Of a DNA stretch of 32,000 nt, positions 1-32,000 are shown one piece after another. The notes below the pieces were generated by a model that saw only the letters and a list, made by a program, of their open reading frames with translations, was not told where the DNA came from and did no database searches. Made by a program: the position numbers and the translations under genes. This stretch comes from an uncultured Planctomycetia bacterium (lineage in GTDB: Bacteria; Omnitrophota; Gorgyraeia; Duberdicusellales; 4484-171), in NCBI GenBank assembly GCA_964536865.1, contig CAZHYN010000005.1:1-32000 (forward strand). The letters are read 5' to 3'. How positions within the stretch are numbered: position 1 is the stretch's first letter; the number at the start of each line of letters is the position of its first letter.

Positions 1-95
1 ACGACGTTGCGGCTGAAGGGAGCAATGTCCCGAAGGGTAAGGGCAAAGCCCGCAGCGTATATGCTGTGTTAGGCAATGCCGCCGGGCCAACAGAT
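1..95. other. GC-rich segment, probably the end of a structured RNA or element cut by the window edge; identity not established
   Basis: Bases 1-95 are visibly much more GC-rich than the flanking AT-rich DNA. They contain hairpin-capable runs (cccgaaggg; gcccg...cgggc) and no credible ORF. The same composition contrast marks the rRNA and tRNA genes here. Confidence 0.2.
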
Positions 96-99
96 AATA

Positions 100-534
100 T
101 TACAGGCTCCTTAGAAAATACCAAGCTACCACTCCTACTAAAATGAATACCACACCAGTTACCCTTGCAATCTTCACCGCAGTCTTTGGTGCAGGATGAG
201 CTATATTTATTGTGGCTGGGAAAATGATAAGATTCAGTCCTATCATTACTCCCATGAAAAGATAACCTAACGCACCTTTATCTTCTTGAAACCGCATAAA
301 TAAAAGAACCTCGCCAATCACCAAAGCAAATATATACCAAGCAATAGAAAGTTTCAGATATTTATGGATGTAATTGACGAAACTTTCAAGTTGTCGTTCG
401 CAATCATCACTACAAATGAAACCATAAACCTTTTGTTTTCGATATTCCACGGTATGCGGCTTCATGTTTTCCTTTTTGCTCCCGCACCAAAGGCACTTGT
501 TCACTGTCATTTCTATTGTATGTTTTTTACCCAT
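100..534 (-). CDS. hypothetical zinc-ribbon membrane protein
   Basis: ORF 100..603. The ATG at 534 (MGKKH...) is preceded by a GGAGGG Shine-Dalgarno. CxxC...CxxxC cysteines are followed by about three hydrophobic helices. Confidence 0.55.
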   Translation of the reverse strand: MGKKHTIEMTVNKCLWCGSKKENMKPHTVEYRKQKVYGFICSDDCERQLESFVNYIHKYLKLSIAWYIFALVIGEVLLFMRFQEDKGALGYLFMGVMIGLNLIIFPATINIAHPAPKTAVKIARVTGVVFILVGVVAWYFLRSL

Positions 535-944
535 AATTCTTCCCTCCCCGCGATTTTGCATAACGTAGTTATATCCGTACTCTTGGTGCTGATATGGTGC
601 CATTTTGGGGTGATATTTGCACTTAGTGCTAATATGCTTCCTATAAGAATATCTTCATCAAAGAGATTTTGAAGTTTTGAAATCACCCCTTCACTATAAG
701 AAATTTCCCAGTATTTTTTCTCTGGGGTCCATCTTCTTCCAGAAATCGGTTTTATCTTCCTTATTAACTCTTGATTGTAAGGATTGCGAATTATAACCTT
801 ATCGTTTTCCCCAATTTCAATTTCCACAGCAAGGATTTCCCCTTTCCTTACAATTTTACCTGCCTGCGCAGGCAGACATTTTGTAAACATCTTTTGGGTC
901 ATTGTTTCTCTCACACCTTCCATTATAGTTTTAACCTTTTTCAA
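513..944 (-). pseudogene. tyrosine recombinase/integrase, N-terminal fragment only (relic)
   Basis: ...ILAVEIEIGENDKVIIRNPYNQELIRKIKPISGRRWTPEKKYWEISYS... resembles the small N-terminal domain found ahead of many XerC/D-like integrases. No core-binding or catalytic domain follows, and the frame decays into the next gene. Confidence 0.45.
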
Positions 945-1086
945 TATCTTACAGCAAAAAGAAAAAGCCAGTTTTAGTTTTTAAAAAATTTTTTTCAGGG
1001 TTAAATTGAACATCTCAATAGCTAAACTCTTATATAAATGCGCTAAAAAACCTGCACAAAAAGGTTGAACCTCTTTTTGTGCAAAA
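891..1086 (-). repeat. copy 1 of a duplicated segment (integrase 5' end + upstream region + terminator hairpin)
   Basis: Aligns by eye with 2144-2287: gggtcattRtttctctcaYacctt...taacctttttcaatat...cttacagcaaaaag...aaaaagccag...tgcacaaaaaggYtgaacctcttttgtgcaaaa. Confidence 0.7.
1044..1083 (-). terminator. rho-independent terminator candidate after ORF 1149..1661
   Basis: Minus-strand hairpin tgcacaaaaag-aggttcaac-ctttttgtgca followed by ggtttttt. Confidence 0.5.
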
Positions 1087-1148
1087 TTAAGTCCATCATT
1101 AGTAGAAGTCTTTTACACAGTGTTATCTGCTGTTGTGGGCAGTAAAAG

Positions 1149-1661
1149 TTAATACCTCCAATAGCTTGCATCTTTATCCTTGGCTGGGTTCTTAATCCCG
1201 CTGAATTTTCTCTCTGTCCATTTGATCTTCGGTGAATCGTTATCTATATAGTAACTTTTTCTTCCTGTAATTCCATATTCTTTAGGCCAAGCATAGCAGA
1301 ACCAAAAGTCCCCAAAAGAACAGACATTAAATAAATAGCCACCGATTTCACGCACAGTAGTCTTGGGAATTCTCGGATAAGCTAAAAAGATTTGCATAGT
1401 ATCAATTTCTTCAACATTGTAAGGAAAACGGTTGTTTTTTGCCTTAAACGCCTCGAATGCTTTATATATTCTATATAACATTTCCTTTGCCTTTTCTTCA
1501 TTTTCGCTTATTGACTGGGTATTTTGCTCGATATTCTTTCTATCTGAACCTGTAATCTTATGTTGGCTCAAATTATATAAGCCAATTCCCAGAATAACTA
1601 TAATTGCTCCTATCAATGAAAAAATACCTATTTTATTAATTAGTTTTCTTGCCTTGCTCAT
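1149..1661 (-). CDS. hypothetical membrane-anchored protein
   Basis: ORF 1149..1691, whose track start is a TTG. The first ATG is at 1661 (MSKARK...). One N-terminal TM helix, then a soluble domain. Confidence 0.5.
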   Translation of the reverse strand: MSKARKLINKIGIFSLIGAIIVILGIGLYNLSQHKITGSDRKNIEQNTQSISENEEKAKEMLYRIYKAFEAFKAKNNRFPYNVEEIDTMQIFLAYPRIPKTTVREIGGYLFNVCSFGDFWFCYAWPKEYGITGRKSYYIDNDSPKIKWTERKFSGIKNPAKDKDASYWRY

Positions 1662-1887
1662 TGCTTGGAATTTTGGTAAATATCCCAACAATCAAAAGCA
1701 CACCTACCGCTACCAAAATAGCCGCTATTAAATACCGCACATTATGCCAAAACCAAAGATAAGCGGTCGAATGTCTGGGAGTTAAAAGCAGGGGTTCAAC
1801 AAATATTGCCCCTAAAATTCCTACTAATATAAGAACGCAACCAGTGACTATAAATTTTTTCTTTACCCTATTTTCAAAAGACTCCAT
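1636..1887 (-). CDS. hypothetical small membrane protein
   Basis: ORF with strong RBS (aaagaggagaaaaactATG) and two to three hydrophobic helices. Confidence 0.55.
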   Translation of the reverse strand: MESFENRVKKKFIVTGCVLILVGILGAIFVEPLLLTPRHSTAYLWFWHNVRYLIAAILVAVGVLLIVGIFTKIPSNEQGKKTN

Positions 1888-2143
1888 AGTTTTTCTCCTC
1901 TTTAATTACTGGCCACAATTTTTAATACACAACTGTTATGATAAGGACTAAATCTTTTTTAGAATCAATTGGCTTGCCACAATAGCTACAAATAATGTTA
2001 TGCTCCATAATATCCTCCAATAATTGTCAGGCAAGCATGGCGTATAACTTCTCCATTCCAGAACTGTTCGGATGCATTGCCAAATAAAAAAGAATATGCA
2101 AACAGTCCGCATATACCCCTCTGGAGGGCTATTTTTGCCGACA

Positions 2144-2287
2144 CCTTCTGGGTCATTATTTCTCTCATACCTTTCATATAGTCTTAACCTTTTTCAATAT
2201 TATATAATAACTTACAGCAAAAAGATAACAAAAAGCCAGCTTTAAAAAATTTTGCACAAAAAAGGCTGAACCTCTTTTGTGCAAAAA
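2144..2287 (-). repeat. copy 2 of the duplicated integrase-5'-end/terminator segment
   Basis: Aligns with 891-1086. It encodes only MKGMREIMTQK... (compare MEGVRETMTQK... in copy 1) before diverging. Confidence 0.7.
2241..2283 (-). terminator. rho-independent terminator candidate
   Basis: Minus-strand hairpin tgcacaaaagagg-ttca-gccttttttgtgca followed by aaatttttt. Paralog of the hairpin at 1053-1083. Confidence 0.45.
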
Positions 2288-2391
2288 GCCACTTCTCCGA
2301 AATTCACAAAAATAAAAAAGTTGCTAAAAGTAAAAATACAAATTTCTTATTATTTGATGTTTTCATATATATTACCTCCTGAATCTGCTAA

Positions 2392-2745
2392 CTAAAGGTT
2401 TATTCCTTTAAATCTCTTGACTATTATTTCTTTTTCCTTTCGATAAAAAATTAAAAATAAAACAAGAAATACCAAATGGCCTAAGGTAGTTGGAGTATCT
2501 CCTATATTTAAGTTGAAATAATCAAAAATTTTGATTCCACCAATAAAAAGAATATAAAAAAATGTAATCAAATAGAATTTACACTTTGTTAATAAAAAAA
2601 TCCAATATGTCAAAATTCCAAAGAAGGTAAGGAATATTACTCCCCAGGGAAAAAACCTTTGTGAAATCACTCGTATAATGAATGAAAATATACCTAATAA
2701 AAACAGAGCCCAAAATAGATATTTTTTTCTCATATGGATTTTCAT
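2392..2745 (-). CDS. hypothetical polytopic membrane protein
   Basis: 117-aa ORF that is almost entirely hydrophobic helices. No strong RBS seen. Confidence 0.45.
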   Translation of the reverse strand: MKIHMRKKYLFWALFLLGIFSFIIRVISQRFFPWGVIFLTFFGILTYWIFLLTKCKFYLITFFYILFIGGIKIFDYFNLNIGDTPTTLGHLVFLVLFLIFYRKEKEIIVKRFKGINL

Positions 2746-3097
2746 ACTTTCATTAATTAGTAATGGTTGAATGCAAAATAAAAATGAGCAGCTAACTTTT
2801 GAAGTTTTTCTTTCGACCTTTGATTAAGTTCAAAAGATAATTTTTTAATCATTTTTAATTTTTGTTCTCTTTCATAAATGTAAAGTATTTCTTGTTTAAG
2901 ACTTTATTCTGCTAAGACAAAGTAGTGTTTTCTTTTTCATCGCCACATTCTGTTTTCTATAGATCGATTTCATATAACAGCTGGCGAACAAAAAAATTGC
3001 CAAAGATAATTTGGAGAAATTTTTCCCTGCTTGCGGGCAGAGGATAGGTAAAGATTTCTCTTTTATCCGTCATTAAGCGACAGTTGTGCTGATTTTC

Positions 3098-3394
3098 TTA
3101 TGATTTCGACGCTATTTCTAAAAAGATTCTTGATACAAGGCCTAATACAACAGCTAATATGTTTAAGGAAATTATTTTCCATCCCGACTTCTGTTTAACC
3201 CCATAGAAGGTGCCAATAATCCCGAATGTTATTGCTACTATGCTACATCCCTTTCCAAAGATAAAGAAGGAAATTACAGCAGAAATTAATCCTAATTTTG
3301 CTGTCCATTTAGGATCTTTAAATTTAGCCCATCTATCAAGCTTTTGTTGATTGTTCTGGTAGTTCTCCATATAAGTAATCTTCCCCTTTGTCAT
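3098..3394 (-). CDS. hypothetical small membrane protein
   Basis: 98-aa ORF with two TM helices. Its start overlaps the stop of the upstream ORF (3391-3394). Confidence 0.5.
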   Translation of the reverse strand: MTKGKITYMENYQNNQQKLDRWAKFKDPKWTAKLGLISAVISFFIFGKGCSIVAITFGIIGTFYGVKQKSGWKIISLNILAVVLGLVSRIFLEIASKS

Positions 3395-4056
3395 CTAAGT
3401 TTAAAACTATTTATGGCTTCTTCAAAATATTTGCGATTATCAGCAAAATTTCCAGGTTCATCATATGCACTTAAATGATAACAAATTCCGTTCTTCAAGA
3501 AAAAATATCCTAATGTTCTATACTCCTCACCAGTAAAAGAATCTATTCCTTCATATTCTACCCTAATAGCCTTTCTACCGTTTAATTCAATTTCCTTAGG
3601 CGACTCAATAAAACAAAAATTCTTAAGCGACCATTTTGCTGTATCAAGGGAGGTATTTACGTAATCCCATACTGTTGGCTCCGTTCCTTTAAAGATAACA
3701 TTGGCAGGATTTTCAATTGTAAGAGTAACTTCAGGGTTTGATTTTACAGAACGGACAGGATATTTAAAAAAGCTTAACTGTAAACCAAAGGGACATTTTT
3801 CTCTTAAAAACTGCCTTAGTAAATTGTAAACCTCTGATTCTCGTTCTTTATTTTTTAGCCATGCTTCAAGAATTGTCCATTCTTTGGGTTTCTCCATATG
3901 CCATCCCTCTGGCCCTTGAATGCTAAATCCTAACTTTTCATTCGCATAAAGATTTCCTTCTGCTACAACTTCTTGATTACTTAAACCTGGAAGAACTAAC
4001 CCAATAGCCAAAGAAAAAAATAATAAAAATCTCCTGATTCTATTCATTCTTCTCAC
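3391..4056 (-). CDS. secreted hypothetical protein, possibly PsbP/DcrB-like fold
   Basis: N-terminal signal-like peptide (RRFLLFFSLAIGLVLPG). The GFSIQGPEGWHMEKP motif is typical of PsbP/DUF1795-like domains. Translationally coupled to both neighbours. Confidence 0.5.
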   Translation of the reverse strand: MRRMNRIRRFLLFFSLAIGLVLPGLSNQEVVAEGNLYANEKLGFSIQGPEGWHMEKPKEWTILEAWLKNKERESEVYNLLRQFLREKCPFGLQLSFFKYPVRSVKSNPEVTLTIENPANVIFKGTEPTVWDYVNTSLDTAKWSLKNFCFIESPKEIELNGRKAIRVEYEGIDSFTGEEYRTLGYFFLKNGICYHLSAYDEPGNFADNRKYFEEAINSFKLR

Positions 4057-4466
4057 CTCCTCATCTCTCTAATTTCATCGACTAATTTAGAATAAGGATA
4101 ATAAGTTATATGATAGTATTTACCTTCTTCTATTTTAGGTTTTGTTCCACTATAACGGTATATAGTATTATCATTTTCAAAAGAGAATGTTTGGTAAGGA
4201 CCTTCGCGTGGAGCACCTCGATGTTGCCTTGCCCAAATTACCAATCCCTCTTTTTCGCACAAATGTCCACCACGAGTAATTGCAAAGAATTCATCTTTAA
4301 TACGGGGTAAAAGAACAAAGAAACAGATAAGCATAAGTATAACAATTAAAAAGCCATTTGCAAATAAATGTTTCTTATCAATGCCCCTGATGAGTAAAAC
4401 TGTCCACCATAACATGAAAATAGTTAATCCTGAAAGTACTATCAATCTAACCCAAGCTCCTATCAT
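4053..4466 (-). CDS. hypothetical membrane-anchored protein
   Basis: 137-aa ORF with RBS aaagga, two TM helices and a soluble C-terminal beta-rich region. Confidence 0.5.
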   Translation of the reverse strand: MIGAWVRLIVLSGLTIFMLWWTVLLIRGIDKKHLFANGFLIVILMLICFFVLLPRIKDEFFAITRGGHLCEKEGLVIWARQHRGAPREGPYQTFSFENDNTIYRYSGTKPKIEEGKYYHITYYPYSKLVDEIREMRR

Positions 4467-4484
4467 AATTTTTCCTTTTATCTT

Positions 4485-5023
4485 TTAGCTATAATAGCCA
4501 TCTTCATCTTCTCGAGGTGGCCAAAATTCCATAAAGAAGAAATTCTTGTTCCTTATTGTATTAGCAAACTTATCTATTAAATGTTCTGGGCAGAGATATT
4601 TGTATTCAGAGAATTCTCTTTGCTCTTGTATTGTATTGGACCATATCGTCCTGTATCTTTTATTACATCCAATGTAACCCAAGTAAATCTCATTAACTTA
4701 TTGCATTTAATACAGGTAGTATCTTGGGAAGGCAAAAAGCTTCTTAAAGGCTCAACCACAAACTTCTTTGCCTCTTCATCTACAAACTTAGTAAAAGAAT
4801 AGGCCTCTTCAAGCAAAGGCTCTACAAAAACAATCTTCCCTTTAAAGTTAAATAAATCTATTTTAAATTGCTTTAATAAGCAGTCAGTACCTAACATTCG
4901 AGGAGTATTATGTGTCTGATACTTATAGTAGGTGGAATTATACTTATGTAATTTTTGGAATTCTCTCTGGCAGGCTTGGCATAATTTTGGTTCAGGTTTT
5001 AAAAAATCAAAAAGCCCCATCAA
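4485..5023 (-). pseudogene. hypothetical Cys-rich cytoplasmic protein, apparently frameshifted
   Basis: ORFs 4577..5023 and 4485..4682 overlap in different frames. The downstream frame (EFSEYKYLCPEHLIDKF...) looks more protein-like than the tail of the first frame. Confidence 0.4.
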
Positions 5024-5200
5024 ATTCTCCTTTTGTCAAATGTAAAAGAAAAATTAGAGCAATTTCGCCCAACGTCTCAAGGCTAAAAGAAGTCTTAAGC
5101 AAAGCGAAAGATTTGGAGAAAATGATTTTATCATTTTCTCTTTTAGCCTTTGTTATCTGATGTTTTGGACGGCATAAAAACAGTAAAACTGTCCTTTCTC

Positions 5201-5644
5201 TTACCACAGCCTCTCTTCAATTCTTTTATCTATCACAACGCTGGGATTTCTCGATTTAATATCTCTAACCAGTTCCTCTTTCTTTTTTAATATGCCGAGA
5301 TTTATCTTTTGAATATTTCCATCAGTTGATTTTCCAATTACAAGCCAATATAAACCTGTTTTTCCTTTCTTGGCTTTTATTTCAGTAATATTATCCCAGG
5401 ATAGCTCAACATCTTTTATGAATGTCTTAAAATATACTGAATTTGCATCTGAAGAGACACTCACTCTTAATGACCTTAAAAAAGCTAATATACCTAAGAT
5501 TGAGATTATAATTAAAAATACTGCTCCAGACTTGTTTTCAATTCCAGGCACCAAGATAATAGCTAAAATACCTATAATAAACCAGAAAGTCATAAACCCT
5601 ATAATTATAGAGTAAATTTTTGTTGTAGAATAAATTCTCTTCAT
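5201..5644 (-). CDS. membrane protein with C-terminal PH-like domain (hypothetical)
   Basis: Two N-terminal TM helices. The C-terminal region (VYFKTFIKDVELSWDNITEIKAKK...) resembles bacterial PH domains. Confidence 0.5.
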   Translation of the reverse strand: MKRIYSTTKIYSIIIGFMTFWFIIGILAIILVPGIENKSGAVFLIIISILGILAFLRSLRVSVSSDANSVYFKTFIKDVELSWDNITEIKAKKGKTGLYWLVIGKSTDGNIQKINLGILKKKEELVRDIKSRNPSVVIDKRIEERLW

Positions 5645-5664
5645 TCTATTTTAAAACAAAATAT

Positions 5665-7326
5665 TTAATCTAATACTCCTTTCTTTTTTAACCAGTCCTC
5701 TAACCATCCAATCCTTCTGTGGTCTGGCGTTGCAGTATTTTTAGCCTTATTGAGCATCTCAATAGCTAAATTCTTATATAAAATGCGCCGAGGGTCTAAT
5801 TGTGGCCTCTGAAGATACAGTTGAGTATATGAGCGAGATAATTTACAGTAGGCATAGCAATTATCCGGACGTAACTTAACTGCCTCATTAAATTCTTTAA
5901 TTGCCTTTTCATAATCACCTACCTGAAAATAAAGATAACCTAAAAAATTGTGGCCAAAGACATCTTGTGGTTCTCTCTTCACATATTCTTTCATTTCCTT
6001 AATTGCGCTCTTATATTGATAGGCAGAATCTACATATTCTATAGCTAAATATTTATAGGGAAGTGGGCTTTGTGGGTTAAGTTGCTTAGCCTTTTTCAAA
6101 ATAGGTATCGTCCTGGGCCCCATCGAGGTAATGGTATATAATTTTCCTAATTCCATAACTATATTGAAATCATTAGGACTCCTCTTATAGGCCTCTTCTA
6201 ATCTGAGAATCTCCTCAGCTAATCTTTGATCATCTTCTATTTTATAAATATCTTCTCCTTCTAAAGGAATATCCTGACCTGTATAGTAGGGACAACGAGA
6301 TAAAAGGTCAATGTAGGGATAATTTGCCCTCTCTATACCCCAGTAAGGGCTTGGACCAAATCTAATATATTTACGTTGATGGACAATATCATATTTCCAC
6401 CCTCCGTTAGTTTTACAAAATAAAAATGGGGCGTTATCCCAACCTTCTTTATTACCAAAAAATATTACCGCGTAATTTTCGTTCTGAATAACTTCGTAGG
6501 GTTTGTTAGCATACTTTCGTATGCTTTTTTCAAATCGAGAATCAGGTAAATTCTGATAATCTCTATAGATAAGCTTGGTAAGTTCAGTATATACACCTAA
6601 ATAGGGAGTTCTTACTTTATCCCGCCAACTCTGGATTCTTATTTGCCAGGCTTCTTGAGGTGTTCTACCTGCAGGATATTTACTACCAACATCCTTTATT
6701 TTCTCTTTTTTAAATTTTGATAAATCCCTCTTTGCTCCTGCTCCTCCTGAAAGCAGTTCTCTATCCAACTGTAAAATTATATCAACAGTATAATCTCCCT
6801 TGCTTTTAATTTGCGCCCGGTTTTCTAACCCCTCCATAACCGCTAACATACCTATACCCAATTGTCCTCCTAAAAAATAAGGCCTTAATTGTAAATCTTC
6901 AATATAACCACAAAATGCATCGGTAAAGACATCCTCCAGCTCATAGGAAACTTCTAATTTTACCTGTTTTTCTCTATCCGCCAATAAAAGCACAATGCCT
7001 CTTCCTGCACATTTCTCTCCAATTTTCCAATTGTTGAGCAACTTAACTGCTACCTCCTCAATAGTTTCTCCCCTATTCAGAGAGGGTATGGTTACAATTA
7101 CTGCTTCTATGCCAAAATTCTCTCTTATTCTCTTAAGATAATTATGAGTATATTCAGAGACCCCTTCTAAAATTCGGGCATAATCGTAAACATAAACTTC
7201 CTTTGATGGCCGCTGCCTATAGTCTATCTTTAAATCCTTGAAAGAAAATTTATAATATACAAACCAGCCCGCAATAACCAATAATAAAATTCCCAGTAAG
7301 ACTAATATAAAATTTTTTCTACTCAT
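5665..7326 (-). CDS. TPM-domain protein with central domain and C-terminal TPR repeats, N-terminal membrane anchor
   Basis: YVYDYARILEG...GIEAVIVTIPSL...GIVLLLADREKQVKLEVSYELE matches the TPM (TLP18.3/Psb32/MOLO-1) domain. The C-terminus has TPR-like repeats (GDYEKAIKEFNEAVKLRPDN). Confidence 0.75.
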   Translation of the reverse strand: MSRKNFILVLLGILLLVIAGWFVYYKFSFKDLKIDYRQRPSKEVYVYDYARILEGVSEYTHNYLKRIRENFGIEAVIVTIPSLNRGETIEEVAVKLLNNWKIGEKCAGRGIVLLLADREKQVKLEVSYELEDVFTDAFCGYIEDLQLRPYFLGGQLGIGMLAVMEGLENRAQIKSKGDYTVDIILQLDRELLSGGAGAKRDLSKFKKEKIKDVGSKYPAGRTPQEAWQIRIQSWRDKVRTPYLGVYTELTKLIYRDYQNLPDSRFEKSIRKYANKPYEVIQNENYAVIFFGNKEGWDNAPFLFCKTNGGWKYDIVHQRKYIRFGPSPYWGIERANYPYIDLLSRCPYYTGQDIPLEGEDIYKIEDDQRLAEEILRLEEAYKRSPNDFNIVMELGKLYTITSMGPRTIPILKKAKQLNPQSPLPYKYLAIEYVDSAYQYKSAIKEMKEYVKREPQDVFGHNFLGYLYFQVGDYEKAIKEFNEAVKLRPDNCYAYCKLSRSYTQLYLQRPQLDPRRILYKNLAIEMLNKAKNTATPDHRRIGWLEDWLKKKGVLD

Positions 7327-7355
7327 TCTAAGTCTTTATCTTTTATCTCATAAAA

Positions 7356-8996
7356 TTATTTGTTTTCCTCCTCTATTGTGTGAAGCATATCTGTGGCATA
7401 TTCATTGGCTGGGTCTAATTCTAAAACTTTCTTAAACCATCTTTTAGCTTTTTGGTAATCCCCTTTCCAATCATAAAGATAGCCTATCCAGTTATAACCA
7501 TAAATTTTCTTTCCAGAAACTCTGATATACTTCTTCATATACTCAACAGCCTTATCGAATTTGCCCATTCTTGTATAACAGATAGCAACATAAAAGTAAC
7601 CGTTGGCATCAGAAGGTGCAAGTTCAGTATATTTTTTAAGATATTCTAAAGCAGTTTTTGGTGAACAGAAATTATCTCGATTAATCAATCCTAAGTATCT
7701 ATAGGCACGGGCATCTTTTGGATTTAGTTTTATTGCTTTTTTAAAAAGAGGAACTGCCTCTTTGGCAACGCATAAATCAAAAAATATTTCCCCTAAGGAG
7801 ATTATAGTTTCAAAATCATCAGGGTTTTCTTTTAACCTTTCTTTATATAAGTTTATATAATAATCGTAATTGCTTCTTACTGAAGAAAACTTTCCAAAAT
7901 CATCATAGAAATGATAATCCCAGACATATTTAGAATACTGATTATTTTCAAAGGCAAACATATAAGGGTGGCTGTCGCCGCCGATAAACCAATCATTATT
8001 TTGATTATACCTTACCCATTTGCCCATACTTAAAATATCTACCTGCCAACCTTTATCTGTTCTCTTCATAAACATTGGCCCTTCTTTTCTACTACCTGGA
8101 TATAAAACTACAGCATAATCTCCCTTCACTTTAATCTCATAAGGCCTTGAATACCTTCGATATAAATCTCTGCATAAGGCTTTACTTGATTTAGGAATAC
8201 TTCTCATAAGCACCCTTGATTCTTCGGTGTACATCTCTAAGGCAGGGTCACTAATACATTTTTTAATTTTCTCCATCCACCTCTTAAGAAGTTCTTCAGG
8301 TGTGCTTTGAGCAGAAAAATATCTTTTTTCTTCCTCTGATAACTCTTCTCTTTGAGCCAACTCTCCTATTTTTACCCTTCTTTTTATACCTGCACCTGCT
8401 GATAAATACCCTTCCATTTTTCTTCTAATCTCCTCATCTGTTAGCCTTCCTTCAGCTCTTCCAATGAACTCCTCTCTTGTTGCAGAAAGCCCTTCATCTA
8501 CCTGGTTATTTTCAAAATATGGTTTAAGTTGCTTTCTTTCAATATATCCACAGAAAAGGTCAGTAAAAATACCTTCTACTCCATAACCAACCTCTACCTT
8601 TATAAGTTTTTCTTTATCGGATAAAAGCAGAAGAATTCCTTTGCCCTGGTTATCTCTTCCTATATTCCAGCTGGTAAACATACAAGATGCAACCTCACTG
8701 ATACTTTTCCCCTCTAAAGAAGGAATAGTTACAATAAGCATCTCAATTCCATATTTTTCTTTAAAATACTTCAGGTGCTCTTCCATATTTTCCTTAGTAT
8801 ATTTTAGAAGGTGGGCATAATCAAACACATACTCTTTTTTAGAAGGCCGCCGTTTAATAATTTTTTCTAAATCAAACCTCTCTTTATTAAATATTCCACA
8901 ACCTACCAAAAATATTAAAGATAAAAATACAATTCTTTCTGAGGTCTTCTTATATACCATTATAAGAGATTTACATTTAGTTTTTTTACCTTCCAT
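7356..8996 (-). CDS. TPM-domain lipoprotein with C-terminal TPR repeats (paralog of 5665..7326)
   Basis: Same architecture as the paralog. Lipobox-like LVGC in the signal region, and a GGGAGG RBS before the ATG at 8996. Confidence 0.75.
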   Translation of the reverse strand: MEGKKTKCKSLIMVYKKTSERIVFLSLIFLVGCGIFNKERFDLEKIIKRRPSKKEYVFDYAHLLKYTKENMEEHLKYFKEKYGIEMLIVTIPSLEGKSISEVASCMFTSWNIGRDNQGKGILLLLSDKEKLIKVEVGYGVEGIFTDLFCGYIERKQLKPYFENNQVDEGLSATREEFIGRAEGRLTDEEIRRKMEGYLSAGAGIKRRVKIGELAQREELSEEEKRYFSAQSTPEELLKRWMEKIKKCISDPALEMYTEESRVLMRSIPKSSKALCRDLYRRYSRPYEIKVKGDYAVVLYPGSRKEGPMFMKRTDKGWQVDILSMGKWVRYNQNNDWFIGGDSHPYMFAFENNQYSKYVWDYHFYDDFGKFSSVRSNYDYYINLYKERLKENPDDFETIISLGEIFFDLCVAKEAVPLFKKAIKLNPKDARAYRYLGLINRDNFCSPKTALEYLKKYTELAPSDANGYFYVAICYTRMGKFDKAVEYMKKYIRVSGKKIYGYNWIGYLYDWKGDYQKAKRWFKKVLELDPANEYATDMLHTIEEENK

Positions 8997-9079
8997 TTTA
9001 TTCCTCCCTATTGTTCCCGGCCAACTGAAATAAAAATTTACAATGTAACCTCCAGTCCACCATTAGAGACAGTGTGAAT

Positions 9080-9331
9080 TTACATTAATGTCAAGGCATC
9101 TTCCAGTATCTCTTTCAACTTCTGCACACCCATTTTATCAAATTCAAAATATCTAACGCTTGCGCCAAGAAAAGCTGTAACACTTTCTTTTATTATAATT
9201 CTTTTTTTATTTTGCCTTTCAGTTAGTAAAACACTATGTCTAATTCCTATTCGATGTTCATCAATTACTCCGTAATCTTTGATTGTTTTGCCTGTAAAAA
9301 GAACCTCTTCTGCTCTTTTGAAAATACCCAT
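9080..9331 (-). CDS. hypothetical small protein
   Basis: 83-aa ORF placed between lemA and the TPM genes. No recognisable motif. Confidence 0.4.
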   Translation of the reverse strand: MGIFKRAEEVLFTGKTIKDYGVIDEHRIGIRHSVLLTERQNKKRIIIKESVTAFLGASVRYFEFDKMGVQKLKEILEDALTLM

Positions 9332-9346
9332 TACGCTCCCCTCCTC

Positions 9347-9952
9347 TTAAAACTTTACCCTCACCGGCTCTTCTGCCTCATCCTTAGCCTCAAAATAATC
9401 CTTTTCCCCAAATCCAAACATAGGAGCAATTATATTCCCAGGGAAAGTTTTTATTTTTGTATTGTAAATCCTTACTGCATAGTTATATCTTTGTCTGGCA
9501 ACAGCAATTCTATTTTCTGTTCCTTCTAACTGGTCTTGCAAAGCCAGAAAGTTTGTGCTTGCTTTCAGGTCTGGATAGTTTTCCACTAAAGCAAAAAGGC
9601 TCTTTAAGGTCTTTGTTAATTCTGATTGAGAAGCAGAAATTGCAGTCAGGTCTTCTTTAGATAATGATTTCTTAGATGAAATTTTTTCTAAAAGACCTTG
9701 AGCTTTTGCTCTCGCCTGAGTTACTTTTAGCAAAACCTCTCTTTCATGCTGAGCATAACCTTTTACTGTCTCAACTAAATTGGGAATTAAATCTAATCTT
9801 CTTTGTATAACTGTCTCAATCTGAGCTTTTGCCTCTTCCACTGCTTTCTCAGATTTAACTAAACTGTTGTAAGTTAGAATTAAACCTATCCCAAAAACCC
9901 CTAAAATAATAACTAACCCAATTATTAGAAATAAACCCACCTGAGCTTTCAT
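9347..9952 (-). CDS. lemA: LemA family protein
   Basis: N-terminal TM helix plus YNSLV...QRRLDLIPNLVETVKGYAQHEREV...NYPDLKAS...YN..V..YN, characteristic of LemA (COG1704). Strong RBS aaaggaggtg. Confidence 0.85.
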   Translation of the reverse strand: MKAQVGLFLIIGLVIILGVFGIGLILTYNSLVKSEKAVEEAKAQIETVIQRRLDLIPNLVETVKGYAQHEREVLLKVTQARAKAQGLLEKISSKKSLSKEDLTAISASQSELTKTLKSLFALVENYPDLKASTNFLALQDQLEGTENRIAVARQRYNYAVRIYNTKIKTFPGNIIAPMFGFGEKDYFEAKDEAEEPVRVKF

Positions 9953-10381
9953 TTTGCACCTCCTTTTTCTTTATAATGCCAGTTATTATTAGTATCAAAT
10001 ACATAAAGCTGGCTCATTTTCTTTAAATCTATTTTCCAGATTCCACCTTCTTTCTTTAATAAATAAGGAGGAACTTTTTTGGAAGGTGGTCTAAAATAAA
10101 TCACAGCCTCACAACAAGATTTTTTCTCTACATAGAAATCTAAAACCTTTTAAATCATTGTATTCTCTTCTCATTAAAGACTTTGAAGGATTAACTATCC
10201 TTTTTGATTCAGAAGTTATCAAATTAAAATATTCTCTAATATCTCCTTCCTTAAGTGCTTGCCTGTAATTTTTAAAAGTTTCGTAAGGCCTAGATTGAGG
10301 AAAAACTTGAAAAGTTAAAAACAGACTAAAAAATAGAAAGATTGCAAAGACCTTTACTCTCAAATATTTATTCCTTTTCAT
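9949..10381 (-). pseudogene. small secreted protein, apparently interrupted by a +1 frameshift
   Basis: ORF 10109..10381 (signal peptide + soluble start) stops at 10109. A start-less open frame of 66 codons continues from 10149 to 9949 and ends in an ATGA overlap with the lemA start. Confidence 0.45.
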
Positions 10382-10384
10382 CTT

Positions 10385-11452
10385 TTACACCTTTTCCACT
10401 TCAAAATACTCTTTTGGCTCAAATTTAAAAACTTTTACTATTAAATTCATAGGAAAATATCTTAAAGAGGAATTATAAACTCTCACTTGATTATTATAAA
10501 TCTCTCTTTTTCTTGGAATTGTATCTTCTATATCTTCTAACTGCTTCTGAATAGTTAAAAAATTAGCACTTGCTTTCAAATCAGGATATTTTTCTGCCAA
10601 AGCAAATAATCTTACCAAACCTGTGTTTAATTCTTTTTGAGATTCCAAAAATTTTTTTAATTTTTCTTTATCAAAAGCCAAAAAACCTTCTCCTGCAATC
10701 TCCTGAGCTTTACTCCTTGCCTGAGCAACTTGAAGTTGAGTTTCTTTCTCATGAGCAGCATAATTTTTTACTGCTTCTAAAAGAACAGGGACTAAATCTA
10801 ACTTTTTCTGATATTGAGCTTGAATATCTGCAAATGACTTATTTGCCTTTTCTTCTCTTCTTACTAAGAGATTATAAAATAAAAGTACCCCCAACCCTAT
10901 AAAACTTAAAATTATTATTAACAAAATAAATAAAAATAAAATTGCTCTCATTTTCTCACCTCCCTTTGTATTTATCCTCAACTTTTCTGCTTTATCAAAA
11001 ACTGCACGTGCCTTCTCTTTAAAAATATCATTTTTTGTCTCTTTATAAATAAGCTCATAGATTACTCCTAAAAGAGAATATCCTAAAGAAGTTGGAGACT
11101 TCTCTATTCCTTTCCTGCAAAATTTAGCTGCTTTTAAGTAATCTCCTTCTTTAAGAAAACAATTTGTCTTTTGAAAATATTCCAAAGCCTCTAAGGATAA
11201 ACTATACTTAGAAGATTGAAGTTTTCCCAAGTAAAAAGGGAAAGATGTTGCTAAAAAGAAAAATAAAAACCACGCTCCTAAAATTTTTAATAAAGTCTTT
11301 TCTCTTTTTCTCTTATGATTTAATACCTCCTTAAAGATTCTCTCTTTTTTTCCTTCTGACTCATCTAAAGCTTTAAGAAGAAGCTTTGCTTCCTCAGAAT
11401 TTATCTTTCCTTCAAGCATCATCTTTTTTATTTTTTCTCTATCTTCTCTCAT
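10385..11452 (-). CDS. SHOCT-like motif / TM / TPR module fused in frame to a LemA domain
   Basis: N-terminus MLEGKINSEEAKLLLKAL (LiaX/YvlB-type SHOCT-like motif), a TM helix and a TPR-like segment. From M168 onward it is a complete LemA unit (TM + YAAHEKET...KYPDLKAS). An internal GGGAGGTG RBS precedes M168 (ATG 10949-10951). Confidence 0.7.
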   Translation of the reverse strand: MREDREKIKKMMLEGKINSEEAKLLLKALDESEGKKERIFKEVLNHKRKREKTLLKILGAWFLFFFLATSFPFYLGKLQSSKYSLSLEALEYFQKTNCFLKEGDYLKAAKFCRKGIEKSPTSLGYSLLGVIYELIYKETKNDIFKEKARAVFDKAEKLRINTKGGEKMRAILFLFILLIIILSFIGLGVLLFYNLLVRREEKANKSFADIQAQYQKKLDLVPVLLEAVKNYAAHEKETQLQVAQARSKAQEIAGEGFLAFDKEKLKKFLESQKELNTGLVRLFALAEKYPDLKASANFLTIQKQLEDIEDTIPRKREIYNNQVRVYNSSLRYFPMNLIVKVFKFEPKEYFEVEKV

Positions 11453-11802
11453 AAACTTTTAATAATATTTGCTGCCTCTTTTGCAGAAATTTCTTTTTTT
11501 TCTACTTTTTCTAAGATTTCCTTTTTATATTTTTCTCTTTCCTCTATTTCCTCTTTTAAGGCAGAAATTATCTCATCCAGCCTTGCCCTTACTGTAGGAT
11601 AACTTACTCCTAATCTTCTTGCCATCTCTTTCAGACTCCCGCTACTTAAGACAAACATCTCAATAAATTCCTGATAAGAAGAGGGTAGGTTAAGAATGGG
11701 TGAGCTAATAAAACTTCCTTCCAAAGAAACTCCGCAACTTCTACACTTTAGCTTTCTAACTTTTAGCTTCCCTCCACATATAGGACACTTATCCAATCTC
11801 AT
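11449..11802 (-). CDS. DUF2089-family zinc-ribbon/HTH regulator
   Basis: CPICGGKL...CRSCG zinc ribbon, then SLKEMARRLGVSYPTVRARLDEII helix-turn-helix and a C-terminal SHOCT-like tail (EISAKEAANIIKSL). GGAGG RBS. Confidence 0.75.
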   Translation of the reverse strand: MRLDKCPICGGKLKVRKLKCRSCGVSLEGSFISSPILNLPSSYQEFIEMFVLSSGSLKEMARRLGVSYPTVRARLDEIISALKEEIEEREKYKKEILEKVEKKEISAKEAANIIKSL

Positions 11803-11940
11803 CTTGCCTCCAAGGAAGGTATATCATAAAAATTAAAAAAATTCAAGACCAAACTTTAATTTTTTTAAACTTTTTCTCTCTAAAACTTTAACATTTTTAA
11901 CTTTACAAATAAAACCCTTTAACTATTAGGAATGCTAACG

Positions 11941-11980
11941 CTAACTTGACATTTTATCTCAGAGGCGAGTGTCAAGTTAG
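11941..11980. promoter_or_regulatory. perfect 11-bp inverted repeat (candidate operator or RNA hairpin) upstream of the DUF2089 operon
   Basis: ctaacttgaca-N18-tgtcaagttag lies in the 253-bp intergenic region between htpX and the DUF2089 gene. Confidence 0.25.
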
Positions 11981-12055
11981 GAAACGAAATGGTTAAAAAT
12001 GAAAAAGATAAAAATAGGTTTGACCGATTTATTTCAACCTGCAGGTTAGATGGAT

Positions 12056-13024
12056 TCAATGATAAGAAGAAAGATGTTTTATTCTTTTCAACATATTAGG
12101 ATGGGTGCTTAATATCTCCATCATTTTATCGGCAAAGGAAAGTTTTACCTTCTTTTTTCTTAAAATGTCTAATTCTTCTGGGTCAATCGTCCCGCTTCTG
12201 TCAATATCTAACTGAGATAACTCATATATTTCCTGATGGGCTTTGGAAAGGTCATTTAAGAAAAATGCTTTAAGCCCCTCAATCTCTTTAAGAGATTCTT
12301 TAGGAATTCTTGCTGAGCCATAAACTAATTTATATAAGGCAGTAGCTAATTTATAAGGGGGATTGCCCAGCATTACCGAACCCCTATCAGCAAAATACTC
12401 ACGAATCCGGGAAGCATAAAGAATTAGGAGGTTGGTGATAAAATAAACAATAAAAGCTACCAGTCCAATTAAAATTGTGTAAGCTCCCCCTTCACGTCTT
12501 CTCCCATAACTTCCAAAGAAAAGGAAACGCAAAGCTATCCAGTATAAAATAAGGGGTAAAGCAGAAAGTAAAGTGATAAATAAAACATCTCTATTTTTAA
12601 GATGGGTTATCTCATGTCCTAAAACTGCTTTCAGCTCATCCTTATCAAGCAAATTTAAAATTCCTCTTGTTACACATACTCTTCCATCAGCCAGTGTCCG
12701 CCCAAAAGCAAAAGCATTAGGAATTCCAATCTCTGCGATACCTACTCTAGGCTGAGGAATTTTTGCTTTTCTTGCCAAATCTTCTACCATCTCATAAAGC
12801 CAAGGCAAATCTTTCTTTCTTATATAACGCACACGCATACTCATTTCTACAATTTTTGGGCCAATCATATACTGGAATCCAAGAATCAATAAAGCAAGAA
12901 TAAAATAAAAATAAAGGTTTCCAATGCCTATTGCTTGCATAAAAATAGTAATTATCCCATAAACAATTCCAAAAAATAAAGCTAAAAGTACCATCATCCT
13001 TAAATACAAAGAAAAACTCCTCAT
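12056..13024 (-). CDS. htpX: M48 zinc metalloprotease HtpX homolog
   Basis: HEITHL zinc motif flanked by four TM helices, FADRG and a C-terminal STHPNMLKRI, typical of HtpX. Also carries an EF-hand-like loop (see findings). Confidence 0.85.
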   Translation of the reverse strand: MRSFSLYLRMMVLLALFFGIVYGIITIFMQAIGIGNLYFYFILALLILGFQYMIGPKIVEMSMRVRYIRKKDLPWLYEMVEDLARKAKIPQPRVGIAEIGIPNAFAFGRTLADGRVCVTRGILNLLDKDELKAVLGHEITHLKNRDVLFITLLSALPLILYWIALRFLFFGSYGRRREGGAYTILIGLVAFIVYFITNLLILYASRIREYFADRGSVMLGNPPYKLATALYKLVYGSARIPKESLKEIEGLKAFFLNDLSKAHQEIYELSQLDIDRSGTIDPEELDILRKKKVKLSFADKMMEILSTHPNMLKRIKHLSSYH

Positions 13025-13242
13025 ATCTCCTCCTCGTAATCAATCTCTTTCTCAAACTCTTTAATCACATTTTTTACCTCCCACTCTGTCTTCTTAATCT
13101 TATCTTTACATAACTTTATAAGCTCTATTGCTCTTTTTACCCTTAAAGATACCTCATCCACATCAACCCTTTCTGTCTCTAAATCCTCAAGAATTTGATT
13201 TAACTCTTTTATCGCCTCACTATATTTAATCTCCTTCTTCAT
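13021..13242 (-). CDS. xseB: exodeoxyribonuclease VII small subunit
   Basis: 73-aa helical protein (YSEAIKELNQILEDLE...VDEVSLRVKRAIELIKLCKDKI) that overlaps the xseA stop, the classic xseA-xseB arrangement. Confidence 0.8.
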   Translation of the reverse strand: MKKEIKYSEAIKELNQILEDLETERVDVDEVSLRVKRAIELIKLCKDKIKKTEWEVKNVIKEFEKEIDYEEEI

Positions 13243-14569
13243 TTATTCTTTTTACCTCCGCCTCAATTTCTCCTTTAAAAAAAACTGTCCTAACTCTATC
13301 CTTTTCTTTTAATAAAGAAGCATCTTTAATTGCCTTTTTGTCTTTAAAAGTTATAGAATATCCTCTTTTTAATATGTTTTTGGGGTCAAGCAAATTTAGC
13401 TTTATTTGCAGAGAATCTACTAAATTATAAACTTTCTTAAAAAAATTGTCCAGATGAATATTTAAAAGTCTCTTGATTTGCCTTACTTCATTCTTTGTAG
13501 AGGCTAATATATAACGTGTGCTACTTAAACATCTTTCTTCCATCTCAGTTAGTTGTGTATGGTGGGCTAAAAAATAATGAGAGACTAAAGAATCAAATCT
13601 TACTGCTTTTGATTTTAAATCCTTATTTTCTCTTTCTAAATAAAATTTAGCTTTATCCATAATTTGTTCGCCTAAATACTCTACCTCATTTTTAAAATTC
13701 TCTATTTTCTCAACAAGAAATTGAGCTACTTTAGTGGGAGTCTTTAAAGATATGTAAGCAACTAAATCGCAAACAGTAGTGTTAATCTGGTGTCCTAAAG
13801 CAGAAAACACAGGAATACGGGAGGTGGCAATTGCCTCAGCAATTTTCTCATTATCAAACCAACTCAAATCTGCGGTTGAGCCTCCACCTCGGGTAATAAC
13901 AATTATATCTATGAAATCTCGGAATCTATTAAAAAATTCTAAAGCACCGACTACATCCCTCTCTACAAACTTACCCTGCATATAGGAATCATAAATAAAG
14001 ATTTTAAACCCATAACCACTCCCCTTTAGCTCATTTATGAAATCATGATAGGCAGCTGAATCAAAGGAAGTAATAAGACCAATGCGCAGAGGGAGAAGGG
14101 GCAAGGCTAAACTCTTGTTCTTATCAAGGAGATTCCTCCTCCTTAAATCTTCTATAATCCTTTGGCGATTGGCAGCAACCTTGCCCAAGGTATAAAAAGG
14201 GTCAACATCAACTATTATCAATCGATACTCGCCCCATTTAGGGTAAAAATCTACTTTACATAAAAGCTTAACCTCGATATCATCTTTCAACTGGAATACT
14301 GATTCGGTCTCTTTAATACGCTTAAATATTTTTGGCTTTGTATCTTCAAAGATAATGGCTTTGACTTGAGCAATTATCTGATCTGCTTCAGGATGTTTCT
14401 GAACCAGGTTAAAATAGATATGTCTTTTGCTTGGGGAGGCTTTATAATCCTGAATTTCTCCACAGACCCAGATATAATCAGGAAACTCCTGCCGGATTAG
14501 GCTCCTTACAATGTTGTTAAGCTCAAAAATAGTATATATCCTTTCTGTCTTTAAAAAACTCTCTCTCAT
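13226..14569 (-). CDS. xseA: exodeoxyribonuclease VII large subunit
   Basis: N-terminal OB-fold (IWVCGEIQDYK...HIYFNL) plus the catalytic core (ITRGGGSTADLSWFDNE) and a C-terminal coiled coil. Confidence 0.85.
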   Translation of the reverse strand: MRESFLKTERIYTIFELNNIVRSLIRQEFPDYIWVCGEIQDYKASPSKRHIYFNLVQKHPEADQIIAQVKAIIFEDTKPKIFKRIKETESVFQLKDDIEVKLLCKVDFYPKWGEYRLIIVDVDPFYTLGKVAANRQRIIEDLRRRNLLDKNKSLALPLLPLRIGLITSFDSAAYHDFINELKGSGYGFKIFIYDSYMQGKFVERDVVGALEFFNRFRDFIDIIVITRGGGSTADLSWFDNEKIAEAIATSRIPVFSALGHQINTTVCDLVAYISLKTPTKVAQFLVEKIENFKNEVEYLGEQIMDKAKFYLERENKDLKSKAVRFDSLVSHYFLAHHTQLTEMEERCLSSTRYILASTKNEVRQIKRLLNIHLDNFFKKVYNLVDSLQIKLNLLDPKNILKRGYSITFKDKKAIKDASLLKEKDRVRTVFFKGEIEAEVKRINEEGD

Positions 14570-14731
14570 TTTACTAAAATTATAACATTCTGATTTTAAT
14601 CTTCAACAAATAAATTCCTTGATTCCTTCAAAAATAAGCAAAACTCAACCTATACGAGATATTCCAACCTACGAGGTTAGTTTGCGAGGTTAGTTGAATA
14701 AGGTAGGAAAAATTGAAGGAAAATAAACAAA

Positions 14732-14849
14732 GCCGGGCGCTGACCTACTCTCCCACCCCCTTGCGAGGACAGTACCATCGGCCCTGGAGGGCTTAACGGC
14801 CGTATTCGGAATGGGAACGGGTGTGGCCCCTCCGGTATGAGCACCCGGC
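14732..14849 (-). rRNA. rrf: 5S rRNA
   Basis: The reverse complement reads gccgggtgctcataccggagggg...cccgttcccattccgaa...gttaagccctcc...gatggtact...gggagagtaggtc...cccggc, canonical 5S. Confidence 0.9.
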
Positions 14850-15033
14850 AGAAAATAATTACAGATTACAAATTACAGATTTATTTTTAATTTGTAATTT
14901 GAAATTGGATAATCTGTAATTTATAGTTTAAGGTTGGGTATCAAGCCGATTGGCCATTAGGAGTGTTCGGCTAAACACGTTACCGTGCTTACACCTGCAC
15001 CCTATCAAGGTCGTAGTCTCCGACCGGCCTTCA

Positions 15034-15322
15034 CCCCGCCCTTTTTATTTTCCCAAAAGAGTAAGAGTATTCTTAATCCTTTTCTTAAGATGTCCTAACG
15101 AAGAACCATACAACTTTAGCTTTTTCTCTCTACTAAAAGCATCTTTTTTAGAAAGATATGCTTCATAATATACCATCACATAATCTTTTTTAGTTTTTTT
15201 ATGTTGCTGAATCCTATCTTTTAAAGAGGAAGTAACTCCTATATAGAAGTGCCTTCTCTTAGGATTAAAAAGGAGATATACATAATACATCTTACCTCCT
15301 TTGGGTATTGAAAAGGGCGGGG
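15034..15322 (-). repeat. hairpin-bounded insertion (IVS) in the 3'-terminal domain of 23S (H98-equivalent tip), carrying a GIY-YIG ORF
   Basis: ccccgcccttttt (15034-15046) pairs with aaaagggcgggg (15311-15322). The flanking sequence aligns with the E. coli region around 2790-2800. The interior is AT-rich and almost entirely ORF. Confidence 0.75.
15045..15290 (-). CDS. small GIY-YIG (URI-domain only, YhbQ/COG2827-like) nuclease-family protein
   Basis: MYYVYLL...RHFYIGVTSSLKDRIQQHKK...YYEAY..K.DAFSREKKLK contains the GIY and YIG motifs and the conserved R/E/K pattern. RBS aaaggaggtaagATG. Same strand as the rRNA. Confidence 0.7.
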   Translation of the reverse strand: MYYVYLLFNPKRRHFYIGVTSSLKDRIQQHKKTKKDYVMVYYEAYLSKKDAFSREKKLKLYGSSLGHLKKRIKNTLTLLGK

Positions 15323-15566
15323 AGGGATCCCTAGTTTTGGGGTGAGCTTCCCGCTTAGATGCCTTCAGCGGTTATCTCCTAGGAACACGGCTACCCAGCC
15401 TTTACCGCTGGCGCAATAGCTGGTACACCGGAGGTTCCTCTGTCCCGGTCCTCTCGTACTAGGGACAGCTCCCCTTCAAGGATCCTTGCACCCACAGTGG
15501 ATAGAGACCGACAATCTGTTACTTTCTCCTACCTCAAAAGTTTTATAATTTAAGGTAGGATACTGA

Positions 15567-15671
15567 CCCAGCCTTTTTTAATTTCTATTTATCTTAAGTA
15601 AAAGATTAATCTTCTTTGCAAAATATTGAAAATAACCGCTGTTTTTTCATAGGTTGAATAAAAAGGCTGGG
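15567..15671 (-). repeat. GC-clamp hairpin insertion nested in the 3' part of the intron at 15512..16423
   Basis: cccagcctttttt (15567-15579) pairs with aaaaaggctggg (15660-15671), with an AT-rich interior. Confidence 0.65.
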
Positions 15672-15734
15672 CGGCCTGACATTTCTGTCAGACTCTCACC
15701 GTCCCCGGTGAGTTCGGACTGTATCTTCCCCACG

Positions 15735-16262
15735 CTACGTTGGGGTCTGGCGTACAGTCTCTGAGGGTTCTAGAAGGAGAAATAACTCCTTAAGTGGTAG
15801 TTTTCTATATCTACCACTGCTATTCATGGAGTGGGCGATTCTTAAAATTTTCTTTAAACCTTCAAGGGTGAGATGAAGTTTCTTCCCCATCATTCTTACC
15901 ACTTCTTTAAACTTCTCAAAATCATCTCTTTTAGAAAAAAGAGAGTATTTTTCAAAAAAAGGAATCACACGTTGTTCTAAATTCTTTAAATCTCGCACCA
16001 CTAACACCCAAGTAAGATCATAGGGATTTCTGGAATGATTAGGTTTAATATACCCACAACCAAGATGTCTCTGGATTAACTCCAACACTTCCTTACGGTT
16101 ACGGTGCTGACACACATGAAACTCAGGAATAACCTGAATTCCTAATCTCACATTCTTACTTCTCTGGATAGAAATGGAGAAACTTCCCTCGCCATCTACA
16201 AAACCGGCGATATAATCGCCCCACTCTCCTTCTAGCCTTCCCTGCTGGTTATCTGCACCCAT
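15735..16262 (-). CDS. single-motif LAGLIDADG homing endonuclease
   Basis: YIAGFVDGEGSFSISI LAGLIDADG motif near the N-terminus, about 175 aa (I-CreI/I-CeuI size class). RBS aggag. Located inside the intron on the rRNA sense strand. Confidence 0.8.
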   Translation of the reverse strand: MGADNQQGRLEGEWGDYIAGFVDGEGSFSISIQRSKNVRLGIQVIPEFHVCQHRNRKEVLELIQRHLGCGYIKPNHSRNPYDLTWVLVVRDLKNLEQRVIPFFEKYSLFSKRDDFEKFKEVVRMMGKKLHLTLEGLKKILRIAHSMNSSGRYRKLPLKELFLLLEPSETVRQTPT

Positions 16263-16566
16263 ATATTTTTACTCCTGACTACTCACCACCCTATTATTTC
16301 AAAGTGGTCCCTTAAAAAAGGGAATCTCTATAGAATAGCATATAGAGACTGAATAATCAAGTAGTAATATGGGATACTCAGACTTCCCAGCATATAGCCA
16401 GATTTATAGACAGCACGGTTCGTACTGTCTCACGACGTTCTGAACCCAGCTCACGTACCCCTTTAACCGGCGAACAGCCGGACCCTTGGGAGCTTCTCCA
16501 CCCCCAGGATGGGATGAGCCGACATCGAGGTGCCAAACCGGGCCGTCGATGTGAACTCTCGGGCCC

Positions 16567-16613
<47 letters not shown>

Positions 16614-17070
16614 GCTCCCACGCGCAACCACCGGATCACTAGGCCCCGCTTTCGCGTCTGCTCGGCCTGTCGGCCTCACAGTCAGGCACCCTTATGCCCT
16701 TACACTCAACGTCCGGTTTCCAATCGGACTGAGGGTACCTTTGGGCTCCTCCGTTACCTTTTAGGAGGAAACCGCCCCAGTTAAACTGCCCAACTGGCAC
16801 TGTCCCCCGACGTAACGTCAGAGTTAGAACCTTAGTACGGTAAGGGTGGTATTTCACTGACGGCTCCCCCCGAACTGGCGTCCGGGGTTCACAGCCTCCC
16901 ACCTATACTACACATACCGGACCAAAATTCAATACCAGCCTGCAGTAAAGGTTCCGGGGTCTTTTCGTCCAACTGCGGGTAGGCGGCATCTTCACCGCCA
17001 CTACAATTTCGCCGGCTGCCTCCCCGAGACAGCGCTCCCGTTGTTAAACCTTTCGTGCGGGTCGGAACTT

Positions 17071-17444
17071 CACCTTAATCTTGGTGTTTCCACCAAGGGT
17101 GGACTATACCTTCACCCCACCCTTTCTATCCACGCAAATTAATTGAAACTGAGTAATTTTTAAGATACTTAACCAAACGAAAATATCCTCTTCCTCTTAA
17201 ATTAGGTGTTTAGAAAGAGTGGGGGCCGGCGTATTAGCCATCCTTTAATTTGAGTTCTTAGAACTCATAAGATGGCTCCCTTCCCTTAAAAGAGAAGGAG
17301 TCTCTACGGGGTCATCAAGGAAAAAATTCCCTTTAGACTTCCCTCGGGATTACCCAGTATTCTCAAAAGAATCCTTAGGGCTTTCCCGATATGAGCCGGT
17401 GTTTCATCCCAATTTGCATTGGGAAGGGGCAAGTTTAAAAACTT
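17071..17444 (-). mobile_element. ORF-less group I intron in 23S after U1951-equivalent (GUCGGGU|AAGUUCC)
   Basis: Exon ...tagtcgggt | aagtttttaaacttgccc (P1 helix with U-G at the splice site) ... gaaggtatagtcc ... gattaaggtg | aagttccgacccgcacgaa. The intron ends in G and has no ORF. Confidence 0.7.
17115..17245 (-). repeat. GC-clamp hairpin insertion nested in the intron at 17071..17444 (immediately 5' of the aaggtatagtcc element)
   Basis: ccccaccctttcta (17115-17128) pairs with tagaaagagtggggg (17231-17245). The single non-Watson-Crick position is a G-U wobble only in the rRNA-sense transcript. Confidence 0.65.
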
Positions 17445-17499
17445 ACCCGACTAGGAATTTCGCTACCTTAGGCATTCCTTTCGGAATGGACCATATCTT

Positions 17500-17600
17500 T
17501 CCCGCCCTTTTTACTCACCCAAACTAACTTTATTTAAACTCATTTTGAGACTCTTTAGTTTTTTGTCTACTCTTACCTTGTGAATTTAAAAAGGGCGGGA
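17500..17600 (-). repeat. GC-clamp hairpin insertion nested in the intron at 17473..18260, overlapping the 3' end of the LAGLIDADG ORF
   Basis: tcccgcccttttt (17500-17512) pairs perfectly with aaaaagggcggga (17588-17600). Confidence 0.65.
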
Positions 17601-18132
17601 CCTGGCGTATGGTCTCTGAGGATCCCAAGGAGGAGAGAATTTCTCTTAAATTATATTTGCGTTGTTTTCCTTTATCATTCATACTGCAAGCAAGTTTTAC
17701 TATTGCTTTAAATCCTTCCAGAGTATGATGATCTTTTTTTTCCATTCTCTCTATAATTTGACTAAATTTGAGAAAATTTTCCCATTTGTCAGTTAAGAGT
17801 TTATATTTCTTAAAAAAAGGTAAGATCTTCTCTTTCAGTGTGCGTCTTTCTGAGATGCAATATACATAAGTGTTACTCTTAGGTGATTTAGGTTTAATAT
17901 ATCCTGCCTGAAAAAATTTTTTAAGTAACTCCAAAAGGTGGATATTTTTTTTATGCTGATAAACCTGGAAACAGGGGTCTATCACCCAGCCAAACTTTGC
18001 TGTAGGCAACTTCTTTATAGAAACACTGAAAGAACCTTCTCCATCTACAAATCCTGCGATGTAGTAACTTAGATATTTTCTCTTTGAAGGTAAACGCTGA
18101 AAACAAAGATTATCTTTGAATTCATAAAGCAT
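17530..18132 (-). CDS. single-motif LAGLIDADG homing endonuclease
   Basis: YIAGFVDGEGSFSVSI motif. The likely start is MLYEF (ATG 18130-18132), preceded by aaggagggg. Paralogous to 15735..16262, including DNA-level similarity around ctggcgtaYRgtctctgagg. Confidence 0.8.
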   Translation of the reverse strand: MLYEFKDNLCFQRLPSKRKYLSYYIAGFVDGEGSFSVSIKKLPTAKFGWVIDPCFQVYQHKKNIHLLELLKKFFQAGYIKPKSPKSNTYVYCISERRTLKEKILPFFKKYKLLTDKWENFLKFSQIIERMEKKDHHTLEGFKAIVKLACSMNDKGKQRKYNLREILSSLGSSETIRQVPPFLNSQGKSRQKTKESQNEFK

Positions 18133-18259
18133 TGCCCCTCCTTGGTTTCCTGCTGGTAACTCCTCTGTAGGAATTCTCACCTTCTCGGTACCCTACAGAT
18201 TTAGGAGTGTCCCAGCATATAGCCAGGTTTTACAACGGCCCTGCTCTTTTTTCAGAGTC

Positions 18260-18301
<42 letters not shown>

Positions 18302-18426
18302 TCCGCTTTGATACGGGTCCCCTTAACCTTCCGGCACTGGGCAGGTCTCAGTCCCTATACATCCTCTTTCGAGTTAAGCAGGGACCTGTGTTTTTGCTAA
18401 ACAGTCCCGGGAGCCATTTCACTGCG

Positions 18427-18454
18427 CCCCGCCCTTTCTTTAGAAAGGGCGGGG
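18427..18454 (-). repeat. 'empty' GC-clamp hairpin (23S, H63-equivalent region)
   Basis: ccccgccctttc-ttta-gaaagggcgggg: the same stem as the insertion-bearing sites, closed by a 4-nt loop. Confidence 0.6.
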
Positions 18455-18974
18455 ACCCCTTCTTGCGAACGTACGGGGCTAGATTGCCGAGTTCCTTAGG
18501 GAGGTTTCTGCCGAGCGCCTTACCATACTCTGGCAGCCTACCTGTGTCGGATTCCGGTACGGTCACCCATAGACAACTTAAGAAGCTATTTCTCGGCACT
18601 AAGTCCAGGCAACTTCGCCCGCGCCGTAGCTTGGGCTCCCCTCCGACGTAATGTCGGGGAACGGACACCTCCAACCGTCCGCCTACCGCACTTAGTGCGT
18701 CACTCCTTAAGTTCCTGCACGAAGCAGGTCCGCTTTTGGCGGAAACGCCTATAGGTGGGGGGCGAATATTAACGCCCTTCCCCATCGCCTACCCCTTTCG
18801 GGTTCAGTTTAGGGACCGCCTAACCTCCGTCTGACTAACATTGACGGAGAAACCTGAGGCTTTCGGCGTCCCGGTTTTTCACCGGGATTTTCGCTACTCA
18901 TTCCAGGATACTCTCTTCTGTAGACTCCATCCCGACTTACGTCGAGACTTCACTGTCTACAGAATGCTCCCCTA

Positions 18975-19097
18975 CCCCCAGCCCTTTCTATCTAACATAT
19001 CGAACAATAAACACTCTTAGAAAAATGCTCCTCTTTTTTATAAACTTTTTAACAAAGGTTTTTTTAGTAGAAGTAGAAAGGGCTGGGCCGTAGCTTC
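18975..19097 (-). repeat. intervening sequence in 23S helix 45-equivalent
   Basis: cccagccctttcta pairs with tagaaagggctggg (14 bp) around a roughly 93-nt AT-rich loop. The flanks align with E. coli ...CACCGAAGCUGCGG / GGGUAGGGGAGCGUUC, the classical H45 IVS site. Confidence 0.7.
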
Positions 19098-20575
19098 GGT
19101 AACAGGCTTAAGCCCCGATCATTTTCGGCGCAGAGTCACTCGACCGGTGAGCTATTACGCACTCTTTAAATGATGGCTGCCTCTAAGCCAACATCCCGGC
19201 TGTCTAAGTGACTCCACATCCTTTACCACTTAGCCTGTTTTTAGGGACCTTAGCTGACGGTCTGGGCTGTTTCCCTCTCGACCAACAAGCTTATCCCTGC
19301 TGGTCTTACTCCCAAGCTTAAGATCTAGGTATTCGGAGTTAGGTTGAGTTTGGTATTCCATTACGGAACCCTAGCTCATCCTGTGCTCTACCCCCTAGAC
19401 CAAACACTTGAGGCTAGCCCTAAAGCTATTTCGGGGAGAACCAGCTATCACCAGTCTTGGTTAGCCTTTCACTCCTACCCACAGCTCATCCGAGCCGTTT
19501 TCAACCGACACCGGTTCGGGCCTCCATCCGCTGTCACGCGGACTTCACCCTGGCCATGGGTAGATCGACTGGCTTCGGGTCTACTGCCTAAAGCTGGACG
19601 CCCTGTTAGGACTCGGTTTCCCTACGCCTCCCCCCGACATTACGTCGGGGTTAGACTTGCTATAGACAGTAACTCCCTGGACCATTATGCAAAAGGTACG
19701 CCGTCACCCGCCTGAGGCGGGCTCCGACCGCTGTGTAGGCTTATGGTTTCAGGTTCTATTTCACTCCCCTCACCGGGGTTCTTTTCAACTTTCCCTCACG
19801 GTACTAGTGCACTATCGGTCTGGTGCGAGTATTTAGCCTTAGACCGTGGTCGGCCCAAATTCCCACAGGGTTTCCCGTGCCCCATGGTACTTGGGAACAC
19901 TACCAGGAAGACTTACCTCTTTAACCTACAGGGCTCTCACCTTCTATGGCTCCGCTTTCCAGCGGATTCGGCTAGAGATAAGTTTGGTAACTTCCCGAAG
20001 AGTCTGCCGCCTCTTCTTGGTAATGTCCCGCGACCCCCAAAGAGCAACGCCGGCAGGCTTTAACACTCTTTGGGTTTGGGCTCTTCCCTTTTCGCTCGCC
20101 GCTACTGGGGGAATCCCTTTCGGTTTCTTTTCCTCCGGGTACTGAGATGTTTCACTTCCCCGGGTTAGCTCCCCGACATAACATCGGAGTCTCTCGATAT
20201 TACTCGAGAGGGGTTTCCCCATTGGGGAATCTGCGGATCACAGGCTACTTGCGCCTCCCCGCAGCTTATCGCAGCTTGCCACGCCCTTCATCGCCTGCAC
20301 CAGCCAAGTCATCCACCATAAGCCGTGCGTAGCTTGATACCCAACCTTATTTTCAAAGAACTTTTATTTTAATTACAGACTAATCTCTCTTCAGATTAAT
20401 CTGTAATCTGTAATTTGTAATTTGTAATCTACTTTTTATGGAGCCGAGCGAAGTTTCCACCTCAGCGGACTCACCTTTGGTGAAGAACCGCTGACCTCTC
20501 TGCACTTTTTAACAACCACTCAACAAATTAAAAGAATATAAATTTCTCCTTCGCACACATCTCCACTTTATTATC

Positions 20576-20648
20576 TGGACCGTGCGAGATTCGAACTCGC
20601 TACCTCCTGCGTGCAAAGCAGGTGCTCTCCCAATTGAGCTAACGGCCC
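20576..20648 (-). tRNA. tRNA-Ala (anticodon TGC)
   Basis: GGGCCGTTAGCTCAATTGGGAGAGCACCTGCTTTGCACGCAGGAGGTAGCGAGTTCGAATCTCGCACGGTCCA: cloverleaf with the G3:U70 identity pair. CCA is not encoded. Confidence 0.9.
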
Positions 20649-20812
20649 ATTTGAAAGTGCAGGGCGTTCTCTCCGCTGCCCGCTCATAGGCGGGTCCGCC
20701 TTTGGCGGAAACTACGGCCCCTCTCACATCACCAATTGCAAATTAACCAATTTCAGATTTCAAATTACTCTGTAGAATAAAAATTCTATAATGAAATTTG
20801 CAAATTCACTTA

Positions 20813-20885
20813 TGGGCCCAAGTGGGATCGAACCACTGACCCCCGCGTTATCAGCACGGTGCTCTTCCAACTGAGCTATGGGCCC
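20813..20885 (-). tRNA. tRNA-Ile (anticodon GAT)
   Basis: GGGCCCATAGCTCAGTTGGAAGAGCACCGTGCTGATAACGCGGGGGTCAGTGGTTCGATCCCACTTGGGCCCA: canonical cloverleaf. CCA is not encoded. Confidence 0.9.
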
Positions 20886-21133
20886 TAAATTCTCCTTATG
20901 CAAAATTAACACTTGTAACCATCTAGAGCTTCCAAGTCAAAGCTTAAAAGTTTGTATAAAATAAAAAGCCTTTGGAGGATTTAAGATTCTCTACTCTCAC
21001 GTAGAGTTAGAAAGGAGGTGATCCAGCCGCACGTTCCCGTACGGCTACCTTGTTACGACTTAGCGCCAATCATGGAATTCACCGTGACCCCGACGTAATG
21101 TCGGAGCTTCGGGCGCCCCCCACTTTCAGCGCT

Positions 21134-21172
<39 letters not shown>

Positions 21173-21399
21173 GCGCCGTGGCTGATGCGCCATTACTAGC
21201 GATTCCAGCTTCACGAGGGCGGGTTTCAGCCCTCGATCCGAACTGGGCCGGCTTTTTAGGGATTTGCTCCACCTTACGGCTTTGCCTCCCGCTGTAACCG
21301 GCATTGTAACACGTGTGTAGCCCAGGGCATAAGGGCCATGCGGACTTGACGTCGTCCCCACCTTCCTCCCACTTAACGCGGGCAGTCCCCTTAGAGTGC

Positions 21400-21499
21400 C
21401 CCAGCCCTTTTTATTCCCTGATTAATACAAATTATTGAAAATTTAATTAAAGATACAGCACTTTATCATTTCTTTAATCAAAGTATAAAAAGGGCTGGG
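21400..21499 (-). repeat. intervening sequence in 16S helix 39-equivalent
   Basis: cccagccctttttat pairs with ataaaaagggctggg (15 bp) around an AT-rich loop of about 70 nt, between gttgctac and cactctaagg. Confidence 0.7.
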
Positions 21500-21543
21500 T
21501 AGCAACTAAGGGCGAGGGTTGCGCTCGTTCTCCCACTTAAGGG

Positions 21544-21591
<48 letters not shown>

Positions 21592-21691
21592 TTCCCGACT
21601 GGATACGGGTGGCAACCCCTTTCGGAGCGCTACTACCTACATGTCAAGCCCTGGTAAGGTTCCTCGCGTAGCATCGAATTAAACCACGTGT

Positions 21692-21751
<60 letters not shown>

Positions 21752-21829
21752 CCAGGTGGGGCACTTAACGCGTTAGCTTCGGCACCCCCCTAAAATAGAG
21801 GGACACCTAGTGCCCATCGTTTACAGCTA

Positions 21830-21863
<34 letters not shown>

Positions 21864-22095
21864 TAGCTTTCGTCCCTGAGCGTCAGGACTGAACCAGAGA
21901 GCCGCCTTCGCCACAGGCGTTCCTGCCGATATCCACAGATTTCACCCTTACACCGGCAGTTCCGCTCTCCTCTTCCAGCCTCGAAGCCAAGCAGTTTGAA
22001 AGGCACTTTCCCGGTTAAGCCGGGAGATTTCACCTTCCACTTACTTGGCCGCCTGCGGACCCTTTACACCCAGTCAAACCGAGTAACGCTAGGTG

Positions 22096-22133
<38 letters not shown>

Positions 22134-22158
22134 CACCTTATTCATCGGGTACAGTCAG

Positions 22159-22185
22159 TCCCACCCTTTTATTAAAAGGGTGGGA
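22159..22185 (-). repeat. 'empty' GC-clamp hairpin at 16S helix 17-equivalent tip
   Basis: tcccaccctttt-att-aaaagggtggga. Confidence 0.6.
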
Positions 22186-22426
22186 TTTCCTCCCCGATAA
22201 AAGGGGTTTACACGCCGAAGCGCTTCATCCCCCACGCGGCGTCGCATCCTCAGGCTTTCGCCCATTGGGAAAGATTCTCGACTGCAGCCTCCCGTAGGAG
22301 TCCGGGCAGTGTCTCAGTCCCGGTGTGGCTGACCACACACTAATGCCAGCTACCCGTCTTAGGCTTGGTAGGCCATTACCCTACCAACTACCTGATAGGA
22401 CGTGAGCCGCTCTTGGAGCGGCAGCA

Positions 22427-22532
22427 TCCCGCCTTTTTTACTCAGGGAAATATATTAAAGAAAACTCTCTCTTCTCTGTCCCTCTTCCCACAATACAATT
22501 CTTTCCTCTCAAAGGTGTATAAAAAGGCGGGA
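22427..22532 (-). repeat. intervening sequence in 16S helix 10-equivalent
   Basis: tcccgcctttttta pairs with taaaaaaggcggga (14 bp) around an AT-rich loop of about 79 nt. Confidence 0.7.
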
Positions 22533-22655
22533 GAGGCCACCTTTACTCCTAAGACATCTCAGTCTCAGGAGACCATGGGGTATTACCTCCGATTTCTCGA
22601 AGCTATCCCCCTCTCCAAGGTACGTTACCCACGCATTACTCACCCGTTTGCCGCT

Positions 22656-22768
22656 ATCCCACCCTTTCTACTACCCCCAATAAAGACTTTAAGAAATGAA
22701 CTAAACCTTACTTCTTACCTTAAACTCGGTTTCCTTCTCAATAAAGGGAGTAATAAAAAGGGCGGGAT
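22656..22768 (-). repeat. intervening sequence in 16S helix 6-equivalent
   Basis: In the sense transcript, atcccgcccttttt pairs with agaaagggtgggat (14 bp including two G-U wobbles) around an AT-rich loop of about 84 nt. It lies just after gcatgcaagtcgagcg. Confidence 0.7.
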
Positions 22769-22789
22769 CGCTCGACTTGCATGCCTTAT

Positions 22790-22826
<37 letters not shown>

Positions 22827-22988
22827 CCTCCAAAGGCTTTTTTCTTTTCAGTCAAAGAGCAAGCGATAAAAAAAGCATCCTCTCTTTTCTTTAGGATGCT
22901 TTAAAAACAATTCTCTATTTAAATTTAAGAAGTAATCTGCTTTTTCTGTGTCAAAGAAAGGTTGCTCTCATCACCTTGGCAATATATT

Positions 22989-23016
22989 TATATACACAAA
23001 TAACCACAGTTGTCAA
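22989..23016 (-). promoter_or_regulatory. candidate sigma70-type promoter of the rRNA operon
   Basis: The minus strand reads TTGACA-actgtggttatttgtg-TATATA (16-17 nt spacer, with TG just upstream of the -10), about 150 nt upstream of the 16S 5' end. Confidence 0.4.
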
Positions 23017-23088
23017 GCATTTTTTTAAATAAAGTCCTTTGATTTTGAGTAGGTTTTAGGTTATGAGATTAAAATTTAAAAATTTGAC

Positions 23089-23110
23089 TTCCTAATATGA
23101 AAATTAGGAA
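23089..23110 (-). terminator. weak terminator candidate after hldD
   Basis: ttcctaat-N6-attaggaa hairpin followed on the minus strand by gtcaaattttt. The stem is AT-rich. Confidence 0.3.
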
Positions 23111-23207
23111 TTATACCTCGTCAACAGAAACATATCATTGTTACTATGATAGCTAATTCAATTAGTAAGGAATATTCCAGTATAAGCAGACTTAGAACAA
23201 AATTAAA

Positions 23208-24122
23208 TCAAATACCCTTAGTTAAATAGTTTTCAATATAATCTTCTATACCTTCTTCCAGAGAGTATCTAGGAGTAAACTTTAGTAGCTTTTGAAGTAA
23301 AGTAATATCTGCTTGAGTGAATTCTTGATATACTTCTTGGTAAGGATTATCGAAATACTCCGGCTGCAAATTTTTATTAAGAACTTTGTTTATAACAGAA
23401 ATCACTTCGTTAAAGCTTCTTGCTTCCCCTTTGCCTACATTTACAATCACTGTCTTAGACAAACTCAAAGCCAGAAAGGTAGCATAAGCTACATCCTTTA
23501 CGTAAACAAAATCCCTTCTTTGCTCTCCATATTTAAATACTCGTGGAGACTTATTTTCCTTCATTTGCAAATATAACTGAAAGATCATACTACTGGACTT
23601 ACCTTTATGTGACTCTCCTGGTCCGTAAACATTAAAGTAACGGAGTCCTACAATAGGAATAGGACTCTTCCTAAAAAACTTACTCACTTCTCTATCACAT
23701 AGATACTTTGAATAAGAGTAACTATTAAGGGGAGAAGGAGTTTGTGTTTCTCTCATTGGTGTAGGTCCTTTTCCATATACACCAGCACTAGAGGCGTAAA
23801 TTAATCTTATTTTCCTTTTAATACAAAAATTTAAAATATTCTTGAAACCTACAAAATTAACTGTAAGGATCTTTTTATCATCTTTTAAAGTTGTATCTGT
23901 AACCGCTGCTTGGTGAATTACTACATCTACCTTAGGTATTTTTTTCTCAAGACTCTCCTCTAAAATATCTGAACAAATAACCTCACACTCTAAATCTAAA
24001 ATGTTTTTAAAGTCTGCGTGAGAGAAATCATCAAAAATAATCACATCGATACCTTCTTCTTTTAATAGTCTAGCTATGTTAGAGCCTATAAATCCACTTC
24101 CTCCAGTTATTAAAACTTTCAT
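23208..24122 (-). CDS. hldD: ADP-L-glycero-D-manno-heptose 6-epimerase-like NAD-dependent epimerase
   Basis: N-terminal GGSGFIGSN Rossmann motif, SSAGVYG, YSYSK catalytic YxxxK, and RYFNVYGPGESHKG...MIFQL...GEQRRDFVYVKDVA, closely resembling HldD/RfaD. Confidence 0.65.
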   Translation of the reverse strand: MKVLITGGSGFIGSNIARLLKEEGIDVIIFDDFSHADFKNILDLECEVICSDILEESLEKKIPKVDVVIHQAAVTDTTLKDDKKILTVNFVGFKNILNFCIKRKIRLIYASSAGVYGKGPTPMRETQTPSPLNSYSYSKYLCDREVSKFFRKSPIPIVGLRYFNVYGPGESHKGKSSSMIFQLYLQMKENKSPRVFKYGEQRRDFVYVKDVAYATFLALSLSKTVIVNVGKGEARSFNEVISVINKVLNKNLQPEYFDNPYQEVYQEFTQADITLLQKLLKFTPRYSLEEGIEDYIENYLTKGI

Positions 24123-24130
24123 AGTTCCCT

Positions 24131-24535
24131 CTAGAATCTTATACTCATAGCCTTATAAGGACAAACGCTGATACATATCCCGCAAGCAATACATCTCTCC
24201 TTTATGAACTCCACTTCAAAATTATCATTTCTTACTAAAGCTTGTGTAGGACATAAAGGTATACATATTGTACAATCTACACATTTATTTCTGTCCATAG
24301 AAACATCTTGAGAAAGAGGCTGAACTCTAACTCCTGATTTCTTTAGATATTCCATTCCTTTCTCTAAATCAGCATCTTCTCCTTTTATTTCTAAAACCAA
24401 TACGCCTTCCTCTCTAGGATTAACCTCTGCTTTCAAAATATTAAACTCTAAATTAAAATCCTTCACCAGCCTGTAGACAATAGGTTTATCTACAAGTTCT
24501 TTAGGAAAATGTAAAACTACTCTTCTCTTAAACAT
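24131..24535 (-). CDS. NIL-domain 4Fe-4S ferredoxin (homocysteine-biosynthesis partner protein)
   Basis: N-terminal NIL-like domain (PIVYRLVKDFNLEFNILKAEV) plus two CxxCxxCxxxCP clusters. Overlaps the COG1900 gene stop. Confidence 0.7.
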   Translation of the reverse strand: MFKRRVVLHFPKELVDKPIVYRLVKDFNLEFNILKAEVNPREEGVLVLEIKGEDADLEKGMEYLKKSGVRVQPLSQDVSMDRNKCVDCTICIPLCPTQALVRNDNFEVEFIKERCIACGICISVCPYKAMSIRF

Positions 24536-25736
24536 CTTTAGGTCTCCTCTCTTTTAGAGGTTTAAATGTATACCCAGACTCTGCCGAAGGAAGGGATTCT
24601 ACTGCCTCTGTAAGAAAGAACTTTCCTTCTTTTATCCACTGCTTCAATAAGGAAGCTATCTCTCTAGCTTTCTTTAAACTAGATAGAGAACCGGTGGGAA
24701 TTTCTTGATTTCCCAACTTTATCTTACCTGACTTAAGTTGAGCATAATTTACAAATCCCAAAATATTTGATTTACCCTGAGGGTAATCTTTGGCATAGTC
24801 TACTATAGGGGCAAAAATCTCCTCATCCTTCACACAAACATAAGAAAGTACCTCTTCATTTAAAATAGGGATAGGAATTCCTACACCCACAGTTAAAGAT
24901 ACTCCATAACCATATATAGAAGTACCCACTAAGAAATTAGGTTTCATATTCTTTAAGTCTCCTATCAAAGCTAACGTTCCTGCAGGAAATTTAGGAAGCC
25001 CTTGGGAAGTCCTTTCGACGCAAGGGTTATGCTGAGTTCCCCACCAAGCTACATAGCCAATTCCTCCTCCTAAAAAAACCTTTGTGCCAATACCTATAGT
25101 TCTATAATGGGGGTCATTGAGAAGAGGACTCAGAGCTCCTGCGCTGCAATAGTTAGCATTTCCCAAATTGGGTTTCAACACTCCCATGTAGGTGTAGATA
25201 GGTTTATCAGAGGTATTTACTGCAACATTATAATTCTGGCAACAATTCCTCATATTAAATAGTACTGCTTCGTTCAAATCTTTTATATTGATATATGTCT
25301 TCAATTGCTTTCTAGGGTAGCAATCAGTTTCATAAGTCTGTGCTTCTAACAGCAAATCCTTCCCTGAAACTAAATCCTGAATTACATGGCCCCCTCCGTA
25401 TCTGAACTCTCCAGGATAGATTTTATTCCGAGGATCATCTTCAGGAAGAACAGATGCTCCCAAAAACAAATCCACTGCAGCAAATCCTCCATAACAAGGC
25501 ACACCTTCCAAAGTTATTTTACCTCCTCCTAACTTTATCCGGGGAGTAGAGTAACCAATATTAAAGTATATCCCACTAGAACACATAGGAGCAAAGGTGG
25601 CTGTGGTAACTACATCTACAAGATCTACTGATTTTTTCAAACCATGTTTATCTACAAAACCTACTATCTCCTCAGCAGTAAGTACAACTACTTCTCCTCT
25701 TCTAATCTTTTCATTTATCTCTTTTATCGTCTTCAT
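24528..25736 (-). CDS. COG1900/DUF39 homocysteine biosynthesis protein
   Basis: KTIKEINEKIRRGEVVVLTAEE...VDVVTTATFAPMCSSG... matches the conserved N-terminus of the DUF39 family (Methanosarcina MA1821-type). Confidence 0.7.
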   Translation of the reverse strand: MKTIKEINEKIRRGEVVVLTAEEIVGFVDKHGLKKSVDLVDVVTTATFAPMCSSGIYFNIGYSTPRIKLGGGKITLEGVPCYGGFAAVDLFLGASVLPEDDPRNKIYPGEFRYGGGHVIQDLVSGKDLLLEAQTYETDCYPRKQLKTYINIKDLNEAVLFNMRNCCQNYNVAVNTSDKPIYTYMGVLKPNLGNANYCSAGALSPLLNDPHYRTIGIGTKVFLGGGIGYVAWWGTQHNPCVERTSQGLPKFPAGTLALIGDLKNMKPNFLVGTSIYGYGVSLTVGVGIPIPILNEEVLSYVCVKDEEIFAPIVDYAKDYPQGKSNILGFVNYAQLKSGKIKLGNQEIPTGSLSSLKKAREIASLLKQWIKEGKFFLTEAVESLPSAESGYTFKPLKERRPKDV

Positions 25737-26371
25737 TACCCTACTTTTTTCTCTAAATCCTCTATTCTTTTCTCTAATCTATGTAGAACTTCAATAACTG
25801 GATCCGGTAATTTATTATGATCCAAATCCACTCCACTTACCTTCTTAGGTGCACGAGATACAACAACTCTTCCCGGAACTCCTACCACCGTAGCACCTTC
25901 AGGAACATCATTTATAACTACTGATCCTGCACCAACCTTAGCTCCATCCCCCACTTTTATAGGACCAAGAAGCACTGCCCTTGCTCCAATTACTACCCTA
26001 TTACCTATAGTAGGATGACGCTTTACTTTCTCTCTGGAAACCCCTCCTAACACTACTCCCTGATAAATTAAAACATCATCCCCAATCTCTGCAGTCTCTC
26101 CAATCACAACTCCCATACCATGATCAATAAAAAACCGTCTACCAATCTTAGCTCCTGGGTGGATTTCTACTCCCGTTAAGAATCTACCTATATGAGAAAT
26201 AAGTCTAGCTAGGGTCTTAAAACCCTTAACCCAGAGCCAATGAGCTATCCTATACATCCAAATAGCATGAAGACCAGGGTAACATAAGAAAATCTCAACA
26301 GGAGTCCTTGCTGCAGGATCTTCCCTGAAGGCAGTATGTATATCTTCTCTAATCGTAGCAATGATACTCAT
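25736..26371 (-). CDS. cysE: serine O-acetyltransferase
   Basis: DPAAR...[19 protein letters not shown]...[44 protein letters not shown] hexapeptide-repeat CysE signature. Confidence 0.85.
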
Positions 26372-26510
26372 CAGAATTAGCCAAGACAGGGTTTTCTTCC
26401 TTTATTCTTCTTCCTTCTTCTTCTCCAGGAAAGTTTTCTTCGTCTCTTTCTTCTCCCCATAGTTTATCCTTATAGAAAAATAAAATAATAGATATTGGAT
26501 AGGTTGTCAA
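26372..26510 (-). promoter_or_regulatory. cysE leader: candidate promoter (TTGACA-N17-TATTTT) plus a polypurine leader of about 85 nt containing a 27-codon Arg/Lys-rich uORF (26377..26460)
   Basis: The minus strand reads ttgacaacctatccaatatctattatttt...; ATG GGG AGA AGA AAG AGA CGA AGA AAA ... TAA ends 5 nt before the cysE ATG. Confidence 0.3.
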
Positions 26511-26520
26511 TTGTTTTATT

Positions 26521-29500
26521 TCAAGTAGTGGTAAAGTAAATATCGATACGCCTGACCGCCTGTTCTCTTATTTTATAACTTAGAGGAGGGGTAATAATAT
26601 CTTTCTTTAAAGAATAAACTCTTTTGCCATCGTCAATTTCTATCCTCTCTACTCTTGCTCTGGGAGAATAAGTATCTGTCCTTTTAGGATTATGATAAAC
26701 TACTAAAGTAGAAGAAAAGAGTTTAAAAGCAAAAACGTTGGGAGGTAAAGCTATTCTTTCTCTTCCCAAGTTGAAGATACTTTTCTTAGTAGTGAAGAGA
26801 CTTTCTTTAAGAAGAGGAGAAAATTTAAGAAATAGTTTATCTTGGTGATCAATAAAAAAAGGTTGTCTCCCTAAACACATTAAAACCCAGATATTTAAAA
26901 GTTCCGAAGTTGCTCCTGTAAGTCTTGCTACAAATCCTTTTCCCCACAAATTGCTATCATAGTAAGCACTACTTACTATAAATGAAGAATTTTCTAAAAT
27001 GCTTCTTCCATAAATCCTAGGTTCCATAAAGCAAATAACACAGTGAAAAAAATCATCATAAAACTCATCATACAGTCCATTTTTAATTAATTCTACCAAA
27101 TATTTATACTCCATATGAAGCCAGATAGATTCATTCTCCAACCAACCTGAGGGGAAAACCTTACTTCTCCCTATCTCTAATGGAGAAGAATCCAGAGATA
27201 GATTCAGACGATACATCTTAAGTTTTCTATCAAAAAGAGTAGTTTTTTTCACTTTTTGATAAATCTGTTTTTCTTTGTTCACTCTTAAGATGTGGACACA
27301 CCCTTCTAAGAAAAGAGGTAAAGGCTTAGAGATAACTTTCTTAGGCTTTATATAAGATACGTTTTGGTACTCTTTAATTTCATGGAGAAAGTAAGTAAAG
27401 TACAGGCCACTTTTTTTGTCTTTACCCTTAGCTATACCCAAATTGAGTTTATTTATTGACTCTTTTAAGAATTTACCTATCCTTTCTAAAGAGAGACTTT
27501 CCTGTTTACCTTCTAGGCCCCAAAAAGTTTTTCTTCTAAAGGCCTCTTTTATCCGGTTAGACTTATCCCACCAGAATAGTTCTCTATCAATCTTTCTCTC
27601 TCGGTAGCTTAAAAATAAATCTTCCACTCTATCAAAAAACCATCTTATTTCTTTACATACTCTTACCTTTTTAGTTTCTCTCTTTATTTTCTTTATTGCT
27701 TCTACTAAAATCATACAGGCACGTTTAGTCTCTAAAGTCTCACATAAGGAAGAACCAAAAAGAGCAGGAAGTCCATTTAAGGAGTCACACCATCCAGGTT
27801 TATCTGCCTCCATCTCTATCCCTATGCCTCGAAAGTCTAAGCTGGATAGTTTGTTAAGAATTATACTAAGTAACTTTTCTACAAGATTGGTCTTATAAAC
27901 CTTACCTCTCCCATAAGCTGTTCTTAAAAAGTTCCTCAATCTCCTTCGCATGCTAATCATTTTTTTCTTCTCCTCTACTAATTCTAGAGAATTTAACTGA
28001 TAAACTTTACCATCCTTTAGAAGATACCGATATTTCCTCTCTTTAACCCTGACTTCATCATCCCAAAACATAAAATTAGTCTTTAAAAATAGTTCGCTAA
28101 CCTTATCAGGATAAAAATATAAGAAGCTCTCTATTAAGTCTAAATTATAATGCCAATGGTCAATCCAGAAGCCTTCTCCAAATTTAGCCTGAGGCTCAGT
28201 TTTTGCTCTTTCTAATAAAGCACTCACTAACTCTTCCCATGCTTTCAAATTTATTTTTTTGTCTCTTAAGAAAGTAAAAAATTCCCCCAGATAAAACCCT
28301 CTTTTCATCAGGGAAATAAGGCTGTTATCTAAAGGAAGAGAGAATCTTCTCAAAATATCTTCTATACTGCTTTTTTTCTCAAAATATAACTTTTCCCCTT
28401 TCACCACTAGAGGATTGTAACCATCTATCCTAAGAAGATTTAAGAAGTAAATTATATTCTTATCATAAATAGTAGGATTGAAGAATAAATCCATACGACG
28501 ATTTTGATTAATATCACGATAGTTTCCCTCTCCTTCACTGAAGTAAGTAGGTAGAATTTTAAACTTGTTATAATCTCTTTCTAAGTCACCGTGTTTCCGA
28601 GAGAAGAGATAGCAAACTTTTTTTCTGCCAAATTTATAAGGGTATCCTCCTCTTAAGATGTTATCTAGATAAGTAGATTTTAGATATTCATTAAACTCGT
28701 AAGATGAAGATAAACACCAGGCGTTATCTTTTATTTTTTCTATTAACTTTGCTCCTTCTTCTCTTTTTTTCTCCAAAAAACTATCATCAATACTCCCTAT
28801 ATTCTTGCTGAGTATGTCTAAATTGAACACTCCTCCTATGAGAGTATAAATAGTAACTTTTTCTTTAGGAGTTAGCTTGGTCCTAAGAAAACAAAATGCG
28901 GAGGGACTCCTTCCATAAAGTTTATATCTTTGAGGAACAGCAAAGTTCCTCCTCAAGAACTTAAAGGGTAAAGAATAGGAAGTATCATAAAGAAATACAT
29001 CTCTAGGATCAATAATCAGAGGAAGGAATCGAATTATCTTATCCCTAGCAAAAGATAGGAAAAAATTTGCACCTTCTATATAGTGAGTATGAGAAGTATC
29101 TTTAGGATCTACAGTAAGTCTAAATAAAGCAATTCTTTTAGAAGCAATATCGGTAATCTCTGACTTCATCCATGCTTCCAAAGTACGAGAAAGATGTTTC
29201 AAAAATAAATCTCTGCATCCGAAGGGAATTATTTTTGGTAAACCATCGAGTATCTCCAATCGATATTCTTTTCTAGATATATTTTCTATTCTTAAAATCC
29301 TAACCAAACTAGCAAAAGGCATAGAAGGAAGGGTGAAATAACCTACAGAAATATTTATCCCTAAATAGAAATTACTTTCCTCCAGGATTAACTCCGAACT
29401 TTTAATAATCATCCTCTCTTTCTTAGGGTAACTAAAAGTGAGCTGAAAAGGTTCGTAAAAAGTACCATTTACCTTAACAAATGTTCTAAAACCTATTCTC

Positions 29501-29724
29501 CCCACCTGTTGGTAAGCCTTATCTGCAGGAAGGAACTCAAGGATAGAGTGACTTTTATCCTTTATCCCAAAACTTACCACTCCCTGTGCTCGGTTAACAT
29601 AAAAACACCATAGAGGTATCCCCCATATTCCTGAAATAGCAGGTAAAAAGTTGGCAAAAGGTGAACTCCGGTTATACTCCTCTATAATGAATCCAGAATC
29701 TTTCTCTAGAAAATACCTACTCAT
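26521..29724 (-). CDS. large (1067 aa) uncharacterized protein, possibly a distant (alpha/alpha)6 glycoside hydrolase/phosphorylase-like enzyme
   Basis: Long uninterrupted ORF. The motifs GNYRDINQNRR and KPGWCDSLNGL loosely resemble the RDxxQD and DWNDxxN motifs of GH94-type phosphorylases. The functional call is weak. Confidence 0.35.
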   Translation of the reverse strand: MSRYFLEKDSGFIIEEYNRSSPFANFLPAISGIWGIPLWCFYVNRAQGVVSFGIKDKSHSILEFLPADKAYQQVGRIGFRTFVKVNGTFYEPFQLTFSYPKKERMIIKSSELILEESNFYLGINISVGYFTLPSMPFASLVRILRIENISRKEYRLEILDGLPKIIPFGCRDLFLKHLSRTLEAWMKSEITDIASKRIALFRLTVDPKDTSHTHYIEGANFFLSFARDKIIRFLPLIIDPRDVFLYDTSYSLPFKFLRRNFAVPQRYKLYGRSPSAFCFLRTKLTPKEKVTIYTLIGGVFNLDILSKNIGSIDDSFLEKKREEGAKLIEKIKDNAWCLSSSYEFNEYLKSTYLDNILRGGYPYKFGRKKVCYLFSRKHGDLERDYNKFKILPTYFSEGEGNYRDINQNRRMDLFFNPTIYDKNIIYFLNLLRIDGYNPLVVKGEKLYFEKKSSIEDILRRFSLPLDNSLISLMKRGFYLGEFFTFLRDKKINLKAWEELVSALLERAKTEPQAKFGEGFWIDHWHYNLDLIESFLYFYPDKVSELFLKTNFMFWDDEVRVKERKYRYLLKDGKVYQLNSLELVEEKKKMISMRRRLRNFLRTAYGRGKVYKTNLVEKLLSIILNKLSSLDFRGIGIEMEADKPGWCDSLNGLPALFGSSLCETLETKRACMILVEAIKKIKRETKKVRVCKEIRWFFDRVEDLFLSYRERKIDRELFWWDKSNRIKEAFRRKTFWGLEGKQESLSLERIGKFLKESINKLNLGIAKGKDKKSGLYFTYFLHEIKEYQNVSYIKPKKVISKPLPLFLEGCVHILRVNKEKQIYQKVKKTTLFDRKLKMYRLNLSLDSSPLEIGRSKVFPSGWLENESIWLHMEYKYLVELIKNGLYDEFYDDFFHCVICFMEPRIYGRSILENSSFIVSSAYYDSNLWGKGFVARLTGATSELLNIWVLMCLGRQPFFIDHQDKLFLKFSPLLKESLFTTKKSIFNLGRERIALPPNVFAFKLFSSTLVVYHNPKRTDTYSPRARVERIEIDDGKRVYSLKKDIITPPLSYKIREQAVRRIDIYFTTT

Positions 29725-30025
29725 ATGCTTCTAACACATCTTTTAGAGAGTTAGCTATTTTTACTCCGTTAAACTTATTCTTAACCTCTTTAAGGGAGGA
29801 AGAACCCCCTTTCAAGAAGATGCTGTCTACCCCTGCTCTTTTAGCTGTCTCCATATCTATATCCATATCCCCTACAAATACTACCTCCTCCTTACTTACT
29901 TTTAATTTTTCCATAATTTTGAAAAGAATTTCAGGGTGGGGTTTAAGATTATTCACTCTATCGGCACAGAGAAGATAGGCATCTACTAAAGTACCATCCA
30001 AATCGAAGATATAAACTTTTTTCAT
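29717..30025 (-). CDS. HAD-superfamily phosphatase remnant lacking cap domain and motif II
   Basis: FDLDGTLVDA (motif I) is followed almost directly by KPHPE (motif III Lys) and VGDMDIDMETAKRAG (motif IV). The protein is only 102 aa. Confidence 0.55.
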   Translation of the reverse strand: MKKVYIFDLDGTLVDAYLLCADRVNNLKPHPEILFKIMEKLKVSKEEVVFVGDMDIDMETAKRAGVDSIFLKGGSSSLKEVKNKFNGVKIANSLKDVLEAYE

Positions 30026-30618
30026 CCTTCAAGTTTCCCAGGATTAAGAACTCCTCCCGAAACAATGAAACGAAGGGCTTCCTCAACTCCTATATCCAAG
30101 AATATAACTTCTTCTTTAGGAACAATGATAGTAAATCCTGTAAGGGGTGAGGGTGAAGAAGGGATAAAAATGTTAAAAGATTTTTTCTGGGGATTTACCT
30201 GTAATTCCTCGAGAGTATCGTTGGTGATAAATCCCATAGAATAAATACCTTTGCGAGGATACTCTACTAAAACTACCTTCCTAAACTTTTCCTTAGGTTC
30301 AAAAAACATAAACTCTACCACCCTCTTCACAGGAAGATATATCTTATTAGCTAAAGGAAGTTTTGAGAAAACTTTATCTACCCAACGAAGAACTCTCATG
30401 CGAGAGAGACGGACAAAAACTCCTAAGAGAAGTATTATACCTACAGTTATGATCAAACCTAATCCAGGAATTCTATATCCAAGGTAAGCCTCTATATAGC
30501 GATTGAGAAACTTTCCTAGAATACCATCAGTAAATCGGAATAAACCTACAATCACGTAAACAGTAACTACCAACGGTACTACTGCTGTAAGCCCTAAAAT
30601 AAAAAGTCTTCTTAACAT
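30022..30618 (-). CDS. DUF502 family membrane protein
   Basis: Two N-terminal TM helices with VPLVVTVYVI..., GLGLIITVGIILLLG, then GFITN...PSSPSPLTGFTIIVPKEEV, characteristic of DUF502/COG2928. Confidence 0.7.
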   Translation of the reverse strand: MLRRLFILGLTAVVPLVVTVYVIVGLFRFTDGILGKFLNRYIEAYLGYRIPGLGLIITVGIILLLGVFVRLSRMRVLRWVDKVFSKLPLANKIYLPVKRVVEFMFFEPKEKFRKVVLVEYPRKGIYSMGFITNDTLEELQVNPQKKSFNIFIPSSPSPLTGFTIIVPKEEVIFLDIGVEEALRFIVSGGVLNPGKLEG

Positions 30619-31166
30619 TTCTTTCTTAAAAATTTAATAGAAAGAGAAGAAGCGATAAAAATTTTCACGAGGTCCCCAAATATAAAGGGTAAGACTCCTA
30701 TAGCTAAAGCCTTCCTAAGAGTGATACCCAAGAGAGACTTTAACCATAGAACCCCTGAAAGATATATCCATAGATTAATGCAAAAGAATAAAAGACATAA
30801 AGTACCAAAGGAGATATTCTGATAACTCAATCTTCTCAAAAGAGGAGAGAAGATTAAACTGGCACTAAGAAAACCTACTAAGTATCCTCCCGTAGGGCCA
30901 AAAATGTAACTGAACCCTCCCCCCCCACTAAAAAAAGGCCAACCCAGAAGACCTAAACCGATATATAGACTTATACAGTAGATTGAATTTTCTTTAAGAA
31001 CAGCTATAGCTAAAAACAATACCAGTGTCTGAAAAGTAATAGGTACAGGAGTAAAAGGAAGTGGAATTTTAGCTTTAGAAGATATTACAAAAAGAAAAGT
31101 AAAAGAAAATATAAGGAAGAGATTCCAAACTAATCCTATACGACAAGCTCTTACAGACAATCTCAT
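30612..31166 (-). CDS. bioY: biotin transporter BioY
   Basis: PLPFTPVPITFQTLVLFLA...GPTGGYLVGF...LPFIFGDLVK motifs typical of the BioY S-component. Confidence 0.8.
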   Translation of the reverse strand: MRLSVRACRIGLVWNLFLIFSFTFLFVISSKAKIPLPFTPVPITFQTLVLFLAIAVLKENSIYCISLYIGLGLLGWPFFSGGGGFSYIFGPTGGYLVGFLSASLIFSPLLRRLSYQNISFGTLCLLFFCINLWIYLSGVLWLKSLLGITLRKALAIGVLPFIFGDLVKIFIASSLSIKFLRKKC

Positions 31167-31181
31167 AACTATCTCCCACTC

Positions 31182-31751
31182 TTAACTAAGCATCTTCAAG
31201 GTAAAAGCACTCACTAAGGGAATCGAAATATTATCATCTACATAGGGTATCAATTCTACCACGGAAGCAAGAAAAGATGAAGAGAAAATTGCCAGCCAAC
31301 TAATTTTGAACTTAGCCATCTTACATACTAAACCTATAAATAAACAGGTCAAAAAGAATGTAAATGTACCTTCTAAAGTCTTATTTCTAATCAATCTGAC
31401 TCTCCCCCAGTAAAAGCCTACCAGCCCAGATGATGCATCAGAGAATATTAGAAAAGCAAGAGAAATTATAGCAATATCTTTAGGAAAAAAAAGAATCGTT
31501 AGAAACATAACTAAGAAGAATATTGTGGTAGAAGAAAGAAATTTTTTCTCTTCATTTTTTAGAAAGGATGAAAACATTTCAAATATTTTTTCGTTAATCT
31601 CCGGTCTCTTAAATCTTAAATACTCTAAGAAGAAAAGGGGAATCAAAAATATACTCAATACTCCAAGCGTGAGTTTCCGAGAAGTGTAAAAATAAAGAAT
31701 AATAAAAGAAAAAGAGAAAAGGCGATAGATCTTTCTATGGATGAGACTCAT
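31182..31751 (-). CDS. CTP-dependent lipid kinase / phosphatidate cytidylyltransferase-family membrane protein (COG0170-like)
   Basis: Polytopic membrane protein with FSDASSGLVGFYWGR...NKTLEGTFTFF, resembling the CdsA/dolichol-phytol kinase family motif. Confidence 0.5.
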   Translation of the reverse strand: MSLIHRKIYRLFSFSFIILYFYTSRKLTLGVLSIFLIPLFFLEYLRFKRPEINEKIFEMFSSFLKNEEKKFLSSTTIFFLVMFLTILFFPKDIAIISLAFLIFSDASSGLVGFYWGRVRLIRNKTLEGTFTFFLTCLFIGLVCKMAKFKISWLAIFSSSFLASVVELIPYVDDNISIPLVSAFTLKMLS

Positions 31752-32000
31752 TTAGTAATTAGTGTGCTCCCCTCTGTTTTCAGGCTCTGCCATTCTTCTT
31801 CAGTAAGACATTTTATTTTTTTAGCATACTCATCTAAAAATTTAGCAATCTCCCCTTTTAAGATTTGATCAGCACTCTCATGAGTAGGATGAACATGACA
31901 GGTAGCTACTGCTTCTCTTAAAATGTGAGGATTGTCTATAATCATACAGGGGGTAAGAAGGTTTCTTGAAATAAGATTCTCCTTAGAAAAGTACGGAAGA
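31748..32000 (-). CDS. hypothetical protein, 5'-partial (frame stays open to the window edge)
   Basis: ORF 31748..31945 has no in-frame stop upstream of its first Met up to base 32000. Its stop overlaps the next gene start (ATGA). Confidence 0.4.
   Translation of the reverse strand, partial: LPYFSKENLISRNLLTPCMIIDNPHILREAVATCHVHPTHESADQILKGEIAKFLDEYAKKIKCLTEEEWQSLKTEGSTLITK

Follow-up and report, generated by a model that had tools for sequence, protein, structure and literature searches.

A GIY-YIG nuclease gene enclosed by inverted-repeat arms in place of helix 98 of an Omnitrophota 23S rRNA gene: a probable IVS-type selfish mini-element

The window, that is, the whole stretch of 32,000 nucleotides that was analysed, carries on its minus strand the rRNA operon of an Omnitrophota bacterium, and in the 23S rRNA gene of this operon a 289-bp insertion (15034–15322, minus strand) occupies the place of helix 98 (H98). 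The operon is rich in introns, and LAGLIDADG homing genes are also present in it. A CPR host was rejected, since the neighbouring genes are those of Omnitrophota. The operon and the parts of the insertion are the following:

16S 21011–22836, two tRNAs, 23S about 14950–20339 and 5S 14732–14848, minus strand: rRNA operon
15034–15322, minus strand: complete 289-bp element in place of 23S helix 98 (Rfam alignment, E. coli mapping, predicted RNA stem)
15311–15322, minus strand: 5′ clamp arm (CCCCGCCCUUUU in RNA sense), a perfect 12-nt complement of 15034–15045, of an arm type that also borders homologous ORFs in other genomes
15034–15045, minus strand: 3′ clamp arm (AAAAGGGCGGGG in RNA sense), which overlaps the TAA stop codon with its first base
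15045–15290, minus strand: ORF of an 81-aa GIY-YIG nuclease (Slx1/UPF0213-like) on the rRNA sense strand (ORF list, Pfam, PDB profile, AlphaFold2)
15295–15302, minus strand: Shine-Dalgarno sequence AAAGGAGG, 4 nt upstream of the ATG (read from the sequence)

Aligned to the Rfam model, the 3′ part of the 23S rRNA has a 283-nt insertion instead of the 5-nt loop at model positions ~2820. The context reads flank GGGAUCCCU, insert CCCCGCCC...GGGCGGGG, flank UGAAGGCC, and corresponds to E. coli H98 (nt ~2791–2805), a known variable and expansion site from which eukaryotic ES39 emerges. The arms are complementary at 12 of 12 positions, and pairing continues imperfectly as far as 33 nt; the clamp can also be written CCCCGCCCTTTT/AAAAGGGCGGGG, and its joined palindrome form, CCCCGCCCTTT(N0-3)AAAGGGCGGGG, comprises 24 bp. 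For the element, an RNA stem of 12 and about 22 further base pairs is predicted (MFE −103 kcal/mol, z = −3.9). In this predicted fold the Shine-Dalgarno sequence of the ORF pairs with the 3′ end of the ORF, and both it and the AUG are masked by the stem. The ORF starts with ATG, preceded by AAAGGAGGTAAG, and was the only GIY-YIG ORF copy found by tblastn in the window. The non-coding part of the insertion amounts to only 43 nt, and group I and group II intron models gave no match in 15034–15322 at the gathering threshold or at E ≤ 1 (Rfam), the Intron_gpI matches at E ≤ 1 lying only at 17080–17454 and 15695–15948. Like an IVS, the element is no intron and stands in for the apical part of a peripheral 23S helix; also as in an IVS, its ends are predicted to pair with each other, so that the rRNA helix is prolonged by an extended stem.

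The encoded protein matched Pfam GIY-YIG PF01541 over residues 1–59 (38.6 bits, cut-off 22.6 bits; E = 1.3e-9), and the Pfam scan at E ≤ 1 returned only GIY-YIG, MUG113, T5orf172 and Mvb12. An S23p-type IVS protein was rejected, as PF05635 (23S_rRNA_IVP) was without a match in the same scan. The profile search against the PDB placed 1ZG2 at the top (E = 6.9e-8), followed by 1YWL (E = 1e-3) and SLX1, with UvrC and I-TevI weaker. The AlphaFold2 model (pLDDT 93.9) had 1ZG2, Slx1 and I-TevI as best folds, and a fold search with it gave the same ranking, UPF0213 first and then Slx1 (7CQ2, 4XM5, 6SEH). Its elements E2–9, E14–20, H23–33, E38–45 and H48–60 form the beta-beta-alpha-beta-alpha core of the GIY-YIG superfamily; this catalytic domain takes up all 81 residues, with no accessory or DNA-binding domain. 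On sequence and predicted fold, the protein is assigned to the GIY-YIG superfamily and is closer to UPF0213 (YhbQ, COG2827)/Slx1 than to the UvrC or homing-endonuclease lineages. The putative catalytic residues Y5, Y16, R26, H30 and E55 were unchanged across 35 aligned family members, and dN/dS values of 0.03–0.23 in 16 pairs, rRNA-hosted pairs included, indicate purifying selection on the ORFs.

An earlier note on this DNA had described a GIY-YIG ORF in a 289-bp clamp-bounded insertion at H98, and the Rfam alignment, the ORF list and the Pfam match confirmed it. Its reading of 81 codons on the rRNA sense strand behind a ribosome-binding site was correct, and its YhbQ/COG2827-like identification proved significant, specifically of the UPF0213/YhbQ type. 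The lack of room for a ribozyme core that it had pointed out agrees with the 43 non-coding nucleotides and the intron searches, and the ORF, for which decay in relatives had been considered, is conserved.

Homologues of the window ORF numbered 221, with 41 loci in GTDB species-representative genomes of many phyla and at least 567 loci in metagenomes. Outside the same organism, the window protein has no relative closer than 62% identity. No relative was detected on viral contigs in a scan of IMG/VR, and a phage origin was rejected on that ground. Among the ~120 loci examined, 104–106 non-identical elements possessed a strong flanking inverted repeat (score ≥ 10), which bears out the expected co-occurrence of ORF and clamp in relatives. 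The arms flanking related ORFs measure 12–24 bp, vary in sequence by lineage and read CCC.../...GGG at the outer ends of the element; 38 distinct perfectly paired 12-mers were recorded. Complementarity was 97–100% between the arms inside one element vs 34–86% between arms of different elements, and arm type tracks protein clade. Judged from these comparisons, the clamp is the terminal inverted repeat of the element itself and apparently accompanies the ORF when it enters RNase P RNA, tRNA leaders or protein-coding genes. The clamp thus does bound the insertion, as had been stated, and the companion idea that it is an rRNA hairpin holding a gene did not stand.

A GGAG/GAGG motif was found in only 9 of 106 related elements; most copies have no Shine-Dalgarno sequence of their own, and the distance from the element boundary to the ATG is 14–20 nt. 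Mismatches in the stem were more often G.U than A.C on the sense strand (8:2 at positions 1–12 and 116:46 at positions 13–22). At positions 13–22 the G.U share was 0.72, vs 0.62 from composition alone, a bias that is real but modest after this control and derives partly from a recurrent G.U beside the stop codon. The excess of G.U over A.C is no more than suggestive of a role for the stem on the sense strand.

The hosts of the element comprise 16S and 23S rRNA, RNase P RNA, tRNA-Pro leaders, group I introns, an Omnitrophota RNA motif in the flanks (which matched no Rfam family at E < 0.05) and protein-coding genes. All 29 of 29 rRNA-hosted copies are in sense orientation, and one copy hosted by RNase P (L021) is antisense to its host. 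Several rRNA sites are used repeatedly, namely 23S H25 (6 loci) and 16S H40 (6), H44 (3), H6 (3) and H17 (3); H25, and H45 with its ORF-less hairpin in the window, are classical IVS helices. None of the sampled relatives is located at H98, and the closest relatives of the window element are not in rRNA. One protein clade with one arm type was found at at least eight host sites, and elements 76–83% identical lie in unrelated flanks (16S H40 vs RNase P; 23S H25 vs non-rRNA). Copies more than 90% identical in nucleotide sequence were not found in different flanks, so the data bear no sign of recent mobility. Target-site duplications were absent from rRNA, coding-sequence and RNase P flanks, a repeat of 9–10 nt occurring only at tRNA-Pro sites, and no target consensus was detected in the flanks of the elements. 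Whole peripheral hairpins are replaced by the element: in rRNA hosts the flanks beyond the clamp are unpaired (median score 1, the same as random), and the clamp therefore replaces the host hairpin and is not stacked on top of it. HTH_17 genes with and without an insertion permit a direct comparison; in one of them an ORF-less hairpin of 97 nt lengthens the gene by 31 codons in frame.

A search for CCCRCCCTTT gave 11 occurrences in the window, with 0.17 expected by chance, and all of them lie in the rRNA operon. Eight ORF-less hairpins with the clamp of the element are present there:

22658–22766, minus strand: hairpin of 109 nt that replaces 16S H6 (E. coli 69–100); the same site carries a GIY-YIG ORF in L013, L029 and L104
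22428–22531, minus strand: hairpin of 104 nt, CCCGCCUUUUU variant, in the 16S H9/H10 region
22159–22185, minus strand: a minimal clamp palindrome, 27 nt long, at the 16S H17 tip; a GIY-YIG ORF is at the same site in L032, L036 and L083
21400–21499, minus strand: hairpin of 100 nt that replaces the tip of 16S H39 (E. coli 1129–1141)
18977–19087, minus strand: hairpin of 111 nt that replaces 23S H45 (E. coli 1165–1184), a classical IVS site
18427–18454, minus strand: a minimal clamp palindrome, 28 nt long, lying between E. coli 1703 and 1773 in the region of 23S H63
17501–17599, minus strand: hairpin of 99 nt within a 788-nt LAGLIDADG-bearing insertion (E. coli ~1924)
15567–15671, minus strand: hairpin of 105 nt, CCCAGCCUUUUU variant, within a 914-nt LAGLIDADG-bearing insertion (E. 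coli ~2606)

The clamp variant is genome-specific and common to the ORF copy and the ORF-less hairpins (CCCGCCCTTTTTAT in the window, CCCGCCCTTTTGA in L039). On alignment, the hairpins of ~100 nt and the element have just clamp and length in common, and a six-frame HMM search of the ORF-less hairpins returned no GIY-YIG remnant (best E = 0.58). Their interpretation as internally deleted copies is for these reasons unsupported, and their derivation from the element is unproven.

Insertions of a comparable kind are known from the CPR, in whose rRNA genes 30 GIY-YIG ORFs have been catalogued, all in non-intron insertions (Tsurumaki et al. 2024, PMC11270868); the arrangement, which the earlier note had called unusual, is thus less so than claimed. 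There too a small GIY-YIG ORF lies in a 16S or 23S insertion that is neither group I nor group II; these insertions are found where conservation is poor, at the top or the base of a stem-loop, and classical homing was judged not to be their mode of spread (PMC11270868). The present host differs in belonging to Omnitrophota, and the H98 site lies past the last frequent CPR site, at 2657 (PMC11270868). The survey covers rRNA genes only and its main text contains neither 'inverted repeat' nor 'palindrom', so the co-varying arms, the ORF-less siblings and the copies outside rRNA are not covered by it (PMC11270868). No prior description of a GIY-YIG element bounded by inverted repeats was found in open-access papers and bioRxiv. 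While GIY-YIG ORFs in non-intron rRNA insertions are already known, the architecture and the spread beyond rRNA appear to be undescribed.

Classical 23S IVSs (Salmonella, Campylobacter, Leptospira, Coxiella) are likewise non-intron, sit at the tip of a peripheral helix, have a long extending stem and are sporadic. They may enclose an ORF, in some cases S23p/23S_rRNA_IVP (PF05635), where the window element has a GIY-YIG ORF instead; unlike them, its termini are a conserved co-varying clamp found across phyla and in non-rRNA copies. In classical IVS hosts, excision by RNase III without religation fragments the 23S rRNA. By sequence and fold the protein is best matched by UPF0213 (YhbQ, BH0048, EF2693) and eukaryotic Slx1, which are minimal one-domain nucleases. 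Vertical inheritance and a role as repair or structure-specific nucleases are ascribed to these proteins (PMC1564403); the genes of the window clade, in contrast, are enclosed by inverted repeats and act like a mobile module. I-TevI, I-BmoI and the phage Seg proteins have the same catalytic fold and are selfish genes in or beside essential genes. GIY-YIG homing endonucleases, however, have long C-terminal DNA-binding domains and one long target, and usually reside in self-splicing introns; the window protein is a bare catalytic domain, with no ribozyme and many unrelated sites. REP/REPIN-RAYT systems, MITEs and Rickettsia palindromic elements (RPEs) are also short palindromic hairpins that are multiplied in a genome and linked to one small nuclease or transposase gene with the repeats on either side, and RPEs enter RNA genes and, in frame, protein genes, comparable to the HTH_17 hairpin. 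RAYT, however, is an HUH Y1 transposase and REPs are extragenic, whereas the present element encodes a GIY-YIG protein, prefers structured RNA genes and shows no target-site duplication. IS200/IS605 elements ('peel-and-paste', ssDNA) are similarly very small, with hairpin-forming ends and no target duplication, but use an HUH enzyme with covalent intermediates and subterminal hairpins; in our element the ends pair across its whole length, and the enzyme would be purely hydrolytic. Terminal inverted repeats, as in IS elements and MITEs, are present (perfect over 12–24 bp, 104–106 elements), and a target-site duplication of fixed length is not. The only ORF being GIY-YIG, no transposase of a known class (DDE, HUH, serine, tyrosine) is encoded; no ribozyme core of a group I or II intron extends over the insertion, and the distribution is not that of one lineage at one conserved target, as in classical homing.

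From sequence comparison, then, the arm–ORF–arm unit behaves as a module present in many phyla and host sites, with arms that co-vary and an ORF evidently kept by purifying selection. The 289-bp segment is probably one copy of an IVS-type selfish mini-element, whose nuclease would drive its spread at the DNA level. Its excision, translation and nuclease activity we infer. The element would be transcribed as part of the pre-rRNA; its terminal stem, made up of the 12-bp clamp and about 22 further pairs, would substitute for H98, and the ribosome would tolerate the element as an IVS or expansion. Processing of the RNase III type may cut the long stem; this would remove the insert and leave a 3′ fragment of ~100 nt that resembles the 4.5S rRNA of chloroplasts. 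The protein would be translated from the precursor or from the excised RNA, the stem masking Shine-Dalgarno sequence and AUG until opened. The nuclease would then act on DNA in a structure-specific, Slx1-like manner, recognising the clamp palindrome or hairpin, and repair of the break may copy the element to new sites, or maintain it and its ORF-less relatives there. The sites that survive would be those where a self-closing hairpin is harmless, chiefly the tips of structured RNA genes. The sense orientation of all rRNA copies and the lack of a Shine-Dalgarno sequence in most copies are in support of dependence on host transcription; the occurrence of one clade and arm type at many sites, the unrelated flanks and the filled and empty HTH_17 genes are in support of movement between sites. 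Also in favour are the ORF-less siblings at the 16S sites (H6, H17) that bear the ORF in other genomes. Insertions in CPR rRNA genes have been reported as removed from transcripts, as cited from Brown et al. 2015 (PMC11270868). On the other side, arms of 12–24 bp are short for homology-directed copying, which counts against this explanation. The enzymes of the GIY-YIG type known to us only hydrolyse and would therefore be unable to perform strand transfer, which is a further point against it. The explanation is also weakened by the general absence of target-site duplications and of a target consensus, by the lack of copies above 90% identity in different flanks, by the distance of the nearest relative and the absence of sampled relatives from H98, by how little the ORF-less hairpins share with the element, by the antisense copy L021 and by the missing DNA-binding domain.

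It is unlikely that the protein is instead a dedicated RNA-processing factor, which would recognise the clamp stem in precursor RNAs and cut all clamp-bounded hairpins, whether they hold an ORF or not, out of rRNA, RNase P RNA and leaders, and so render harmless insertions that spread by another route. The single ORF copy beside eight ORF-less hairpins with a common genome-specific clamp variant would suit such a factor, as would the G.U bias on the sense strand, the almost exclusive sense orientation in the hosts and the fusion of a bacterial Slx1-like domain to a SPOUT RNA-methyltransferase, taken as a hint of a role in RNA metabolism (PMC1564403). Every biochemically characterised GIY-YIG enzyme, however, cuts DNA (PMC1564403), RNase III already accounts for the removal of IVSs in other bacteria, and common descent predicts the match of clade and arm equally well. 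Moreover, some elements lie within protein-coding genes, and a host gene of this kind would not be rescued by excision of the RNA if the ends were left unligated. These data favour mobility over RNA processing as the role of the protein, and prove neither. A spread mediated by RNA, in which the excised hairpin enters exposed loops of structured RNAs, is reverse-transcribed and recombined, and the nuclease aids the DNA step only, has a slim probability. It is consistent with the abundance and structured nature of the host RNAs (rRNA, RNase P RNA, tRNA precursors, group I introns, leader-like RNA), with the uniform orientation in rRNA and with the replacement of whole peripheral hairpins. Selection for ORF expression and host tolerance accounts for the same biases, however, and the element has no reverse transcriptase, RNA ligase or ribozyme; the antisense RNase P copy and the copies in poorly transcribed contexts and coding sequences also argue against this route.

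Quite unlikely, too, is a classical site-specific homing endonuclease gene with one long rDNA target at H98, a gene that would be copied into empty alleles through homologous recombination. Homing endonucleases do include the GIY-YIG family, the rRNA sites listed above are used repeatedly and LAGLIDADG homing genes are located in the same operon; against this, the bare 81-aa catalytic domain has no DNA-binding module, a single clade and arm type occupies at least eight unrelated sites and not one conserved target, the closest relatives of the window element are outside rRNA, and the flanks contain no conserved target. An ordinary lineage-specific expansion hairpin whose ORF is decaying or there by chance, or else a group I/II intron in a degenerate state, would fit the variable nature of H98 and the intron-rich operon, but has next to no probability. 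This explanation was refuted by the significant HMM and fold matches, the invariant catalytic residues, the dN/dS values, the presence of the same module outside rRNA, the 43 non-coding nucleotides and the intron-model searches.

IVSs in bacterial 23S rRNA have been known since about 1990 and are thought to spread horizontally, and we know of no mobility machinery linked to them so far. The preferred reading, a selfish mini-element, presents an IVS-type insertion that carries its own nuclease and conserved co-varying termini. It is possible, though we put this forward only tentatively, that it represents an unrecognised class of minimal autonomous mobile elements of ~250–330 bp, with an Slx1-like GIY-YIG gene in self-complementary ends, which target, or survive preferentially in, the tips of structured-RNA hairpins in many phyla. 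In ultra-small bacteria, such elements and their ORF-less derivatives might be a main source of the non-intron IVS and expansion hairpins that rRNA, RNase P RNA and introns contain, and the long-unexplained horizontal spread of IVSs in rRNA would then have a mechanism. If the nuclease is autonomous, the element would be among the smallest gene-bearing mobile elements known and would supply a compact structure- or palindrome-specific nuclease. The 81-residue protein and the 24-bp palindrome make the question of IVS mobility directly testable. The element could also explain much of the unusual load of rRNA insertions in Omnitrophota and the CPR, a load that complicates 16S surveys.

The rRNA operon of the window was complete and located on the minus strand. 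Its 23S rRNA gene was ~5.4 kb long because of several insertions inside it. The components and large 23S insertions were as follows:

21011-22836, minus strand: 16S rRNA gene
minus strand, within the operon: two tRNA genes
about 14950-20339, minus strand: 23S rRNA gene
14732-14848, minus strand: 5S rRNA gene
17472-18260: 23S insertion at about E. coli 1924, with a single-domain LAGLIDADG_1 ORF (17530-18180)
17070-17440: 23S insertion at about E. coli 1952, an ORF-less group I intron (Rfam, 53.7 bits)
15511-16421: 23S insertion at about E. coli 2606, with a single-domain LAGLIDADG_1 ORF (15735-16262)
15034-15322, minus strand: the element

Scanned alone, the 3' third of the 23S rRNA gene aligned with positions 2354-2912 of the bacterial LSU model, with two large insertions of 914 nt and 283 nt. 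The former, at about E. coli 2606, enclosed a LAGLIDADG ORF and gave a weak group I signal; the latter stood where a 5-nt loop is expected (model position ~2820), flanked by GGGAUCCCU and UGAAGGCCGGUCGGAGACUACGACC. BLAST against E. coli rrlH and the known E. coli sequence identified this site as H98 (nt ~2791-2805), an expansion site (eukaryotic ES39). The 289-bp insertion that the earlier note had placed at the H98 tip, bounded by a GC clamp, was thus confirmed by both alignments and by the perfect 12-nt inverted repeat at its ends (RNA sense CCCCGCCCUUUU...AAAAGGGCGGGG). The sites at ~1924, ~1952 and ~2606 coincide with frequent insertion sites of CPR (Patescibacteria) rRNA (1917/1931/1952 and 2593/2604). 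A CPR host was rejected and the host assigned to Omnitrophota on the evidence of a neighbouring gene, whose product, a homocysteine-biosynthesis protein, matches proteins named Candidatus Omnitrophota either exactly or at ~77% identity.

Other features of the operon were recorded. A 145-aa ATG ORF within the 23S rRNA gene (18348-18785, minus strand), which the public contig annotation lists as a gene, is probably a spurious call, because it matches no Pfam family and coincides with conserved 23S sequence. Inverted TTACARAT-type repeats (AATTACAGATTACAAATTACAGAT / ATTTTTAATTTGTAATTTGAAATT) form nested hairpins in the 23S-5S spacer (14857-14925). A second mini-hairpin unrelated to the clamp, CCGAC-AUUAC-GUCGG (extending to CCCCGAC...GUCGGGG), is present in three copies, two in 23S, H25 region included, and one in 16S (18643-18657, minus; 19634-19648, plus; 21090-21104, minus), with none expected by chance.

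The sole ORF of the element (15045-15290, minus strand, 81 codons) has its ATG preceded by AAAGGAGGUAAG, as proposed for an ORF with a ribosome-binding site on the rRNA sense strand. Only 43 nt of the element are non-coding and no intron model matched it even at E<=1, so the view that a ribozyme has no room here holds. The ORF matched the Pfam GIY-YIG family above the curated threshold (E=1.3e-9). A profile of 35 homologues retrieved first the UPF0213 proteins BH0048 (1ZG2, E=6.9e-8) and EF2693 (1YWL), followed by Slx1 and then I-TevI and UvrC; the AlphaFold2 model (pLDDT 93.9) showed GIY-YIG topology and its structural matches ranked likewise, in agreement with the suggested YhbQ/COG2827-like domain. 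Residues Y5, Y16, R26, H30 and E55 were invariant in the homologue alignment and dN/dS was 0.03-0.23 in 16 pairwise comparisons, some with both members embedded in rRNA genes; the ORF is conserved rather than decayed. The gene appears to be functional and is presumably translated; its product is a catalytic domain alone, belonging to the Slx1-like clade, described as the minimal form of the GIY-YIG fold by Dunin-Horkawicz et al. (PMC1564403). The predicted RNA stem comprises the 12-bp clamp and about 22 further pairs, sequesters the SD and AUG, and would be long enough for an RNase III substrate.

Some database homologues carried odd N- or C-terminal extensions (...SEPRPFK-M..., ...RKGGADG...) that corresponded to the clamp translated in frame. 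Among the contigs of these homologues, 41 GTDB species-representative loci and 80 metagenome loci of at least 567, almost all homologous ORFs lay inside a perfect 12-24-bp inverted repeat starting (A)CCC... and ending ...GGG(T). With an inverted-repeat score of at least 10 required, 106 non-identical elements of 250-330 bp were counted, and the anticipated co-occurrence of ORF and clamp was therefore found in relatives. Arm sequences varied by lineage (e.g. CCCCGCCCTTTTGG, CCCAGCACTTAT, CCGAGCACATAA, CCCCCACACCAA, CCCCTCACTTGG, CCCCGCCCTCTA), with 38 distinct perfectly paired 12-mers, and arm type tracked protein clade. The arms co-vary strongly, since complementarity at positions 1-12 was 97-100% within one element, whereas arms from different elements matched at only 34-86% of variable positions. 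On these comparisons the clamp appears to be a property of the element and not of rRNA. No relatives were found among IMG/VR viral contigs.

Inside 16S or 23S rRNA genes, 28 loci and the window carried the ORF, in rRNA sense orientation in 29/29. Recurrent sites were H25 of 23S (near E. coli 543, six loci) and, in 16S, H6, H17, H40 and the tip of H44; the classical IVS helices of 23S are H25 and H45. Hosts other than rRNA included the following (coordinates of each locus):

L041:3956-4725, L025:3980-4644, L021:3572-4274: RNase P RNA, element in P3
L011:3958-4420, L020:4320-4445, L031:4262-4385, L038:4280-4411, L044:180-317, L056, L126:404-560: tRNA-Pro
L008:765-861, L051 (same sequence), compared with L004 and L002:4743-4997: 97-nt ORF-less clamp hairpin in an HTH_17 gene
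L012, L014, L015 (e.g. 3040-3560), L017, L019, L026-L028, L030, L035, L037, L043, L045, L057, L066, L089, L092, L096, L099: four-helix RNA-like motif

The three RNase P elements lie immediately 5' of GAGGAAAGUCC (Rfam RNase P, E=1e-19 to 1e-24), and one of the three ORF-bearing copies (L021) is antisense to the RNA. The L021 RNase P gene also holds two ~50-nt ORF-less clamp hairpins. Several elements directly adjoin the tRNA-Pro 5' end, where the clamp hairpin sits between 9-10-nt direct repeats (C)GGGGCRTRG, the first bases of the tRNA, whose two copies co-vary across genomes. The GIY-YIG ORF is within the hairpin in L011 and L056; in L020, L031, L038 and L126 it lies beyond the hairpin, a short way upstream. 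A partial tRNA-Pro duplicate is present in L011.

Coding genes interrupted by other copies are radC and, in three or more phyla, an excisionase-like HTH_17 gene. The latter is intact in L002 (...VSEYLQMNEH...IPSLKIAGQW...), which makes empty and filled sites directly comparable: two codons, YL, are replaced by the GIY-YIG element, and KI by the separate 97-nt hairpin, which adds 31 codons in frame with no stop, like the in-frame codon addition by Rickettsia palindromic elements. A 99-nt version with stops occurs in L009, where the downstream gene is decayed.

The closest relatives of the window element (59-62% aa identity) occupy non-coding regions beside GAAGTTATCCACAG (L005:5290-5310, L048, L049, L055, L062). 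This sequence lies 20-80 nt downstream of the element; it may mark an origin or promoter region, because it contains a perfect DnaA-box consensus TTATCCACA and further clamp-like hairpins are nearby. In L022 (3729-3922), ~50 nt upstream of a GIY-YIG element, a c-di-GMP-I riboswitch match spans 194 nt against the 87-nt model, which suggests an internal insertion in the aptamer.

About 19 elements of Omnitrophota and Planctomycetes are located at the central-helix tip of the conserved ~150-nt four-helix motif, arranged as AAUGARGCC, a hairpin with an ACUUAYGG/CRUAAGU stem, GGCUGAAUUUGA, the clamp, UUUAAUUCGCA, a second similar hairpin and GYGCUCAUU. The motif precedes diverse unrelated genes, ending directly at SD and ATG. 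RNAalifold predicted 45 pairs, with compensatory changes in 26/45, and no Rfam match was obtained at E<0.05. An ORF-less copy of this element-bearing motif was found at L035:2984-3228. Either the motif is a so far undescribed leader RNA of Omnitrophota and Planctomycetes, or it forms the outer portion of a composite element.

The operon of the window also holds ORF-less siblings. The window contains 11 copies of CCCRCCCTTT (0.17 expected), every one of them in the rRNA operon. Peripheral hairpins are replaced in eight places by clamp hairpins that lack an ORF and measure about 27 or about 100 nt (16S H6, H9/H10 region, H17 and H39; 23S H45 and H63 region; and, within two intron-like insertions that carry LAGLIDADG ORFs, peripheral loops). 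At H6 and H17, other genomes have the complete ORF-bearing element. Within a genome, hairpins and ORF-bearing copy share a genome-specific clamp variant. The hairpin interiors are AT-rich and unrelated, with no ORF remnant detectable in those of the window. One clamp hairpin (17501-17599) overlaps the final ~23 codons of the LAGLIDADG ORF 17530-18180.

Together, the sequences show a module that moved as a unit among many sites and phyla, its ORF kept by selection and its ends constrained to stay complementary. Dependence on the host transcript is pointed to by the uniform sense orientation in rRNA, the scarcity of SD motifs (9/106 elements; boundary to ATG only 14-20 nt in many copies), the in-frame joining of the ORF to the N-terminal part of the host protein in radC and HTH_17, and the modest surplus of G.U relative to A.C mismatches when the ORF-sense strand is read. 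RNase III removes IVSs without religation, and a break near H98 can be tolerated because chloroplast 4.5S rRNA is the 3' ~100 nt of 23S. CPR rRNA insertions are reportedly missing from transcripts, according to the part of PMC11270868 that cites Brown et al. 2015.

Classical homing to a specific site is unlikely, since a single clade sharing one arm type was found at eight or more unrelated sites and the flanks revealed neither a target consensus nor general target duplication. An RNA-processing role of the GIY-YIG protein is a less likely alternative to action on DNA, and spread of the element through RNA is less likely again. To our knowledge, all characterised GIY-YIG enzymes act on DNA, and this nuclease would therefore do the same. 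Given the Slx1-like fold and the lack of a DNA-binding domain, it would most plausibly recognise the clamp as a palindrome or extruded hairpin, the element then being copied by host repair.

A GIY-YIG protein in an rRNA hairpin is less unusual than the earlier note supposed: Tsurumaki et al. 2024 (PMC11270868), in work that follows Brown et al. 2015, list 30 such ORFs from rRNA insertions of CPR bacteria; none of these insertions resembles either intron class, and the authors considered them to lie outside homing. The window element is thus a new instance of a catalogued class; its phylum and site are new. In PMC11270868 and the open-access papers and preprints searched in full text, beyond which an earlier description is possible, we did not find the conserved co-varying terminal stem, the ORF-less siblings, the many-phyla spread, or copies in RNase P RNA, tRNA leaders, introns, leader-like RNA and coding genes. 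The earlier observation is confirmed and its interpretation supported. The feature is real, non-intronic and probably functional, and is best described, from its sequence, as a hairpin-bounded GIY-YIG mini-element forming an IVS at H98. More tentatively, and as a possibility rather than the favoured expectation, it may represent a class of its own, made up of minimal mobile elements from which IVS-type insertions arise.

Follow-up and report, generated by a model that had tools for sequence, protein, structure and literature searches.

A group I intron with a single-motif LAGLIDADG gene at position 2604 of an Omnitrophota 23S rRNA gene, and its kinship with the L1923 intron of the same gene

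The 23S rRNA gene in the stretch of DNA analysed here (32,000 nucleotides, hereafter the window) is interrupted in the peptidyl-transferase loop by an insert that carries a LAGLIDADG gene, and a second LAGLIDADG-bearing intron lies further upstream in the same gene. Three questions arise from this arrangement: what the insert is, at which position of the rRNA it sits and whether it was derived from its neighbour. In earlier catalogues, bacterial LSU introns with LAGLIDADG genes are confined to positions 1917, 1931, 1951 and 2593 (Haugen et al., 2007; PMC1995217), and position 2604 is not listed in the later compilation of Nawrocki, Jones and Eddy (2018; PMC6125680). More recently, however, the same position, named 23IS13, has been described as a frequent site of LAGLIDADG_1 introns in the 23S genes of CPR bacteria, in a survey of CPR only which states that group I introns at 2604 were unreported in other bacteria (Tsurumaki et al., 2024, J Bacteriol; PMC11270868). 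The initial annotation of this DNA, which regarded 2604 as a non-standard insertion position, was thus in agreement with the older catalogues and not with the most recent one. In the literature that we searched, neither “L2604” as an intron name, which we use here, nor a report of rRNA introns in Omnitrophota was found. The insert is very probably a mobile, P2-less and L1923-like group I intron lodged between U2604 and U2605 of an Omnitrophota 23S rRNA, predicted to be capable of splicing, cleavage and homing; this reading is built on its position, an RNA structure that shows covariation, the family of the protein, an optional and patchy distribution and a phylogeny ordered by site.

The source genome is a metagenome-assembled genome (MAG) of 1.29 Mb in 22 contigs, 94% complete and with a single rRNA operon (Table 1). 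Positions were numbered on E. coli K-12 rrlB (L003:42-2945), aligned by blastn with the minus strand of the window, and two other E. coli references were set aside, namely a 2750-nt plasmid record that is not E. coli-like and a 3055-nt 23S sequence with an internal duplication. In this mapping, position 2597 is the first base of GAGACAGTTCGGTC, the 5′ exon is continuous up to U2604 and the 3′ exon resumes at U2605. The junction and the limits of the intron coincide exactly with those first proposed, 11 nt downstream of 2593; a junction at the canonical position 2593, or at 2596, is ruled out, since the exon runs unbroken through U2604. Furthermore, of 41 genomes of the order, 15 have the 23-mer that spans the joined exons, CGTGAGACAGTTCGGTCTCTATC, without a break, among them 10 of the 29 of the same family, which settles the junction and shows the insert to be optional; in the same search, the uninterrupted 23-mer was absent from the genome of the window and from its congener. 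The gene contains three introns, each of them, on reading the sequence, preceded by a U and ending in a G, and L2604 is the third, as initially counted, after L1923 and L1951. In E. coli, U2604 and U2605 are both pseudouridines, made by RluF and RluB.

Table 1. Features of the rRNA operon and of the L2604 intron in the window. The last two columns refer to the alignment of 40 distinct L2604 introns (paired cells, and base pairs with compensatory double changes).
Feature	Position	Strand	Remarks	Paired (%)	Compensatory
rRNA operon	16S 22836-21011; two tRNAs; 23S 20339-14937; 5S 14848-14732	-	one in window
Exon block Ec1773-1924	18405-18260	-	blastn vs rrlB
Intron L1923	17473-18260	-	216-aa LAGLIDADG ORF
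Exon block Ec1924-1956	17472-17440	-	blastn vs rrlB
Intron L1951	17071-17444	-	ORF-less; Rfam Intron_gpI 53.7 bits
Exon block Ec1952-2607	17070-16421	-	blastn vs rrlB
5′ exon strand of P1	16424..16430	-	AGACAGU; E. coli 2598-2604; U2604 at 16424
Group I intron L2604 in 23S	15512..16423	-	912 nt; first base A 16423, terminal (omega) G 15512
P10 guide	16416..16419	-	ACCG; complementary to 3′ exon CGGU (15510-15507)
Internal guide sequence, P1 3′ strand	16408..16414	-	GCUGUCU; intron positions 10-16
P3 (5′ core strand; P3′ in 3′ core)	16401-16397; 15751-15747	-	5′ strand CUGGC	100	4/5
P4 (5′ core strand)	16391-16387	-		100	0/5
P5 (5′ core strand)	16382-16379	-		98	3/4
P5a (5′ core strand)	16373-16367	-		93	7/7
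P5b (5′ core strand)	16366-16363	-		99	2/4
LAGLIDADG_1 homing endonuclease gene	15735..16262	-	single-motif; 175 aa; intact
P6	16225..16235; P6′ 15770-15780	-	CUAGAAGGAGA with UCUCCUUCUAG; encloses ORF body	78	11/11
3′ catalytic core	15695..15780	-	P6′, P7, P3′, P8, J8/7, P9
P7	15759-15754/15722-15717	-		99.6	2/6
P8	15745-15742/15731-15728	-		95	4/4
P9	15712-15706/15701-15695	-		99.3	6/7
Peripheral 3′ helices	15527..15692	-	P9.1, long hairpin, terminal hairpin
P9.1	~15692-15673	-	GAAA loop	83	4/4
Long hairpin	15672-15566	-
Terminal hairpin	15560-15527	-
3′ exon start	15500..15511	-	UCGGUCUCUAUC; E. coli 2605 onward; U2605 at 15511
Exon block Ec2605-2774	15511-15339	-	blastn vs rrlB

On its own, the window intron gives a weak match to the Rfam model Intron_gpI (RF00028), 30.6 bits with an E value of 8.6e-5, which is below the gathering score of 50, in an alignment that lies mostly over the ORF; the score is low because the 528-nt ORF inside P6 splits the model. 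For this reason, introns at the same site were collected, from 23 loci in a sample of 401 genomes of the phylum and from 39 of 70 loci in a species-level genome collection, and the analysis relied on family covariation and on an ORF-less homologue. The latter, L034:2648-2932, is a same-site intron of 285 nt from a second genome of the Omnitrophota; it has the same core sequence and, with 63.7 bits against Intron_gpI, clears the gathering score. The family alignment comprises 40 distinct L2604 introns with both junctions excisable, and helices were named on the window sequence and then counted in the others. In the core helices the paired cells amount to 93.1% and compensatory double changes are seen in 43 of the 57 pairs, and when the 3′ partners were slid by one to three columns as a control the paired fraction fell to 29–41%. 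An unconstrained minimum free energy fold of the 3′ quarter finds P7, P8 and P9 together with three peripheral hairpins (z –7.2). The long hairpin among these is found in the two closest relatives (L006, and as a short hairpin in L007), and the terminal one is followed by a conserved tail, AGUAACA-N4-UG.

The guide GCUGUCU had been proposed to pair with AGACAGU of the 5′ exon, and this holds: the pair at the 5′ splice site is U.G, with U2604 as its U, and across the 40 same-site introns P1 is 97.9% paired and the guide is near-invariant. There is no P2, the guide running directly into AUAAAU and P3, and the intron ends in AGAUUG before the exon UCGGUC, with the terminal G in place. P10 amounts to only 4 bp in the window intron. 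At the P10 guide, 21 of the 40 relatives have GACCG; a column-wise count gives 41% paired, with the AACCG of the window standing one column off the aligned GACCG, and a search for the complement was used instead, by which 29 of the 40 introns have, directly upstream of the guide, at least 4 nt complementary to the 3′ exon. The L1923 introns, typed as IB4 by Nawrocki, Jones and Eddy (2018; PMC6125680), resemble L2604 in that they likewise lack P2, house their ORF in P6 with its end reaching into P8 and have near-identical P3-J3/4-P4 and P7-P3′ core sequences; the subtype of L2604 is probably IB4-like, as judged from its architecture and this likeness rather than from a subtype model. By contrast, the L1923 guide is GCCGUU and its target the helix 69/71 region, as against the peptidyl-transferase loop for L2604. 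In the pre-rRNA, P1, whose splice-site pair is U.G, would form between GCUGUCU and AGACAGU, and ACCG would hold the 3′ exon in P10, after which the P3–P9 core could carry out two guanosine-initiated transesterifications and rejoin GACAGU/UCGGUC, restoring the peptidyl-transferase loop.

The gene within the intron has AGGAG 9 nt upstream of its AUG, and its product matches Pfam LAGLIDADG_1 (PF00961) over residues 18–122 with 80.3 bits, against a cut-off of 23.1 (E 2e-22). The motif YIAGFVDGEGSF is intact together with its acidic residue, and the ORF is full length and free of stops, being 99% identical to the copy in the same genus and 83% to that in another family of the order. Among relatives in the PDB (E values down to 3e-44), the protein aligns once to each half of the two-domain enzymes of the I-OnuI/I-SmaMI type and over its whole length with three single-domain proteins, 5gkk, I-Vdi141I (3e54) and I-CeuI, which points to an enzyme of the homodimeric type. 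The joined exons form the pseudo-palindrome GAGAC AGT/TCG GTCTC (exon bases 16424-16431 and 15500-15511), centred on the insertion point, with six of the eight position pairs from –8 to +8 symmetric about the junction, as expected for the target of a homodimer. The 175-aa enzyme would be expected, as a dimer, to recognize the intron-less site GAGAC-N6-GTCTC and to cut it leaving 4-nt 3′ overhangs, whereupon repair would copy the intron in. Although no assayed enzyme of the 2604 lineage was found in the searched literature, a functional model is offered by I-ShaI, the single-domain LAGLIDADG_1 enzyme of a 23S intron at 23IS7 in the CPR (Shapirobacteria), which dimerizes and cleaves its own insertion site (PMC11270868) and is the sole biochemically tested LAGLIDADG enzyme of an rRNA intron from such uncultured lineages; it belongs, however, to another 23S site and to another clade. 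The predicted specificity, of the 22-bp class and directed at universally conserved rDNA, gives this natural single-chain-length LAGLIDADG protein an interest of its own.

Gene and ribozyme are closely interwoven. The AUG lies within the 3′ strand of P5a and codons 2–13 cross P5′, P4′ and the 5′ strand of P6, while the last 14 codons, including those for SETVRQTPT, cross P6′, P7, J7/3 and P3′ into P8, and the stop UAG is in the P8 loop. This overlap explains the conservation, at the nucleotide level, of the regions that encode the N-terminal MxADNQQ and the C-terminal SETxRQ. Since the ORF-less intron keeps the P5a strand that bears the AUG, these are ribozyme sequences into which the ORF has grown, and the element is a clean case of mutual constraint, with the start codon in P5a, SETxRQ encoded by P7/P3′ and the stop in P8.

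The initial annotation further suggested that a single intron/endonuclease lineage had colonized two sites of this gene, on the grounds that the 5′ region of L2604 and the 3′ ends of the two LAGLIDADG genes resemble those of the L1923 element. The similarities are real: the 17-mer CTGGCTATATGCTGGGA is exactly common to the two introns, which also share a block of 21 nt with one mismatch and, near the 3′ ends of the ORFs, a block of 35 nt that is 80% identical, and the two endonucleases are homologous (43% identical over 159 aa). Together with the absence of P2 and an ORF extending from P5a into P8 in both, they could be taken as the traces of a recent event, by ectopic transposition or by duplication, that brought the L1923 element to position 2604, or of the reverse. 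When the introns and proteins are aligned with their relatives, however, the shared DNA turns out to be the conserved ribozyme core of both families, and the closest kin of each element are found at its own site in other genomes. In particular, the 17-mer, which falls in the 5′ core region 16363..16401, is the P3-J3/4-P4 core; all 40 of the L2604 introns have it with at most four mismatches, and all 14 of the L1923 introns, which come from many phyla, with at most three. The DNA shared on the 3′ side is P6′-P7-P3′, which overlaps the end of the ORF, and this explains the DNA-level similarity near the 3′ ends of the two genes. The rule stated by Haugen et al. (2007; PMC1995217) is that introns, and likewise homing endonuclease genes, have their nearest kin at their own site. 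In a maximum-likelihood tree of 104 enzymes, sampled by similarity to the L2604 enzyme, each labelled with the site to which it maps, the enzymes cluster by site: the labels change 19 times, where 48 changes are expected from shuffling. The sister of the L2604 enzyme is L006 (99%), which comes from the same site in a different genome, the next being L007 (83%); that of the L1923 enzyme of the window is L024 (81%), itself an L1923 enzyme, from genome G299, in which the L1923 intron is present and the 2604 site is empty. The AU test rejects the two enzymes of the window as sisters (delta lnL 190.9, p 0.00025), and L1923 enzymes of other phyla (L063, 50%; L068, 48%) are closer to the L2604 enzyme than the one in the window (44%). 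The tree, the AU test and these closer L1923 enzymes elsewhere give no sign of spread within this gene, and an origin of either element from the other in situ is highly improbable. The part of the proposal that stands is a deep kinship, the L2604 and L1923/1917 enzymes forming one group (SH-aLRT 91) versus those of L1931 and L1951: as far as the sequences can tell, the relation is an old family one between two site lineages and nothing closer, and L2604 would have arrived as a member of its own 2604-specific lineage, which extends across many bacterial phyla, and not through duplication of its L1923 neighbour.

Two other readings would deprive the element of its activity or of its reality. The intron might be a decayed or non-splicing relic, leaving the 23S rRNA fragmented at the peptidyl-transferase loop or dependent on host factors, with an ORF that is a pseudogene or a maturase; the Rfam score below gathering, the extra P5 and P9 hairpins confined to the closest relatives (L006 and in part L007) and the decay of ORFs in other family members (G195 with stops, L100 and L067 with split matches, L096 with a truncation) may be read in this way. 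In the window intron, however, every core helix is intact, as are the guide, the U.G pair, the terminal G and the endonuclease motif, the related copies in the same genus and in the other family are likewise without stops, and the only rRNA operon of the genome is interrupted at an essential site, so that removal must work; we consider a relic unlikely. Still less credit can be given to an assembly artefact, in which the insert, or the whole 23S gene with its several introns, would be a chimera assembled from reads of other organisms in the metagenome. A MAG in 22 contigs and the proneness of rRNA operons to misassembly would make room for it, but an independent MAG of the same genus (contig QNCE01000084.1; L006 = L035) has this intron in the same position, together with its peripheral hairpins and the 99%-identical ORF, the exons at either end of the insert run on into a single 23S and the window extends into protein-coding flanks, which leaves this explanation a negligible probability.

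The preferred reading, an intact member of a 2604-specific lineage, is also consistent with the distribution of its relatives. All homologues of at least 47% identity with mappable flanks lie at 2604/2605; they make up the 23 and 39 loci mentioned above, so that the endonuclease is present at 2604 in at least 23 of the 401 sampled genomes of the phylum and the lineage in about 60 loci, some of them under several other phylum labels. By GenBank title, the other carriers are Actinomycetota (including Ca. Solincola), CSP1-3 (Sysuimicrobiota) and MAGs labelled as Nitrospirota and Pseudomonadota, although such third-party labels are unreliable and several records of “uncultured Planctomycetia” are stretches that a genome search places in the phylum studied here; the CPR carriers, again by title, are Saccharimonadia, Berkelbacteria, WWE3, Amesbacteria and Gracilibacteria, with the same protein and intron family. 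The element agrees with the CPR class 23IS13 (PMC11270868) in rRNA position, in intron type and in a single-domain LAGLIDADG_1 ORF of about 175–180 aa, and differs from it in its host, which is an Omnitrophota bacterium and lies outside the CPR. As that class was defined by a survey limited to the CPR, the difference is one of wider host range rather than of a different element: L2604 adds a host to a class first described in 2024, of which it is an ordinary and well-formed member and no new kind, and the current understanding of group I introns is unchanged by it. The 2604 hotspot, in turn, is no peculiarity of the CPR, which has a bearing on the spread of rRNA introns among uncultured bacteria with small cells.

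The adjoining L2593 introns, of the I-CreI/I-MsoI type, lie in the same rRNA region, and their enzymes are homodimeric single-motif LAGLIDADG proteins acting on a pseudo-palindromic rDNA target, as predicted for L2604. They differ in their junction and in their subtype, IA3 (PMC6125680), and the derivatives of I-CreI are distant from the L2604 enzyme (E 2e-12). None of about 45 L2604 loci contains an L2593 intron, a count to be weighed against the base rate of L2593. The 22-bp target of I-CreI spans approximately positions 2586–2607 and thus overlaps the 2604 insertion point.

The L1923 enzymes, which are single-motif proteins of the I-CeuI type, are the nearest other-site group to those of L2604 in the tree, but the proteins of the two sites are just 35–50% identical and I-CeuI itself is a weak match (E 5e-14). 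In the 104-enzyme tree the L2604 branches enclose the L1923 clade, which would fit an old switch of site; this deeper kinship is put forward tentatively because the sample was chosen by likeness to the L2604 query. Site switching has been proposed in general terms by Tsurumaki et al. (2024; PMC11270868). A broader picture, somewhat short of probable, is that L2604 and L1923 could be branches of one ancient P2-less intron-endonuclease lineage that jumped between two 23S sites, that the L2604 branch would be pan-bacterial, well beyond the CPR, and that the overlap with the I-CreI-type L2593 target might lead to mutual exclusion in one gene. The 5′ half-sites of the two, AACGGU/ for L1923 and GACAGU/ for L2604, have AC-GU in common.

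An intron at the same 23S site (between U2604 and U2605 in E. coli numbering; L2604) in another Omnitrophota genome (locus L034) is devoid of an ORF and retains both the P5a strand that bears the AUG and the conserved nucleotides that would be termed ‘N-terminal’ in the ORF-bearing members. The ORF-less form thus shows that these nucleotides belong to the ribozyme core, into which the ORF has expanded. In other members (L100, L067, L096 and G195:C5:251-549) the endonuclease genes are decaying within introns that are otherwise intact. Some matches are split or frameshifted, an ORF is truncated within an intron of 448 nt, and in-frame stops also occur; the decayed genes are the degeneration phase expected of the homing cycle.

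The L2604 intron of the window is the longest of the family (912 nt vs. 718–807) due to two extra hairpins, in P9 and in the P5 extension, which are complete only in the copy from the same genus (L006) and partial in that from the same order (L007), where a short hairpin replaces the long one of P9.

Features of the rRNA genes and their relatives
Feature	Position	Strand	Length	Support
L1923 intron with I-CeuI-site LAGLIDADG gene	window 17473-18260
L1951 group I intron, without ORF	window 17071-17444			Rfam Intron_gpI, 53.7 bits
Extra P9 hairpin of L2604 intron (CCCAGCCUUUUU...AAAAAGGCUGGG)	window 15566-15672		~107 nt
Extra hairpin in P5 extension of L2604 intron	window 16290-16335		~45 nt
GIY-YIG-bearing 23S insertion	window 15037-15320	minus	283 nt
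GIY-YIG ORF	window 15045-15290	minus	81 aa	Pfam E 1.3e-9
L2604 intron without ORF, another Omnitrophota genome	L034:2648-2932		285 nt
16S expansion segment, E. coli 68-101	window 22769-22655
16S expansion segment, E. coli 180-243	window 22575-22396
16S expansion segment, E. coli 1128-1142	window 21502-21401

The same 23S gene hosts two further group I introns. That at 1923 shares with the L2604 intron a layout lacking P2, and its ORF continues for some 20 additional codons across a long hairpin of P8 (GUCCCGCCCUUUUU...AAAAAGGGCGGGA). It had no match in Rfam at E ≤ 1, and its closest relative is L024, in the genome G299 of the same order, with 81% protein identity. The junction of the L1951 intron is ambiguous from the sequence because AAGUU is repeated, and it was set at U1951 following the rule of a U immediately before the intron and a G as its last base.

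Introns at the I-CreI-type site, L2593, are absent from all the L2604-bearing 23S genes (~45 loci among L005–L100), and L2593 junctions do exist within the phylum (L029). Since the I-CreI-type target spans the 2604 junction, the two introns may be mutually exclusive.

The 16S of the window is about 290 nt longer than that of E. coli, the excess being located in three expansion segments, none of which matched intron models. The GIY-YIG-bearing insertion is placed in a hairpin tip within the 3′ domain of the 23S (~2820–2825 in the numbering of the Rfam model) and displays no group I features. It agrees with the class of non-intron rRNA insertions bearing GIY-YIG described for CPR (Tsurumaki 2024, PMC11270868).

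Three third-party MAG records entitled ‘uncultured Planctomycetia bacterium’ in GenBank (L036, L037 and L044) represent the same stretches as L007, L009 and L018, which the genome search placed in the phylum and order of the window itself; this NCBI label is probably wrong for the three records.
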